IMG/VR virus record: IMGVR_UViG_2861038214_000004
DNA length: 51,754 nt
Reading direction: 5' to 3' (one strand)
From: a virus
Taxonomy: Duplodnaviria; Heunggongvirae; Uroviricota; Caudoviricetes
Shown: piece by piece, positions 1 to 51,754 of the stretch
How the letters are laid out: every line of letters begins with the position of its first letter
How positions within the stretch are numbered: the stretch's first letter is position 1
Position numbers and translations under genes: made by a program
The notes under the pieces: generated by a model
The model's input: the letters and a program-made list of their open reading frames with translations, nothing else
Told to the model about the DNA's origin: nothing
The model's database searches: none

Positions 1-477
1 ATGAAACTCATCAGTAACGATCTGCGCGATGGCGATAAATTGCCGCATCGTCATGTCTTTAACGGCATGGGTTACGATGGCGATAATATTTCACCGCATC
101 TGGCGTGGGATGATGTTCCTGCGGGAACGAAAAGTTTTGTTGTCACCTGCTACGACCCGGATGCGCCAACCGGCTCCGGCTGGTGGCACTGGGTAGTTGT
201 TAACTTACCCGCTGATACCCGCGTATTACCGCAAGGGTTTGGCTCTGGTCTGGTAGCAATGCCAGACGGCGTTTTGCAGACGCGTACCGACTTTGGTAAA
301 ACCGGGTACGATGGCGCAGCACCGCCGAAAGGCGAAACTCATCGCTACATTTTTACCGTTCACGCGCTGGATATAGAACGTATTGATGTCGATGAAGGTG
401 CCAGCGGCGCGATGGTCGGGTTTAACGTTCATTTCCACTCTCTGGCAAGCGCCTCGATTACTGCGATGTTTAGTTAA
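1..477 (+). CDS. ybhB: YbhB, PEBP/RKIP-family kinase-inhibitor-like protein; host gene flanking attB-lambda
   Basis: 158-aa ORF recognised as E. coli YbhB from recall; sits beside the lambda att core as expected for the gal-bio attB locus. Confidence 0.85.
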   Translation: MKLISNDLRDGDKLPHRHVFNGMGYDGDNISPHLAWDDVPAGTKSFVVTCYDPDAPTGSGWWHWVVVNLPADTRVLPQGFGSGLVAMPDGVLQTRTDFGKTGYDGAAPPKGETHRYIFTVHALDIERIDVDEGASGAMVGFNVHFHSLASASITAMFS

Positions 478-566
478 TCACTCTGCCAGATGGCGCAATG
501 CCATCTGGTATCACTTAAAGGTATTAAAAACAACTTTTTGTCTTTTTACCTTCCCGTTTCGCTCAA

Positions 567-581
567 GTTAGTATAAAAAAG
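567..581. repeat. attR: att common core on the attR side: TTAGTATAAAAAAGC, reverse complement of lambda core GCTTTTTTATACTAA
   Basis: Exact 15-bp core; host-type sequence (cttgagcgaaacgg in rc) on the ybhB side and phage P-arm sequence on the other; identical core repeated at 50410..50424. Confidence 0.85.
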
Positions 582-725
582 CTGAACGCGAAACAGCAAA
601 AGCCAATAATATCAATGTGTTAAAATACATTTAGTCTAAAAAATAGACTGCATGATACTACAAAACACAACATATCCAGTCACTATGAATCAACTACTTA
701 GATGGTATTAGTGACCTGTAACAGA
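582..725. other. attP P-arm portion of attR with Int arm-type site motif
   Basis: Sequence resembles the reverse complement of the lambda P arm, including CAGTCACTAT arm-type motif; central part diverged. Confidence 0.55.
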
Positions 726-728
726 GCA

Positions 729-768
729 TTAGCGCAAGGTGATTTTTGTCTTCTTGCGCTAATTTTTT
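729..768 (+). terminator. tI/sib-like intrinsic terminator just beyond the P arm
   Basis: 10-bp perfect stem ttagcgcaag / cttgcgctaa with 14-nt loop followed by TTTTTT; position matches where int-derived transcripts run across att into the b region. Confidence 0.55.
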
Positions 769-1138
769 GTCATCAAACCTGTTGTACTCCAGAGAAGCGC
801 AACGCCTCGCAATCCAGTGCAAAGCTTTGCTTGCCCCCACTACGACCTGCATAACCAGTAAGAAGATAGCAGTGATGTCAAACGACGCAGATGTCTGCTT
901 TTCTTTCACGACTCCCCCCCCTAGCATGCATACCTTTCTGTCACAACTGTGAGTTGTTCACATATTCAGGAAAACGCCTCAATTACACCTTTGCGTCGGA
1001 CCACTACTTTAAGTACCAACTGCATTATCCACACTAGTAAGCCCTGCAAGAATTTGTTATCAATAGAGATAGAACAAACACGAGCGAAACCATGATGAAA
1101 AGCATGCGATTTTCTCTCTAAACATGTTAGGAGGTTAG

Positions 1139-1981
1139 ATGGAACGATTGAGAGAACAATACCAAGAAAGAATAAACAGTGTCCTCCTTGACGGCTTTGA
1201 GAAGGAATTATTGGACTCTGCCTTTATTAATCTTTTGACACCGACCCCACTTAGGTTGAACAATTTTGCATATGCTCTACGTGAACTAACAAGGCATGTT
1301 TTACACCGGTTAGCACCAGATGATGAGCTTCAGCAATGCCAATGGTTTTCGCCTGATCAGACATCATCAACAGGAATTACTCGAAAACATCGCATTAAAT
1401 TTGCGATTCAAGGAGGGCTTTCTGATTTCTATGTAACGAAAAAACTTTGCATTGATGAGATAGATAAGGTGTCAAGCGAATTGATTGCTATCATCAATCG
1501 TCTAAGTGGATTTACACATATAGAAGAAGCAACATTCAAAAGCTCAATCGAAAATACTGAAAGAACCGCAGATGAATGTCTTTCAGCAACTCTTGACTTT
1601 GTTAACAAGATTGATGAACTGAGAGCCGAAGTTGCAGATAAGCTCTTCGATGATATCAATGGAGTTCTGATCGACAGAATAAACAGCGAATCGGTTGTTG
1701 AGTTAATGGAAATATCGCCACATCAGTACATTGATGAAATAACAGCAGAAAACATTTCTGTTGTTAAAATTGGCGTAAGCTCTATGGAGATGCATGTCGA
1801 TGGGAGAATAGGAGCGACCTTAATGTACGGCTCAGCATCCGATCGGCGTAAAGGAGATGGAGCTGAAATTCCGGCCTCGTTTCCCGTATACAGTGAAATG
1901 GAAGTTCTATTTAAACAACCATTGGGCAGTGCCATTAACCTAAATCAGTTTAGCGTAGATATTTCGAGCTGGTATGAGTAA
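1139..1981 (+). CDS. hypothetical protein, 280 aa, no recognised family
   Basis: Long ORF preceded by strong RBS (taggaggttag then ATG); AT-rich; between attR and the remnant-rich b region. Confidence 0.6.
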   Translation: MERLREQYQERINSVLLDGFEKELLDSAFINLLTPTPLRLNNFAYALRELTRHVLHRLAPDDELQQCQWFSPDQTSSTGITRKHRIKFAIQGGLSDFYVTKKLCIDEIDKVSSELIAIINRLSGFTHIEEATFKSSIENTERTADECLSATLDFVNKIDELRAEVADKLFDDINGVLIDRINSESVVELMEISPHQYIDEITAENISVVKIGVSSMEMHVDGRIGATLMYGSASDRRKGDGAEIPASFPVYSEMEVLFKQPLGSAINLNQFSVDISSWYE

Positions 1982-2036
1982 GCCTCCTAACAAGACTAAG
2001 CACTGCGAAGATTTTTCCATTACGCCTTTGCCTCCA

Positions 2037-2270
2037 CTACAAAGCCGCGCATGCTAGCGGCGTTATCAACGTCAGTTTCTGGCACAGGGTTGCTGTTGCA
2101 GCCCTGACAAACTTAGAGTTCTCTAACGCGTAATCGAATTCAATGCCCAGATAACGGACTGTGCTTTCCTGTTTCTTATAACCCAACAGAAGTTGGATTG
2201 TAAGTATCCCGCTTAAACGGACCATTTGGTCTTTGTTCCACGGTGACGTGTTCATACTCAAATCTCCCAC
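2037..2270 (-). pseudogene. tyrosine recombinase C-terminal fragment (remnant)
   Basis: Translation contains LTIQLLLGYKKQESTVRYLGIE resembling the C-terminal LLGH...Y box of Xer/integrase-type recombinases; N-terminal catalytic region absent; GTG start lies inside an inverted repeat. Confidence 0.4.
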
Positions 2271-2290
2271 ATTGCAGGAGATTTGAGTAT
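2254..2290. repeat. perfect 14-bp inverted repeat (atactcaaatctcc / ggagatttgagtat) with 9-bp spacer
   Basis: Read directly from sequence; no flanking T-run on either strand, so not a typical intrinsic terminator. Confidence 0.6.
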
Positions 2291-2481
2291 GGTTGTCCCT
2301 TATGAGCGAAGAACGGACTGAGTAATTCAGGCCGTTAGCGACACTATGGCATCATTAGCAACCAACTAGGAGTTGGTAATAGATGAGTTAATTAATTGAT
2401 TAAAAACCGACGATTTTACTAGATTACGGGAAGAAGAAAGGCCGCTGGTACGGCCTCCCAGAGACTGGTCTATTGTTATGC

Positions 2482-2679
2482 TTAGAAACGCTTTTCTATC
2501 TCTTTTTCTCTTTCGTTTATTGCATCGTCAATGATTTTTTTTGCTGAATTAATTTGTGGTGTTTTTTCTGGTAATACATCTTCAAGATCTTTGGCAACTT
2601 TCTTTAATTTATCGATTTCTTTAGTTAAATCAGTTACAGATTTATCCGCTATTGACTTTGTCATTTTTCCATATTCCAT
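2482..2679 (-). CDS. small hypothetical charged/coiled-coil-like protein, 65 aa
   Basis: ORF only; no clear RBS; lies between two recombinase fragments. Confidence 0.25.
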   Translation of the reverse strand: MEYGKMTKSIADKSVTDLTKEIDKLKKVAKDLEDVLPEKTPQINSAKKIIDDAINEREKEIEKRF

Positions 2680-2873
2680 TCAATTTATTTATCAATCAGT
2701 TACCCGTAAACCTTATCATGGATTCCAATTATCGACAGCTGGGATTTTTACTTTCTTGATCTGCCCCCGGCGAATGACATATCCCCATTAACCAATGTCC
2801 GCTCCTAGCACTTAGTAGACATTAATAGATTGTAAGCGTTCCCGTCATGTAGCGGTCACCGATTGGTGACGAA

Positions 2874-3233
2874 TTGAAGCGGATCATTGATGAAAGTCGC
2901 AATAACGTGGCCAGCCCATTTATCGTTCACCAGATCCCGGAACGGCAGGTTAAACGCAGCAAAGAAGTTTCTCATCCCACTCAAGTTGCACCAGACTATT
3001 TGAGTCGGTCGTTTTCAGCTACGCGTGACAAGCTGGGTTTATATGACAAACGGCCGATGGATGAAAGGCCAACCTTTCACGAAATTCGCGCCTTAGCAGC
3101 ACATCTTTTTGATCAGCAGGGCATCGATCCACAAGGACGAATGGCACACAGCGATGCGAAATCAACTAAAATCTACACGCAAAACCATATCGACTGGGTT
3201 GTAGTTCCACATGGAGAAATTAAAGCCAGCTAG
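2874..3233 (+). pseudogene. lambda-Int-family integrase C-terminal fragment
   Basis: C-terminal ~60 aa (PTFHEIRALAAHLF...KIYTQ) align by eye with lambda Int C-terminus (PTFHELRSLSARLY...ASQY); no N-terminal or core-binding domains upstream. Confidence 0.6.
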
Positions 3234-3340
3234 CACCAAGTAAGGCATAGAATTTTATTAACCAAGGAGCATATGACCAGTAATTAATTCTTACCGGAAA
3301 GTTAGCCCTGCTAAAATTAATATTAACAAATAAAAAAATA

Positions 3341-3363
3341 GGGGCAAATATTTATATTTGCCC
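3341..3363. terminator. palindromic hairpin flanked by A/T runs; likely bidirectional terminator ending the NTase-2TM operon
   Basis: gggcaaatat..atatttgccc 10-bp stem; T-run follows on minus strand immediately after the 2TM gene stop. Confidence 0.5.
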
Positions 3364-3374
3364 TCGCAACATAT

Positions 3375-3956
3375 TTATCTTCTTTTCAGTTCCTTGGGAA
3401 GAAAAGCATCTATTTCTTCTTCAGAAAATGTTAAATCTTCTTTGTTTTTTAATGCGTCCTGTGCTTTTTTATAAGCTTCAAATGTTGTACTAGGAGAGCC
3501 TGAATACACTGAATGTAAACTCTCGAGTAACGAATCCCGCTCTGACTGCAATTGCTCGATTGGTTTTTCACCCATTGCTAAGTCTGTAAGCAATGATAAA
3601 TACTTTTCTCGGATTAACCAGATCTCATTTGCAGCCTGCTTATGTTTTTGCGCCAACTCACCAAGGTCATAATCTTTGGTATAAGCGTTAAGAATGAGAA
3701 GCAGTGTTGAAACAACAATCCCAACCCCCGTGCCTACTTCACCCGCGCCGAAAAAAGTTGCTAGAAAGCCTCCAGTAGTTAAGGCGGAGAGAATTATTTG
3801 CCAAAACTTTATAGAAGATAGTCGAGATAGGAGAATGTCTGAGCATTTTTCATGCGTCTTATGTGAGTAAACGACCCGACCATAACACTCTCTGATCTGC
3901 CCTTCTAAAACCCTTCTAGATTCAGGTGTATCCTTAGTCTGGAAATGTTGATCCAT
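3375..3956 (-). CDS. two-transmembrane-helix protein, SLATT-like candidate effector
   Basis: Two adjacent hydrophobic helices (FWQIILSALTTGGFLATFF and VGIVVSTLLLILNAY) followed by a charged helical tail; start chosen at internal ATG with GGGAG RBS (ORF track start 4013); overlaps upstream NTase gene by 23 nt. Confidence 0.6.
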   Translation of the reverse strand: MDQHFQTKDTPESRRVLEGQIRECYGRVVYSHKTHEKCSDILLSRLSSIKFWQIILSALTTGGFLATFFGAGEVGTGVGIVVSTLLLILNAYTKDYDLGELAQKHKQAANEIWLIREKYLSLLTDLAMGEKPIEQLQSERDSLLESLHSVYSGSPSTTFEAYKKAQDALKNKEDLTFSEEEIDAFLPKELKRR

Positions 3957-4815
3957 AAATCTCCCGCCATTTTTGCTTAGCCGACCATTCGCGTTTTGGG
4001 GTCGCCATTTCATGCTCTATAGCTTCGAGTGAAATGTTATAGCACCGTTTTGCTTTATATTGGAAAAGCCCTTTACCATAGACATACTGACCACTTCCTG
4101 GCGCTTTCCAATACTCCTTACTCGTATCTTGATCAGCCATCCATTTGAAGAAATCACGACTCATCAAATCGTAGTAAAGATACGACTTATCTCTATGCGC
4201 CCAATTTTCAATGAATTGATACGCAAGCGTATCAATGAGTAAACCACTTATAGGTACATCCCATTTACGCTTCCAAGCTCTTGCCATTCTACAAAGTTGC
4301 ACCAAATTGTTATTGGTAATGTTATTTCTTAACCTCATTGCAGAAATTTCTGGCTTTGGATTTGTAATCCTCCAACGGCCACCACCGTTCGCATCAGGAA
4401 ATGTGTAACTATCACTAACATTGAGGAAAGCTGGAACGACTTCAAATGTAATTCCATCATTGAACGGTACAAGGATCACTTGACCGTCACCTCTAATACT
4501 AGTGGTAGCATAGGTTTTTTCAATAGATCTCTTAACCGCTTGAAGCAATGCTGACTGCCCATTTCCTAAGTAGCTATTGTATTTTTGATACTCGGAATAT
4601 GGTAGCTGAAAAATCATATCCAGATCGCTCAAGCCTTGCGTAGCTGTGTTCCGACCATATGATCCAACGTAGAGACTATGAGAAGTATCAGAACTGCTAT
4701 CCCAAAAATCCGTATTTAAACGCTTCGTTATATTCCTATATCTAGTTGAAATTGTTCCACCATCTTTTACAGTAAGATTGGAGCAAAATCCGCAAAACCA
4801 CTCAGCTAAACCCAT
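3934..4815 (-). CDS. Pol-beta-superfamily nucleotidyltransferase, SMODS/CD-NTase-like
   Basis: Motif VGSYGRNTATQGLSDLDMIF fits the GS...DxD active site of minimal/SMODS nucleotidyltransferases; ATG at 4815 with AAGGAA RBS (track start 4821 is TTG). Confidence 0.7.
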   Translation of the reverse strand: MGLAEWFCGFCSNLTVKDGGTISTRYRNITKRLNTDFWDSSSDTSHSLYVGSYGRNTATQGLSDLDMIFQLPYSEYQKYNSYLGNGQSALLQAVKRSIEKTYATTSIRGDGQVILVPFNDGITFEVVPAFLNVSDSYTFPDANGGGRWRITNPKPEISAMRLRNNITNNNLVQLCRMARAWKRKWDVPISGLLIDTLAYQFIENWAHRDKSYLYYDLMSRDFFKWMADQDTSKEYWKAPGSGQYVYGKGLFQYKAKRCYNISLEAIEHEMATPKREWSAKQKWREIYGSTFPD

Positions 4816-5108
4816 GCTCAATTCCTTTTCTAAAATCTAATGAAAAATTCAAGGGCGCATGTTCCATGCATCATTGATAACTTTTTTCAGTCAGCTGGAG
4901 TAACATAATTGATACTAACTAGCTGTTTCTTCAAGTGAGTAACCTACTTTAGCATCAAGGTATTATACCTACCAAGCATGGGGAGAAACCACCACTTAAG
5001 CCATTGAAGTATATAGAGCAGATTTTGTTGAAAAAGCACTGTTTGTTTATACATATGAATAGTGCTTTTAACCAGCAATAGCGCGGCTCTCAGCGTTTTA
5101 CAAGCAGT

Positions 5109-5156
5109 GTCATGGGGTGTCGGGGATCGGAAGTTCAAATCCTCTCGTGCCGACCA
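5109..5156 (+). tRNA. partial (pseudo) tRNA-Pro: 3' ~48 nt only, resembling proM; not a functional tRNA gene
   Basis: GTCATGGGGTGTCGGGGaTCGGAaGTTCAAATCCTCTCGTGCCGACCA matches the 3' portion of E. coli proM from recall with 2 mismatches; the 5' half of the tRNA is absent. Confidence 0.7.
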
Positions 5157-5169
5157 AAAAGATTATATA

Positions 5170-5196
5170 AACCAGCCTGTTATTGCTGGTTTTTTA
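5170..5196 (+). terminator. intrinsic terminator following the tRNA fragment
   Basis: aaccagc / gctggtt stem with 8-nt loop followed by TTTTTT. Confidence 0.6.
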
Positions 5197-5675
5197 TGCC
5201 TACCTTCCTGGTAGGGAAGCTATGGGGAATTACTGGGGAATCCCCCCCTTTACCTGCTCCCATTAAACTAACATAGCACGATGTAAGCAACTTCCGCTTC
5301 TGGCACATAGCAGGCCTAGAGACAGTGGCGTAAAGTCATGGAGGATAGGTGGGAGGAGGTAAAAATCCTCTCATACAAAAATACGTAAAATCGATAACAG
5401 CTTGAAATCATTCAATACTCGCACTATCGGAAGTTCACCAGCCAACCGCAGCACGTCCTGCATACGTCGTGTCTGCGGTTTTTCTTTTTCGCTTACATTG
5501 TGTCTGGTTCTTCCGGCCACTCAATATCAGGTGCAGTTGATGTATCAACACGGTTCAGCAACACCCGATACTTTTTCCATGCGGCCAGTAACGCTTTCTC
5601 TTCCTCCGTTGCGATTTCCAGCTCAACAACAGTCTGAACGTACCGGGAACAGCCTCCTTCAGAGCTTGAAGGATA

Positions 5676-8600
5676 TCAATGTTCGCTTCCTGTTAACTGC
5701 CGGACAAGTGCAACCAGTTCGCTTACCTGATTTTCCAGAGTGCTGATCCGGGTGCCTGCTGTTGCCAGATTTTGACGTAGCGTTGTGTTTTCCTCTTCCA
5801 GCGCGGTAACGCGATCATCTGTTTCACGGGCGACCTGAACAAGTAAACCCGTCACGGCGGCGTAGTCAACATTAAGATAGCGCGTTTCTTCGCGTAGCTC
5901 GTTGCCGTCAACGGTCGGGCCTTGCAACTCTTCACCGTAATGGATGAATGAACCAACGGCCTCCGGGATGGCCTCTTCAACTTCCTGGGCTATAACCCCG
6001 GCGCAATGTGCCCCATTCTCCTTGAGCGTGTACGTGTATCCATTAATTTTGCGGATTGCGTCAGTCGCGTTATCGATAATCTCGATATTTTCTTTCAGTC
6101 TGCGGTCTGATGACTGATTCAGTGTGGTGCAGTTAACACTTCCGTTTACAGTAAGGTTTTGCCCGTCTGTTGTTTTTTGCGCATAAAACAGATACGCAGC
6201 AGACGTGCCAACCTCAAAAACGTTTTGTCGAGTACTGGAACCCCACACCCTGATACTAACTGGTAGTTCTGAATTACCTGAATTAAGTAAAGCAAAACGA
6301 TTGCCAGTCCCTGTTTGTTTTCTAATTACTAAATCGGCAGTTGAGTTAACCTCATCTTTGTTGATGGTTAGCGCCTGCGCTGTAGCACCGTTAACAGTGC
6401 CACTTAGTAGTTGAACCGCTCCATCATCGCCATTTAACAGCACTTGAGCGCTGCTTCTGTGGTTTTTCAGGAACAACATTTTGCCTGTGCTTTCTGATGT
6501 GCCTACCGACCACGCCGAATTGGTTCCAGTGCTATCAACACCACGAACGGTACAATTCATGCTGCCATAATCTGACGTACTTCCAAGCACATCAATCCGC
6601 CCGCCACCTAATTTTGATGGAGTCGTCGAGGTTAACGACCTGACGGTTACATCCTGATTCCATCCGGAAACAACAACCTGACTCCACGCTGTCCAGTTTC
6701 CATTAACAACAAAGCGAACGTATATACGTTTTGTGTCGCTGTTAATCAGCGTTTGCATGTTCGCATAATCTGAATCCCTAACCTTACGAGTCGATTCAAC
6801 ACGGAGCAAAAAGTTACCTGTTACGCCGTCAGGCTTGTTGGTGATATTTGCACCACCTGCAGAGGATGGACAAATATAGTATTTAACTGCCCCGGCATCT
6901 GACTTGATGATGGTCAGGTTGTTAAGATTAACCGTCTGGCCGTCAATGTTTTCCGGCTCGATGGCTCCTGCTATCCCGGCACTGAACGTAGCAACGGCTG
7001 AAAACGCTGTCGTACCTTTGAAAGCCAGTTGACCACCAATCGTTAATCCCTTGTCGAGTTTCGCTTGCGTGATCAATTTGCTGTTTTGTTTCTGATCAGG
7101 ACTCTCACCAAAAGCCAGATCCCCATTAGTATCAATTCCAAGATACTTTGGGTTCATGTTGTCTAACTTAAACCCAATGGACACATTTTCAGAAGAACCA
7201 GAACGCGTTAAAACCAACGGCGTGTGCTGTACTCCATAGATGCTTAGCGTAGTTGCCGATGAGTCAGTGTCGGTATTTGCAATCTCAATCGTTCTGCTTT
7301 TAATTTTATACGCTACTGTGAGATCACGGACTTCAACCCTCCCGTCGTGACGAACAACAAGATCCCCTCCTGATGTCCCCCCTGCTGTCTTTGCCCTGAT
7401 GCGAACTTCGCCAAGCGAATCAGTGTTAGGACCAGCATAGATTATGCCGCGCTCTGTGTTATCGCCAGTATAAAACCGCAAAGCGGTGACTCCACTGTCT
7501 GCCCGCAGGAAGACTGACGGTGTACCTTTTTTGATTGTCAAGTCACCGGTCATTGTATCGCCGGTTTTTTTTACCTGCGCATCGTTCGTTACGTTGCCAA
7601 GTCCAACATCCGATTTCGACGGCTTGTTTGCCGAGCCGTATAGCTCATTGACGCTAAAAGTCCCGTTGTTAAGCCGGGCATCGTTGCCGGCATAGATCTT
7701 AATCTTCGCGGTTGAGTAGTCGATATTGATCGCTGACCACGTATCGCCGCACCGCGAGAATATACCAGAACCGTGGCTATAAATGGTCGCCGTGCTTCCG
7801 GTCGGCTTATCACCGCGCCAGAAATGACCACCTTTGTCACGCAGAGCTTTTAAGATCTCTACATCGCTCATCTTGCCGTTTGTTGATATCCCGCTACCGC
7901 CAAGACCGAAAGCGCCTGTAAGCATCGCATTTTCAAGGCCCAAATCTGCTTTAGTCGGCTTGTTTAACTGGTCGTAAATCCTTACAACGGGGCTTTCAAC
8001 ATATCCAGAAGGCGCGGCGGTTTGCTTAACAAATCCGTCTGGGATGTATAATTCTGTGCGTGCCGTCTGCGCCAGCACCGCAACCTTTGCGTCGTTAATA
8101 AACGCACCCTGGAATGCCCAAACCTCAATAAAGCCGTCACCTTTAACCAGGCCGTAACGCATCTGGTTGTTATCGGTCAGCCCGGTTGACCCTAAGCGGC
8201 GTATACTCAGATGACGAGAAACATTATCCGCACTAAGCAAAGAAGGCAGACCGCGCGCCGAGATCTCGATAAAGTCAATGTTTCCGTAAGGGGAGCCGTA
8301 GTTACCAGCGTTAGTAACCATTAGCGTTACATGACTTCTGCTGGTTCCAGGATCGGAAAGTTTCGCGATCTTGATGTAAAGAGACTCACTAGCAGTAACA
8401 ACAGGCCAATCGTATTGCGTCATCGGGCTGACGAGTCCCCCGACCTTGTCGAGATATTCTTTCGCCTTGTTCTCTGACGCTTTAGCGTTGGTTTCGCTGA
8501 CCTTTGCTGCTGACTCACTATTTTTCGCGTTGGTTTCTGATTTTTTGGCTGCTGTCGCGGAATTTGCCGATGCAGTTTGTGAGTCTGCTGCCGCCTGTGC

Positions 8601-9452
8601 GCTGTTATCCGCATTCGTCTCAGACGTTTTTGCGGCCTTCGCGGAATTTCCTGCCGCCGTTGCCGAGGAAGCTGCACTGCCGGCGCTCGAGGCTGCGCTC
8701 GTTTCTGATGATTTTGCCGCCACTTTTGAAGCCGACGCATCCCGGGCTGAGGTGGCAGCTTCTGACGCTTTCGTGGTCGCGGTGGATGCAGAAGTGGCCG
8801 CAGATTTTTGTGATGCTGCGGCATTCGTTTCTGACGTTTTCGCTGCACCGGCACTGGTGGCTGCCGCGCTTTTTGAAGACTCTGCAGCGGCAGCACTTTT
8901 TGATGCTTCAGTGGCCTTTGCTGATGCCGTTCCTGCGCTGGAAGACGCTGACTGAGCCGACGAAGCGGCCTGTCCGGCTGACGTGCTGGCTGCACGTGCT
9001 GAGCCTGCAGCATCAGTCGCATGGGTTGCCGCCTCACGGGCTGATGTGCTGGCATCGCTGGCTGACTTCTTCGCGGCTGCTGTGTTCTGCGCCACTGCGG
9101 ACGCGTTACGCGCCACCTCTTCCACCATCAGTTCAAAGCGGCGCAGTGCCTCCGGACGGACATCATCCTCCGTCATGGCACCGAGAAAATCATTCAGCGT
9201 ACCCGGTTGTGAGTCTTCATACACGGTGATGGTCCCGGCATGCGATGGCGGGAAGCCTTCCACCAACAGAATAACGCTGTACTGACCGTACTCAACGTCC
9301 ATGCTGTAACGCCCGGCTTCATCCGGATTTTCTGAGGCCACCGTGTTCGCCACCACCGTGGTGCTGTTACGTTTTGCTTTCAGCTGGATTGTGCAGTTCT
9401 GTACCGGTTTACCTGCGCCGTCTTTCAGTACACCTGAAATCTTTACTGCCAT
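5676..9452 (-). CDS. stf: side tail fibre protein Stf with Ala/Ser-rich shaft and C-terminal intramolecular-chaperone (endosialidase-type) domain
   Basis: N-terminal ~330 aa near-identical to lambda Stf (MAVKISGVLKDG...); C-terminal region contains SDRRLKENI...YTY chaperone-type motif; start set at MAVKISG (track start 9458). Confidence 0.85.
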   Translation of the reverse strand: MAVKISGVLKDGAGKPVQNCTIQLKAKRNSTTVVANTVASENPDEAGRYSMDVEYGQYSVILLVEGFPPSHAGTITVYEDSQPGTLNDFLGAMTEDDVRPEALRRFELMVEEVARNASAVAQNTAAAKKSASDASTSAREAATHATDAAGSARAASTSAGQAASSAQSASSSAGTASAKATEASKSAAAAESSKSAAATSAGAAKTSETNAAASQKSAATSASTATTKASEAATSARDASASKVAAKSSETSAASSAGSAASSATAAGNSAKAAKTSETNADNSAQAAADSQTASANSATAAKKSETNAKNSESAAKVSETNAKASENKAKEYLDKVGGLVSPMTQYDWPVVTASESLYIKIAKLSDPGTSRSHVTLMVTNAGNYGSPYGNIDFIEISARGLPSLLSADNVSRHLSIRRLGSTGLTDNNQMRYGLVKGDGFIEVWAFQGAFINDAKVAVLAQTARTELYIPDGFVKQTAAPSGYVESPVVRIYDQLNKPTKADLGLENAMLTGAFGLGGSGISTNGKMSDVEILKALRDKGGHFWRGDKPTGSTATIYSHGSGIFSRCGDTWSAINIDYSTAKIKIYAGNDARLNNGTFSVNELYGSANKPSKSDVGLGNVTNDAQVKKTGDTMTGDLTIKKGTPSVFLRADSGVTALRFYTGDNTERGIIYAGPNTDSLGEVRIRAKTAGGTSGGDLVVRHDGRVEVRDLTVAYKIKSRTIEIANTDTDSSATTLSIYGVQHTPLVLTRSGSSENVSIGFKLDNMNPKYLGIDTNGDLAFGESPDQKQNSKLITQAKLDKGLTIGGQLAFKGTTAFSAVATFSAGIAGAIEPENIDGQTVNLNNLTIIKSDAGAVKYYICPSSAGGANITNKPDGVTGNFLLRVESTRKVRDSDYANMQTLINSDTKRIYVRFVVNGNWTAWSQVVVSGWNQDVTVRSLTSTTPSKLGGGRIDVLGSTSDYGSMNCTVRGVDSTGTNSAWSVGTSESTGKMLFLKNHRSSAQVLLNGDDGAVQLLSGTVNGATAQALTINKDEVNSTADLVIRKQTGTGNRFALLNSGNSELPVSIRVWGSSTRQNVFEVGTSAAYLFYAQKTTDGQNLTVNGSVNCTTLNQSSDRRLKENIEIIDNATDAIRKINGYTYTLKENGAHCAGVIAQEVEEAIPEAVGSFIHYGEELQGPTVDGNELREETRYLNVDYAAVTGLLVQVARETDDRVTALEEENTTLRQNLATAGTRISTLENQVSELVALVRQLTGSEH

Positions 9453-9461
9453 ATTCACCCC

Positions 9462-9490
9462 ACAAAAAAGCCCGCCTGAACCGGCGGGCT
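9462..9490 (-). terminator. intrinsic terminator between lom and stf (minus strand)
   Basis: agcccgcc / ggcgggct stem, 6-nt loop, followed by TTTTTT on the minus strand. Confidence 0.5.
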
Positions 9491-9516
9491 GTCATAACAC
9501 TGTGTTACCTGGCTAA

Positions 9517-10116
9517 TCAGAATTTATAACCGACACCCACGATGAAACCGTCAGTGCGCCAGTCGCCACTGCCGGAGCCTTCATAAGCAATATCAATGGC
9601 CACGGATTCGGTCGGGTTAAACTGCACGCCAGCCCCCCACGCCAGAGACGTGTTGCTGTGGCGACCGTCATCACTTCCGGTCAGCACGTCGTGCGTTTTC
9701 CCCTTGTTGTCAGTTACGCGGAGATAATCCCCGGAGAAAGTCGACACACGGCTGTAAGCCACACCCGCCATCGCATACGCGCTGAACCATTCATTCACGC
9801 GCACAGACGGCCCCGCCATTACGCTGAACCAGCGGTTACGAACGGAATCTTCATGCCAGCGGGTATCGCTGTAACGGGTAAGCTGGCGATTCTTGTCTCC
9901 TGCATAGCTGAATGACGTCACCAGCCCCAGTGTGTCCGTAAACTCATAACGGTATTTCACGTTAATCCCGTTCAGATCATCGCTGCCGGGAACGTTGGTC
10001 CGGGCATGAAGATACCCCGCGCTCAGCGTGGACTGATGTTCAGATGCCCATGCAGGCGCACCGGATACGGCCAGACAAATGGCTGCGGACAAAATGGCGG
10101 CATAAAGTTTACGCAT
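9517..10116 (-). CDS. lom: outer membrane protein Lom (Ail/Lom family)
   Basis: 199-aa ORF; C-terminal half near-identical to lambda Lom (…[26 protein letters not shown]), signal peptide present. Confidence 0.9.
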
Positions 10117-10185
10117 AATTACCTCTCGCTTTTCTGCAATAAAAAAGGCACCATTTCTGGTGCCCTTATATGGGTTATAACAACT

Positions 10186-13100
10186 TCAACGAATACTGAT
10201 GCCGGAAGCAGCTTTTTTGGTCACAATCACCGTACAGTCGGTGATATTACCTGCCCACTGATTGCCTTTATGGAAAACCTTAAACTCCAGAGTGACGCTT
10301 CCCCTGCCACTCGGCATATCAATAACCGCACTGTAGCTACCGGGAATGGCCCCTTTAGTTTCTCTGGATGCGATTAATACACCGTTTTTGCGAACTTCAA
10401 AACCATAACCCGTGTATCTTGTACCTCCCGGGTTATTACCACTTCCCGGATCGCTATACGCTATTCCGTTAAAGATAATGGGCGGAATAATGATTTGACG
10501 GTCAAAGTTATGATCATCGCTGATGGTGACTGTAACCGTCCCGTCTGGTGTTTCCGTGTTACCCCACGTACCAGCCTGTTTCGGAAATGATTTGGATACA
10601 GCTTTAACGAAGTCACCTCTGACCTGAGTCGCCTCCAGCATGCCCTTAATCGTACAGTTTTCATTTACCGTGACATTGTTGAGCGTCCCGGCGTTCGCAT
10701 TCACACTGCCACTGATATCCGCATTTTTAGCGGTCAGCTTTCCGTCCGGTGTCAGGGAAAATGCCGGTGGATTTCCACCGCTGGTAATGGTGGGGGCCGT
10801 CAGGCGTTTCAGGAACACGTCGTTCATGAATATCTGATCGCCCTGACCAACAAACATCGGTTTTGTGTTGCCATTCGCAGGATTAACCATCGCAATCCTG
10901 TCCGCCGCCAGCAGCACCTGACTCTGCATGCCGTCAGGGGTGTTCTCAATACCGGCACCAATACCCGCGATATAAAGGCGTCCGTCCTGCATCTGCTGCA
11001 GCTTCACAGCCCACATGCTGTTCAGGTTATTATTTGTATCAACCTGAACCTTCTGTATCTGCTGAATTGCCGCACTCTGGTCTTCCAGTTTCTTATTGAC
11101 GGTCTGCGTGATTTCATTGCTGACATCCGTAATGGACGTCCTGATTTCAGCCAGGTCAGGCGCAAGCTGACCGTTATCAATCTGCGTCCACAGCTCCTGA
11201 GCCAGATGGGTTTTCCCTATCTCGCCTTTGAAAAAATCCAGATAGCCGGATGCATCATCGCTCGCCCGACCGACGGCCTCCACAAATGCCGATTTGCCTA
11301 CGGTGTTCACACTGCGGATATAAAAGTAATAATCATGGCCCGGTTTGATATTGATACTGGCGGCTATCCAGTACAGCGCCGTACCAAGATAGCGGGCTGT
11401 GGTTTCAACCTGCCTGATATCCGCAATCCGCTTTTCCGAGAACCAGAACTCAAACTGTACCGTCGGATCATAAACCGCAAGATGCGGCGTGGCGGTTATC
11501 TGAAAATAGCCCGGCGTCAGCTCAATCCGCGACGGCGCTGCCGGTGCGGCGATCCGGAACAATACCGATGCCGGATCGCCCTGCTGTCCCCATGCATTTA
11601 CCGCCCGGACTGTCAGCCTGTAATTTCCCAGCGCCAGCTGCGTGAAGCGATATGTGGTTTCCGTCGTCCGGGCCGTGCTGACCAGCCGCTCACTGCCGTC
11701 GTCCGCTGCCACGGTCAGGCGAAGCATAAAGCTCACCCCCTTCACCACCTTCGGCGTGTCCCAGCGCGCCAGCACCTGGTATTCCCCGCTGTCTGCGGTG
11801 ACTTCTGCGGTCAGGTGCTGAACTGCTGGCGGCGTGACACCATTCACCGTGCCGCTCTGGTCACCGTCAAAGTGCGCCCCGTTATCCACGATGGCTTCTT
11901 TCTCCGGTACATGCTGCACGGCAGTGATGGCATACGTACCGTCATCGTTCTCACGGATACTCACACAGCGGAACAGGCGCTGACGCAGCGTCGGCAGCTT
12001 CAGCCCCCACACGCTGTACTCGGCAACGCCGTCAGGAACCCGGCTCACTTTCACCTTCACGCCGTCGGTGACGGACTGGACCTCCACGCTCACCGGATTA
12101 CCCTGCCCGTCAACCAGGCTTATCAGCGTGGTGCCGGAGGATGGCAGCGTGATTTCACGGTCGAGCGTCAGTGTCCGCGTCTGGCTGTTCACCGCCAGCA
12201 CGCGCCCGCCGGTGCTGATCCCCGCATAGTCATCATCACAGATTTCAATGACATCACCTGGTACATGGCGAAGCCCTTCGGCACCCACGCTGAAGTCCAC
12301 GGTCTGCGTTTCCAGCAGTTCTGTTTTAATCAGCCACAGCCCGGCGCGGTGCGCCTGCCCCCGACTGGTACAGCCAAACGCATCCATCTTCGTGACGTTA
12401 CGACCGTAACGGGCAATGGCCTGCGAGTCCTCCACAAGCTCTGTTGCCGTCTCCCAGCCGTTATCCGGGTCAATCCAGTTCACTTCAACGGCATTATGGC
12501 GGTCTTTCAGGGCGCTGAAGCTGTAGCGGAATGGTGCGCCATCATCCGGCATCACCACATTACTGCGGTTATAGGTCCACACCTTATCCGACGGTCGGTC
12601 CTGCACGAACGTCAGCGTCTGCCCGTTCCATACCGGCATACAGCGCATCGCCGAGCAGAAATCACTGAGCACATCCCACGCCTTGCGCTGTGTGGTCAGG
12701 TACGCATTACAGGTGATGCGCGGCTCCGTGCCGCCAAAGCCGTCCGGCACCGACTGGTCGCAATTCTGGCCGATGACATACAGCGCCCATTTATCCACAT
12801 CTGCCGCACCAAGACGTTTCCCCATGCCGTAGCGCGGGTGGGTCAGCATATCCCACAGACACCAGGCCATGTTGTTGCTGTATGCCGGTTTAAACGTTCC
12901 GTCCCAGATACCGCTGTATTGCCGCGTCTGCGGGTTATAATTCGACGGCACCTGCAGAATACGCCCGCGCAGATGATAATTACGGCTCACCTGCTGGCTG
13001 CCGAACTGCTCCGAATCCACCTGCACGCCGACCAGTGCCGTGTTCGGGTAGCACTGTTTCACATCGATGATTTCGGTGTATGACGACCAGAGCGTTTTGT

Positions 13101-13683
13101 TCTGCAGCTGGTCTGTGGTGCTGTCCGGCGTCATTCTGCGCATCCGGATATTAAACGGGCGCGGCGGCAGGTTATCCACCACCACCGAGGCCAGATACTG
13201 CGAGGTGGTTTTGCCCTTAATGGTGATGTCTTTTTCCGTCACCCAGCCACCGTTACGTTGTATCTGAACCAGCAGGCGGACTTCCGATGGATTCCGGTCC
13301 CCCTTTGAGGTGGTTTCCACCAGTGCCTGCACGCCGAAGGTAAAACGCAGACGGTCAATGTTTGCCGACGTGATGGTCCGGGTGATCGGCGTGTCATATT
13401 TCACTTCTGTACCGAGCACCGTCTCGGAGCCGGAGGATTCAAATCCCTCCGGCGGTGTCTGCTCCTGCTCACCGGCCCGGAACACCACCGTGACGCCGGA
13501 TATATTGGTATTCCCCTCACTGTCCAGCACCGGCGTACTGTTCAGCAGCACGCTTTTTAATCCATCCACCGGACCTTCAACCGGCCCTTCGCTGATGGCA
13601 TCGATCACACTCAGCAGCTGCGTGGACTTCAGGTTGTCCTTCGCTTCGCGCGGGGTATGCCCCTTACTGCTGCCTTTACCCAT
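10186..13683 (-). CDS. J: tail tip / host-specificity protein J; C-terminal receptor-binding region differs from lambda J
   Basis: 1165-aa ORF, first ~800 aa near-identical to lambda J from recall; last ~160 aa unlike the lambda LamB-binding domain. Confidence 0.9.
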
Positions 13684-13743
13684 TCGTCACGCTCCATAAA
13701 CGACAAAACCGCCCGCAGGCGGTTTCACATAAAATGTTTTGCA

Positions 13744-14391
13744 TCAGCGACCAATCACCACAACCTGACCACCATCCCCTTCGTCTGCCGTGCTGATCTC
13801 CTGAGAAACCACACGTGATCCCACGCGCATTTCCCCGTACAGAACAGGCAGAACATTGCCCTGGGCAACCATGTTATCCAGTGACGAGAAATACGTGTTC
13901 TGTTTGCCGTTATCTGTACTGGCTGCCGTGGGCGTCCTGGCTTTCGGTGCCAGCATCTGCGCCACACCACCCAGGATCATACTGGCCCCTGCTGCATACA
14001 GACCCGATACAGCCGCGGCCCCCAGCCAGCCAACAGGGTTCCACCATGCCACCGCAATCAGCGCCGCACCCAGCACCGCCTGAAACACACCGCCACTTTT
14101 GGCACCCGCCAGACGCGGAACGACGTGGATCACGGCACCATTTGCCAGCGGTTCATTAAGACGGGCAGATAATTCATTTTCGCCTGCATCACGCCCGGAA
14201 ATGCGCACCTGATACCAGCCCTCATTCAGTTTCTGGCGAAACGACGGAAGCTGTGTGGCCAGCGCCCGGATGGCTTCAGCCCCCGTTTTCACACGAAGGT
14301 CGATGCGGCGGCCAAATCGTTGTAAATCCCCGTAAAGGCAGATGCGTGCCATGCCCGGTGACGCCAGAGGGAGTGTGTGCGTCGCTGCCAT
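13744..14391 (-). CDS. I: tail assembly protein I
   Basis: Matches lambda I from recall; 103-nt overlap with K as in lambda. Confidence 0.9.
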   Translation of the reverse strand: MAATHTLPLASPGMARICLYGDLQRFGRRIDLRVKTGAEAIRALATQLPSFRQKLNEGWYQVRISGRDAGENELSARLNEPLANGAVIHVVPRLAGAKSGGVFQAVLGAALIAVAWWNPVGWLGAAAVSGLYAAGASMILGGVAQMLAPKARTPTAASTDNGKQNTYFSSLDNMVAQGNVLPVLYGEMRVGSRVVSQEISTADEGDGGQVVVIGR

Positions 14392-15032
14392 TTGTCGGTA
14401 TACCTCTCTCGTTTGCTCAGTTGTTCAGGAATATGGTGCAGCAGCTCGCCGTCACCACAGTAAATGGCGGCATGATTCGGCACCGATGAACCAAAGCAGC
14501 ACAGCAGCACGTCGCCAGGCTGCGCCTCTGTCAGTGCGACACGGTAAAAACCAGTCGCCTCCATATTGTCAAGATAGAGATTCTGACCGTGACGCCACCA
14601 GTCATCCCCGCGATGAAAATCCGGCATCTCAATCCCCGCCAGATGATAAGCATCCCGGAACAGCGTGTAACAGTCCGTCACCCCGTGCTCAAAACGCCGC
14701 CCGGTGAGATGCGGCACACAGCGGAACTTATGAATCGTCCCCCGGCAGACCAGCCACCACGGCAAATCACTCTGCACCTGCAGCCGCCGGTCGGCCTCAC
14801 TCAGCCAGGGCAGACCACCGGGGTGGCTGTGGACCAGTGCCACAATCTCACCCTGCATTTCTGCCTGCAGCCAGTCCTCCGGCGACATACGGAAATACGC
14901 CTCCGGCTCACCGGAGATATTCACGCAGGGGAAATATCTTTCCCCCTCCGGCGTGCTTACCACGAAGCCGCACGACTCCGCTGGCGCACATCGCCGGGCG
15001 TGCGCCAGAATCGCTGATTCTGTCTGTGTCAT
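14289..15032 (-). CDS. K: tail assembly protein K (MPN/JAB and NlpC/P60-like domains)
   Basis: Lambda K-like sequence with HSHPGG motif; full ORF 247 aa, classical lambda K annotation is shorter so the start is uncertain. Confidence 0.8.
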   Translation of the reverse strand: MTQTESAILAHARRCAPAESCGFVVSTPEGERYFPCVNISGEPEAYFRMSPEDWLQAEMQGEIVALVHSHPGGLPWLSEADRRLQVQSDLPWWLVCRGTIHKFRCVPHLTGRRFEHGVTDCYTLFRDAYHLAGIEMPDFHRGDDWWRHGQNLYLDNMEATGFYRVALTEAQPGDVLLCCFGSSVPNHAAIYCGDGELLHHIPEQLSKRERYTDKWQRRTHSLWRHRAWHASAFTGIYNDLAAASTFV

Positions 15033-15037
15033 GGGAT

Positions 15038-15736
15038 TTACTGCGAAAGTTTGTTAATGGAAAGGAAGCCGCCAAAGTTGCCGACGTTATTGCGAAACTT
15101 ACAGCCACTCAGGCATTTGCTGCATTTATCCTTCGTGATATCGGACGTTGGCTGGTCATATTCATCCGCGACCGCCGGACCGTGATAACCGCACTCATCG
15201 CCGCGATAGGTCCAGGTGCAGGTGTTGGCCAGCATGATACGTCCCGGAAAAACAGCGCCATCTGTTTCCGTCGGCGTGGACAGTACAAAGGAGGCACTCA
15301 CCGCGCTCAGTTCGCTGCACTGCTCGATGCGCCAGCGGCTGATCACCTCCTGCTCCGGATCGGCGTCACTGTTTCCGTTGACGAAGTTCACCGCATCCAG
15401 AAAACGGGCGTAAACCTTACGCCGGACCACCGTTCCGCCGACCAGACTCTGCAGATCTTCCGCCATCCCGGTGACCATACCGTACAGGTTAGAAACCGTC
15501 AGCGTGGGGCGCGTACTGGTGCCTTTGCCATTCAGTTCAAAACCACTCCCCTGAATGGGATACGGCTGATACTGTCGCCCCTGCCAGGTGACCGGCTCAC
15601 CTTTTTCGTTCTGCTCATTACAGAAAAAATAACGTTCTCCACCGACCTCTGTCAGGTCGATTTCCCAGAGCACCACGCTGGCCGACTGCTCCGCACGGGT
15701 GCATTCATTCAGTGTTTCCTGCCGGATATCCTGCAT
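15038..15736 (-). CDS. L: minor tail protein L
   Basis: 232 aa, matches lambda L. Confidence 0.9.
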   Translation of the reverse strand: MQDIRQETLNECTRAEQSASVVLWEIDLTEVGGERYFFCNEQNEKGEPVTWQGRQYQPYPIQGSGFELNGKGTSTRPTLTVSNLYGMVTGMAEDLQSLVGGTVVRRKVYARFLDAVNFVNGNSDADPEQEVISRWRIEQCSELSAVSASFVLSTPTETDGAVFPGRIMLANTCTWTYRGDECGYHGPAVADEYDQPTSDITKDKCSKCLSGCKFRNNVGNFGGFLSINKLSQ

Positions 15737-16065
15737 CAGTTCACCACCTGTTCAAACTCTGCGCTGAACTCAACACGCAGCATACTGACCCGCGACGACC
15801 ATTTTGCGCAGGTCACCTTTATCTGCCGCCACTCATAAGGCGGCGTCCACAGAAAGGCTTTCCAGCCCCCGTGCTCAGCCAGAAACGACTCAAGCGCCGT
15901 GGCCTCCCAACGGGGAACAGAAAGCGTCACGCTGTACGTTTTCAGGTCGGCATTCAGCCCGGCAGGCGCTCGCTGAGAATAGCCATCACCAAAGCGCACC
16001 TTTCTTACGGAAGGGGCCGAAGCCACATCCATACCGGGTTTCACTTTCCAGCGGAAGGTTTTCAT
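15736..16065 (-). CDS. M: minor tail protein M
   Basis: 109 aa, matches lambda M. Confidence 0.9.
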   Translation of the reverse strand: MKTFRWKVKPGMDVASAPSVRKVRFGDGYSQRAPAGLNADLKTYSVTLSVPRWEATALESFLAEHGGWKAFLWTPPYEWRQIKVTCAKWSSRVSMLRVEFSAEFEQVVN

Positions 16066-18623
16066 CGTCCACCTCCGGAGAACAGACCACCATCGCGCAT
16101 CTGCCCGGTCACAACATCCATTGCCGCCTTACGGGCTACGTCATAAACCGCCTTCAGCGCCTGTGGCCCTATCTGACCGTTCGTGCCGTCGTTGTTAATC
16201 ACCACATGGTTATTCTGCTCAAACGTCCCGGACGCCTGCGACCGGCTGTCTGCCATGCTGCCCGGTGTACCGACATAACCGCCGGTGGCATAGCCGCGCA
16301 TCAGCCGGTAAAGATTCCCCACGCCAATCCGGCTGGTTGCCTCCTTCGTGAAGACAAATTCACCACGGTGAACAATCCCCGCTGGCTCATATTTGCCGCC
16401 GGTTCCCGTAAATCCTCCGGTTGCAAAATGGAATTTCGCCGCAGCGGCCTGAATGGCTGTACCGCCTGACGCGGATGCGCCGCCACCAACAGCCCCGCCA
16501 ATGGCGCTGCCGATACTCCCGACAATCCCCACCATTGCCTGCTTAAGCAGAATTTCTGTCATCATGGACAGCACGGAGCGGGTGAAGCTGCGCCAGTTCT
16601 GTTCACTGCCGGTCAGCATCGCCGCCATATTCTGCGCAATACCATCAAAGGTCTGCGTGGCTGCACTTTTAACCTGCGACATACTGTCCGTGGCGCTCTC
16701 TTCCCACTCACTCCAGCCGGACCTGAGGCCTGCCATCCAGCTCCCGCGAAGCTGGTCTTCAGCCGCCCAGGTCTTTTTCTGCTCTGACATGACGTTATTC
16801 AGCGCCAGCGGATTATCGCCATACTGTTCCTTCAGGCGCTGTTCTGTGGCTTCCCGCGCTGCCTGCCGGTCAGTCAGCCCCCGGTTTTTCGCCTCAATGG
16901 CTGCCCGTTTTGCCCGTTGTTGCTGTGCGAACTTATCCGCCTGCTGCGCCAGCGCATTCAGGTGCTCCTGATACGTAACCTTGTCGCCAAGTGCAGCCAG
17001 CTGGCGTTTGTACTCCAGCGTCTCATCTTTATGCGCCAGCAGGGATTTCTCCTGTGCGGACAGCTGGCGACGTTGTGCCGCCTCCTCCAGTACCGCGAAC
17101 TGACTTTCTGCCTTCCACAAATCCCGGCGCTGCTGGCTGATTTTCTCATTCGCTCCGGCATGCTTCTCCAGCGTCCGGAGTTCTGTCTGAAGCATCAGCA
17201 GGGCAGCATGAGCACTGTCTTCCTGACGATCGCCCGCAGACACCTTCACGCCGGACTGTTTCGGCTTTTTCAGCGTCGCTTCATAATCCTTTTTCGCCGC
17301 CGCCATCAGCGTGTTGTAATCTGCCTGCAGAATTTTCCCGTCTTTCAGTGCCTTGTTCAGTTCTTCCTGACGGGCGGTATATTTCTCCAGCGGCGTCTGC
17401 AGCCGTTCGTAAGCCTTCTGCGCCTCTTCGGTATATTTCAGCCGTGACGCTTCGGTATCGCTCTGCTGCTGCGCATTTTTGTCCTGTTGAGTCTGCTGCT
17501 CAGCCTTCTTTCTCGCTGCTTCAAGCGCAAGACGGGCCTTTTCACGATCATCCCAGTAACGCGCCCGCGCTTCATCGTTAACAAAATAATCATCCTTGCG
17601 CAGATTCCAGATGTCGTCTGCTTTCTTAAACGCAGCCTCTGCCTTAATCAGCATCTCCTGCGCGGTATCAGGACGACCAATATCCAGCACCGCATCCCAC
17701 ATGGATTTGAATGCCCGCGCTGTCCTGTCTGCCCAGGTCTCCAGCGTGCCCATGTTCTCTTTCAGGCGGCGGGTCTGGTCATCAAACCCTTTCGTTGCGG
17801 CCTCGTTCGCCGCCTGCAATGCCCCGGCCTCATCGCCGGAACGCTGCAACTGAGCAACATACGCAATCTGCTCCGCCGTCACGTTATGGAACTGGCGTGC
17901 CATCGCTGTCAGCCCTGACGTCGGGTCTGTGGTCAGCTTCCCGAAGGCTTCAGCGACCTTGTCCACCTCCACGCCGGATGCAGAGGAGAAACGCGCCACA
18001 CTCTGGCTGATGGACGCAATCTGAGCCTCACCGCTTACCCCCGCCTTAACCAGTGCGCTGAGTGACTCGCTGGTCTGGTCAAACGTCAGCCCTGCCGCCT
18101 GCCCGGCTCTGGACAGGACCAGCATGCGATCTGCCGTCAGCCCCGACTGATTGCCGGAAAGGACCAGCGTTTTGTTGAAATCGGACAGGGTTGAGTTGCC
18201 CTGATACCAGGCATACGCCAGCGCACCGGTCGCCACCGCCAGCGAGGTGGCCCCGACCATCGGCAGGGTGAGCGCACCGGCAAGCCCCCTGAACATGGGG
18301 ATCATCCCGCCGAAGGAGTCCTTCACCTGACCACCCTGTTGCAGCAGGATCAGCCACGGACTTTGCCCGCCTGCAAGCTGCGTGGCCACGTCAGTGAACT
18401 GCGCAGGCAGCATACGCATGGCAGCTTTATACTGCCCGACGGAAATCCCCGCTTTCTGTGCAGCCAGTGCCTGTCGGCTCAGCGACTGTTCAACGACTGC
18501 CGCTGTTTTTTTCGCATCACTTTCCGTACCGGAAAAATGACGCCTGACTCTGGCCATCTGCTCGTCAAATCTGGCCGCATCCAGACTCAAATCAACGACC
18601 AGATCGCCTACCGGTTCAGCCAT
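16062..18623 (-). CDS. H: tail tape measure protein H
   Basis: 853 aa, same length as and matching lambda H. Confidence 0.9.
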   Translation of the reverse strand: MAEPVGDLVVDLSLDAARFDEQMARVRRHFSGTESDAKKTAAVVEQSLSRQALAAQKAGISVGQYKAAMRMLPAQFTDVATQLAGGQSPWLILLQQGGQVKDSFGGMIPMFRGLAGALTLPMVGATSLAVATGALAYAWYQGNSTLSDFNKTLVLSGNQSGLTADRMLVLSRAGQAAGLTFDQTSESLSALVKAGVSGEAQIASISQSVARFSSASGVEVDKVAEAFGKLTTDPTSGLTAMARQFHNVTAEQIAYVAQLQRSGDEAGALQAANEAATKGFDDQTRRLKENMGTLETWADRTARAFKSMWDAVLDIGRPDTAQEMLIKAEAAFKKADDIWNLRKDDYFVNDEARARYWDDREKARLALEAARKKAEQQTQQDKNAQQQSDTEASRLKYTEEAQKAYERLQTPLEKYTARQEELNKALKDGKILQADYNTLMAAAKKDYEATLKKPKQSGVKVSAGDRQEDSAHAALLMLQTELRTLEKHAGANEKISQQRRDLWKAESQFAVLEEAAQRRQLSAQEKSLLAHKDETLEYKRQLAALGDKVTYQEHLNALAQQADKFAQQQRAKRAAIEAKNRGLTDRQAAREATEQRLKEQYGDNPLALNNVMSEQKKTWAAEDQLRGSWMAGLRSGWSEWEESATDSMSQVKSAATQTFDGIAQNMAAMLTGSEQNWRSFTRSVLSMMTEILLKQAMVGIVGSIGSAIGGAVGGGASASGGTAIQAAAAKFHFATGGFTGTGGKYEPAGIVHRGEFVFTKEATSRIGVGNLYRLMRGYATGGYVGTPGSMADSRSQASGTFEQNNHVVINNDGTNGQIGPQALKAVYDVARKAAMDVVTGQMRDGGLFSGGGR

Positions 18624-19056
18624 ACCGGACTCCTCCTGCGATCCCTTCTGATACTGTCATCAGCATTACGTCATCCTCCGTCATGTCCGCCACATCCGGG
18701 GAAACGGGGATAACTTCATTCACATCCGGGCCAAAGCGGACGCCTCCGGCAAGCCCTGCCGCTTTCTGCATCAGCACATCATCTTCAGGCTCTTCGTCAG
18801 CCTCACGCCGGTTCAGCAGACTGAAATCCAGCGGATGCATATCCGGATCGCTGAAAAACAGGCTGAGCACGGTGTACGTCAGCCCGGAAAAGTGCATATC
18901 CAGCAGAACATCATGAAAATAATGGGTACTGTAAAAGCGGTGCCAGTCGGCATACTCCGTGGATGACATCCCGGCAAGCATGGCACGCCAGTCGGGTCGC
19001 CCCATCTCTCGCGCCAGTTTCAGGGCAAAACTCAGCTCACCATCGAACACTTTCCC
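18616..19056 (-). CDS. T: T portion of the G-T tail assembly chaperone, made by programmed -1 frameshift from G
   Basis: ORF in -1 frame relative to G begins at the slippery site; translation KVFDGELSFALK continues from G residues ...SAGK. Confidence 0.8.
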   Translation of the reverse strand, partial: GKVFDGELSFALKLAREMGRPDWRAMLAGMSSTEYADWHRFYSTHYFHDVLLDMHFSGLTYTVLSLFFSDPDMHPLDFSLLNRREADEEPEDDVLMQKAAGLAGGVRFGPDVNEVIPVSPDVADMTEDDVMLMTVSEGIAGGVRYG

Positions 19057-19454
19057 GCAGAAACAGGCTCTGCAGGCCCGGCGTCCTCTGTCTGTTCAGG
19101 AGCATCATTCACCACAAACTCATACATACCGGACAGCCGGTACACCACGTTTTCAGCATGAGAAATTGCCTCCGTGGGCCAGGTGGTAAGCACTTCCTGC
19201 TCAATCTGTTTAACGGCTTCATTCATGGAAGGCAGCTTTGTCTTCTGCGGATGGTTATGCCACAGGGACATCGCCACCACAAAAGCGCCGGTTCTGATGG
19301 CGTCTTCCACAGTAAACTTCCGGTTGCTGTCTGACTCCGCCTGTTCTGCCTGTCGTTTCATCAGGGCGAGATGCTCAATACGCTGCAGGGCTGACAGTTC
19401 AGAAAGCGTGACGGTCACACCGTTATGTTCAAATGATTCGGTTTTCAGGAACAT
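19032..19454 (-). CDS. G: tail assembly chaperone G
   Basis: 140 aa, matches lambda G. Confidence 0.9.
   Translation of the reverse strand: MFLKTESFEHNGVTVTLSELSALQRIEHLALMKRQAEQAESDSNRKFTVEDAIRTGAFVVAMSLWHNHPQKTKLPSMNEAVKQIEQEVLTTWPTEAISHAENVVYRLSGMYEFVVNDAPEQTEDAGPAEPVSAGKCSMVS
19050..19056 (-). promoter_or_regulatory. G GGA AAG slippery heptamer for -1 ribosomal frameshift (G to G-T)
   Basis: Heptamer found on minus strand in zero-frame register GCG GGA AAG near the 3' end of G, as in lambda. Confidence 0.8.
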
Positions 19455-19469
19455 CTCTGACTCCCCGGA

Positions 19470-20210
19470 TTAACTGGCGGTGACGGTGATTTCTGCAACC
19501 GCAGCAAGTTCACCATTACCGGATACGACCGGAATGTTGACCTTGCCTGCAGCAACACCTTTCACGGTGATGGTCATACCACTGACCGACACGGTGGCTT
19601 TTGTTTTATCCGCAGACACCGCACGGAAGCTCTTGTCGGTTGCGCCTTCCGGCTGGAATGCCACGGTCAGCGTCGTGCTCTGCCCTTTCACCACCGAGGT
19701 GCTGGCAGGCGTCACGGTCATGCCGGTTGCCGCTGTTACCGTGCTGCGATCTTCTGCCATCGACGGACGTCCTACGTTGGTGACTTTCACCGTGCGGGTA
19801 ATCACTTCCTTCGCCGTCACCGCCTTACCGATACTGCTGACCCAGCCGCGGAACACATCGACCGTGCCGTTCGGGAAGCGGATTTTATAGGCACGGGTAT
19901 CACCTTCATTAAACCACGCCAGCAGCGCCTGCTGCCCCTGCTCTCCGGGCATCCACGCCAGCGTGAAGCTGGTATCTCCGGCAGATTTCTGCCCCTGCCC
20001 GGTCGCAGTCCAGTCTGCATCTTCATCATCGAGATAGCTGTCGTCATAGGACTCAGCGGTCAGTTCGCCGGGCGTCAGGTCTTTAACTTTTGCCAGACGC
20101 GACCAGTCAACGTCTGAAAGCGGGTTCGCATAAGGGTCACCGCTCCCCTTATAAACCCACAGGGTGGTCCCGGCACCTTTCACCGGCATTACAGGATTTG
20201 GTACAGGCAT
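19470..20210 (-). CDS. V: major tail protein V
   Basis: Matches lambda V from MPVPNP... ; start set at that Met (track ORF starts 10 codons upstream). Confidence 0.9.
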
Positions 20211-20217
20211 AGCGTCC

Positions 20218-20613
20218 TCACATTTCATAGGTAATGACATAAGTCAGATCGGCTGAACTCCACAGGCCCGCATCATCGTCGCGCCGGTAGTCATAGCCAC
20301 TGGCCACCATACTGGTGATCAAATCTGACAGTGCCGGGATATCGCTCATCACCGGATAAATCCGGGACTCCATCCACGAATCCAGCTCTGAATCCGGCAC
20401 CTGAGCAGGCAGGGAAACTTCAATATGCAGCTCCGCCTGCCAGGTATCGCTGTCCAGCTCTTCGCCCGTGTATTCAGCGCCGGTGAGATAAACGGCAATT
20501 GCCGGAAAATCTTCCTCATCAAAAACAGCGGGGCGACCATCAAAAAGCGTCGCCCCGGTGTCATGCTTCTCCAGTGCATCCAGTACGGCTGCACGGAGTT
20601 CAGTATGTTTCAT
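20218..20613 (-). CDS. U: tail terminator protein U
   Basis: 131 aa, matches lambda U. Confidence 0.9.
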
Positions 20614-21188
20614 CGCTTTATTACCATTCTCAGTTGATGCTGCAGCGCATAGCCCAGCTCTTTCGGGAGACGTTCACGCCGTATCCGTTCAATATTCTGT
20701 TTAAACGCCGTGGTCAGCGGCACCGCCATCGGGATTTTCACCACATCAATGGGGTAACGGTTTTTCCCGGCCACACGCTGCATGACATGCCACCGGCCAT
20801 TTTTCAGTTGCTGAATAAACGCGCCGGGAATACGACGGTTTCCCACCACAAGCACACTGCCGCCACCTTTCAGGGCTGAACGCTGCCCCTTTTTACGACG
20901 CCTGCGTCGAGACAGGACAACCCGCGCGTTACCCAGCTTTATTACGGGCAAATCCCCCCGGCTAACCCTGATTCTGGCCTGCGGATTTTTGACCGTGGCC
21001 CTTTTCAGCCTGGCCCTTTCCTTTACCAGTTTCCGGCGTACCTTTGTCTCACGGGCAACCTGTGCCACCGACTGCGATATCGCGGATGAAGCAACGCGGT
21101 TAATGGCCATTGCGGCGGCACCGGGCACCGCCGTTCTGCTGATACGGCTGAGGTTTTCAACGGCCTGCTCAAGACCTTTTATGGCCAT
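20610..21188 (-). CDS. Z: minor tail protein Z
   Basis: 192 aa, matches lambda Z. Confidence 0.9.
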   Translation of the reverse strand: MAIKGLEQAVENLSRISRTAVPGAAAMAINRVASSAISQSVAQVARETKVRRKLVKERARLKRATVKNPQARIRVSRGDLPVIKLGNARVVLSRRRRRKKGQRSALKGGGSVLVVGNRRIPGAFIQQLKNGRWHVMQRVAGKNRYPIDVVKIPMAVPLTTAFKQNIERIRRERLPKELGYALQHQLRMVIKR

Positions 21189-21199
21189 ACATCCCCCTT

Positions 21200-21553
21200 T
21201 CAGCGGCGACGGTTAACGGCAGGCGGTACGCCCCGCCCAAGCCAGAGATGACAGCTTCCGCCATCATCCGGCGAAATCCGGTCTATCCAGAAGTTTTCCT
21301 CACCGATGGTCAGCGTGTCGCCGCGCCGCAGCTGCCGCACATCATCAGTCCGGACAAACAGGGACGGGCTGGAGCCTTCAACGCGCACGCCCTGTCCGGC
21401 ATAGCTGATATTTTCAGGGTCATCAAAAACACCACGTATCACAGCACCTGACTGCTCACCGGATGTCATGGTGGCTGACGTTCCCATGTACCCGCGTATC
21501 GTTTCATCGGCGCGGGCAATGGCAGCATCGAACAGGTTATCGAAATCAGCCAC
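21200..21553 (-). CDS. FII: head-tail connector protein FII
   Basis: 117 aa, matches lambda FII. Confidence 0.9.
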   Translation of the reverse strand: MADFDNLFDAAIARADETIRGYMGTSATMTSGEQSGAVIRGVFDDPENISYAGQGVRVEGSSPSLFVRTDDVRQLRRGDTLTIGEENFWIDRISPDDGGSCHLWLGRGVPPAVNRRR

Positions 21554-21564
21554 AGCGCCTCCCG

Positions 21565-21963
21565 TTATTGCATTCTGGCCAGGCCGCGCTCTGTCATTTC
21601 GGCTGCCACACCGGCAGAGACACGAAACGCCGTTCCCGGCAGCACAAATGCCACAGGTTTATCCCGCGTGGCGTGAAGTGCATCAGTATGCAGCGTCACC
21701 AGTGCCACGACCGTGACCAGTTCAGCCGTATCCTGAATCACGGTATCCGTCTGTGCTGATACCACCTCATTTTCATGTCCGGTCAGTGCATTTTCCGGGC
21801 TGACAGACGTGTCCTGACCGGCTGCGTCATCCGTGTCATCAAGCTCCTCTTCCAGCTCTGCCACACGGAGCGCCAGTTCTTCTTTCGTCCCCGTCAGGCT
21901 GACATCACGGTTCAGTTGCTCACCCAGCGACCGGAGACGGGCAATCAGTTCATCTTTCGTCAT
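21565..21963 (-). CDS. FI: DNA packaging protein FI
   Basis: Matches lambda FI from MTKDELIARL; start set at that Met. Confidence 0.85.
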   Translation of the reverse strand: MTKDELIARLRSLGEQLNRDVSLTGTKEELALRVAELEEELDDTDDAAGQDTSVSPENALTGHENEVVSAQTDTVIQDTAELVTVVALVTLHTDALHATRDKPVAFVLPGTAFRVSAGVAAEMTERGLARMQ

Positions 21964-22004
21964 GAACTCCTCCACAGAGAGAAAATGGCCCCGAAGGGCC
22001 ACGA

Positions 22005-23030
22005 TTACGCCAGTTGTACGGAAACGAACTCATCAGGGTCAGCCAGCAGCATCAGCGGTGCTGACTGAATCATGGTGAACTCACGCGCCGGATCGCCGGT
22101 GGTCACCCAGTTTTTCGGGTAACGGGCAGAGGCGTTAATGCCTTCGCGCTGTGCGTCCGCATCCTGAATGCAGCCATAGGTGCGCAGACCGCGAGCCTGA
22201 GTGTTCCCCAGCACCATCGTGTTGTCCGGCAGGAAGTTCTTTTTGACGCCGTTTTCCACGTACTGTCCGGAATACACGACGATGGCCACATCGCCATACA
22301 TTCCCTTATAGGACACCGCTTTGCCCAGGTCTTTTACCGCTGTCTCCAGCTCGGAATGAGAGCCGCGACGGGTATCCAGCTTCTCCTTGACGGCTTTGAA
22401 GGAACGGAACAGCGCCCAGCCTTTCGGATCGAACACGATGATATTCACCACGCCGCTGGCGTTCAGCGCGTAGGCTTCGATATCGTCGGTCGGGTCATAC
22501 GTGGACTTGTCACGCTTGCTCCACTCCGTGCCGCCGGACTGCGTGATGTTGTTCGCCGCACTGCGGCCCATATCCACCTCAACCGGATCGAAGGCTTCAC
22601 CGGTCATGGTGTATTTGCCCTTGAGCACGGCAGAAACGGCCTGCATCTCTTCGACCTGAGCAATGGCCAGCTCTTCGTCTCGCATGTTCTGCATGATGAT
22701 GCGACGGCGGCGGTAAGCCGGGTCCGCCAGATTCTGCGGATCTTCATCCGGCAGGCGACGCAGGGTCATCTGCGGATTCACCTCATGCTTCGGCTTGACA
22801 TATCCCGGTGTAAATTCAGAGGTGGAGCCGCCACGGGAGCGGATAACCTCACCGGAAACAATCGGCGAAACGTACAGCGCCATGTTTACCAGTCCCGGAA
22901 TTTGTGAGAGATAGACTTTCTCCGTGGTGAAGGGATAGCTCTCACGGAAAAAGAGACGCAGAAACAGCGGATCAAACTTAAATTTCTGCTCATTTGCCGC
23001 CAGCAGCTGGGCGGTTGTGTACATCGACAT
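22005..23030 (-). CDS. E: major capsid protein E
   Basis: Matches lambda E from MSMYTTAQLL; 341 aa. Confidence 0.9.
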   Translation of the reverse strand: MSMYTTAQLLAANEQKFKFDPLFLRLFFRESYPFTTEKVYLSQIPGLVNMALYVSPIVSGEVIRSRGGSTSEFTPGYVKPKHEVNPQMTLRRLPDEDPQNLADPAYRRRRIIMQNMRDEELAIAQVEEMQAVSAVLKGKYTMTGEAFDPVEVDMGRSAANNITQSGGTEWSKRDKSTYDPTDDIEAYALNASGVVNIIVFDPKGWALFRSFKAVKEKLDTRRGSHSELETAVKDLGKAVSYKGMYGDVAIVVYSGQYVENGVKKNFLPDNTMVLGNTQARGLRTYGCIQDADAQREGINASARYPKNWVTTGDPAREFTMIQSAPLMLLADPDEFVSVQLA

Positions 23031-23085
23031 AAAAAAATCCCGTAAAAAAAGCCGCACAGGCGGCCTTTAGTGATGAAGGGTAAAG

Positions 23086-23418
23086 TTAAACGATGCTGAT
23101 TGCCGTTCCGGCAAACGCGGTCCGTTTTTTCGTCTCGTCGCTGGCAGCCTCCGGCCAGAGCACATCCTCATAACGGAACGTGCCGGACTTGTAGAACGTC
23201 AGCGTGGTGCTGGTCTGGTCAGCAGCAACCGCAAGAATGCCAACGGCAGCACCGTCGGTGGTGCCATCCCACGCAACCAGCTTACGGCTGGAGGTGTCCA
23301 GCATCAGCGGGGTCATTGCAGGCGCTTTCGCACTCAATCCGCCGGGCGCGGTTGCGGTATGAGCCGGGTCACTGTTGCCCAGCGGCTGGTAATGGGTAAA
23401 GGTTTCTTTGCTCGTCAT
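23086..23418 (-). CDS. D: head decoration protein D
   Basis: Matches lambda D from [12 protein letters not shown]. Confidence 0.9.
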
Positions 23419-23427
23419 AAACATCCC

Positions 23428-24033
23428 TTACACTGGTGTGTTCAGCAAATCGTTAACGGCATCAGATGCCGGGTTACCTGCAGCCAGCGGTGCCGGTGCC
23501 CCCTGCATCAGACGATCCAGCGCAGTGTCACTGCGCGCCTGTGCACTCTGTGGTGCTGCGGCCAGAATGCGGCGGGCCGTTTCCACGGTCATACCGGGGG
23601 TTTCTGCCAGCACGCGTGCCTGTTCTTCGCGTCCGTGAGCCTCCTCACAGTTGAGGATCCCCATAATGCGGCTGTTTTCTGCCGCAACCGCTGCGGTGAT
23701 CTGCGCGTTCACGTCCGGCTGCGCCGCGCTGGCGTTTTCGCCCTCCGTCGCTGGCACCACGTCAGTAACGTCAGCCTGCGAAGCAGTGGCTGAAACAGTT
23801 GTTGATTGAGTCTCTTTGGTCATTCGCCCTCCTGAGAGACGGGATTTACGTGCATCCAGTGCATCACGCATAACGGTGATCGCATCGGTGCTGTTGACAA
23901 GTTCATCAGCCAGTCCGGCATCAATGGCCTCCTGACCGCTGTACACTGCAGCCTCGGTATCCAGCACAGCCTGCACGGACAGGCCGGTATATGCCGACAC
24001 CTTCTGTGCAAACATCCGGCGGGTTGCATCCAT
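23428..24033 (-). CDS. nu3: scaffolding protein Nu3 (in-frame internal start within C)
   Basis: Internal Met (MDATRRMF) 201 codons from the C stop, as in lambda nested C/Nu3 arrangement. Confidence 0.6.
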   Translation of the reverse strand: MDATRRMFAQKVSAYTGLSVQAVLDTEAAVYSGQEAIDAGLADELVNSTDAITVMRDALDARKSRLSGGRMTKETQSTTVSATASQADVTDVVPATEGENASAAQPDVNAQITAAVAAENSRIMGILNCEEAHGREEQARVLAETPGMTVETARRILAAAPQSAQARSDTALDRLMQGAPAPLAAGNPASDAVNDLLNTPV

Positions 24034-24727
24034 CCGGGACTGCAATGTTTCCCGGACATCATCCGGTAGATGGCTGTAGGGGTTGCCATCCACCTTATGG
24101 CTGCCGCTGTAAATCAGCGTGATTTCCACGCCCTGTTTCTCCAGTGCAGCGCCGTAATTACTGTGAGCCATCATGACGCCGATGGAGCCTGTCCGGGCGG
24201 TCTGCGTGACCAGACGCCGGGAGGCGGCACTGGCAAGCAGCTGACCTGCGCTGCAGTTCATGTCATTGGCCAGCGCCCATACCGGCTTTATGTCACGCAC
24301 ACGGGCGATGATGTCAGCGCAGTCAAATGCCCCCGCCACCATCCCGCCGGGCGTGTCCATATCGAGCAGAATGCCGTCCACCATCGGATCGCTGGCAGCC
24401 TGTTGCAGACGGGCGATAATGCCGTTGTAACCGGTCATCCCCGAGTACGGCTGCAGCGCCCGCGTCCGGCTGACCAGCGTGCCGGACACCGGCAGCACGG
24501 CGATGCCGTTCATGACCTGATAACTGCGGGCCTGTCGTGGTCCGTCATCATCACCGGATAATGCCAGCGTCGCGAGTGCCTCCTGGGCAGTCAGGCTGTC
24601 GCCGGACACCGCATCCATCAGGCGGCTGATCCCAAGCTGGCCTGCAAGCGCACAAAAGAAAACCCGCGCATAGGCGGGTTCAAGCATCAGCGGCTCATTA
24701 AAAGCCATGCTGGCAATATGCGGGAGA

Positions 24728-24747
<20 letters not shown>
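23428..24747 (-). CDS. C: capsid assembly protease C; apparent GTG start
   Basis: 439 aa matching lambda C; first codon here is GTG preceded by AGGAGG; overlaps B 3' end. Confidence 0.85.
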
Positions 24748-28428
<3,681 letters not shown>

Positions 28429-28454
<26 letters not shown>

Positions 28455-28974
28455 TCAGCAACCCCGGTATCAGTTCATCCAGCGCGGCTGCTTTGTTCAT
28501 GGCTTTGATGATATCCCGTTTCAGGAAATCAACATGTCGGTTTTCCAGTTCCGGAAAACGCCGCTGCACCGACAGGGGGATCCCGTCGAGAATACTGGCA
28601 ATTTCACCTGCGATCCGCGACAGCACGAAAGAACAGAATGCGGTTTCCACCACTTCAGCGGAGTCTCTGGCATTTTTCAGCTCCTGTGCGTCGGCCTGCG
28701 CACGCGTAAGTCGATGGCGTTCGTACTCAATAGTCCCTGGCTGGAGATCTGTCTCGCTGGCCTGTCGCAGTTCTTCAACCTCCCGGCGCAGCTTTTCGTT
28801 CTCAATTTCAGCATCCCTTTCGGCATACCATTTTATGACGGCGGCAGAGTCATAAAGCACCTCATTACCCTTCCCACCGCCTCGCAGAACGGGCATTCCC
28901 TGCTCCTGCCAGTTCTGAATGGTACGGATACTCGCACCGAAAATGTCAGCCAGCTGCTTTTTGTTGACTTCCAT
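28429..28974 (-). CDS. nu1: terminase small subunit Nu1
   Basis: 181 aa, matches lambda Nu1; 26-nt overlap with A as in lambda. Confidence 0.95.
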
Positions 28975-29151
28975 TGTTCATTCCACGGATAAAAACAGAG
29001 AAAGGAAACGACAGAGGCCAAAAAGCCCGTTTTCAGCACCTGTCGCTTCCTTTCTTTTCAGAGGGTATTTTAAATAAAAACATTAAGTTATGACGAAGAA
29101 GAACGGAAACGCCTTAAACCGGAAAATTTTCATAAATAGCGAAAACCCGCG
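28975..29151. promoter_or_regulatory. cosB region (terminase/IHF binding) between cosN and Nu1
   Basis: Sequence is the reverse complement of the lambda left-end leader as recalled. Confidence 0.6.
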
Positions 29152-29163
29152 AGGTCGCCGCCC
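29152..29163. promoter_or_regulatory. cos: cosN: 12-nt cohesive end sequence (rc of GGGCGGCGACCT)
   Basis: aggtcgccgccc found ~190 nt upstream of Nu1 start; flanks match lambda left and right end sequences. Confidence 0.85.
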
Positions 29164-29362
29164 CGTAAACTGTCGGATCGCCGGAAAGGACCCGCAAAAT
29201 GATAATAATTATCATCTACATGTCACAACGTGCATCTACGCCATCAAACCACGTCAAATAATCAATTATGACGCAGGTATCGTATTAATTGATCTGCATC
29301 AACTTAACGTAAAAACAACTTCAGACAATACAAATCAGTGACACTGAATACAGGGCAACCTC

Positions 29363-29596
29363 ATGTCAACGAAGAACAGAACCCGCAGAACAACAACCCG
29401 CAACATCCGCTTTCCTAACCCAATGATTGAACAAATTAACATCGCTCTTGATCAAAAAGGGTCTGGGAATTTCTCAGCCTGGGTCATTGAAGCCTGCCGC
29501 CGAAGACTGTGCTCAGAAAAAAGAGTTTCGCCTGAAGCAAACAAAGAAAAGAGTGACATTACTGAATTGCTCAGAAAGCAGGTCAGACCAGATTGA
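29363..29596 (+). CDS. small protein homologous to the lambda right-end ORF (YlcI/DUF3950-like, putative ribbon-helix-helix)
   Basis: MSTKNRTRRTTTRNIRFPN...FSAWVIEACRRRL matches my recollection of the lambda cos-proximal ORF; C-terminus differs. Confidence 0.6.
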   Translation: MSTKNRTRRTTTRNIRFPNPMIEQINIALDQKGSGNFSAWVIEACRRRLCSEKRVSPEANKEKSDITELLRKQVRPD

Positions 29597-29638
29597 AGCA
29601 ATTTAGATAATCGTGCAGACTAGGTACCCTCATATCAC

Positions 29639-30064
29639 ATGGAAGGTACTACAATGGCTCAGGTTGCCATTTTTAAACAAATATTCGATAAAGTGCGAAA
29701 TAATTTAAACTATCACTGGTTTTATTCTGAACTAAAACGTCACAATGTCTCACATTACATTTACTATTTAGCCACAGAGAATATTCATCTTGTTCTTGAA
29801 AACGATAATACGGTTTTAATAAAAGGACAGGGTAAGGTTGTAAATGTAAGATTTTCAAAAAATAAATGCCTTATAGAAGCCACCTTAAAAGGATTCAAAT
29901 CAGGAGAGTTATCATTTTACGAATACAGGAAAAATCTTGCTACAGCAGGGGTTTTCAGATGGATTACAAATATCCACGAAAACAAAAGGTATTACTATAC
30001 CTTTGATAATTCATTACTCTTTACTGAGAACATTCAGAACACTACACAAATATTTCCGCACTAA
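29639..30064 (+). CDS. protein homologous to the lambda right-end ORF of unknown function (YbcV/DUF1398-like)
   Basis: MAQVAIFK...[22 protein letters not shown] resembles the lambda gene upstream of bor as recalled. Confidence 0.55.
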
Positions 30065-30555
30065 ATCATAACGTCCGGTTTCTTCCGTGCCAGAACCGGA
30101 CTCGCTGGCATGATGAAATATGTGTACCCGGTAACCCCGGTGTGCATCGTTTTTGATTATTCCCGCACACTCGCGCAGAAGGAGTTCCCCGTCGGGCTAC
30201 GGTCTCTGTTAATACGGGAATACGGCGACGATACAGCGCATGATGTGTCAGGCTTGAATACCTTTATCCTTTAAAAGGGATATCAGTTAAGTTATCCCGT
30301 GTAGGGTATAAGCCATTATCAAAGCCACTCTGTAGGAAGTGGCTTTTGTAATGGCAATAAAAAGCCCCGCGAATGCGAGGCTAAATCCTGGTATTTGTAA
30401 TGACTGGCTCTTATCTCAACGCAGCCCCTTACCGCGCGCAAAATGCTCAATATCAAGCATCAGCAATGAGATGTTTAATCTGGATTCACTCCAGAAGTGA
30501 GCACCACCCTGTCTACAGAGCCAGATGTGAAGGATGATGAGTAAAATTATCGCTA

Positions 30556-31023
30556 TCATCGAAGGCATTGCGTCCTGATGTATTCCTGAAGCGTTCTCAG
30601 TGCTGTTTGGTCGCGGATAATTCCGTCCCGGATACCGAGAACGTTTCGTCCAGCAACTGGAGAGAGTTCGACGGTGGCATCATTGCCCATGCCGGAGGCG
30701 CTGGAGGTTTCGGCTGAGGATGGCACAGGGCATTTTCCTTTGACGAGCACCCGACCCCCATTATCAAGCTTGCGCCGAAGAGCATCATTTTCAGCTTTCG
30801 CATCAGCTAACTCCTTCGTGTATTTATCATCGAGTGCATCAGCATCACGCTGGCGCTGCTGCATGTCAGTAATGGTGGCGTTCGCCTTCTCCAGTTCACT
30901 GGCCTTGTTATCGCGCTGTTCTTTGTAGGCGATTGCATTATCACGGTAATGATTAACAGCCCATGACAGGCAGACGATGATGCAGATAACCAGAGCGGAG
31001 ATAATCGCAGTTACCCTGCTCAT
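30556..31023 (-). CDS. Rz: spanin inner-membrane subunit Rz
   Basis: N-terminal TM and coiled-coil region match lambda Rz; C-terminal third differs; ATGA overlap with R stop. Confidence 0.85.
30597..30803 (-). CDS. Rz1: spanin outer-membrane lipoprotein Rz1, embedded in the +1 frame of Rz
   Basis: Embedded ORF with lipobox-like GVGCSS and proline-rich [11 protein letters not shown]; exact start uncertain. Confidence 0.7.
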
Positions 31024-31517
31024 TGTTGCCCCCACAAACAGACCTCACGCTCAATCTCACGACGAGTCATGAGACCTTTCCATTGCTTACCGCCAGCATA
31101 TGTCCAGCGACGTAGCTGATCACATGCGCCTTTGATATCGCCCTGGTTTATTTTGCGAAGAAGCGTCGATGTTCTGAAATTGCCAGCACCCACGTTGTAA
31201 ACGAATGAGTAAAGAGCGCCGCGCGTTGTTTCCGGTATATCGACTTTGATGTACGGGTTAATTTGTCTGGCGACAGTGGCAAGGTCTTTATTCAAGAGTG
31301 CTTTGCATTCTGCTTTGGTATACGTTTTACCGAGCATGATGTCTTTTCCTGTATGCCCGTGACATACAGTCCATACACCAACAATATCTTTGTATGGTAT
31401 GTAGCTGACACCCTCCAGACCATCGTTACCACTTGAGCCAGTGATTAACACTGATGCTATAGCAATTGCTCCGCCACCAATAGCAGCAGCAACGGCTTTT
31501 CGTAATGATGGAGGCAT
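31020..31517 (-). CDS. R: SAR endolysin (phage-21-type true lysozyme), not lambda R transglycosylase
   Basis: N-terminal Gly/Ala-rich signal-anchor-release segment ([20 protein letters not shown]) followed by T4-lysozyme-like fold motifs; resembles R21 from recall. Confidence 0.85.
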
Positions 31518-31732
31518 TATTCACCTCTCGCAGCCTTGCGCTTATCTTCTTTAATCTTGAAATAAAGGTTTGTCAGGTACGTCAGCAGGCCAAATACCAA
31601 GCTACCCAGCACACCTATTGCTGCCCACTGTGAGGGCGTGACTTTATCTAGCAGCTGTAAAAACCAGTACCCGGCACTACCTGCTGAGGTGCCATAGGCG
31701 ACACCCGTTGTTAACTTATCCATGGATTTCAT
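31517..31732 (-). CDS. S: pinholin (phage-21 S21-type), dual-start motif MKSM
   Basis: 71 aa with two TM segments, resembles S21 from recall. Confidence 0.85.
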
Positions 31733-31836
31733 AACCCCACCTCGCAGACAAAGCGGGTGTAAATTGAGGGAATACTACGAAACGTAACAGACTCGGAGTC
31801 AGTGAATAACTCAGGTATTGGGTTATCAGCTAATAT

Positions 31837-31877
31837 CGAGACTCAAAAAATGGAAAAACCCGCTCGACGGCGGGTTT
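31837..31877 (-). terminator. intrinsic terminator ~105 nt upstream of S on the late strand (possible tR'-type)
   Basis: aaacccgc / gcgggttt hairpin followed by TTTTTCCATTTTTT on the minus strand. Confidence 0.45.
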
Positions 31878-32436
31878 AAGCTGTGTGACGAAGTAACCAC
31901 TCTTAACAGCATAACCAATTTTTTACGTACGTAAACCACTAAATGATATTTGCGAGAATGCTACCGAGTATTGAAAACACCACTACAAATACATAAGCAA
32001 ATCCCAACAAATAACCAACAAATAATTTCCAGTGTTATTTTTAGCCGATTTAAATTGAACCTTCAAATTATAGAGCACTTATAAATAACAACCGTTAATA
32101 TAAATTGGCTAATAGATTTATTTTTATTCAGCCAAGAGCTATGAATAGGATTCGATAGAAAAAAGTTCAGATAAAAATAGAGATCTACTTCACAAATCAA
32201 ACGAGAAACCAAAACTTACATCTTGAAATAATCACATTGATTAGATGAATATTTATCGCGCAGTGACATCATTTTTTAATAATAGTTCAAAAAAAAGGGC
32301 TCACGATGAAAAAATTAACAGTGGCAATTTCTGCTGTAGCTGCATCAGTACTGATGGCGATGTCTGCTCAGGCAGCTGAAATTTATAATAAAGACAGTAA
32401 CAAGCTGGATCTGTACGGGAAAGTTAATGCTAAGCA

Positions 32437-33765
32437 CTGAGAGATCCCCTCATAATTTCCCCAAAGCGTAACCATGTGTGAATAAATTTTGAGCTAGTAG
32501 GGTTGCAGCCACGAGTAAGTCTTCCCTTGTTATTGTGTAGCCAGAATGCCGCAAAACTTCCATGCCTAAGCGAACTGTTGAGAGTACGTTTCGATTTCTG
32601 ACTGTGTTAGCCTGGAAGTGCTTGTCCCAACCTTGTTTCTGAGCATGAACGCCCGCAAGCCAACATGTTAGTTGAAGCATCAGGGCGATTAGCAGCATGA
32701 TATCAAAACGCTCTGAGCTGCTCGTTCGGCTATGGCGTAGGCCTAGTCCGTAGGCAGGACTTTTCAAGTCTCGGAAGGTTTCTTCAATCTGCATTCGCTT
32801 CGAATAGATATTAACAAGTTGTTTGGGTGTTCGAATTTCAACAGGTAAGTTAGTTGCTAGAATCCATGGCTCCTTTGCCGACGCTGAGTAGATTTTAGGT
32901 GACGGGTGGTGACAATGAGTCCGTGTCGAGCGCTGATTTTTTCGGCCTTTAGAGCGAGATTTATACAATAGAATTTGGCATGAGATTGGATTGCTTTTAG
33001 TCAGCCTCTTATAGCCTAAAGTCTTTGAGTGACTAGATGACATATCATGTAAGTTGCTGATAGGTTTCCAGTTTTCCGCTCCTAGGTCTGCATATTGTAC
33101 TTTTCCTCTTACTCGACTTAACCAGTACCAACCCAGCTTCTCAACGGATTTATACCATGGCACTTTAAAGCCAGCATCACTGACAATGAGCGGTGTGGTG
33201 TTACTCGGTAGAATGCTCGCAAGGTCGGCTAGAAATTGGTCATGAGCTTTCTTTGAACATTGCTCTGAAAGCGGGAACGCTTTCTCATAAAGAGTAACAG
33301 AACGACCGTGTAGTGCGACTGAAGCTCGCAATACCATAAGCCGTTTTTGCTCACGGATATCAGACCAGTCAACAAGTACAATGGGCATCGTATTGCCCGA
33401 ACAGATAAAGCTAGCATGCCAACGGTATACAGCGAGTCGCTCTTTGTGGAGGTGACGATTACCTAACAATCGGTCGATTCGTTTGATGTTATGTTTTGTT
33501 CTCGCTTTGGTTGGCAGGTTACGGCCAAGTTCGGTAAGAGTGAGAGTTTTACAGTCAAGTAATGCGTGGCAAGCCAACGTTAAGCTGTTGAGTCGTTTTA
33601 AGTGTAATTCGGGGCAGAATTGGTAAAGAGAGTCGTGTAAAATATCGAGTTCGCACATCTTGTTGTCTGATTATTGATTTTTCGCGAAACCATTTGATCA
33701 TATGACAAGATGTGTATCCACCTTAACTTAATGATTTTTACCAAAATCATTAGGGGATTCATCAG
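32437..33765 (-). mobile_element. IS10: IS10 insertion sequence, 1329 bp, with 9-bp target duplication TGCTAAGCA (32428..32436 and 33766..33774)
   Basis: Ends CTGAGAGATCCCC (inside end) and rc of CTGATGAATCCCC (outside end) recognised; transposase ORF inside; TSD matches the IS10 hotspot NGCTNAGCN. Confidence 0.9.
32450..33658 (-). CDS. IS10 transposase
   Basis: 402-aa ORF beginning MCELDILHDSLYQ, recalled as Tn10/IS10 transposase. Confidence 0.9.
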   Translation of the reverse strand: MCELDILHDSLYQFCPELHLKRLNSLTLACHALLDCKTLTLTELGRNLPTKARTKHNIKRIDRLLGNRHLHKERLAVYRWHASFICSGNTMPIVLVDWSDIREQKRLMVLRASVALHGRSVTLYEKAFPLSEQCSKKAHDQFLADLASILPSNTTPLIVSDAGFKVPWYKSVEKLGWYWLSRVRGKVQYADLGAENWKPISNLHDMSSSHSKTLGYKRLTKSNPISCQILLYKSRSKGRKNQRSTRTHCHHPSPKIYSASAKEPWILATNLPVEIRTPKQLVNIYSKRMQIEETFRDLKSPAYGLGLRHSRTSSSERFDIMLLIALMLQLTCWLAGVHAQKQGWDKHFQANTVRNRNVLSTVRLGMEVLRHSGYTITREDLLVAATLLAQNLFTHGYALGKL

Positions 33766-42394: not shown

Positions 42395-42600
42395 AACACA
42401 TAACAAATTGTATTTATTGAAAAATAAATAGATGCAACCCACTAAACCACGCAATTCTGATCTCTCCTTACATCGCCGAGGCAATACATCCACGCTAAAA
42501 AACAACACTATTAAATACAAAGCGTTATAAAAAACCACGCCAACTTACAACAAATTGTATTGATCTTGTAAAGTACATATCGTACTATTTAACCGTCAGC
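42395..42600 (+). promoter_or_regulatory. OL/pL region: repeated operator-like motifs and candidate pL (-35 TTGATC 42560..42565, -10 TACTAT 42583..42588)
   Basis: 13-bp AACAAATTGTATT present twice (42402..42414, 42550..42562); palindrome AGTAC-ATATC-GTACT at 42572..42586. Confidence 0.45.
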
Positions 42601-42633
42601 AGGACGCTGGAAGCCAAATGGAACAGACTGGCA

Positions 42634-42679
42634 GGCTCTTTAAACAACGTCGACTCTCGACTACGTGGCTGAAAAGCCA
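42634..42679 (+). promoter_or_regulatory. nutL: candidate nutL: boxA-like GGCTCTTTAAACAA and boxB-like hairpin TGGCT-GAAA-AGCCA
   Basis: Downstream of candidate pL and ~100 nt upstream of N; boxA and boxB loop match the nutR candidate. Confidence 0.5.
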
Positions 42680-42777
42680 GATCACCCAACCACATAAGCT
42701 GTGGGATGCAATGCCGAAGCAACCGTCTCAGGAGGAGCTTCGAGATTGCATCGCCAAAGTTTATTCGGGAGGAATCC

Positions 42778-43050
42778 ATGTCCAGAAAAACAGAATTTAA
42801 AGGCACCGCAGCTTCTCGCCGTAGAGCTCGTCGCGCAAATCTGCAAAGTCAGGAGGCGATCAGCTCCGACAAGCTACACAGGCCAACCCCTTCACGAGTG
42901 GTCTTGCAATGCAAGCGCAAACCAGCAATGAGAGCAGAAGTGATAACTCTGACAACGTTGACCAGAAAATATGAAGGTTCAACTTGTCTTCCGAACGTAG
43001 CTCTTTACGCGGCAGGCTACCGGAAATCAAAACAACTGACGGCGAGATGA
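42778..43050 (+). CDS. N: N-type antiterminator (not lambda N), 90 aa with N-terminal arginine-rich motif
   Basis: MSRKTEFKGTAASRRRARRANLQ arginine-rich motif; GGGAGG RBS; position between pL/nutL and sieB/ral. Confidence 0.65.
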   Translation: MSRKTEFKGTAASRRRARRANLQSQEAISSDKLHRPTPSRVVLQCKRKPAMRAEVITLTTLTRKYEGSTCLPNVALYAAGYRKSKQLTAR

Positions 43051-43066
43051 TAAATTCATTTGCTAA

Positions 43067-43648
43067 TTACTTGTTTTTGCCATGCTTATCCTGAGCGATA
43101 AGTTCATCCATAAGGCTGTCTGCCTTCCCGGCAAACCGAATGTAGCACTCATTTCTATAGCGTTCCGGGATAACAAAACGGTCGATTTCAGGATATCCAG
43201 TAGCAGAAGGTATCCGAATAAGAAGCCCTTTTTCGAGCAATGAGATTGCTTCAGGGCTTCCCTTTTCTGTCTTTAGCTGGTTATTCGCGGCTACAGCGAA
43301 TGCCAAATACGCTCTTTCTCCAAGAGTTAACGAATCAAACAAATCTTGCACATATTTTTCTTCTTTAGATTTGCGCTTCTGAGCAGCGGATACCTCAATT
43401 CTTTCAGTCACAGCGTGATAAGCGGAATTAACAACACCGTTAAGCACATAGCTAACGCAGAACAACAGGATGTAATACATCCAATAATAAGGAAGGATTT
43501 CTGGATTATGCAGGTTTATCCATTCTTTTACGCTTACCGGCATAACAATAATCAATATGATCAGGATGATTAGCATATGAATCAACTGTTTAAGTGTCAT
43601 TCCTTGCAGGAAAAAATGCATTAGTTCCTGCCACCATGAGTTGTTCAT
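43067..43648 (-). CDS. sieB: superinfection exclusion protein SieB
   Basis: 193 aa with N-terminal TM segments; matches lambda SieB from recall. Confidence 0.85.
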   Translation of the reverse strand: MNNSWWQELMHFFLQGMTLKQLIHMLIILIILIIVMPVSVKEWINLHNPEILPYYWMYYILLFCVSYVLNGVVNSAYHAVTERIEVSAAQKRKSKEEKYVQDLFDSLTLGERAYLAFAVAANNQLKTEKGSPEAISLLEKGLLIRIPSATGYPEIDRFVIPERYRNECYIRFAGKADSLMDELIAQDKHGKNK

Positions 43649-43791
43649 CGGCGTTTCTCTTTTGCTCTCTGTAGGGGTGAATAGAGTTTATCCGATTTCT
43701 CGCTGTAGGGGTACACGAGAACCACCGAGCCTGATGTGGTTAAAAGACAGGCACAATCTTTACTACCGCAATCCACTATTTAAGGTGATAT

Positions 43792-43878
43792 ATGGAAGAA
43801 GAATTTGAAGAGTTCGAAGAGCATCCTCAGGATGTGATGGAACAATACCAGGACTATCCGTATGACTACGACTATTGA
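43792..43878 (+). CDS. small acidic ORF (lambda orf28-like), 28 aa
   Basis: Hand translation MEEEFEEFEEHPQDVMEQYQDYPYDYDY; overlaps ral start. Confidence 0.5.
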   Translation: MEEEFEEFEEHPQDVMEQYQDYPYDYDY

Positions 43879-44062
43879 TAAAAATCAATGGTGTGGACAA
43901 TTCAAGCGATGCAATGGATGCAAGCTGCAATCGGAATGCATGGTTAAGCCTGAAGAAATGTTTCCTGTAATGGAAGATGGGAAATATGTCGATAAATGGG
44001 CAATACGAACGACGGCAATGATTGCCAGAGAACTTGGTAAACAGAACAACAAAGCTGCCTGA
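43862..44062 (+). CDS. ral: restriction alleviation protein Ral
   Basis: 66 aa, matches lambda Ral. Confidence 0.9.
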   Translation: MTTTIDKNQWCGQFKRCNGCKLQSECMVKPEEMFPVMEDGKYVDKWAIRTTAMIARELGKQNNKAA

Positions 44063-44198
44063 TAGTGGCCTTTATTTTTGGCATAAATAACAGAATAAAC
44101 ACTGCACTGTGTATTCATTCCAACGAGTGAATACACGGAGCAATGTCGCTCGTAACTAAACAGGAGCCGACTTGTTCTGATTATTGGAAATCTTCTTT

Positions 44199-44225
44199 GC
44201 CCTCCAATGTGAGGGCGATTTTTTA
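44199..44225 (+). terminator. intrinsic terminator upstream of ea10 (tL2-type)
   Basis: gccctc / gagggc stem followed by GATTTTTT. Confidence 0.5.
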
Positions 44226-44244
44226 TCTGTGAGGATATGAACAG

Positions 44245-44613
44245 ATGTCAAACATCAAAAAATACATCATTGATTACGACTGGAAAGCATCAATAGAAAT
44301 TGAAATCGACCATGACGTAATGACAGAGGAAAAACTTCACCAGATTAATAATTTCTGGTCAGACTCTGAATACCGACTCAATAAACACGGCTCTTTATTA
44401 AATGCTGTATTAATCATGCTGGCGCAACATGCTCTGCTTATAGCAATTTCGAAAGACTTAAATGCATATGGTGTTGTGTGTGAGTTCGACTGGGATGATG
44501 GAAATGGTCAGGAAGGATGGCCTCCAATGGATGGTAGCGAAGGAATAAGAATTACCGATATCGATACATCAGGAATATTTGATTCAGATGATATGACTAT
44601 CAAAGCCGCCTGA
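44245..44613 (+). CDS. ea10: Ea10 (single-strand DNA-binding-like early protein)
   Basis: 122 aa, matches lambda Ea10. Confidence 0.85.
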   Translation: MSNIKKYIIDYDWKASIEIEIDHDVMTEEKLHQINNFWSDSEYRLNKHGSLLNAVLIMLAQHALLIAISKDLNAYGVVCEFDWDDGNGQEGWPPMDGSEGIRITDIDTSGIFDSDDMTIKAA

Positions 44614-44685
44614 GCGCTGCGTTACCGCATACCAATAACGCTTCACTCGAGGCGTTTTTCGTTATGTATAAATAAGGAGCACACC

Positions 44686-44850
44686 ATGCAATATGCCATT
44701 GCAGGGTGGCCTGTTGCTGGCTGCCCTTCCGAATCTTTACTTGAACGAATCACCCGTAAATTACGTGACGGATGGAAACGCCTTATCGACATACTTAATC
44801 AGCCAGGAGTCCCAAAAAATGGATCAAACACTTATGGCTATCCAGACTAA
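44686..44850 (+). CDS. cIII: CIII, FtsH inhibitor
   Basis: Hand translation [54 protein letters not shown] (54 aa) matches lambda CIII; AAGGAG RBS. Confidence 0.9.
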   Translation: MQYAIAGWPVAGCPSESLLERITRKLRDGWKRLIDILNQPGVPKNGSNTYGYPD

Positions 44851-44962
44851 ATTCACTATCGCCACTTTTATTGGCGATGAAAAGATGTTTCGTGAGGCCG
44901 TCGACGCTTATAAAAAATGGATATTAATACTGAAACTGAGATCAAGCAAAAGCATTCACTAA
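44819..44962 (+). CDS. kil: Kil
   Basis: 47 aa [12 protein letters not shown]... matches lambda Kil; overlaps cIII and gam. Confidence 0.85.
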
Positions 44963-45333
44963 CCCCCTTTCCTGTTTTCCTAATCAGCCCGGCATTTCGC
45001 GGGCGATATTTTCACAGCTATTTCAGGAGTTCAGCCATGAACGCTTATTACATTCAGGATCGTCTTGAGGCTCAGAGCTGGGCGCGTCACTACCAGCAGC
45101 TCGCCCGTGAAGAGAAAGAGGCAGAACTGGCAGACGACATGGAAAAAGGCCTGCCCCAGCATTTGTTTGAATCGCTCTGCATCGATCATTTACAACGCTG
45201 CGGGGCCAGCAAAAAAGCCATTACCCGTGCATTTGATGACGATGTTGAGTTTCAGGAGCGCATGGCAGAACACATCCGGTACATGGTTGAAACCATTGCT
45301 CACCATCAGGTTGATATTGATTCAGAGGTATAA
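44917..45333 (+). CDS. gam: Gam, RecBCD inhibitor
   Basis: 138 aa, matches lambda Gam. Confidence 0.95.
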
Positions 45334-45338
45334 AACGG

Positions 45339-46124
45339 ATGAGTACAGCACTCGCAACGCTGGCTGGGAAGCTGGCTGAACGTGTCGGCATGGATTCTGT
45401 CGACCCACAGGAACTGATCACCACTCTTCGCCAGACGGCATTTAAAGGTGATGCCAGCGATGCGCAGTTCATCGCATTGTTGATCGTCGCCAACCAGTAC
45501 GGCCTTAATCCGTGGACGAAAGAAATTTACGCCTTCCCTGATAAGCAGAACGGCATCGTTCCGGTGGTGGGCGTTGATGGCTGGTCCCGCATCATCAATG
45601 AAAACCAGCAGTTTGATGGCATGGACTTTGAGCAGGACAATGAATCCTGTACATGCCGGATTTACCGCAAGGACCGTAATCATCCGATCTGCGTTACCGA
45701 GTGGATGGATGAATGCCGCCGCGAACCATTCAAAACCCGTGAAGGCAGAGAAATCACGGGGCCGTGGCAGTCGCATCCTAAACGGATGTTACGGCATAAA
45801 GCCATGATTCAGTGTGCCCGTCTCGCCTTCGGATTTGCTGGTATCTATGACAAGGATGAAGCCGAGCGCATTGTCGAAAATACCGCATACACTGCAGAAC
45901 GTCAGCCGGAACGCGACATCACTCCGGTTAACGATGAAACCATGCAGGAGATTAACACTCTGCTGATTGCCCTGGACAAAACATGGGATGACGACTTATT
46001 GCCGCTCTGTTCCCAGATATTTCGCCGCGACATTCGCGCATCGTCGGAACTGACACAGGCCGAAGCAGTGAAAGCTCTTGGATTCCTGAAACAGAAAGCC
46101 TCTGAACAGAAGGTGGCTGCATGA
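45339..46124 (+). CDS. bet: Bet (Red-beta single-strand annealing protein)
   Basis: 261 aa, matches lambda Bet. Confidence 0.95.
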
Positions 46125-46801
46125 CACCGGACATTATCCTGCAGCGTACCGGGATCGATGTGAGAGCTGTCGAACAAGGGGATGATGCGTGGCACAAATT
46201 ACGGCTCGGCGTCATCACCGCTTCAGAAGTTCACAACGTGATAGCAAAACCCCGCTCCGGAAAGAAGTGGCCTGACATGAAAATGTCCTACTTCCACACC
46301 CTGCTGGCTGAGGTTTGCACCGGTGTGGCTACGGAAGTTAATGCTAAGGCGCTGGCATGGGGAAAACAGTACGAGAACGACGCCAGAACCCTGTTTGAGT
46401 TCACTTCCGGCGTGAATGTTATTGAATCCCCGATCATCTATCGCGACGAAAGTATGCGTACCGCCTGCTCTCCCGATGGTTTATGCAGTGACGGCAATGG
46501 CCTTGAGCTGAAATGCCCGTTTACCTCCCGGGATTTCATGAAGTTCCGGCTCGGTGGTTTCGAGGCCATAAAGTCGGCTTACATGGCCCAGGTGCAGTAC
46601 AGCATGTGGGTGACACGAAAAGATGCCTGGTACTTTGCCAACTATGACCCGCGGATGAAGCGTGAAGGACTGCATTATGTCGTGGTTGAGCGGGATGAAA
46701 AGTACATGGCGAGTTTTGACGAGATGGTGCCGGAGTTCATCGAAAAAATGGACGAGGCACTGGCTGAAATTGGTTTTGTATTTGGGGAGCAATGGCGATG
46801 A
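46121..46801 (+). CDS. exo: Exo (lambda exonuclease)
   Basis: 226 aa, matches lambda Exo. Confidence 0.95.
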
Positions 46802-46980
46802 AGCATCCTCACGATAATATCCGGGTAGGCGCGATCACTTTCGTCTACTCCGTTACAAAGCGAGGCTGGGTATTTCCCGGCCTTTCCGTTACCCGAAATC
46901 CCCTGAAAGCACAGCGGCTGGCTGAGGAGATAAATAATAAACGGGGAGCTGTATGCACAAAGCATCTCCTGTTGAGTTAA
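46792..46980 (+). CDS. lambda orf60a-like protein
   Basis: 62-aa ORF in the position of lambda orf60a downstream of exo. Confidence 0.7.
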
Positions 46981-47144
46981 GAACGAGCATTGAGATGGCA
47001 CATAGCCTCGCTCAAATTGGAGTCAGGTTTGTGCCAATACCAGTAGAAACAGACGAAGAATTTCATACGTTAGCCGCATCCCTTTCACAAAAGCTGGAAA
47101 TGATGGTGGCGAAAGCAGAAGCAGATGAGAGAGACCAGGTATGA
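46953..47144 (+). CDS. lambda orf63-like protein
   Basis: 63-aa ORF in the position of lambda orf63. Confidence 0.7.
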   Translation: MHKASPVELRTSIEMAHSLAQIGVRFVPIPVETDEEFHTLAASLSQKLEMMVAKAEADERDQV

Positions 47145-47224
47145 CAACCACTGAATGCATTTTTCTGGCAGCGGGCTTCATATTCTGTGTGCTTATGCTT
47201 GCCGACATGGGACTTGTTCAATGA
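47141..47224 (+). CDS. 27-aa hydrophobic micro-ORF translationally coupled between flanking ORFs
   Basis: Hand translation MTTTECIFLAAGFIFCVLMLADMGLVQ; ATGA overlaps at both ends; below ORF-track cutoff. Confidence 0.35.
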   Translation: MTTTECIFLAAGFIFCVLMLADMGLVQ

Positions 47225-47436
47225 CACCTCAGCAGGAAAACGCCCTTCGCAGCATTGCCCGTCAGGCTAATTCTGAAATCAAAAAAGCCAGACAGCAGTT
47301 TCCGGATAAAAACGTCGATGACATTTGCCGTAGCGTACTGAAGAAGCACCGCGAAACGGTAACGCTGATGGGATTCACACCGACTCATTTAAGCCTGGCG
47401 ATCGGCATGTTAAACGGCGTCTTTAAGGAACGGTGA
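47221..47436 (+). CDS. lambda orf61-like protein
   Basis: Start at MTPQQENALRS coupled (ATGA) to the upstream micro-ORF; track ORF starts at 47155. Confidence 0.6.
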   Translation: MTPQQENALRSIARQANSEIKKARQQFPDKNVDDICRSVLKKHRETVTLMGFTPTHLSLAIGMLNGVFKER

Positions 47437-47534
47437 GCATGAAAAACAAAATCATCATGGAGCTACAGGCTCCTTTTTTATTATTCGCATTCACCCTCAA
47501 GCGTATTAACCAACAATTCAGGGATTAATGAAAG

Positions 47535-47756
47535 ATGGCAGACATCATTGATTCAGCATCAGAAATTGAAGAATTACAGCGCAACACAGCAATAAAAATG
47601 CGCCGCCTGAACCACCAGGCTATATCTGCCACTCATTGTTGTGAGTGTGGCGATCCGATAGATGAACGAAGACGCCTGGTCGTTCAGGGTTGTCGGACTT
47701 GTGCAAGTTGCCAGGAGGATCTGGAACTTATCAGTAAACAGAGAGGTTCGAAGTGA
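47535..47756 (+). CDS. TraR/DksA-family C4 zinc-finger protein (lambda Orf73-like)
   Basis: CxxC-17-CxxC motif (CCECG...GCRTCASC); 73 aa. Confidence 0.75.
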   Translation: MADIIDSASEIEELQRNTAIKMRRLNHQAISATHCCECGDPIDERRRLVVQGCRTCASCQEDLELISKQRGSK

Positions 47757-48301
47757 GCGAAATTAACTCTCAGGCACTGCGTGAAGCGGCAGAGCAGGCA
47801 ATGCATGACGACTGGGGATTTGACGCAGACCTTTTCCATGAATTGGTAACACCATCGATTGTGCTGGAACTGCTGGATGAACGGGAAAGAAACCAGCAAT
47901 ACATCAAACGCCGCGACCAGGAGAACGAGGATATTGCGCTAACAGTAGGGAAACTGCGTGTTGAGCTTGAAACAGCAAAATCAAAACTCAACGAGCAGCG
48001 TGAGTATTACGAAGGTGTTATCTCGGATGGGAGTAAGCGTATTGCTAAACTGGAAAGCAACGAAGTCCGTGAAGACGGAAACCAGTTTCTTGTTGTTCGC
48101 CATCCTGGGAAGACTCCTGTTATCAAGCACTGCACTGGTGACCTGGAAGAGTTTCTGCGGCAGTTAATCGAACAAGACCCGTTAGTAACTATCGACATCA
48201 CTACGCATCGCTATTACGGGGTTGGAGGTCAATGGGTTCAGGATACAGGTGAGTATCTGCATATGATGTCTGACGCTGGCATTTGCATCAAAGGAGAGTG
48301 A
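47753..48301 (+). CDS. ea22: Ea22
   Basis: 182 aa, matches lambda Ea22; GTG start overlapping upstream stop. Confidence 0.85.
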   Translation: MSEINSQALREAAEQAMHDDWGFDADLFHELVTPSIVLELLDERERNQQYIKRRDQENEDIALTVGKLRVELETAKSKLNEQREYYEGVISDGSKRIAKLESNEVREDGNQFLVVRHPGKTPVIKHCTGDLEEFLRQLIEQDPLVTIDITTHRYYGVGGQWVQDTGEYLHMMSDAGICIKGE

Positions 48302-48492
48302 GATCGGTTTTGTAAAAGATAACGCTTGTGAAAATGCTGAATTTCGCGTCGTCTTCACAGCGATGCCAGAGTCTGTAGTGTCAGATGATGACCGTACTCA
48401 AACATCGGGTTGAGTATTATCTTACTGTTTCTTTACATAAACATTGCTGATACCGTTTAGCTGAAACGACATACATTGCAAGGAGTTTATAA

Positions 48493-48774
48493 ATGCGTAT
48501 CAATGAGTTAGAGTCTGAGCAAAAAGATTGGGCGTTATCAATGTTGTGCAGATCCGGTGTCTTGTCTCCATGCAGACATCACGAAGGTGTTTATGTAGAT
48601 GAAGGTATAGATATAGAGTCGGCATACAAATATTCCATGAAGGTTTATAAGTCTAATGAAGACAAATCCCCATTCTGCAATGTGCGAGAAATGACTGATA
48701 CCGTGCAAAATTATTATCACGAGTACGGTGGAAACGATACTTGCCCTCTCTGTACAAAACATATAGATGATTAA
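48493..48774 (+). CDS. ea8.5: Ea8.5
   Basis: 93 aa, matches lambda Ea8.5. Confidence 0.85.
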   Translation: MRINELESEQKDWALSMLCRSGVLSPCRHHEGVYVDEGIDIESAYKYSMKVYKSNEDKSPFCNVREMTDTVQNYYHEYGGNDTCPLCTKHIDD

Positions 48775-48862
48775 ACCCAATATTACATAACAATCCTCGC
48801 ACTCGCGGGGATTTCTTTTATCTGAACTCGCTACGGCGAGTTTTGTTTTATGGAGATGATAA

Positions 48863-49030
48863 ATGCACTTCCGAGTCACAGGTGAATGGAATGGAGAACC
48901 ATTCAACAGAGTTATCGAAGCGGAGAACATCAACGACTGCTACGACCACTGGATGATATGGGCGCAGATAGCACATGCAGACGTAACCAATATTCGAATT
49001 GAAGAACTGAAAGAACACCAAGCCGCCTGA
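48863..49030 (+). CDS. lambda orf55-like protein
   Basis: Hand translation MHFRVTGEWNGEPFNRVIEAENINDCYDHWMIWAQIAHADVTNIRIEELKEHQAA (55 aa); below ORF-track cutoff. Confidence 0.6.
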   Translation: MHFRVTGEWNGEPFNRVIEAENINDCYDHWMIWAQIAHADVTNIRIEELKEHQAA

Positions 49031-49043
49031 TGGCGGTTTTTTC
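49022..49043 (+). terminator. intrinsic terminator upstream of xis
   Basis: gccgcc / ggcgg stem with 4-nt loop followed by TTTTTT. Confidence 0.45.
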
Positions 49044-49069
49044 TTGCGTGTAATTGCGGAGACTTTGCG

Positions 49070-49288
49070 ATGTACTTGACACTTCAGGAGTGGAACGCAC
49101 GCCAACGACGCCCAAGAAGCCTTGAAACAGTTCGTCGATGGGTACGCGAGTGCAGGATATTCCCTCCTCCGGTTAAGGATGGAAGAGAGTATCTGTTCCA
49201 CGAATCAGCGGTAAAGGTTGACTTAAATCGACCAGTAACAGGTAGCCTTTTGAAGAGGATCAGAAATGGGAAGAAGGCGAAGTCATGA
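49070..49288 (+). CDS. xis: excisionase Xis
   Basis: 72 aa, matches lambda Xis. Confidence 0.95.
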   Translation: MYLTLQEWNARQRRPRSLETVRRWVRECRIFPPPVKDGREYLFHESAVKVDLNRPVTGSLLKRIRNGKKAKS

Positions 49289-50336
49289 GCGCCGGGATTT
49301 ACCCCCTAACCTTTATATAAGAAACAATGGATATTACTGCTACAGGGACCCAAGGACGGGTAAAGAGTTTGGATTAGGCCGAGACAGGCGAATCGCAATC
49401 ACTGAAGCTATACAGGCCAACATTGAGTTATTTTCAGGACACAAACACAAGCCTCTGACAGCGAGAATCAACAGTGATAATTCCGTTACGTTACATTCAT
49501 GGCTTGATCGCTACGAAAAAATCCTGGCCAGCAGAGGAATCAAGCAGAAGACACTCATAAATTACATGAGCAAAATTAAAGCAATAAGGAGGGGTCTGCC
49601 TGATGCTCCACTTGAAGACATCACCACAAAAGAAATTGCGGCAATGCTCAATGGATACATAGACGAGGGCAAGGCGGCGTCAGCCAAGTTAATCAGATCA
49701 ACACTGAGCGATGCATTCCGAGAGGCAATAGCTGAAGGCCATATAACAACAAACCCTGTCGCTGCCACTCGCGCAGCAAAATCAGAGGTAAGGAGATCAA
49801 GACTTACGGCTGACGAATACCTGAAAATTTATCAAGCAGCAGAATCATCACCATGTTGGCTCAGACTTGCAATGGAACTGGCTGTTGTTACCGGGCAGCG
49901 AGTTGGTGATTTATGCGAAATGAAGTGGTCTGATATCGTAGATGGATATCTTTATGTCGAGCAAAGCAAAACAGGCGTAAAAATTGCCATCCCAACAACA
50001 TTGCATGTTGATGCTCTCGGGATATCAATGAAGGAAACACTTGATAAATGCAAAAAGATTCTTGGCGGAGAAACCATAATTGCATCTACTCGTCGTGAAC
50101 CGCTTTCATCCGGCACAGTATCAAGGTATTTTATGCGCGCACGAAAAGCATCAGGTCTTTCCTTCGAAGGGGATCCGCCTACCTTTCACGAGTTGCGCAG
50201 TTTGTCTGCAAGACTCTATGAGAAGCAGATAAGCGATAAGTTTGCTCAACATCTTCTCGGGCATAAGTCGGACACCATGGCATCACAGTATCGTGATGAC
50301 AGAGGCAGGGAGTGGGACAAAATTGAAATCAAATAA
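49266..50336 (+). CDS. int: integrase Int (tyrosine recombinase)
   Basis: 356 aa, matches lambda Int; 3' end 73 bp from the att core. Confidence 0.95.
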   Translation: MGRRRSHERRDLPPNLYIRNNGYYCYRDPRTGKEFGLGRDRRIAITEAIQANIELFSGHKHKPLTARINSDNSVTLHSWLDRYEKILASRGIKQKTLINYMSKIKAIRRGLPDAPLEDITTKEIAAMLNGYIDEGKAASAKLIRSTLSDAFREAIAEGHITTNPVAATRAAKSEVRRSRLTADEYLKIYQAAESSPCWLRLAMELAVVTGQRVGDLCEMKWSDIVDGYLYVEQSKTGVKIAIPTTLHVDALGISMKETLDKCKKILGGETIIASTRREPLSSGTVSRYFMRARKASGLSFEGDPPTFHELRSLSARLYEKQISDKFAQHLLGHKSDTMASQYRDDRGREWDKIEIK

Positions 50337-50409
50337 TGATTTTATTTTGACTGATAGTGACCTGTTCGTTGCAACAAATTGATAAGCAATGCTTTTTTAT
50401 AATGCCAAC
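50337..50409. other. attP P'-arm portion of attL with arm-type Int sites
   Basis: Matches rc of lambda P' arm (…AGTCACTATCAGTCAAAATAAAATC…). Confidence 0.7.
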
Positions 50410-50424
50410 TTAGTATAAAAAAGC
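50410..50424. repeat. attL: att common core on the attL side (TTAGTATAAAAAAGC)
   Basis: Exact 15-bp core identical to 567..581, with P'-arm on the int side and host sequence on the ybhC side. Confidence 0.85.
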
Positions 50425-50470
50425 AGGCTTCAACGGATTCATTTTTCTATTTCATAGCCCGGAGCAACCT

Positions 50471-51754
50471 GTGAACACATTTTCAGTTTCCCGTCTGGCG
50501 CTGGCATTGGCTTTTGGCGTGACGCTGACCGCCTGTAGCTCAACCCCGCCCGATCAACGTCCTTCTGATCAAACCGCGCCTGGTACCTCTTCTCGCCCGA
50601 TTCTGTCGGCAAAAGAAGCGCAGAATTTCGATGCTCAACACTATTTTGCATCCCTGACACCAGGTGCTGCAGCGTGGAATCCTTCCCCGATTACCCTGCC
50701 TGCGCAACCTGACTTTGTTGTCGGCCCGGCGGGCACTCAAGGTGTAACGCATACCACGATTCAGGCGGCGGTAGATGCGGCAATTATCAAGCGTACCAAC
50801 AAGCGCCAGTATATTGCCGTGATGCCTGGTGAGTATCAGGGAACGGTATATGTCCCTGCCGCTCCGGGTGGAATTACTCTGTACGGTACAGGTGAAAAAC
50901 CGATTGATGTGAAGATTGGGCTTTCCCTTGATGGTGGCATGAGCCCTGCCGACTGGCGTCACGACGTCAACCCGCGCGGCAAATATATGCCAGGTAAACC
51001 AGCGTGGTATATGTACGATAGCTGCCAGAGCAAACGCAGCGACAGTATCGGTGTTCTCTGCTCTGCGGTCTTCTGGTCACAAAACAATGGCCTGCAACTG
51101 CAAAATCTGACCATCGAAAACACGCTGGGCGATAGCGTAGATGCAGGTAACCATCCGGCGGTGGCACTGCGTACTGATGGTGACCAGGTACAGATTAACA
51201 ACGTTAACATTCTCGGTCGTCAGAACACCTTCTTTGTCACCAACAGCGGTGTGCAGAACCGTCTGGAAACGAATCGTCAGCCGCGTACGCTGGTGACCAA
51301 CAGCTACATTGAAGGGGATGTGGATATCGTTTCTGGTCGCGGCGCAGTGGTGTTCGATAACACCGAATTCCGCGTGGTGAACTCACGTACTCAGCAAGAA
51401 GCGTATGTGTTTGCACCGGCTACGCTGTCCAACATTTACTACGGTTTCCTCGCCGTAAACAGCCGTTTCAATGCTTTCGGTGATGGTGTGGCGCAACTGG
51501 GCCGCTCGCTGGATGTTGATGCCAATACCAACGGTCAGGTGGTGATCCGTGATAGCGCCATCAACGAAGGTTTTAACACGGCTAAACCGTGGGCCGATGC
51601 GGTGATCTCTAATCGTCCGTTTGCGGGTAATACCGGCAGCGTAGATGATAACGACGAAATACAGCGCAATCTGAATGACACTAACTACAACCGCATGTGG
51701 GAATACAATAACCGCGGCGTGGGTAGTAAAGTGGTTGCAGAGGCGAAGAAGTAA
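50471..51754 (+). CDS. ybhC: YbhC, outer-membrane lipoprotein with pectinesterase-like fold; host gene flanking attB-lambda
   Basis: 427-aa ORF with lipoprotein signal (LTACSS); recognised as E. coli YbhC from recall. Confidence 0.85.
   Translation: MNTFSVSRLALALAFGVTLTACSSTPPDQRPSDQTAPGTSSRPILSAKEAQNFDAQHYFASLTPGAAAWNPSPITLPAQPDFVVGPAGTQGVTHTTIQAAVDAAIIKRTNKRQYIAVMPGEYQGTVYVPAAPGGITLYGTGEKPIDVKIGLSLDGGMSPADWRHDVNPRGKYMPGKPAWYMYDSCQSKRSDSIGVLCSAVFWSQNNGLQLQNLTIENTLGDSVDAGNHPAVALRTDGDQVQINNVNILGRQNTFFVTNSGVQNRLETNRQPRTLVTNSYIEGDVDIVSGRGAVVFDNTEFRVVNSRTQQEAYVFAPATLSNIYYGFLAVNSRFNAFGDGVAQLGRSLDVDANTNGQVVIRDSAINEGFNTAKPWADAVISNRPFAGNTGSVDDNDEIQRNLNDTNYNRMWEYNNRGVGSKVVAEAKK

Follow-up and report, generated by a model that had tools for sequence, protein, structure and literature searches.

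What is the first gene inside attR of this lambda-like prophage, and does it defend its host, serve the phage or merely travel with it? It had been introduced in a preliminary description as an orphan ORF with a strong ribosome-binding site, an R-x4-H string in the form of HEPN nuclease motifs and a possible role as a defense-related moron. We analyzed the whole stretch of 51,754 nucleotides that contains it (here called the window). The prophage is lambda-like, resides in E. coli and has its attR beside ybhB, and the features that define this setting are as follows.

Positions 1 to 477, + strand: host gene ybhB (PEBP-family kinase inhibitor), in the bio-side chromosomal flank of att-lambda (RefSeq annotation of the identical region; Pfam PBP).
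Positions 564 to 954: lambda-like P arm and tI/sib region, 89.9% identical to lambda positions 27350 to 27742.
Positions 568 to 582, - strand: lambda att core GCTTTTTTATACTAA, attR copy (exact match; the second copy, attL, is at 50410 to 50424).
Positions 731 to 768, + strand: tI/sib-type hairpin, AGCGCAAG ... CTTGCGCT and then T6, on the strand of the ORF, upstream of it and inside the lambda-homologous segment (direct sequence reading).
Positions 1139 to 1981, + strand: the ORF, 280 aa with an ATG start, a member of the pP_pnuc family (PF18165 at aa 15 to 149, PF18166 at aa 159 to 279).
Positions 49266 to 50336, + strand: lambda-type Int.

The exact att core was found twice in the window versus zero occurrences expected by chance, and the two cores, together with ybhB and the lambda-type Int, place the ORF as the first gene inside the prophage on the attR side, as had been proposed. 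The predicted direction of transcription toward the b-region cargo was also correct, the ORF reading inward to a type I CBASS, which adjoins it, and to the tail fiber genes. Homology to phage lambda ends at about position 954, and the ORF is AT rich (GC of 40% versus ca. 50% in the flanks), so that an insertion of deviant composition, as expected of a moron, is found exactly at the point where this homology ends. As with other accessory genes of the lambda b-region, a foreign-GC insert is situated between attP/tI and the tail fiber genes, where it replaces the lambda ea genes with the same transcriptional polarity. Unlike in classical morons, a promoter and terminator of its own are not evident for the ORF, and the insertion unit resembles an integron cassette (see below).

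The ORF is genuine, intact and under purifying selection (dN/dS of 0.08 to 0.23 versus six homologues). Intact copies are carried by 34 complete E. coli genomes and turn up in 1,558 index blocks of a public assembly collection, and the GC content of the gene stays at 38 to 41% across all the hosts carrying copies. The label of orphan had to be dropped, as the protein matches two Pfam domains, PF18165 (134.6 bits, gathering cutoff of 26.3, E = 2e-39, profile positions 3 to 131 of 133) and PF18166 (89.5 bits, gathering cutoff of 25, E = 2e-25, positions 2 to 122 of 122), the PADLOC model PDLC02413, “Aga_Nuclease” (E = 1.3e-72, 267 of 267 profile positions), and a PHROG family without known function. 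Its representative relatives number more than 1,200 (1,278 clusters at 50% identity), nearly all of them stand-alone proteins of 270 to 310 aa. With such Pfam E values and dN/dS ratios, the ORF is far above chance expectation. Judged by sequence, it is thus a member of the already known pP_pnuc family and a predicted nuclease by Pfam label only, the two domains (pP_pnuc_1 and pP_pnuc_2) being listed as “predicted pPIWI-associating nuclease.” Searches of the literature by Pfam name, accession and WP number found no experimental work on any member, and neither the NCBIfam profiles (no meaningful match) nor a PDB sequence search (no relative) added to this assignment; among the validated PADLOC defense models, none matched other than the Argonaute-accessory one. 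The earlier statement that the gene is unrelated to those of lambda holds, since tblastn against 50,697 phage records (INPHARED) gave no homologue.

To examine the R-x4-H string, residue conservation was taken from an alignment of 251 diverse pP_pnuc members, in which the following positions stood out.

Positions 1280 to 1297, + strand: R48-E-L-T-R-H53, the R-x4-H string (aa 48 to 53); R48 in 251/251 members, H53 in 193/251 (77%).
Positions 1514 to 1519, + strand: T126-H127, with the candidate catalytic histidine; H127 in 251/251, T126 in 94%.
Positions 1721 to 1723, + strand: H195, preceded by T/S and located where the C-terminal beta-sheet begins; 94% conserved.
Positions 1829 to 1843, + strand: loop G231-S232-x-S234-D235 of the C-terminal domain; G231, S232 and D235 at 96 to 99%, S234 at 74%.

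All the family-conserved residues are present in the prophage protein (R48, W69, R82, T126-H127, H195, G231-S232 and D235, conserved in 94 to 100% of the 251 members). The RELTRH string is real, but its interpretation as a HEPN-type motif found no support: 58 of the 251 members (23%) have N, I, R, E or T in place of the histidine, whereas R48 and H127 are invariant. A HEPN RNase toxin would use R48-x4-H53, placed at the interface of a dimer, as its metal-independent RNase site and shut down translation upon infection in the manner of AbiD/F, RnlA or LsoA. Such a toxin would fit the invariant R48, the retention of H53 in at least 90% of the relatives with at least 36% identity and the helical nature of the N-terminal domain, and a pAgo-linked HEPN RNase (Agap) is already known (PMC11162769). 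However, the profile and structure searches that had been suggested as a check spoke against it. No HEPN-clan Pfam match appeared even at E <= 10, nor any HEPN-type match in NCBIfam or PADLOC at thresholds up to E <= 10 or E <= 1, and Foldseek against the PDB retrieved nothing significant (no match below E = 0.018). The AlphaFold model (pLDDT of 93.7) is predicted to consist of two domains, a helical N-terminal one and a C-terminal one in which a 48-residue helix packs on a four-stranded antiparallel sheet, and the weak Foldseek matches (ARC6/NTF2/cystatin-like) cover only this C-terminal helix plus sheet. In the model, the R-x4-H motif falls in the middle of the third helix, whereas in the HEPN topology it opens the final helix of the four-helix core. 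When the N-terminal domain was compared alone, Roquin (5.5) and AbiA (5.3) scored amid unrelated helix bundles, so that, as far as the predicted fold goes, HEPN proteins are matched no better than generic helix bundles. The protein thus differs from AbiD/F, RnlA, LsoA and Agap-HEPN in the variable motif histidine, the lack of a HEPN profile match and the motif position and topology of the model, which are atypical, and we consider a HEPN toxin improbable. Identity with Agap-HEPN of AmAgo was considered separately and seems unlikely; that larger protein uses R262/H267 as catalytic residues, i.e., at different positions, and belongs to a tiny group, with no BLAST homologues beyond six members according to its authors (PMC11162769).

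The names given by Pfam and PADLOC imply pAgo neighbors for some members of the family, and the prophage protein has the hallmarks of the family (both domains end to end, the typical length of ca. 280 aa and the invariant residues). It could then be a stranded Argonaute accessory, dependent on a pAgo from another locus, or the remnant of a decaying pAgo operon. Yet, in contrast to what the family name suggests, no Argonaute or PIWI partner was found in the prophage or in any related locus examined. The window has no Argonaute-sized (PIWI-sized) gene besides the tail genes, PIWI was absent from the 10 adjacent and 39 large neighboring proteins of 62 loci, and no PIWI gene was present in more than 70 related loci or Pfam-annotated contexts. 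The purifying selection and the movement of the gene alone as a cassette also argue against a stranded accessory, which seems very unlikely. What sets this member apart is its location in a prophage and on a putative attC-type cassette. The label “Argonaute-associated nuclease” is shared, as a generic term, with bAgaN of the long-B pAgo (BPAN) systems, a PD-(D/E)XK, RecB-like DNase of the restriction endonuclease fold (PMC10620215). The 280-aa protein is modeled instead as a helical domain joined to an alpha+beta roll, with no restriction endonuclease fold, and bAgaN was ruled out as the identity of “Aga_Nuclease” because it is a PD-(D/E)XK enzyme. The pPIWI-RE triad nuclease (REase fold, with DinG) was likewise discarded, being a different protein from a different operon.

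Comparison of the nucleotide sequences surrounding the close copies pointed to a discrete unit of insertion.

Positions 1126 to 1134, + strand: left inverted-repeat arm GTTAGGAGG, an R'-type core (GTTRRRY-like) that includes AGGAGG at 1129 to 1134; reverse complement of 1983 to 1991.
Positions 1127 to 2062, + strand: putative gene cassette of the integron type, made up of a single ORF and an attC-like site, recurring at 87 to 93% nucleotide identity in four other genera, with the boundary between G and TT on both sides.
Positions 1983 to 2068, + strand: attC-like element, 87% identical in a five-genus alignment, with divergence straight after GCGGCG.

The unit is found with the same boundaries in Oleiphilus, Photobacterium, Pseudoalteromonas and a Lelliottia prophage. 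By blastn, homology extends over 1125 to 2062 in Oleiphilus, 1126 to 2072 in Photobacterium and 1124 to 2065 in Pseudoalteromonas, with unrelated flanks. The ORF is enclosed by a perfect 9-bp inverted repeat (GTTAGGAGG ... CCTCCTAAC), whose right arm opens the attC-like hairpin. As proposed, the element runs from R'' CCTCCTAAC (1983 to 1991) through a spacer that stays unpaired, a stem carrying two bulged bases and a variable loop to the L' arm and R' GTTATCA (2062 to 2068). R'' contains TCCTAAC directly after the stop codon (6/7 to the consensus RYYYAAC), and the cassette start, G followed across the boundary by TTAGGA, is its reverse complement; the downstream R' is more degenerate here (GTTATCA, 4/7 to GTTRRRY) than in Photobacterium, which has the canonical GTTAAAC. 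In the proposed hairpin, 84% of the cells pair versus 21 to 43% with slid partners, with one compensatory pair among five closely related sequences, and the free-energy z-score of the region is unremarkable. This arrangement also changes the reading of the strong ribosome-binding site. AGGAGG is indeed present 4 nucleotides before the ATG, but it belongs to the conserved inverted repeat, so that what looks like a strong ribosome-binding site would at the same time be the recombination core.

All these features suggest that the gene is a promoter-poor, single-gene cassette of the integron type, which may be carried between distant bacteria by means of its attC-like site. The window contains no integron integrase (IntI) or attI, only the lambda Int and phage integrase fragments, and therefore the gene is not inside an integron. 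In Oleiphilus, it follows the third copy of a 50-nucleotide attC-like repeat in a same-strand array, with an arm-type phage integrase, rather than IntI, as the nearby recombinase. Phage defense encoded by integron cassettes has been reported (bioRxiv 10.1101/2024.07.02.601719), and our unit resembles those cassettes (BRiCs) in its compact single-gene design, with a GTTRRRY-like core at the start and a proposed attC-like hairpin right behind the stop codon, in having the same ends in unrelated genomes and in its defense-rich neighborhood. It differs in that the prophage copy lies outside any integron and in that the defense role of the gene is only predicted. The cassette probably entered the lambda-like prophage at its b-region accessory hotspot, adjoining the type I CBASS, and its architecture suggests a concrete route from integron-borne genes to the accessory hotspots of prophages.

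How the gene would be expressed bears on when it acts, and one further segment is relevant here.

Positions 952 to 1126, + strand: upstream flank, shared from 952 on by the Pectobacterium copy and from 998 on by the Lelliottia copy (blastn boundaries, alignment and promoter scans).

This flank holds the conserved block GAATTTGTTATCAATA and otherwise weak promoter-like matches. The best upstream signals in the promoter scans were an 8/12 sigma-70 match at 938 to 966 and the conserved TGtTATCAA block, and no convincing sigma-70 promoter was detected upstream of the ORF. The terminator scan gave no intrinsic terminator on the + strand, and the only Rfam match in positions 1 to 6000 was a subthreshold IS009, distant from the ORF. 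Expression in the lysogen would require a weak promoter of the gene's own. After excision, int-attP-tI would directly precede the gene on the pL strand, and N-antiterminated pL transcripts would therefore read it as well. Its orientation beyond int-att matches that of the lambda early b-region genes and fits a lytic-phase role too, in which the gene, like ea47, ea31 or ea59, would be expressed from pL only once excision has brought int-attP in front of it and would serve counterdefense (e.g., by silencing the CBASS that the prophage itself carries), takeover of the host or competition with coinfecting phages rather than protection of the lysogen. The position on the same strand as int and directly beyond attP and tI/sib, the lack of a canonical promoter, the linkage of ORF and CBASS in 10/10 places of the E. 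coli prophage module, the Lelliottia copy in the pR-transcribed nin region and the distant family members carried by phage-plasmids would all agree with this. On the other hand, the family is overwhelmingly chromosomal or island borne, with only two loci in 2.9 million IMG/VR contigs and none in the 50,697 phage genomes. Phage genes are missing from the surroundings of most relatives, and CBASS is not adjacent in most close copies, all of which makes a lytic-phase function unlikely, if the least so of the alternatives considered. A CBASS-specific partnership was discarded on the same grounds, the link being constant within the E. coli prophage module only.

The neighborhoods of the relatives point to defense. 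Within 3.5 kb of the gene, a subset of the 62 genomic loci has Gabija (two loci), type I restriction-modification (three) or MADS (three). CBASS is located upstream of the gene in Oleiphilus, an ABC-3C/Lamassu-like system adjoins the Pectobacterium copy, and other restriction-modification genes are near the Flavobacterium relative. Clustering of the neighbors of the 62 loci revealed no conserved neighbor gene, the sole synteny being local, in a Flavobacteria/Sphingobacteria subset, and no conserved antitoxin-like small partner was found across them; the 65-aa ORF at 2482 to 2679 is absent from Pectobacterium, Oleiphilus and other copies. The gene could also be nondefense cargo, i.e., an integron cassette that is neutral or selfish, or an enzyme with an unrelated task, either of which hitchhiked into the prophage. 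Most integron cassettes are without known function (bioRxiv 10.1101/2024.07.02.601719), the Argonaute-accessory model is the sole defense model matching the protein, and one Pseudomonas relative lies in a copper/arsenic resistance island, not in a defense island. We nevertheless find cargo of this kind rather unlikely, given the strong purifying selection across hosts, the intact copies in E. coli and the repeated proximity to bona fide defense systems, including translational coupling to a Lit-family protease (a 4-nucleotide overlap with a Lit/Peptidase_U49 gene on an Agrobacterium Ti plasmid).

The proposal of a candidate moron with a possible defense role is thus upheld in part, by context (the foreign GC, the CBASS beside the ORF and the relatives near defense systems). 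We favor, with a probability of roughly 55%, a stand-alone pP_pnuc protein on a mobile single-gene integron-type cassette that acts as a single-protein effector against phages or other mobile elements. Belonging to a known family of predicted nucleases, traveling as a self-contained cassette and having antiphage neighbors, it is probably a small defense gene and not new in kind. Since this Argonaute-named family stands alone in defense neighborhoods in every context examined, it offers a cheap single-gene defense candidate. The general view of prophage defense islands is unchanged, with one well-delimited and testable member added, while the orphan label is removed and a plausible but unsupported HEPN call is corrected. 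More speculatively, and with the odds somewhat against it, the whole “Argonaute-associated nuclease” family might be an autonomous single-protein immune effector with a fold and center (the invariant Arg and two Thr-His motifs, distributed across the helical domain and the alpha+beta roll) that have no solved relative, spread by integrons from marine Gammaproteobacteria to temperate enterobacterial phages. If so, integron recombination would be a supply line for prophage defense hotspots.

As a stand-alone effector, the protein would cleave nucleic acids when triggered by some infection cue, requiring no Argonaute partner and using no canonical HEPN R-x4-H dyad. The putative active center would have R48 and H127, both invariant, at its core. 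H195, S232 and D235 would probably contribute to it from the C-terminal domain, a domain that may serve as a sensor or gate. R48, H127, H195 and D235, as opposed to H53, are clear targets for mutation.

The foremost new fact about the 280-aa ORF is that it lies in what appears to be an integron-type cassette whose recombination core embeds the ribosome-binding site. The cassette is carried by a complete lambda-like prophage at att-lambda, an assignment that follows from the presence of ybhB, two att cores, a lambda-type integrase and ybhC.

Features of the prophage (window coordinates)
1-477, ybhB, at the window start
568-582 and 50410-50424, lambda att core GCTTTTTTATACTAA, two copies
731-768, tI-type hairpin and T-run
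1129-1134, AGGAGG (Shine-Dalgarno)
1139-1981, +, the ORF (ATG, 280 codons)
2107-2202 (-) and 2835-3234 (+), integrase pseudogene fragments between the ORF and CBASS
2482-2679, -, 65-aa ORF, Lys/Glu-rich, probably coiled-coil
3375-3956, -, SLATT_4 two-transmembrane effector of type I CBASS (PDLC00696, E = 1e-84)
3934-4815, -, SMODS cyclase of type I CBASS (PADLOC PDLC00786, E = 7e-144)
downstream of CBASS, tail-fibre genes
49266-50336, +, lambda-type integrase, followed by ybhC

The preliminary description of an AT-rich 280-aa ORF just inside attR was accurate: the gene starts beyond the att core at 568-582, within the attR end of the prophage, and has 40% GC versus ~50% in its flanks. Homology to lambda (window 564-954 against lambda 27350-27742, comprising attP and tI/sib) ends at 954, and tblastn against 50,697 phage records found no relative, in keeping with the description of the gene as unrelated to any recognized lambda gene. 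The CBASS at 3375-4815 is complete and of type I, with overlapping cyclase and effector genes, and is convergent with the ORF. Their linkage is constant in E. coli lambdoid prophages, in which the module formed by the ORF, the 65-aa ORF, SLATT and SMODS occupies the b-region end at no fewer than four different chromosomal integration sites. The 65-aa ORF is conserved and had no hit in Pfam; the E. coli module includes it, whereas homologues in other genera have no such neighbor. The two phage-integrase fragments suggest repeated insertions at a b-region hotspot. One E. coli genome carries an IS66 element inserted at ~2104-2115, and just 3' of the tail-fibre gene (5536-5736, -) there is an Rfam IS009 match of 81.5 bits, below the gathering score of 117 yet significant (E = 7e-18).

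Nucleotide homology across genera showed sharp and recurrent limits around the gene.

Extent of nucleotide homology in other genera (window coordinates)
1125-2062, Oleiphilus, 92.6% identity
1126-2072, Photobacterium, 87.6% identity
1124-2065, Pseudoalteromonas, 88.7% identity
998-2083, Lelliottia, 89.1% identity
952-1985, Pectobacterium, 90.8% identity

The consensus features of integron cassettes and their attC sites are well established. The cassette here starts at G|TTAGGAGG, and the exact reverse complement, CCTCCTAAC, is found directly 3' of the stop codon; therefore, the Shine-Dalgarno belongs to an inverted repeat. The strong near-consensus ribosome-binding site noted earlier is real and is also part of the ends of the putative cassette. 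Beyond the stop codon, 86 nt are able to form a hairpin in which an R''/R' stem and an unpaired spacer lead into another stem, carrying two bulged bases, and a variable loop. The element ends in GTTATCA here and in the canonical GTTAAAC in Photobacterium, and the copies diverge immediately past the G. Across the five genera, 84% of cells in the proposed pairs were paired versus 21 to 43% with slid partners, and the hairpin includes one compensatory change (T-A/C-G). Distant homologues in two other genomes likewise have a start complementary to the sequence after the stop. Judged by these sequence features, the unit is built like an integron gene cassette and includes a putative attC-like site. 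No IntI or attI was found in the window.

In Oleiphilus, a 50-nt attC-like repeat is present in three copies, and the gene comes after the third; the same-strand array to which it belongs also carries a CBASS cyclase and a DUF6602 effector. The recombinase there is an arm-type integrase, and the array (locus L004) looks like an attC array lacking an integron integrase. Small same-strand ORFs lie between the three repeats of this metagenome-assembled genome (6911-10924; repeat starts 8536, 9621 and 9942), in an island with the arm-type integrase and Xre/ParS-type antitoxins. Just upstream of the Pseudoalteromonas copy is a transposase of the IS110 family. The Enterobacterales copies share ~130 to 175 bp of upstream flank, so the gene moved there as a slightly larger block. 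For the Lelliottia nimipressuralis copy (L079, 10001-10843; 89% nucleotide identity, shared flanks), the setting is the nin region of a lambdoid prophage distinct from the present one: O/P replication genes lie on one side of it and RusA/Q-antiterminator genes on the other, making this a second, independent prophage hotspot.

Promoter-like matches upstream of the ORF were all weak, and a single conserved block, GAATTTGTTATCAATA, was seen there. A nine-codon mini-ORF (MMKSMRFSL; 1092-1121, +) stops 8 nt ahead of the Shine-Dalgarno, in the flank common to enterobacterial copies only, and is not conserved in marine copies. A rival reading is a pL-driven gene of the lytic phase: the ORF shares the polarity of the lambda ea genes and, because int is on the + strand, would come directly downstream of int-attP-tI after phage excision. 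In the lysogen state, the ORF is separated from pL.

The gene had been called an orphan, a label that must be withdrawn: its product is a member of an already catalogued family with a predicted function. It matches PF18165 (pP_pnuc_1, aa 15-149, E = 2e-39), PF18166 (pP_pnuc_2, aa 159-279, E = 2e-25), PADLOC Aga_Nuclease over its full length (E = 1e-72) and a PHROG family without known function, while RefSeq labels the E. coli protein hypothetical (WP_039023233.1). A large protein search gave 182 relatives, mostly of ~280 aa, all with both domains among the matches listed; an exhaustive profile search gave 1,278 representative clusters (399 at E <= 1e-30), nearly all of 270 to 310 aa. Among 5,426 complete E. 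coli genomes, 34 carry the identical DNA, and the exact protein occurs in 1,558 index blocks of the public assembly collection. Neutral cargo is another rival to be weighed; dN/dS is 0.08 to 0.23 among six homologues (80 to 93% nucleotide identity), and the ORF is a genuine gene under selection.

The AlphaFold model (100-sequence alignment) had a pLDDT of 93.7.

Domains of the AlphaFold model (residues)
1-135, helical N-terminal domain
137-184, 48-residue helix
195-273, four-stranded antiparallel sheet

A PDB sequence search found no related chain. Foldseek gave no match below E = 0.018, and the weak ones it returned (ARC6/PARC6, NTF2-like and cystatin-like) involve the helix-on-sheet half at the C terminus. 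The RELTRH string (residues 48-53) exists and has the form of a HEPN nuclease motif, and a true HEPN toxin is a further rival reading. However, across 251 family members (identity down to 25%), R48 and H127 are invariant (251/251), whereas H53, the His of R-x4-H, is present in only 193 and otherwise replaced by N, I, R, E or T, so the HEPN assignment is not supported and this lead is weakened. Also conserved are W69 (99%), R82 (98%), H195 (94%) and G231, S232 and D235 (96 to 99%), and a Thr or Ser precedes each well-conserved His (T126-H127, T/S194-H195). Should the protein indeed be a nuclease, R48/H127 would be the more likely center, to which the C-terminal domain would contribute.

Both the family name and the PADLOC name imply Argonaute association, and the gene might accordingly be a stranded pAgo accessory. 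The large ORFs of the window are tail genes only. Clustering of all neighbors at 62 loci (one-genome-per-species contigs) gave no conserved neighbor gene, except for local synteny in one Bacteroidota subset, and no PIWI domain was detected in 10 tightly adjacent genes and 39 large neighbors at these loci, or in the Pfam-annotated contexts of eight further homologues. There is thus no evidence of Argonaute association in the loci examined. Two characterized proteins called "Ago-associated nuclease" differ from the ORF product: bAgaN, a PD-(D/E)XK nuclease (PMC10620215), and Agap-HEPN, with residues R262/H267 and no reported homologues beyond six proteins (PMC11162769).

We favor a single-protein defense effector with predicted nuclease activity, on the basis of genomic context, because of the defense genes near its relatives and because integron cassettes have been reported to encode phage defense (bioRxiv 10.1101/2024.07.02.601719). 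CBASS adjoins the gene in E. coli and Oleiphilus, and a Mrr_cat-CTD3/AAA_23 ABC-3C (Lamassu-like) system adjoins it in Pectobacterium. The latter, in Pectobacterium parvum (L003, 10885-16544), comprises three genes, for Mrr_cat-CTD3, a small protein and an AAA_23/SMC_N ATPase, and is immediately convergent with a 93%-identical homologue. Within 3.5 kb, a subset of the 62 loci have Gabija (2), type I methyltransferases (3) or MADS (3); restriction-modification genes are near a Flavobacterium relative, and MmeI-like, UvrD and AAA_23/DUF3732 genes are also among the neighbors.

Distant members (27 to 33% identity) occur on 57 plasmids, including ~95-kb E. coli and Klebsiella plasmids (p655Rt_p0111 and 33 others). 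These non-mobilizable plasmids look like phage-plasmids. In p655Rt_p0111, in which gene context was examined, a 311-aa member (L083, 4953-5888; 29% identity) has a Dam-family methyltransferase on one side and baseplate genes on the other. On Agrobacterium radiobacter pTi_CFBP4442 (L084, 4034-5691), a member with both Pfam domains and a Lit/Peptidase_U49 phage-exclusion gene overlap by 4 nt, possibly making up a two-gene form of the system. The pairing recurs on an Aminobacter plasmid, and an S8 peptidase with an ATPase, DUF2971 and RES genes are located nearby on pTi_CFBP4442.

What the first reader, a model, noticed from the sequence alone, without database searches (positions are those of the whole stretch)
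2037..5196. b region is a mosaic of integrative-element debris: two recombinase 3' fragments, a tRNA-Pro 3' fragment and its terminator
Seen in sequence: (a) a minus-strand ORF fragment with a tyrosine-recombinase C-terminal box (2037..2270); (b) a plus-strand fragment resembling the last ~60 aa of lambda Int (2874..3233) with no upstream integrase body; (c) a 48-nt stretch matching the 3' part of tRNA-Pro (proM-like) at 5109..5156 followed by an intrinsic terminator. Established knowledge: tRNA-targeting integrases duplicate the 3' end of the tRNA at the distal att site of genomic islands. Inference: the phage b region captured the distal end of a tRNA-Pro-integrated island (bringing the nucleotidyltransferase/2TM module with it) and has decayed through deletions. 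This may mark a recurrent cargo entry point next to the tail fibre gene.
Basis: partly seen in the sequence, partly recalled or inferred. Interest (0 to 1): 0.55.

Follow-up and report, generated by a model that had tools for sequence, protein, structure and literature searches.

The report
Fossil phage integration module carrying CBASS
The end of this lambda-like E. coli prophage holds the dead remains of an older integration system (a truncated integrase, its complete tRNA-Pro attachment site and a still-intact anti-phage CBASS operon between them), which is an ordinary kind of phage mosaicism, but it travels as a cassette bounded by short conserved palindromic sites that deserve a closer look.

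Summary
All three observations are real. The interpretation needs correcting. Window 2846-5250 is not the far end of a tRNA-Pro island. It is a fossil integration module of a proL-integrating lambdoid phage.

- **Truncated integrase:** only the last ~129 codons remain. They are 83-87% identical to intact 392-aa integrases of proL prophages.
- **Cargo:** an intact SMODS + SLATT (type I CBASS) operon with its own terminator.
- **Attachment site:** a complete attP. Its core is the 3' 48 nt of proL (anticodon GGG, not proM). Both arms are phage-type and carry TGGGGAA arm-site repeats, as in the free phage Eeyore.

An Enterobacter prophage at proL holds the living version: intact int, SLATT, SMODS, att. 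In relatives the int-attP gap holds at least 7 unrelated cargo types.

The other "recombinase fragment" (2067-2317) is an internally deleted 200-aa tyrosine recombinase gene.

The prophage itself uses an intact lambda int/xis/att (cores 568-582 and 50410-50424).

The 3-kb block 2303-5311 recurs at 99.6% identity in Qin-like prophages. There it sits in a slot bounded by 24-bp palindromic "L" and "R" sites. These sites flank hundreds of unrelated cassettes in phages, plasmids and islands, sometimes beside that small recombinase.

The finding itself is ordinary. The cassette system is the interesting lead.

The parts
568..582 (.). lambda-type att core (attR end of the resident prophage). The second copy is at 50410-50424, next to intact lambda-type xis (49070-49288) and int (49266-50336).
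   Evidence: Exact 15-mer found twice, 0 expected by chance. ORFs. ybhB and bioA flank.
1139..1981 (+). Orphan gene for a pPIWI-associated-nuclease-like protein (280 aa). No Argonaute partner is present in the b region.
   Evidence: Pfam pP_pnuc_1 2e-39 and pP_pnuc_2 2e-25. PADLOC Aga_Nuclease 1e-72.
2067..2317 (-). Internally deleted gene for a 200-aa catalytic-domain-only tyrosine recombinase. The 3' piece is 2067-2198 and the 5' piece plus upstream region is 2228-2317. A perfect 15-bp-arm palindrome lies at 2253-2291.
   Evidence: blastn against CFT073 L094. tblastn against plasmids. Palindrome I5. PGAP 'integrase partial'.
2295..2318 (+). L-type 24-bp site (GTCCCTTAT-GAGCGA-AGAACGGAC). It marks the left end of the 3-kb block shared with Qin-like prophages.
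2482..2679 (-). 65-aa coiled-coil ORF of unknown function with its own terminator-like hairpin. It forms a small L...R cassette.
   Evidence: ORF list. Annotated as hypothetical in all copies. No family hit.
2797..2820 (+). R-like 24-bp site (GTCCGCTCC-TAGCAC-TTAGTAGAC), 26 nt upstream of the integrase truncation point.
   Evidence: 6 mismatches to the R consensus; shuffled windows give 0-3 hits at 7 or fewer mismatches.
2846..3233 (+). int': the 3' third (codons ~265-392) of a proL-type, lambda-family integrase gene. It has one frameshift near its 5' edge and an open 119-codon frame from 2874.
3342..3363 (-). Intrinsic terminator of the CBASS operon (9-bp stem followed by a T run).
3375..3956 (-). 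SLATT_4 two-transmembrane effector gene.
   Evidence: Pfam SLATT_4 6e-74. PADLOC 2TM Effector 1e-84. PGAP coordinates.
3934..4815 (-). SMODS / CD-NTase-type oligonucleotide cyclase gene.
   Evidence: Pfam SMODS 2e-50. PADLOC Cyclase 7e-144, full length. NCBIfam CBASS_cyclase_b 9e-34, below cutoff.
4978..5108 (+). int-proximal arm of the fossil attP. One arm-type repeat (TGGGGAG) lies at 4979-4985.
   Evidence: 74% identical to phage Eeyore attP, 73% to L004, 80% to L012.
5109..5156 (+). attP core, equal to the 3' 48 nt of tRNA-Pro(GGG) proL, from the anticodon loop to CCA. It has two G-to-A changes.
5157..5250 (+). Distal arm of the fossil attP. It holds a terminator hairpin (5170-5191 plus T run) and three 11-bp-spaced arm-type repeats (5212, 5223, 5234; TAGGGAA / TGGGGAA / TGGGGAA).
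   Evidence: 78% identical to Eeyore attP. Unlike the host DNA after proL in E. coli (L004) and in Enterobacter (L012).
5252..5315 (+). R-end module with an R-type site at 5292-5315 (TTCCGCTTC-TGGCAC-ATAGCAGGC). It marks the right end of the 3-kb block and is 89% identical to the end of the P2-EC31 Z-region insert.
5335..5372 (+). Second, more decayed tRNA-Pro-like stretch (71% to 5109-5146). Its T arm reads GGAGG-TAAAAAT-CCTCT.
   Evidence: Repeat family D3. Not followed further.
5380..5700 (.). Remnants colinear with the proL-integrating lambdoid prophage. 5380-5481 matches the DinI-gene flank. 5493-5627 (minus strand) is a tail fibre assembly gene remnant. The 3' end of the side tail fibre gene follows.

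Best explanation
Window ~2846-5250 is the fossil of a complete integration module from a lambdoid phage that integrated into the proL tRNA gene.

In the living form the order is: tail fibre genes - (DinI etc.) - attP - cargo - int. The attP core is a copy of the 3' half of proL, followed by the phage's own terminator. Integration therefore rebuilds a working tRNA gene. The flanking TGGGGAA repeats are the arm sites for the integrase's N-terminal arm-binding domain.

A type I CBASS operon (SMODS cyclase + SLATT 2TM effector, with its own terminator) sits as cargo in the gap between int and attP. That gap is a variable slot in this phage family.

In the lineage of this window, the first two thirds of int were lost where other DNA was joined on: a 65-aa ORF cassette and a small-recombinase remnant. 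The phage now integrates with an intact lambda int/xis/att module at the bio-ybhB site. So the old attP and int' are inert scars, while the CBASS operon is probably still an active abortive-infection defence for the lysogen.

Shown: homology, order, both phage arms, the living counterpart, and the variability of the slot.

Inferred: the direction of events, that CBASS is active, and that the 3-kb block (2303-5311) moves between prophage positions by recombination at its 24-bp L and R end sites.
For: - int' is 83-87% identical over 119 aa to intact 392-aa integrases that carry a lambda Arm-DNA-binding domain.
- L012 (Enterobacter, proL locus next to ecotin) has intact int - SLATT - SMODS - tRNA-Pro core. 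Its DNA is 78% identical to window 2859-4852 and 4974-5197.
- Free phage Eeyore has int followed directly by an attP that aligns with both window arms.
- The E. coli prophage at proL is lambdoid, and its tail-fibre end abuts the rebuilt proL.
- Window 5380-5700 stays colinear with that prophage.
- The int-attP gap is empty in 7 relatives. In the others it holds at least 6 further unrelated cargo types.
- 168 of 5,426 E. coli genomes carry this integrase family. 122 have it full length, and about 46 have only the 3' 376 nt, always with this block.
- The resident lambda module is intact.
- The SMODS and SLATT matches are full length.
Against: - No intact-int version with this cargo was found in E. 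coli itself.
- The CBASS promoter was not identified by the consensus scan.
- The int' 5' breakpoint coincides within about 5-8 nt with that of an independent, more decayed int' in L004/L120. A simple one-off truncation does not explain this.
- An attP-like junction could also arise between tandem prophages.
- Function of CBASS, and inertness of the fossil attP, are untested.
Confidence: 0.8

Rival explanations
1. First reader's model. The b region captured the distal, integrase-far end of a genomic island inserted in a tRNA-Pro gene, so the tRNA piece is the displaced host 3' duplicate with its host terminator.
For: A tRNA 3' fragment plus terminator is what an island's far end looks like. 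The terminator hairpin resembles host proL terminators at about 83%.
Against: - Beyond the hairpin, the flank carries three phage arm-type repeats shared with Eeyore attP, with the phage side of the rebuilt proL in L006, with L005 and with a Gifsy-2 relic. It is unlike E. coli or Enterobacter host DNA.
- The other flank is the phage int-side arm.
- The integrase fragment lies on the near side, not the far side.
Confidence: 0.05
2. The attP-like junction was formed in the chromosome, between two tandem proL prophages or by integration of a proL phage into another prophage. A deletion later fused it to a lambda-type prophage.
For: - Tandem lysogens carry a POP'-type junction (established knowledge of lambda dilysogens).
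- L004/L120 show int - DUF2971 - int' - cargo - att, the kind of product expected from collapse of tandem elements.
Against: - The window keeps the single-genome order tail fibre - DinI flank - attP - cargo - int'. No second set of phage genes lies between.
- The resident prophage sits at att-lambda or near yegL, not at proL.
Confidence: 0.1
3. The int' fragment and/or the attP relic are kept because they still work. For example, the relic could be a landing pad for incoming proL-type integrases, or the fragment a decoy that interferes with them.
For: - The 119-codon int' frame is open and at least 99% conserved in about 46 genomes.
- The core differs from proL at only 2 of 48 positions.
- The breakpoint is shared with L004's int'.
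Against: - The copies are so similar that conservation carries no information.
- The L004/L120 int' is frameshifted and decayed.
- No promoter or expression evidence exists.
- One core change breaks a T-stem pair.
Confidence: 0.05

Closest known systems
Lambda-family integration module (heterobivalent Int with arm-type sites; attP next to int, downstream of the tail fibre / b region)
   Same: - The gene order is tail fibre - attP - int.
- The integrase of the relatives has the lambda Arm-DNA-binding domain.
- There are repeated arm-type sites on both arms, three of them in tandem on one arm.
   Different: - The core is the 3' half of a tRNA gene, not the lambda 15-mer.
- 1.7 kb of cargo lies between int and attP.
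- The integrase here is truncated, so the module is dead.
tRNA-gene-targeting phage attP sites (P22, P4, HP1 type; sublocation classes of Williams 2002, from my own knowledge)
   Same: The identity block runs from the anticodon loop to the CCA end. The phage supplies the replacement 3' half plus a terminator.
   Different: This copy is not at a prophage end. It is an internal relic, with two substitutions in the core.
Type I CBASS with a 2TM effector (SMODS + SLATT; Burroughs 2015 and Millman 2020, from my own knowledge; PADLOC models)
   Same: It is a two-gene operon of cyclase and 2TM effector with no Cap2/Cap3 genes, and it matches the PADLOC cyclase and effector models over their full length.
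   Different: Nothing unusual in the genes. What is unusual is only the location, inside a fossil int-attP gap. The cyclase is 60-86% identical across many phyla.
P2-like phage Z/fun ('TO') variable region with inserts flanked by inverted repeats (GenBank AJ512677.1; Nilsson et al. 2004, Mol Biol Evol 21:1; paper not readable here)
   Same: The right end of the window block (5252-5315) is 89% identical to the end of the P2-EC31 insert. The same L and R 24-bp sites flank both.
   Different: The phage family and the slot are different. Here the cassette contains a whole fossil integration module.
Integron cassettes and pdif (XerCD) modules
   Same: - Arrays of single-gene cassettes are separated by short imperfect palindromes in a fixed orientation.
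- A tyrosine recombinase gene is sometimes embedded in the array.
- Breakpoints fall at the site centres.
   Different: - The site sequences are unrelated to attC, attI or dif.
- Each cassette has two site types (L and R) with different 6-bp centres.
- The recombinase is a 200-aa catalytic-domain-only protein and is not IntI or XerCD.
- No activity has been shown.

Membership tests
attP of a tRNA-targeting lambda-family integrase | Core identical to the 3' part of a tRNA gene | tested here: met
   46/48 to the proL 3' part in L006. 96% over 52 nt in about all E. coli genomes.
attP of a tRNA-targeting lambda-family integrase | Phage-specific arms on both sides with repeated arm-type binding sites | tested here: met
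   Arms are 74% and 78% identical to the attP of free phage Eeyore. TGGGGAA repeats are conserved in the window, Eeyore, L004, L006, L005 and Gifsy-2. Binding itself was not tested.
attP of a tRNA-targeting lambda-family integrase | Cognate intact integrase gene adjacent | tested here: not met
   Only codons ~265-392 remain. It is intact in L012, L004 and Eeyore. The site is therefore filed as a fossil, not as a working attP.
attP of a tRNA-targeting lambda-family integrase | Recombines with attB (proL) when Int is supplied | not testable with these tools
   Needs an in vivo or in vitro recombination assay.
   The downstream DNA beyond the hairpin matches phage attP arms. It does not match the host flanks of E. 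coli (L004) or Enterobacter (L012).
Tyrosine recombinase (fragment b, 2846-3233) | C-terminal catalytic region with the HxxR, H and Y motifs, homologous to known integrases | tested here: met
   83-87% identical to intact integrases. PTFHEIR...AHSD...KIY is present. Pfam hit 3e-4, below the gathering score because the fragment is short.
Tyrosine recombinase (fragment a, 2067-2317) | Homology to a recombinase catalytic domain | tested here: met
   DNA is 79-90% identical to both ends of the CFT073 200-aa recombinase gene. That gene hits Pfam Phage_integrase at 5e-19. The remnant alone gives no profile hit. The LLGH box reads LLGY.
Functional tRNA-Pro gene | Complete cloverleaf detected by a tRNA finder | tested here: not met
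   ARAGORN finds 0 genes in the window. Rfam finds no tRNA hit in 500-5800.
Type I CBASS | CD-NTase/SMODS cyclase plus an effector in one operon, without Cap2/Cap3 | tested here: met
   PADLOC Cyclase 7e-144 and 2TM Effector 1e-84. The genes overlap by 23 nt, and a terminator follows. The GS...DLD motif is visible in the ORF. Anti-phage activity was not tested.
Site-specific cassette system (integron-like / pdif-like) for the L and R sites | Short inverted-arm sites in fixed orientation flanking unrelated cargo, with exchange breakpoints at the site centre | tested here: met
   284/287 sites are co-oriented. 59 cassettes fall into 37 cargo clusters. Backbone-side arms stay constant and cargo-side arms co-vary with the cargo.
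Site-specific cassette system (integron-like / pdif-like) for the L and R sites | A dedicated recombinase shown to act on the sites | not testable with these tools
   A 200-aa recombinase gene lies between an R and an L site in 4 independent contexts, but in only 2 of 120 viral loci. This is association only.

The most novel reading that the evidence does not exclude
The debris sits inside a cassette-exchange system of Enterobacterales that has been little described, if at all.

- **Sites:** two heterospecific 24-bp core-type sites, L (GTCCGCTnT-GAGCGA-nnAGCGGAC) and R (kTCCGCTyy-TGGCAC-arAGCGGAC).
- **Cargo:** the sites bound cassettes with very diverse content, including many defence systems.
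- **Hosts:** lambdoid and P2-like prophages, plasmids and pathogenicity islands.
- **Candidate enzyme:** a 200-aa catalytic-domain-only tyrosine recombinase, whose remnant lies at 2067-2317, may swap cassettes by L x L plus R x R recombination.

This would explain how the 3-kb block, with its fossil attP and CBASS, moved between the lambda b region and the Qin-type hokD-DUF977 slot.
Probability: 0.35. Interest if true: 0.75.

Novelty: new member of a known kind. Interest (0 to 1): 0.42.

Why it matters
The finding as stated is a clean, dated example of how temperate phages change integration specificity. A new int/att module is added and the old one is left as a scar. The old attP survives complete, and a defence operon (CBASS) outlives the module that carried it.

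It also shows that the int-attP gap of proL-integrating lambdoid phages is a defence and cargo hotspot. That is useful for mining new systems.

The wider value lies in the by-product. The block is delimited by conserved 24-bp sites that flank hundreds of unrelated cassettes in a fixed orientation, with breakpoints at the site centres. If these are recombination sites for the neighbouring small tyrosine recombinase, they would give a mechanism for the long-noted but unexplained turnover of cargo in phage hotspots. That idea is directly testable.

Tried and rejected
- **tRNA and RNA scans.** ARAGORN and Rfam found no functional tRNA or known RNA at 5109-5196. The only Rfam hit was a sub-threshold IS009 match at 5536-5736.
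- **Profile searches on fragment (a).** Pfam, NCBIfam and PADLOC found nothing. Homology needed tblastn and blastn.
- **Living version in E. coli.** I looked for an intact int with this CBASS in E. coli. All 47 genomes with the cargo have the truncated int'. It was found only in Enterobacter.
- **Empty Qin-type slot.** I joined the two flanks as one query. No genome has them contiguous, and the smallest filling is 224 bp.
- **Other origins for the L/R motif.** It does not look like REP, ERIC, dif, cer, attC or hix sites (compared from memory only).
- **Motif in the window.** Strict searches of the window for the idealised palindrome found nothing. The window copies are degenerate and were found only with 4-8 mismatches.
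- **Literature.** Nilsson 2004 and Odegrip 2006 are not held in the library. The motif strings do not occur in the open-access text.
- **Promoter scan.** No convincing sigma-70 promoter was found for the CBASS operon.
- **Python blast.** The first two attempts failed because the locus files had not yet been synchronised.


Full report
**Setting**

The window starts in ybhB. A lambda att core lies at 568-582 and a second copy at 50410-50424. Lambda-type xis and int lie at 49070-50336, and ybhC follows. An identical stretch in E. coli GF124.3 lies between bioA-ybhB and a tail fibre gene. So the window holds a whole ~49.8-kb lambda-like prophage, read from its attR (b-region) end. The finding covers the b region, between the P arm and the side tail fibre gene (5676-9458, minus strand).

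**Checking the observation**

All three items are there.

(a) Fragment at 2037-2270:
- PGAP annotates 2106-2201 (minus strand) as a partial integrase.
- The 77-aa ORF matches plasmid site-specific integrases at 70-79% over about 46 aa, with E down to 3e-12.
- blastn against the 200-aa recombinase gene of CFT073 shows the remnant keeps both ends of the gene. Window 2067-2198 is the 3' end, and 2228-2317 is the 5' end plus upstream region. About 470 bp in the middle is missing.

(b) Fragment at 2874-3233:
- It is the C-terminus of an integrase. It is 83% identical over all 119 aa to residues 274-392 of an intact 392-aa integrase, and 87% to another.
- It is only distantly like lambda Int.
- DNA homology begins at about 2846, with one frameshift near the edge.

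(c) tRNA stretch at 5109-5160:
- It matches the 3' part of tRNA-Pro at 96% in nearly every E. coli genome.
- The gene is the GGG-anticodon tRNA next to yejM, that is proL, not proM.
- No tRNA gene is predicted in the window.
- A hairpin plus T run follows.

**What the tRNA piece is**

The decisive comparison concerns the flanks.

An E. coli lambdoid prophage integrated at proL (NZ_CP116166.1) has the following ends:
- At its int end: intact int - DUF2971 - a decayed int fragment - two genes - a flank 73-75% identical to window 4979-5108 - the tRNA 3' half - host yejO.
- At its other end: tail fibre genes, a tfa remnant, DUF4236, a DinI-like gene and then the rebuilt proL.

The DNA just after that rebuilt proL is phage DNA. 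It resembles window 5157-5250, including the hairpin and a run of GGGGAA repeats. The host DNA after the displaced 3' half does not.

The free phage Eeyore has int followed directly by an attP that aligns with the window across both arms (74% and 78%) and the core. The arms share TGGGGAA-type repeats:
- one on the int side, at window 4979;
- three on the other side, 11 bp apart, at 5212, 5223 and 5234.

The related integrases carry the lambda arm-binding domain. In Enterobacter the host flank has a similar terminator but no repeats.

Hence 4978-5250 is a complete attP (POP'). It is not a prophage-host or island-host junction.

**The module and its living counterpart**

In Enterobacter sp. RIT637 the proL locus, next to ecotin, carries a prophage that ends: intact 392-aa int - SLATT - SMODS - tRNA-Pro core - host. 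Its DNA is 78% identical to window 2859-4852 and 4974-5197. The window therefore holds the same module with int cut down to its last third.

To the right, window 5380-5481 and 5515-5700 remain colinear with the DinI flank and the tfa remnant of the proL prophage. The fossil thus sits in the canonical lambdoid order: tail fibre - attP - int.

The cargo is a standard type I CBASS pair, with full-length matches and its own terminator.

**A variable slot**

I fetched 80 IMG/VR loci that encode this integrase family. In 26 of them the tRNA core was captured, and in those the int-attP gap varies:
- It is about 130-190 nt, with no cargo, in 6 loci, as in Eeyore.
- It is 433 bp in one locus.
- It is 1.3-3.2 kb in the rest. 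The cargo types are unrelated:
  - a TPR protein plus a small protein;
  - an ImmA/IrrE-like peptidase plus an XRE regulator;
  - a 352-aa protein;
  - a 334-aa membrane protein;
  - DUF2971 (PADLOC candidate PDC-S31) plus int' plus the TPR pair.

SMODS/SLATT occurs only in L012 and the window. In E. coli, 168 of 5,426 genomes have this integrase family. 122 have it full length. About 46 have only the 3' 376 nt, always together with the CBASS block.

**The block moves**

Window 2303-5311 contains the 65-aa ORF, int', CBASS and attP. It is 99.1-99.6% identical to a segment in Qin-like prophages, where it lies between hokD and the DUF977/replication genes. The whole b region also occurs in a lambda-like prophage at another chromosomal site, near yegL.

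In the Qin-type position the block fills a slot with fixed boundaries:
- Left: ...GCTAACCTTCTA, then a 24-bp L site.
- Right: a 24-bp R site, then AACCACGCTAGC...

Other genomes have other cargo in the same slot.

The window block has the same kinds of site:
- L at 2295-2318.
- R at 5292-5315.
- A further R-like site at 2797-2820, 26 nt before the int truncation point.
- A weak R at 2071-2094.

The small-recombinase remnant therefore lies between an R and an L.

**The L/R sites (side lead)**

An exact L pattern hits at least 120 IMG/VR stretches. Across these, plus plasmid and island loci:
- 284 of 287 sites are co-oriented within their locus.
- 59 L...R cassettes fall into 37 unrelated cargo clusters, in at least 22 backbone contexts.
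- Adjacent cassettes are joined R - 15-18 nt - L.

The consensus sites are 9+6+9 bp, with shared inverted arms and different centres (GAGCGA for L, TGGCAC for R).

In the Qin-type slot, the backbone-side arms and the centres are constant, while the cargo-side arms change with the cargo. The window copy of the block keeps its cargo-side arms but has different backbone-side arms. That places the exchange points at the site centres. This is the expected pattern for site-specific recombination and is hard to obtain by ordinary homologous recombination.

A 200-aa catalytic-domain-only tyrosine recombinase gene lies between an R and an L, on the opposite strand, in four unrelated contexts:
- the window (as a remnant);
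- the CFT073 aspV island;
- a Klebsiella IncFII plasmid;
- a Pantoea megaplasmid, where 13 sites separate single-gene cassettes.

It is present in only 2 of 120 viral loci. It has no specific curated family.

GenBank AJ512677.1 (P2-EC31 Z region) annotates the same sequences as inverted repeats. The paper behind that record could not be read. The motif strings are absent from the searchable literature. I therefore treat this as a lead, not a claim of novelty.

**Verdict**

- The tRNA is proL, not proM.
- Fragment (a) is an internal deletion of a different, small recombinase.
- Fragment (b) is a proL-type integrase, not a lambda-type one.

It is debris, the CBASS came with it, and the area is a cargo hotspot. 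It is wrong on the key point: this is the phage's own complete attP with its truncated int, not the far end of an island.

As a kind of thing it is ordinary phage mosaicism, so it is a new member of a known kind.

Two points remain unexplained:
- The int' breakpoint coincides with that of an independent int' in L004/L120.
- A second, decayed tRNA-Pro-like stretch lies at 5335-5372.

Noticed in passing
window 2295-2318, 2797-2820, 5292-5315 (weak copy at 2071-2094); loci L007, L098, L099, L091, L100, L181-L300, L302, L303: Two 24-bp near-palindromic site types flank hundreds of unrelated cassettes in one fixed orientation in prophages, plasmids and islands: L (GTCCGCTnT-GAGCGA-nnAGCGGAC) and R (kTCCGCTyy-TGGCAC-arAGCGGAC). 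Exchange points fall at the site centres. Adjacent cassettes are joined R - 15-18 nt - L.
   Followed up: partly
window 2067-2317; L100 24415-25017; L302 3500-4102; L303 3500-4102: A 200-aa catalytic-domain-only tyrosine recombinase gene with no specific curated family lies between an R and an L site in four unrelated replicons. A perfect palindrome (window 2253-2291) covers its start region.
   Followed up: partly
window 1139-1981: A pPIWI-associated-nuclease-like gene (PADLOC Aga_Nuclease 1e-72) stands alone, with no Argonaute or helicase partner. It occurs only in the 34 genomes that have this b region.
   Followed up: no
window 5335-5372: A second, more decayed tRNA-Pro-like stretch (71% to 5109-5146, with the T arm preserved as GGAGG-TAAAAAT-CCTCT) lies just outside the 3-kb block. 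It may be an older att relic.
   Followed up: no
window 2846 versus L004 ~18160 and L120 ~9370: Two independent integrase 3' fragments, with different upstream DNA and different downstream cargo and only 68% DNA identity, start within about 5-8 nt of the same codon (~265). This is unexplained.
   Followed up: partly
L093 (Gifsy-2, NC_010393.1 44213-44334) and L005 20001-20086: Other prophages that do not sit at proL also carry relic tRNA-Pro cores with the phage-type arm. One is Gifsy-2, where the relic is next to sseI. The other is a prophage at ssrA, where it is next to a DinI-like gene. Fossil proL attP sites therefore recur.
   Followed up: partly
window 3934-4815; loci L011-L090: The SMODS cyclase is 60-86% identical at the protein level across very distant phyla (Chloroflexota, Planctomycetota, Poribacteria, Nitrospirota and others). 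That is unusually high conservation for a defence gene.
   Followed up: no
window 5536-5736 (minus strand): A sub-threshold Rfam IS009 match (81.5 bits against a gathering score of 117, E=6e-18) overlaps the tail fibre assembly remnant and the 3' end of the tail fibre gene.
   Followed up: no
L002 4155-5285: In strain 82.0311 an InsQ/TnpB-family gene sits between bioA and ybhB, next to the same prophage end.
   Followed up: no

Follow-up and report, generated by a model that had tools for sequence, protein, structure and literature searches.

[quoted passage not shown] The E. coli CdnF-SLATT6 operons EcCdnF04-SLATT6 and EcCdnF05-SLATT6 (Richmond-Buccola et al., bioRxiv 10.1101/2023.05.21.541620) consist of a CD-NTase gene and a gene for a SLATT protein with two transmembrane helices, with no ancillary Cap genes, and broad defense of at least 10,000-fold was shown experimentally. 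On the lactococcal plasmid pUCCL631, a two-gene type I CBASS with an AGS-C-bearing CD-NTase and a 190-aa effector annotated as PF18186 SLATT has confirmed antiphage activity and an abortive-infection-like phenotype (PMC11381338). How does the gene pair described here compare? Our window, the whole 51,754-nucleotide stretch of IMG/VR record IMGVR_UViG_2861038214_000004, carries a SMODS gene and a SLATT_4 gene near one end. This pair very probably constitutes an anti-phage CBASS operon, intact and of the minimal type I, that a lambda-like prophage bears as cargo in its b region. A preliminary description made from the letters alone had read it as a two-gene CBASS-like SMODS-SLATT module, and both family profiles and the prophage placement support that reading.

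The first gene occupies 3934..4815 on the minus strand, from an ATG at 4815 to a TAA at 3936-3934, and its 293-aa product (RefSeq WP_039023230.1) is a cGAS/DncV-like SMODS nucleotidyltransferase with a full GS...DxD...E active site. It matches Pfam SMODS (PF18144) over its full length (E 2e-50; 171.6 bits, cut-off 26.5) and the PADLOC CBASS oligonucleotide cyclase model PDLC00786 over positions 1-292 of 293 (E 7e-144). Residues 50-69, VGSYGRNTATQGLSDLDMIF, span the GS...DxD signature that the preliminary description had picked out in this minus-strand frame. The Pol-beta catalytic motif GS ... [DE]x[DE] ... [DE] is complete: G51, S52, D64, D66 and E125 are invariant in an alignment of 31 cyclase homologues and line up with their active-site counterparts in P. 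aeruginosa CdnD. The protein scores under the curated cut-off of the NCBIfam 'CBASS cyclase' equivalogs NF041117 and NF041116 (117.3 and 28.7 bits versus 200), which evidently cover other cyclase subfamilies; this outcome is compatible with the SMODS and PADLOC matches.

Could the enzyme instead be an AbiEii/DUF1814-type or MNT-type minimal nucleotidyltransferase of a toxin-antitoxin pair? The early reading had left SMODS versus AbiEii undecided. Such enzymes have the Pol-beta GS...DxD motif in common with our protein, and a weak NTP_transf_2 match (E 0.007) points the same way; that match nevertheless falls under the gathering score, and Pfam AbiEii/DUF1814 yields nothing at E<=1, on which grounds this family assignment is ruled out at the sequence-family level. 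The strength of the SMODS match, fold matches that are CD-NTases, and a SLATT_4 partner in place of AbiEi or HEPN likewise speak for SMODS, leaving the toxin-antitoxin reading a negligible chance.

The structural evidence is softer. Both AlphaFold2 models, one for each protein, are mediocre (pLDDT 64 and 71) because the input consisted of close homologues only, all 78-100% identical. Searched against the PDB with Foldseek, the low-confidence cyclase model retrieved bacterial CD-NTases as all of its top 24 matches, followed by MAB21L1, cGAS and OAS1, with TM-scores to solved CD-NTases of only 0.35-0.4. The resulting order, CdnD > CdnC > CdnE > CdnG > DncV > CdnB, ranks folds and is not a clade assignment. 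By sequence, the cyclase probably falls in CD-NTase clade F (or G). It lacks an AGS-C domain within its 293 aa, and shares 39% identity with an Aeromonas cyclase that bears AGS_C and is partnered with SLATT_6; relatives just outside the family (39-49% identity) carry AGS-C, a domain that, according to published reports, type I members of clades A, C, D and E lack and branches of F and G have, hence the placement.

The second gene, at 3375..3956 on the minus strand, encodes a SLATT_4 protein (193 aa, RefSeq WP_000371964.1) in which two helices form a membrane hairpin. Its frame runs from an ATG at 3956 to 3375, and the homologues in a 25-sequence alignment begin at the same Met. The protein covers positions 1-165 of the 165 in Pfam SLATT_4 (PF18186; E 4e-74, 248.1 bits versus a cut-off of 27), scores 150.7 bits against NCBIfam SLATT_4 NF033632 (cut-off 55), and matches the PADLOC 2TM effector end to end (E 1e-84). 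Because this Pfam match and that of the cyclase are both full length at such E-values, the two reading frames and their motifs are not chance. The transmembrane call rests on hydropathy together with the AlphaFold2 helices: residues 51-72 and 74-93 are charge-free hydrophobic stretches (mean Kyte-Doolittle hydropathy 1.3 and 1.7) with a single Glu between them, both are helices in the all-helical model, and an acidic/basic helical tail lies C-terminal to the hairpin. The adjacent hydrophobic helices and charged tail noted at the outset are thereby reproduced. We assume that the N-terminal helix and the C-terminal helical domain are cytosolic. Profile, sequence and fold searches found no recognized nucleotide-binding domain in SLATT_4; no solved relative emerged by sequence, and by fold the best matches were generic helical bundles (E 0.23).

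The cyclase and effector genes are adjacent and overlap by 23 nt at 3934..3956 (minus strand, direct reading), an arrangement of translational coupling that recurs in homologous loci L003-L007. A GGAG at 3964..3961 (minus strand) stands 4 nt upstream of the effector ATG. Ahead of the cyclase, a Shine-Dalgarno AAGGA at 4823..4827 (minus strand), 7 nt upstream of the ATG, marks where the conserved cassette begins on its 5' side, and AGAAAAGGAA is kept in enterobacterial and Aeromonas copies. When the upstream regions of five contexts are aligned, conservation is confined to the last 40 nt or so ahead of the cyclase ATG, with divergence farther out; therefore, each context would provide its own promoter. 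Here, a candidate -10 box, TATAAT, lies at 4962..4967 (minus strand), 147 nt upstream of the ATG and without a good -35. Because a consensus scan found no sigma-70 promoter upstream of the cassette on the coding strand, expression in the lysogen is presumptive. We take the two genes to be co-transcribed, as one terminator follows the effector, an intrinsic terminator-like hairpin, GGGCAAATAT/ATATTTGCCC plus a T tract, placed by a terminator scan at 3332..3363 on the minus strand. Its stem (3363..3342) has 9 pairs followed by CTATTTTTTT, begins 12 nt past the effector stop, and is the sole terminator-like site in 3200-5700. Both the overlap, which reads 3956..3934 along the coding strand, and the terminator hairpin had been proposed beforehand and were found again.

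Sequence comparison indicates that the two genes travel jointly across phyla as a cassette under strong purifying selection. They are adjacent in homologous loci L003-L008 and are all that the different contexts have in common. The cassette, 23-nt overlap included, occurs in other enterobacterial prophages; in other prophages it adjoins the integrase and not late genes. Copies are also found on plasmids, in a Brocadiaceae defense island adjoining PIN, methyltransferase and ResIII genes, and in an Aeromonas island adjoining a SMODS+AGS_C/SLATT_6 pair. At dS>1, the cyclase has a dN/dS of 0.06-0.07 and the SLATT protein one of 0.02-0.03, and both proteins are unusually constrained, retaining about 80% amino acid identity at 71% nucleotide identity. 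Natural single-chain SMODS-SLATT_4 fusions of ~490 aa also exist (P0275 is one case). In isolated-phage genomes (INPHARED), a DNA search left the cassette unmatched, and a protein search gave two partial Listeria phage matches only. The pair is carried by 47 of 5426 complete E. coli genomes, and the genomes listed with it are mostly human isolates. Two candidates for a third gene were rejected: an adjacent 280-aa 'Argonaute-associated nuclease' gene, absent beside the cassette in other contexts, and a 65-aa ORF, which does not accompany it there.

In our window, the cassette belongs to a lambda-like prophage of 49.8 kb, integrated at att-lambda of E. coli. The prophage limits are set at the lambda att cores, since two exact matches to GCTTTTTTATACTAA (2 in the window versus 0 expected) bracket the lambda-like genes: attR at 568-582 on the minus strand and its partner attL at 50410-50424. 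Beyond them lie ybhB on one side and on the other a 427-aa ORF, which we take to be ybhC. The int (356 aa) and xis (72 aa) genes, at 49070-50336, mark the end opposite the cassette, which lies between the tail-fiber gene (5676-9458) and attR. The b-region placement as prophage cargo, first proposed from the letters, thus holds. The GC content of the cassette is 0.40 versus 0.51 in the remaining prophage. Its neighbors are an integrase fragment, the 65-aa ORF, a tRNA-Pro fragment and the tail-fiber genes; none is a Cap2/Cap3, HORMA/TRIP13, Cap9/Cap10/OGG or other Cap gene, and we call the system minimal type I for that reason.

The flanks retain traces of earlier integration. BLAST against annotated genomes identified, at 5109..5160 on the plus strand, the relic of an att core: the 3' portion of a tRNA-Pro gene. 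Annotated tRNA-Pro genes from thousands of E. coli genomes match these 52 nt at 96% identity, and the terminator hairpin of the tRNA comes next, reaching to about 5195. Rfam and ARAGORN did not report the fragment, ARAGORN finding no whole tRNA. L003 and L004 have this fragment too, likewise upstream of the cassette. On the other side, a tyrosine integrase 3' fragment at 2834..3233 (plus strand) converges with the effector gene. This pseudogene, noted by PGAP as 'recombinase, frameshifted, missing N-terminus', matches the C-terminal end of Pfam Phage_integrase; in L003, where an intact integrase of 392 aa adjoins the cassette, the 3' end of that gene is homologous to it. A tail-fiber-assembly remnant is also present among the flanks, and the region is mosaic, with pseudogenes.

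Is the cassette then a silent or decaying passenger, a relic in a mosaic b region that is unexpressed in the lysogen and has no present defense role? The truncated integrase, tRNA fragment and tail-fiber-assembly remnant around it, the lack of a consensus promoter in the scan and its presence in so few complete E. coli genomes would all fit. Decay is hard to reconcile, however, with two intact ORFs identical to sequences on hundreds to more than 1000 contigs, intact cyclase catalytic residues, ribosome-binding sites and a terminator in place, and strong purifying selection across contexts, and we regard this reading as improbable. The position of the cassette raises a further question, whether it serves the prophage's own cycle, for example, by permeabilizing the membrane late in lytic growth or by excluding superinfecting phages at that stage. 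The late tail-fiber genes lie immediately upstream in the same orientation, and since the scan of 3200-5700 predicted no terminator in between, Q-antiterminated late transcripts should read into the cassette. Yet the same cassette exists outside prophages in defense islands and on plasmids, other prophages place it beside the integrase, and this prophage already encodes its own holin, endolysin and spanin genes. A role in the prophage's own cycle is thus less plausible still.

If the pair is a CBASS operon, as we favor, how would it act? The function that we infer for the cassette, covering nucleotide product, trigger, membrane killing and lysogen expression, is modeled largely on CBASS at large. 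Infection would switch the cyclase on; in type I CBASS, phages escape through mutations in proteins of late virion assembly. The activated cyclase would produce a cyclic oligonucleotide, which may bind SLATT_4, resident in the membrane, at its cytosolic helical portion. On binding, SLATT_4 would oligomerize and breach the inner membrane, as proposed for SLATT effectors, so that the cell dies or halts before the invading phage finishes its cycle. Such abortive infection would shield sister lysogens and hence the prophage. The step from signal to pore is assumed, because SLATT_4 has no recognized nucleotide-binding domain or solved relative, and our literature search brought up no report of the nucleotide signal, the trigger from the phage or the mechanism of the pore for the SLATT_4 class.

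The fusions and the missing sensor invite another reading, in which cyclase and effector form a physical complex at the membrane and the nucleotidyltransferase gates SLATT_4 directly, in cis or by nucleotidylylation, with no diffusing messenger. To our knowledge, all characterized CD-NTases produce diffusible cyclic oligonucleotides, which weighs against such a complex, and the single-chain fusions fit normal-messenger signaling in cis equally well. Translational coupling suggests stoichiometric production of the two proteins, and their shared constraint (dN/dS 0.02-0.07), the effector's lack of a recognizable ligand-binding domain and the absence of a reported in vitro product for clade F enzymes (bioRxiv 10.1101/2023.05.21.541620) are in keeping with direct contact. 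SLATT effectors are, on the other hand, also paired with unrelated signal generators such as TIR/cADPR (bioRxiv 10.64898/2025.12.03.692087), which argues for small-molecule sensing. On balance, we think direct gating in a complex unlikely. Slightly less doubtful is a broader proposal, that the cassette represents a distinct, ultra-conserved CBASS lineage, probably of clade F, in which cyclase and effector might work at the membrane as a single machine, a possibility suggested by the natural fusions, with the effector gated in cis or by direct modification and without a freely diffusing messenger.

The conventional CBASS reading gives the locus its significance. Some 1% of complete E. coli genomes hold this prophage, which would arm its host with a CBASS system; this bears on host range in phage therapy and on the movement of defense cassettes between phages. 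Being compact and highly conserved, the cassette would make a convenient model for the SLATT_4 class. It is nothing new in kind: RefSeq names both proteins, and standard tools (PGAP and PADLOC) already recognize this catalogued type of cassette.

How, finally, does the pair stand among known systems? Its closest solved structure is P. aeruginosa ATCC27853 CdnD (PDB 6P82/6P8J/6P8U), which has the same CD-NTase fold and active-site motif and aligns over the full length of the cyclase (E 6e-9), albeit at a low identity of 22-23%; CdnD belongs to a type III CBASS with HORMA/TRIP13 regulation and a nuclease effector. Among membrane effectors of CBASS, Cap15 follows the same logic, in which a cyclic-nucleotide signal leads to loss of membrane integrity or of ion balance. 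Cap14 (PMC10402079) is likewise a membrane protein that, once activated by a cyclic-nucleotide signal, wrecks membrane integrity or ion balance. Cap14 and Cap15 own defined ligand-binding domains (SAVED and beta-barrel), whereas SLATT_4 is all-helical without a recognized sensor. The SLATT protein ThsH of type VII Thoeris (bioRxiv 10.64898/2025.12.03.692087) belongs to the same superfamily, with the same proposed signal-induced transmembrane oligomerization, but its signal is cADPR from a TIR protein and not a CD-NTase product, and kinship with SLATT_4 is at the superfamily level of the SLATT annotation.

The defense cargo of lambda (rexAB, sieB) and of the P2/P4 hotspots (PMC9122126) likewise occupies a low-GC accessory region at a prophage end. 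Its content differs, and here the cargo is accompanied by relics of another phage's integration module, the tRNA-Pro core and the integrase 3' end. The pUCCL631 system, likened to ours through the PF18186 annotation of its effector, differs in its 408-aa cyclase with a C-terminal AGS-C sensor, its plasmid location and its Gram-positive host (PMC11381338). EcCdnF04-SLATT6 and EcCdnF05-SLATT6 share with our pair the two-gene layout without ancillary Cap genes and the E. coli host. The effector here is SLATT_4 (PF18186) instead of SLATT_6, the cyclase has 293 aa and no AGS-C domain, and the cyclases probably have clade F in common.

As read from its sequence, the minus-strand gene pair in the b region is a type I CBASS locus with a SLATT_4 effector. 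What kind of nucleotidyltransferase does it encode? The upstream gene, preceded by AAGGA at a 7-nt spacing, runs on the minus strand from ATG 4815 to the TAA at 3936-3934 and specifies 293 aa. The preliminary description had drawn attention to a GS...DxD motif in this frame, and the translated ORF carries it, with VGSYGRNTATQGLSDLDMIF at residues 50-69. Profile searches, proposed to separate SMODS from AbiEii-like families, favored the former: Pfam SMODS (PF18144) matches the protein end to end (E 2e-50; 171.6 bits versus a cut-off of 26.5), while in the same Pfam search AbiEii/DUF1814 gave no match and the generic NTP_transf_2 domain stayed under threshold, refuting an AbiEii/MNT assignment at the family level. 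The PADLOC CBASS "oligonucleotide cyclase" model (293 positions) covers residues 1-292 (E 7e-144), and 22 more PADLOC cyclase models also match. The curated NCBIfam "CBASS cyclase" equivalogs score the protein at 117 and 29 bits and do not reach their cut-off of 200; we read these two models as covering other subfamilies.

By sequence, the closest solved structures are those of Pseudomonas aeruginosa CdnD (6P82/6P8U; E 6e-9). Alignment with CdnD places the GS, the DxD and the third acidic residue in register, E125 corresponding to an Asp in CdnD, and G51, S52, D64, D66 and E125 do not vary among the 31 aligned homologs. The active site is an intact one of the CD-NTase type. Structure prediction agrees with the family assignment. 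An AF2 model built from close homologs is of modest quality (mean pLDDT 64), and every one of its best 24 Foldseek matches to the PDB is a bacterial CD-NTase (CdnD, CdnC, CdnE, CdnG, DncV, CdnB), with MAB21L1, cGAS and OAS1 ranked after them. Because the TM-scores are just 0.35-0.4, the model is used solely as support for the fold family.

The 193-aa effector ORF (minus strand, ATG 3956 to 3375) overlaps the cyclase frame by 23 nt (3956..3934, counted on the sequence ruler), as first described. Initiation at ATG 4013, yielding 212 aa, is mechanically possible; 24 homologs start at or beside the Met corresponding to 3956, and GGAG sits 4 nt 5' of that ATG. The two adjacent hydrophobic helices and charged tail recognized by eye correspond to charge-free stretches at residues 51-72 and 74-93, with a single Glu between them, and to a charged helical C-terminal half; an N-terminal helix flanks the hairpin on its other side (sequence and AF2 secondary structure). 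Pfam SLATT_4 (PF18186) matches across all 165 positions (E 4e-74), NCBIfam SLATT_4 scores over its cut-off, and the PADLOC CBASS "2TM effector" model matches at E 1e-84, which together with the PADLOC cyclase match supports the earlier reading of a two-gene, CBASS-like SMODS-SLATT module. Invariant stretches in the homolog alignment include GRVVYxHKTHEKC and NAYTKxYDLGELAQKHKQ, and neither sequence nor fold searches returned a solved relative. The effector is a predicted membrane hairpin protein, and association with SMODS is what defines its family. Twelve nucleotides past its stop, a 9-bp stem (3363..3342) followed by CTATTTTTTT is the only terminator-like site that a terminator scan found within 3200-5700, and matches the hairpin noted originally. 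The arrangement is that of two genes predicted to be translationally coupled and then terminated, and all features of the preliminary description lie where it placed them.

Where does the pair reside? The first 6 kb of the window, with ybhB at its start, is 100% identical to E. coli WI2 (NZ_LT838200.1), in which RefSeq names the products WP_039023230.1 "SMODS domain-containing nucleotidyltransferase" and WP_000371964.1 "SLATT domain-containing protein". The lambda att core GCTTTTTTATACTAA has two exact occurrences, at 568-582 and 50410-50424, versus 0 expected. ORFs of 72 and 356 aa, the sizes of Xis and Int, adjoin the second core, and a 427-aa ORF past it is taken to be ybhC. Between the cores, the annotated gene order is complete and lambda-like: tail fiber, lom, J, tail genes, head genes, terminase, lysis genes and Q, followed by ninB-ninX, P, O, cII, cro, cI and exo-bet-gam. 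The pair therefore lies inside the prophage, in the b region between the tail-fiber gene (5676-9458) and attR, which bears out its description as prophage cargo. Its GC content is 0.40, versus 0.41 for the whole b region and 0.51 for the remaining prophage. The neighboring genes include no Cap2/Cap3, HORMA/TRIP13 or further CBASS accessory gene, hence the assignment to type I.

How did the cassette enter the b region? Upstream of it lie a 52-nt tRNA-Pro 3' fragment, with 96% identity to annotated E. coli tRNA-Pro genes, and its terminator hairpin (together 5109-5195, plus strand), and downstream the 3' end of a truncated tyrosine integrase (2834-3233, plus strand). The order recurs in the enterobacterial prophage loci L003 and L004, where this tRNA fragment, the cassette and a homologous but full-length integrase lie at the end of a prophage distinct from the present one. 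From this shared order, we infer capture of the "att(tRNA-Pro) - CBASS - int" end of another temperate phage; the lambda-type b region appears to hold a fossil of integration-module exchange.

Several other features of the prophage deserve mention. Beside attR in the b region, a 280-aa ORF (1139-1981, plus strand) matches Pfam pP_pnuc_1 (E 2e-39) and pP_pnuc_2 (E 2e-25), PADLOC "Aga_Nuclease" end to end (E 1e-72) and phrog_29508. This homolog of a predicted Argonaute/pPIWI-associated nuclease stands alone, with no Argonaute gene nearby, and may be an independent defense or accessory gene. Directly 3' of the cI-like repressor, in the rexAB position, plus-strand genes at 41034-41576 and 41564-42340 (Pfam DUF6978 and DUF1828) weakly match components A (E 4e-4) and B (E 5e-7) of the PADLOC candidate PDC-M24 in order, and may form a second defense module in the immunity region. 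An IS4-family ISVsa5 (IS10-like) transposase (~32450-33658; 35047-36255 in L002) interrupts an nmpC/phoE-like porin gene between the lysis genes and Q. The tail-fiber frame (5676-9458, minus strand) is a single uninterrupted 1260-aa ORF in the window; RefSeq splits this DNA in WI2 into a pseudogene fragment and a "pyocin knob domain-containing S74 family peptidase". An Rfam IS009 sRNA-family match (5536-5700, minus strand; 78.8 bits versus a gathering score of 117, truncated by the search boundary) overlaps a tail-fiber-assembly remnant and the end of the tail-fiber gene. Many cassette-bearing E. coli genomes, though not the window's strain, have an extra island between ybhB and the b region, left of window position 841; in E. 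coli AR435 (L001, 796-6201) it encodes a tyrosine integrase, an HsdM-family methyltransferase, an ORC/CDC6-family AAA ATPase and a hypothetical protein.

The 1.6-kb region is present at ≥99% identity in 47 of 5426 complete E. coli genomes, chromosomal in all, and near-identical copies occur on eight IMG/VR viral contigs. We detected 6845 cyclase relatives at E ≤ 1e-5; the best 120, nearly all 293 aa (a few partial) and 78-100% identical, include Citrobacter, Klebsiella, Enterobacter, Proteus and Aeromonas proteins and those of one Brocadiaceae and one Ignavibacteria MAG. The 4304 effector relatives are mostly 193 aa and 76-100% identical. Plasmids of many phyla have homologous pairs, and searches of isolated phage genomes found almost none. 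Across neighborhoods, the conserved unit is the pair with its 23-nt overlap. It sits between a prophage end and a convergent 392-aa integrase in enterobacterial prophages L003-L006, among PIN, methyltransferase and ResIII genes in a Brocadiaceae contig (L007), and after a SMODS+AGS_C / SLATT_6 pair in an integrase-bearing Aeromonas caviae island (L008). Since such contexts include non-phage ones, the cassette is unlikely to serve in lysis by the prophage itself. The A. caviae island has tandem SLATT-type type I CBASS cassettes (2884-6033), the first pairing a 439-aa SMODS+AGS_C protein with SLATT_6 and the second a 293-aa SMODS protein with a seemingly truncated SLATT_4 gene, called at just 76 aa.

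Could the cassette be a dead relic? Among the copies compared, protein identity is 81-92% versus 71-82% for DNA, and dN/dS against L003 and L008 comes to 0.06-0.07 in the cyclase and 0.02-0.03 in SLATT at dS >1; the conservation thus stems from constraint and not from recent transfer alone. With this purifying selection and both ORFs intact and identical to widely distributed copies, decay is unlikely. These comparisons indicate a cassette that is mobile and under purifying selection.

Searching representatives clustered at 50% identity returned 1548 related clusters. Relatives at 39-49% identity are 420-456 aa long with an AGS_C domain, and four others (P0275, P0283, P0286, P0287; ~490-508 aa, ~40% identity) have an N-terminal SMODS. 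P0275, which was checked, carries SLATT_4 at its C terminus and is a single-chain cyclase-effector fusion; by the Rosetta-stone argument, the two proteins would function together. Such SMODS-SLATT_4 fusions and the extreme constraint on both proteins suggest a rival reading, in which cyclase and effector would act as one complex, not via a freely diffusing signal.

Most likely, the locus mounts a signal-mediated CBASS response: infection by another phage would switch on the cyclase, which would make some cyclic oligonucleotide. This would bind the highly conserved, presumably cytosolic SLATT_4 helices, including the invariant stretches, and SLATT_4 would assemble, breach the membrane and abort infection. 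[quoted passage not shown] Expression is the weakest link in this account. A promoter scan found no consensus promoter upstream of the cyclase gene, where a lone TATAAT (4967..4962, minus strand) is a candidate -10, and in the upstream alignment conservation between contexts is confined to the final ~40 nt ahead of the ATG. Because the late operon runs in the same direction as the pair, with no predicted terminator between them, late transcription probably reads through into the pair when the prophage itself grows lytically.

How does the locus compare with known systems? Among CBASS effectors, membrane proteins form the most abundant class, which includes SLATT4 and SLATT6 (PMC12480259), and type I operons with 2TM/4TM effectors belong mainly to clades D, E and F (bioRxiv 10.1101/2023.05.21.541620). 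According to the same preprint, the AGS-C fusion is missing from clades A, C, D and E of type I, occurs almost universally in B and H, and is found on some F and G branches. The nearest outgroups of the 293-aa family have AGS_C; the family is therefore probably clade F or G, as judged indirectly from AGS_C distribution. An in vitro product is known for no clade F enzyme (bioRxiv 10.1101/2023.05.21.541620), and our literature search found no paper establishing product, trigger or effector mechanism for any SLATT_4 system. Type I CBASS with SLATT_4 is a kind already catalogued, with RefSeq-named proteins and an end-to-end PADLOC model, and related SLATT-type systems have already been shown to defend. 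Antiphage activity is confirmed for a lactococcal PF18186-SLATT and CD-NTase/AGS-C pair (PMC11381338), and the E. coli CdnF04-SLATT6 and CdnF05-SLATT6 operons, SLATT-linked precedents belonging to clade F, confer strong, broad defense (bioRxiv 10.1101/2023.05.21.541620).

Follow-up and report, generated by a model that had tools for sequence, protein, structure and literature searches.

Which outer membrane receptor does a lambda-like phage recognize when most of its central tail fiber protein J closely follows that of lambda and the tip of the protein does not? The question is raised by gene J in a stretch of 51,754 nucleotides (hereafter the window) from the IMG/VR virus record IMGVR_UViG_2861038214_000004. 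The original prediction, made from the letters of the window, held that the first ~800 amino acids of J are close to lambda J, that the C-terminal ~160 do not resemble the LamB-binding domain of lambda, and that the phage probably uses a receptor other than LamB.

The window begins with ybhB (positions 1-477) at the element edge; at its other end, a tyrosine recombinase ORF of 356 amino acids (49266-50336), presumably int, is followed by ybhC (50471-51754). On the E. coli map, we take the ybhB/ybhC interval to be the lambda attachment site. The element spans ybhB to int-ybhC in lambda gene order and is a lambda-like prophage integrated at this site. Its J region is 100% identical in two E. coli chromosomes, strain F5 and NZ_LT838196. 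In the RefSeq annotation, the related F5 prophage carries I, K, L, M, H, T, G, V and U in lambda order. We rejected this prophage as an identical stand-in for the window, as the two are only 99.2% identical over 24 kb, and for the same reason the pseudogene annotations of F5 are not transferable to the window.

Gene J, encoding the central tail fiber or tip attachment protein, occupies positions 10186..13683 of the minus strand as an intact ORF of 3498 nt (1165 amino acids), and the C-terminus of its translation exactly matches the sequence quoted with the original prediction. The position of the gene within the tail cluster (...H-M-L-K-I-J-lom-stf) is that of a lambda-type J. The gene for tail assembly protein I (13744..14391, minus strand; Pfam Lambda_tail_I, E = 7e-23) is the immediate upstream neighbor. 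Shortly after the J stop codon, a consensus scan detected a terminator-like hairpin with a T-run (10144..10167, minus strand), consisting of a 10-pair stem followed by TTTTATTGCAG; phages 434 and Ayreon have an annotated terminator in the corresponding position behind J. Next comes lom (9517..10116, minus strand), which encodes an Ail/Lom outer-membrane protein (Pfam Ail_Lom, E = 1.5e-120; PHROG 108 "Lom outer membrane protein") and follows J as it does in lambda and 434. A repeat scan around J gave nothing meaningful.

Beyond lom, the side tail fiber gene (5676..9458, minus strand) encodes a protein of 1260 amino acids with a Pfam phage_tail_N domain at residues 3-136 and a Peptidase_S74 intramolecular chaperone at residues 1117-1168. 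While the gene order J-terminator-lom-stf is shared with phage 434, the side tail fiber itself closely matches 434 Stf only in its N-terminal ~120 amino acids, and beyond this anchor it is of neither the 434 nor the lambda type. This fiber is a second host-range determinant of the same virion.

Assignment of the protein to the lambda-type tip attachment family relied on its full length. In a profile search, NCBIfam lambda_TipJ covered residues 1-1165 with 2337.7 bits (cut-off 1950), and six Pfam gpJ domains exceeded their cut-offs in the order FNIII-A_GpJ, Phage-tail_3, Ig_J, Ig_J_second, Phage_Tail_Tip and Ig_GpJ_C. A phmmer comparison with the solved lambda gpJ chains 8iyk_J and 8xcj_Z was end-to-end (E = 8e-51), reaching the penultimate residue. 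The tip matched Pfam PF12421 (Ig_GpJ_C) at residues 1029-1164, over profile positions 1-134 of 135 (E = 1.2e-25), which places it by sequence in the family of gpJ C-terminal Ig-like receptor-binding domains (RBDs). A single-sequence AlphaFold2 model of the domain was all-beta but unreliable (mean pLDDT 46.6). Judged by sequence homology, the tip is another allele of the same RBD, not an unrelated domain. The statement that the C-terminal residues "do not resemble" the lambda domain therefore goes too far: at ~40% identity with indels, the tip is still a homologous Ig-like gpJ RBD.

Lambda J (NC_001416; protein P03749) served as the reference for a comparison by segment. The backbone, comprising the hub and the FNIII/Ig domains (aa 1-812; 11248..13683, minus strand), is identical to lambda J at 793 of 812 residues (97.7%), in full agreement with the closeness predicted for the first ~800 amino acids; its identity to 434 and 21 reaches 98.3% and 98.4%. 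In the variable middle (aa 813-920; 10924..11247, minus strand), identity to lambda is 45%, with 28 alignment gaps and a net length difference of ~30 amino acids. A conserved island (aa 921-1005; 10669..10923, minus strand) is 85.9% identical to lambda, and the tip (aa 1006-1165 plus the stop codon; 10186..10668, minus strand) 41.6% identical, with 17 gap positions. The diverged middle block and the conserved island between this block and the tip had been missed in the original prediction.

The DNA is 95% identical to lambda at gene nucleotides 2901-3000 (window ~10684-10783); from nucleotide 3001 identity is 64% in the first 100 nucleotides and then 43-56% up to the stop codon. Because of this drop, the interval first proposed as swapped, 10186-10700 (aa 995-1165), frames the diverged block very closely. 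If the tip differed from lambda at the same rate as the backbone (2.3%), ~4 changes would be expected in 160 amino acids, whereas more than 85 substitutions plus indels were observed, so the divergence of the tip is not due to chance. With ~40% identity over the last 145-160 amino acids, the C-terminal receptor-binding region is indeed a different module from that of lambda, as had been proposed.

The segments of J also differ in their affiliation to other lambdoid phages. The middle is of the phage 21 type and longer than that of lambda: it is 97.2% identical to 21, 100% to phi458 and 99.1% to WGPS6, while its identity to lambda and 434 is 45-46%, the alignment having 28 gap positions. The island is 84-100% identical to lambda, 434, 21, phi458 and WGPS6, and 78.8% identical to phi330. 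The DNA follows the same pattern. Gene nucleotides 1-2400 do not discriminate among lambda, 434 and 21 (88-100% identity to each); nucleotides 2401-2900 show 91-99% identity to 21 versus 24-85% to lambda and 434; and nucleotides 3001-3498 show 88-97% identity to 434 versus 41-66% to lambda and 21. The affiliation therefore changes from the 21 type to the 434 type within gene nucleotides ~2850-3000, inside the conserved stretch. The GC content is ~60% in the J backbone and 47-48% in the tip.

Written as middle/tip types, lambda is lambda/lambda, 434 is lambda/434 and 21 is 21/21, while the window, phi458 and WGPS6 combine a 21-type middle with a 434-type tip. Middle and RBD modules are combined independently of each other across lambda, 434, 21, WGPS6, phi330 and the window. 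The island is a likely recombination junction between the two; the fusion point of engineered gpJ chimeras is lambda residue 964, which maps to amino acid 992 of the window protein. We infer that the mosaic most likely arose by homologous recombination in this conserved stretch of J, an event that would have joined a 434-type RBD to a phage-21-type middle and the common backbone.

To define the allele class of the tip, the RBD was compared over aa 1021-1165 with the J proteins of phage 434 (OL657226), the laboratory host-range hybrid lambda h434 imm21 (OM418627) and phage 21 (OL657228), among others. It is identical at 139 of 145 positions (95.9%) to both 434 and lambda h434 imm21, sharing their loop lengths and C-terminal end; identity is 144/145 to Ayreon and to Stx2c_PV98-693, and 143/145 to phi458. 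Aligning the C-terminus with other J proteins had been suggested as a check on the original prediction, and the alignment confirmed that the tip is not lambda-like, with 40.3% identity to lambda and 42.3% to phage 21. Identity to phi330 is 44.5%, so that all three of these lie at or below 45%. Among the reference RBDs themselves, phage 21 is 50% identical to lambda and phi330 is 81% identical to phage 21.

A translated search of the last 164 amino acids against 50,697 phage records returned 74 records at 90% identity or more, 169 below 60% and none between. Since identity across these 243 records is bimodal and lacks intermediates, the allele classes of the gpJ tip are discrete. The near-identical set includes Ayreon (recorded host K12), phi458 (recorded host MC1061), cdtI, ev099, Evi, Tritos, mEp332 and many O157 Stx1a and Stx2c phages. 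By these alignments, the J tip is a phage-434-type (h434) host-range allele of the gpJ RBD.

Two other assignments of the tip were considered and rejected. The best PDB match, 9wca, pointed to the phi330/A8 class; its entry "A8 gpJ 713" is an OmpC-binding chimera engineered by Brödel et al., and the A8 tip appears identical in type to the phi330 tip. Like the tip studied here, phi330/A8 is a natural non-lambda gpJ RBD allele of E. coli prophages, it uses OmpC (as inferred for the window) and it is exchangeable at the same conserved junction; however, at 44.5% RBD identity it represents another allele class, closest to the RBD of phage 21. The type of the engineered 1A2 chimera, which accepts the OmpC of EDL933 but not that of K-12, was dismissed at ~40% identity and a different C-terminal end, in a comparison made with an OCR-damaged 1A2 sequence.

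We take protein Ib to be OmpC in porin nomenclature. Hantke (1978) names the major outer-membrane protein Ib as the receptor of phage 434. When lambda is given the J gene of 434, it binds OmpC (PMC11101478; PMC3509688), and in published AlphaFold3 models the 434 J RBD docks onto OmpC through three of its loops (PMC12502783). In the lambda h434 hybrid (OM418627), 434 DNA starts within J, between aa 681 and 752, and extends at least through lom, stf and the fiber chaperone gene; the hybrid therefore does not isolate the effect of the RBD. Since the RBD of the window is ~96% identical to those of 434 and lambda h434, both OmpC users, the likely receptor is OmpC and not LamB. We hold this assignment as probable, with good confidence, and that the tip is not of the lambda type with greater confidence still. 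Homology thus favors the original proposal of a receptor other than LamB. In the papers covered, a literature search returned no receptor data for this prophage or for its near relatives Ayreon, phi458, cdtI, mEp332, Evi, the ev phages or the Stx1a/Stx2c phages, and a large preprint on receptor prediction deals with Drexlerviridae-type GpJ, not with the 434-type class.

Could the phage still use LamB, its tip being a diverged yet functionally lambda-like domain? The tip does belong to the same domain family as the lambda RBD, and the RBD of phage 21, whose native receptor is LamB, retains this receptor at only 50% identity to lambda. Yet the RBD of the window shares 40% of its residues with lambda and 42% with 21, versus 96% with the OmpC-dependent 434. 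In the cryo-EM structure of lambda gpJ with LamB, the RBD is a trimeric Ig-like domain with four distal loops inserted in the lumen of the LamB trimer (PMC11101478); in the window, indels are found at each of the four loop regions, all of which differ in length from lambda. LamB use is accordingly most improbable, the least credible of the alternatives considered here, and OmpC remains the preferred receptor.

An identity of 95.9% is no guarantee that the receptor of 434 is retained, because few substitutions can shift the receptor choice of gpJ. One mutation in the receptor-binding protein of phage 21 adds OmpC use, and its J can be retargeted by single mutations (PMC11336670); the gain of OmpF function by lambda J depends critically on two residues, 1012 and 1107 (PMC6646904). 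The choice is labile, and the OmpC-dependent phi330 RBD is 81% identical to the LamB-binding RBD of phage 21. The tip may then be 434-type in sequence and shifted in specificity, toward another porin such as OmpF or toward a subset of OmpC variants, in an arms race with a polymorphic receptor.

The distribution of variation within the class gives this reading some appeal. Across eleven class members, the RBD varies at about a dozen positions only (1032/1036/1037/1047, 1077/1078, 1127/1129 and 1136/1138/1142/1143), which lie at or beside the natural indel hot-spots near lambda residues 1012, 1048 and 1107 and coincide with the predicted OmpC-contacting loops of 434 and phi330. Several of the six RBD differences from 434 lie in or beside loops predicted to contact the porin, and two engineered OmpC-binding gpJ chimeras accept different OmpC variants (PMC11338833). 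If Q1036/A1037, D1047, S1077, R1127 and W1143 were switches that tune the fiber to OmpC variants or to another porin, which we regard as doubtful, the prophage and phage 434 would have different host ranges, and the class would reflect an ongoing arms race with polymorphic OmpC.

The residues of the window argue against such a shift. Its RBD has no private substitution, as each residue state recurs in another class member. The sole difference from Ayreon and Stx2c_PV98 is N1047D, and 434 and lambda h434, which use OmpC on K-12, both carry D1047; W1143 likewise corresponds to W1115 of lambda h434. Relative to 434, the RBD shows a dS of 0.35 and a dN/dS of 0.08, and across the class dN/dS is 0.08-0.29, with no signature of positive selection across the domain. 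A substantial dS combined with such a low dN/dS indicates that the 434-type RBD is old and under purifying selection. Altered specificity is therefore unlikely, although it is the least remote of the alternatives.

A different objection is that J may be a decaying remnant in a defective prophage, its tip having no function. In the annotation of the closely related F5 prophage, the S49 head protease gene contains an internal stop and the side-fiber gene is fragmented, and similar lambdoid J-lom DNA occurs at many places on E. coli chromosomes (median 2, maximum 16 per genome). In the window, by contrast, J is full-length at 1165 amino acids, the protease ORF (23428-24882) and the side-fiber ORF are open, the element runs from ybhB to int-ybhC in lambda gene order, and the RBD is under strong purifying selection. 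We consider decay very unlikely, and the tip is better read as a domain of the 434 type that probably binds OmpC.

How such a tip would act can be pictured by analogy with lambda, where receptor binding spreads the RBD and the tail tip opens (PMC11101478). The distal loops of the C-terminal Ig-like domain, itself a trimer, would enter a trimeric porin of the outer membrane, and this contact would cause the tail tip to open and the DNA to be ejected; the porin docked would most likely be OmpC, in the same way as for 434. Lambda gpJ (P03749; PDB 8iyk, 8xcj) and the window protein share the family, domain order, gene neighborhood and Ig-like RBD fold family, and presumably the trimeric porin-docking mechanism. 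They differ in the RBD, in the middle segment and in the receptor, which is LamB for lambda and putatively OmpC here. The 434 protein shares the RBD class but has a lambda-type middle (46% identity) in place of the 21-type middle of the window, and phage 21 J shows the converse, being close in the backbone and middle and different in the RBD.

Modular exchange of J tips among lambdoid phages, and the OmpC host range of 434, are textbook knowledge, and natural J tips already serve to retarget lambda particles. For annotation, the value of the result is that this J can be described as carrying a 434-type, presumably OmpC-binding RBD, which predicts an OmpC-dependent and not a LamB-dependent prophage.

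We tallied the prevalence of the tip types in 5426 complete E. coli genomes. The 434-type tip DNA, a query of 495 nt, was present at a coverage of at least 80% in 2091 of the 5426 genomes (39%), with 202 matching records at least 99% identical. The feature is an ordinary, long known and very common natural variant. With 98 genomes (<2%) against 2091, it is the lambda tip that is unusual among E. coli prophages, and since lambda's own tip is so rare in E. coli genomes, being unlike lambda is no sign of novelty for a J protein. All of the lambda-type matches were at least 99% identical, and the five matches listed are K-12, B and DE3 laboratory strains.

Tip queries from J, the tail-tip protein that forms the central tail fibre, were compared with the complete E. 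coli genomes, using window 10186-10680 for the 434-type receptor-binding tip and L001:3510-3904, from lambda, for the lambda-type tip. A 434-type tip is carried by 2091 of the 5426 genomes and a lambda-type tip by only 98; the five lambda-type records listed all come from laboratory strains (K-12, B and DE3). The OmpC-dependent tip of phage phi330 (L003:17482-20610) and of the engineered gpJ chimera A8 is 81% identical to the LamB-dependent tip of phage 21 (L006:1694-5176), and therefore allele class at such identity does not alone define the receptor.

Lambda h434 imm21 is a laboratory hybrid of lambda that carries 434 DNA from within J at least as far as the fibre chaperone gene. When its J (L007:506-3919) is aligned with that of phage 434 (L005:1506-4919), the sequence is lambda-type up to a switch located between residues 681 and 752, and 434-type thereafter. 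The 434-derived part differs from sequenced 434 at two sites, N1050 (D in 434) and W1115 (R in 434), both of which fall in loop regions that vary across the 434-type class.

A second variable module of J was observed at aa 813-920 (window 10924-11247), within the Pfam Phage_Tail_Tip match and the region of the alpha-helical shaft of lambda. This module belongs to the phage-21 type, with 97% identity to its counterpart in 21, and among lambdoid phages it assorts independently of the tip. Its counterparts in lambda and 434 are ~30 aa shorter, so the central fibre of the window phage is probably longer.

The side tail fibre ORF (window 5676-9458, minus strand; 1260 aa) begins with ~120 aa matching the anchor of lambda/434 Stf. 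Long Ala/Ser-rich repeats come next, then a distal part that does not resemble 434 Stf, and the C-terminal region carries an intramolecular chaperone domain of the Peptidase_S74 family. The interval from the side fibre to ybhB, the position of the lambda b region, contains a SMODS nucleotidyltransferase (window 3934-4821, minus strand) overlapping a SLATT_4 two-TM effector (window 3375-4013, minus strand), a pair that looks like a two-gene defence system. The same interval also encodes a protein (window 1139-1981, plus strand) in which the 'pPIWI-associating nuclease' domain occurs twice.

At one end the prophage, ~50 kb in length and retaining the lambda gene order, borders ybhB (window 1-477); at the other lies a tyrosine recombinase ORF of 356 aa, presumably int, followed by ybhC (together window 49266-51754). 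From the E. coli map, we take these borders to mark the classical attachment site of lambda. An S49 head protease/scaffold ORF (window 23428-24882, minus strand), which matches the Peptidase_S49 domain, is open, whereas its homologue in E. coli strain F5, which carries a related prophage, is annotated with an internal stop. Likewise, the side-fibre locus of F5 is annotated as fragments or pseudogenes, while the ORF in the window is open. F5 and the window share only 99.2% identity over 24 kb, and closely related prophage copies thus vary in intactness.
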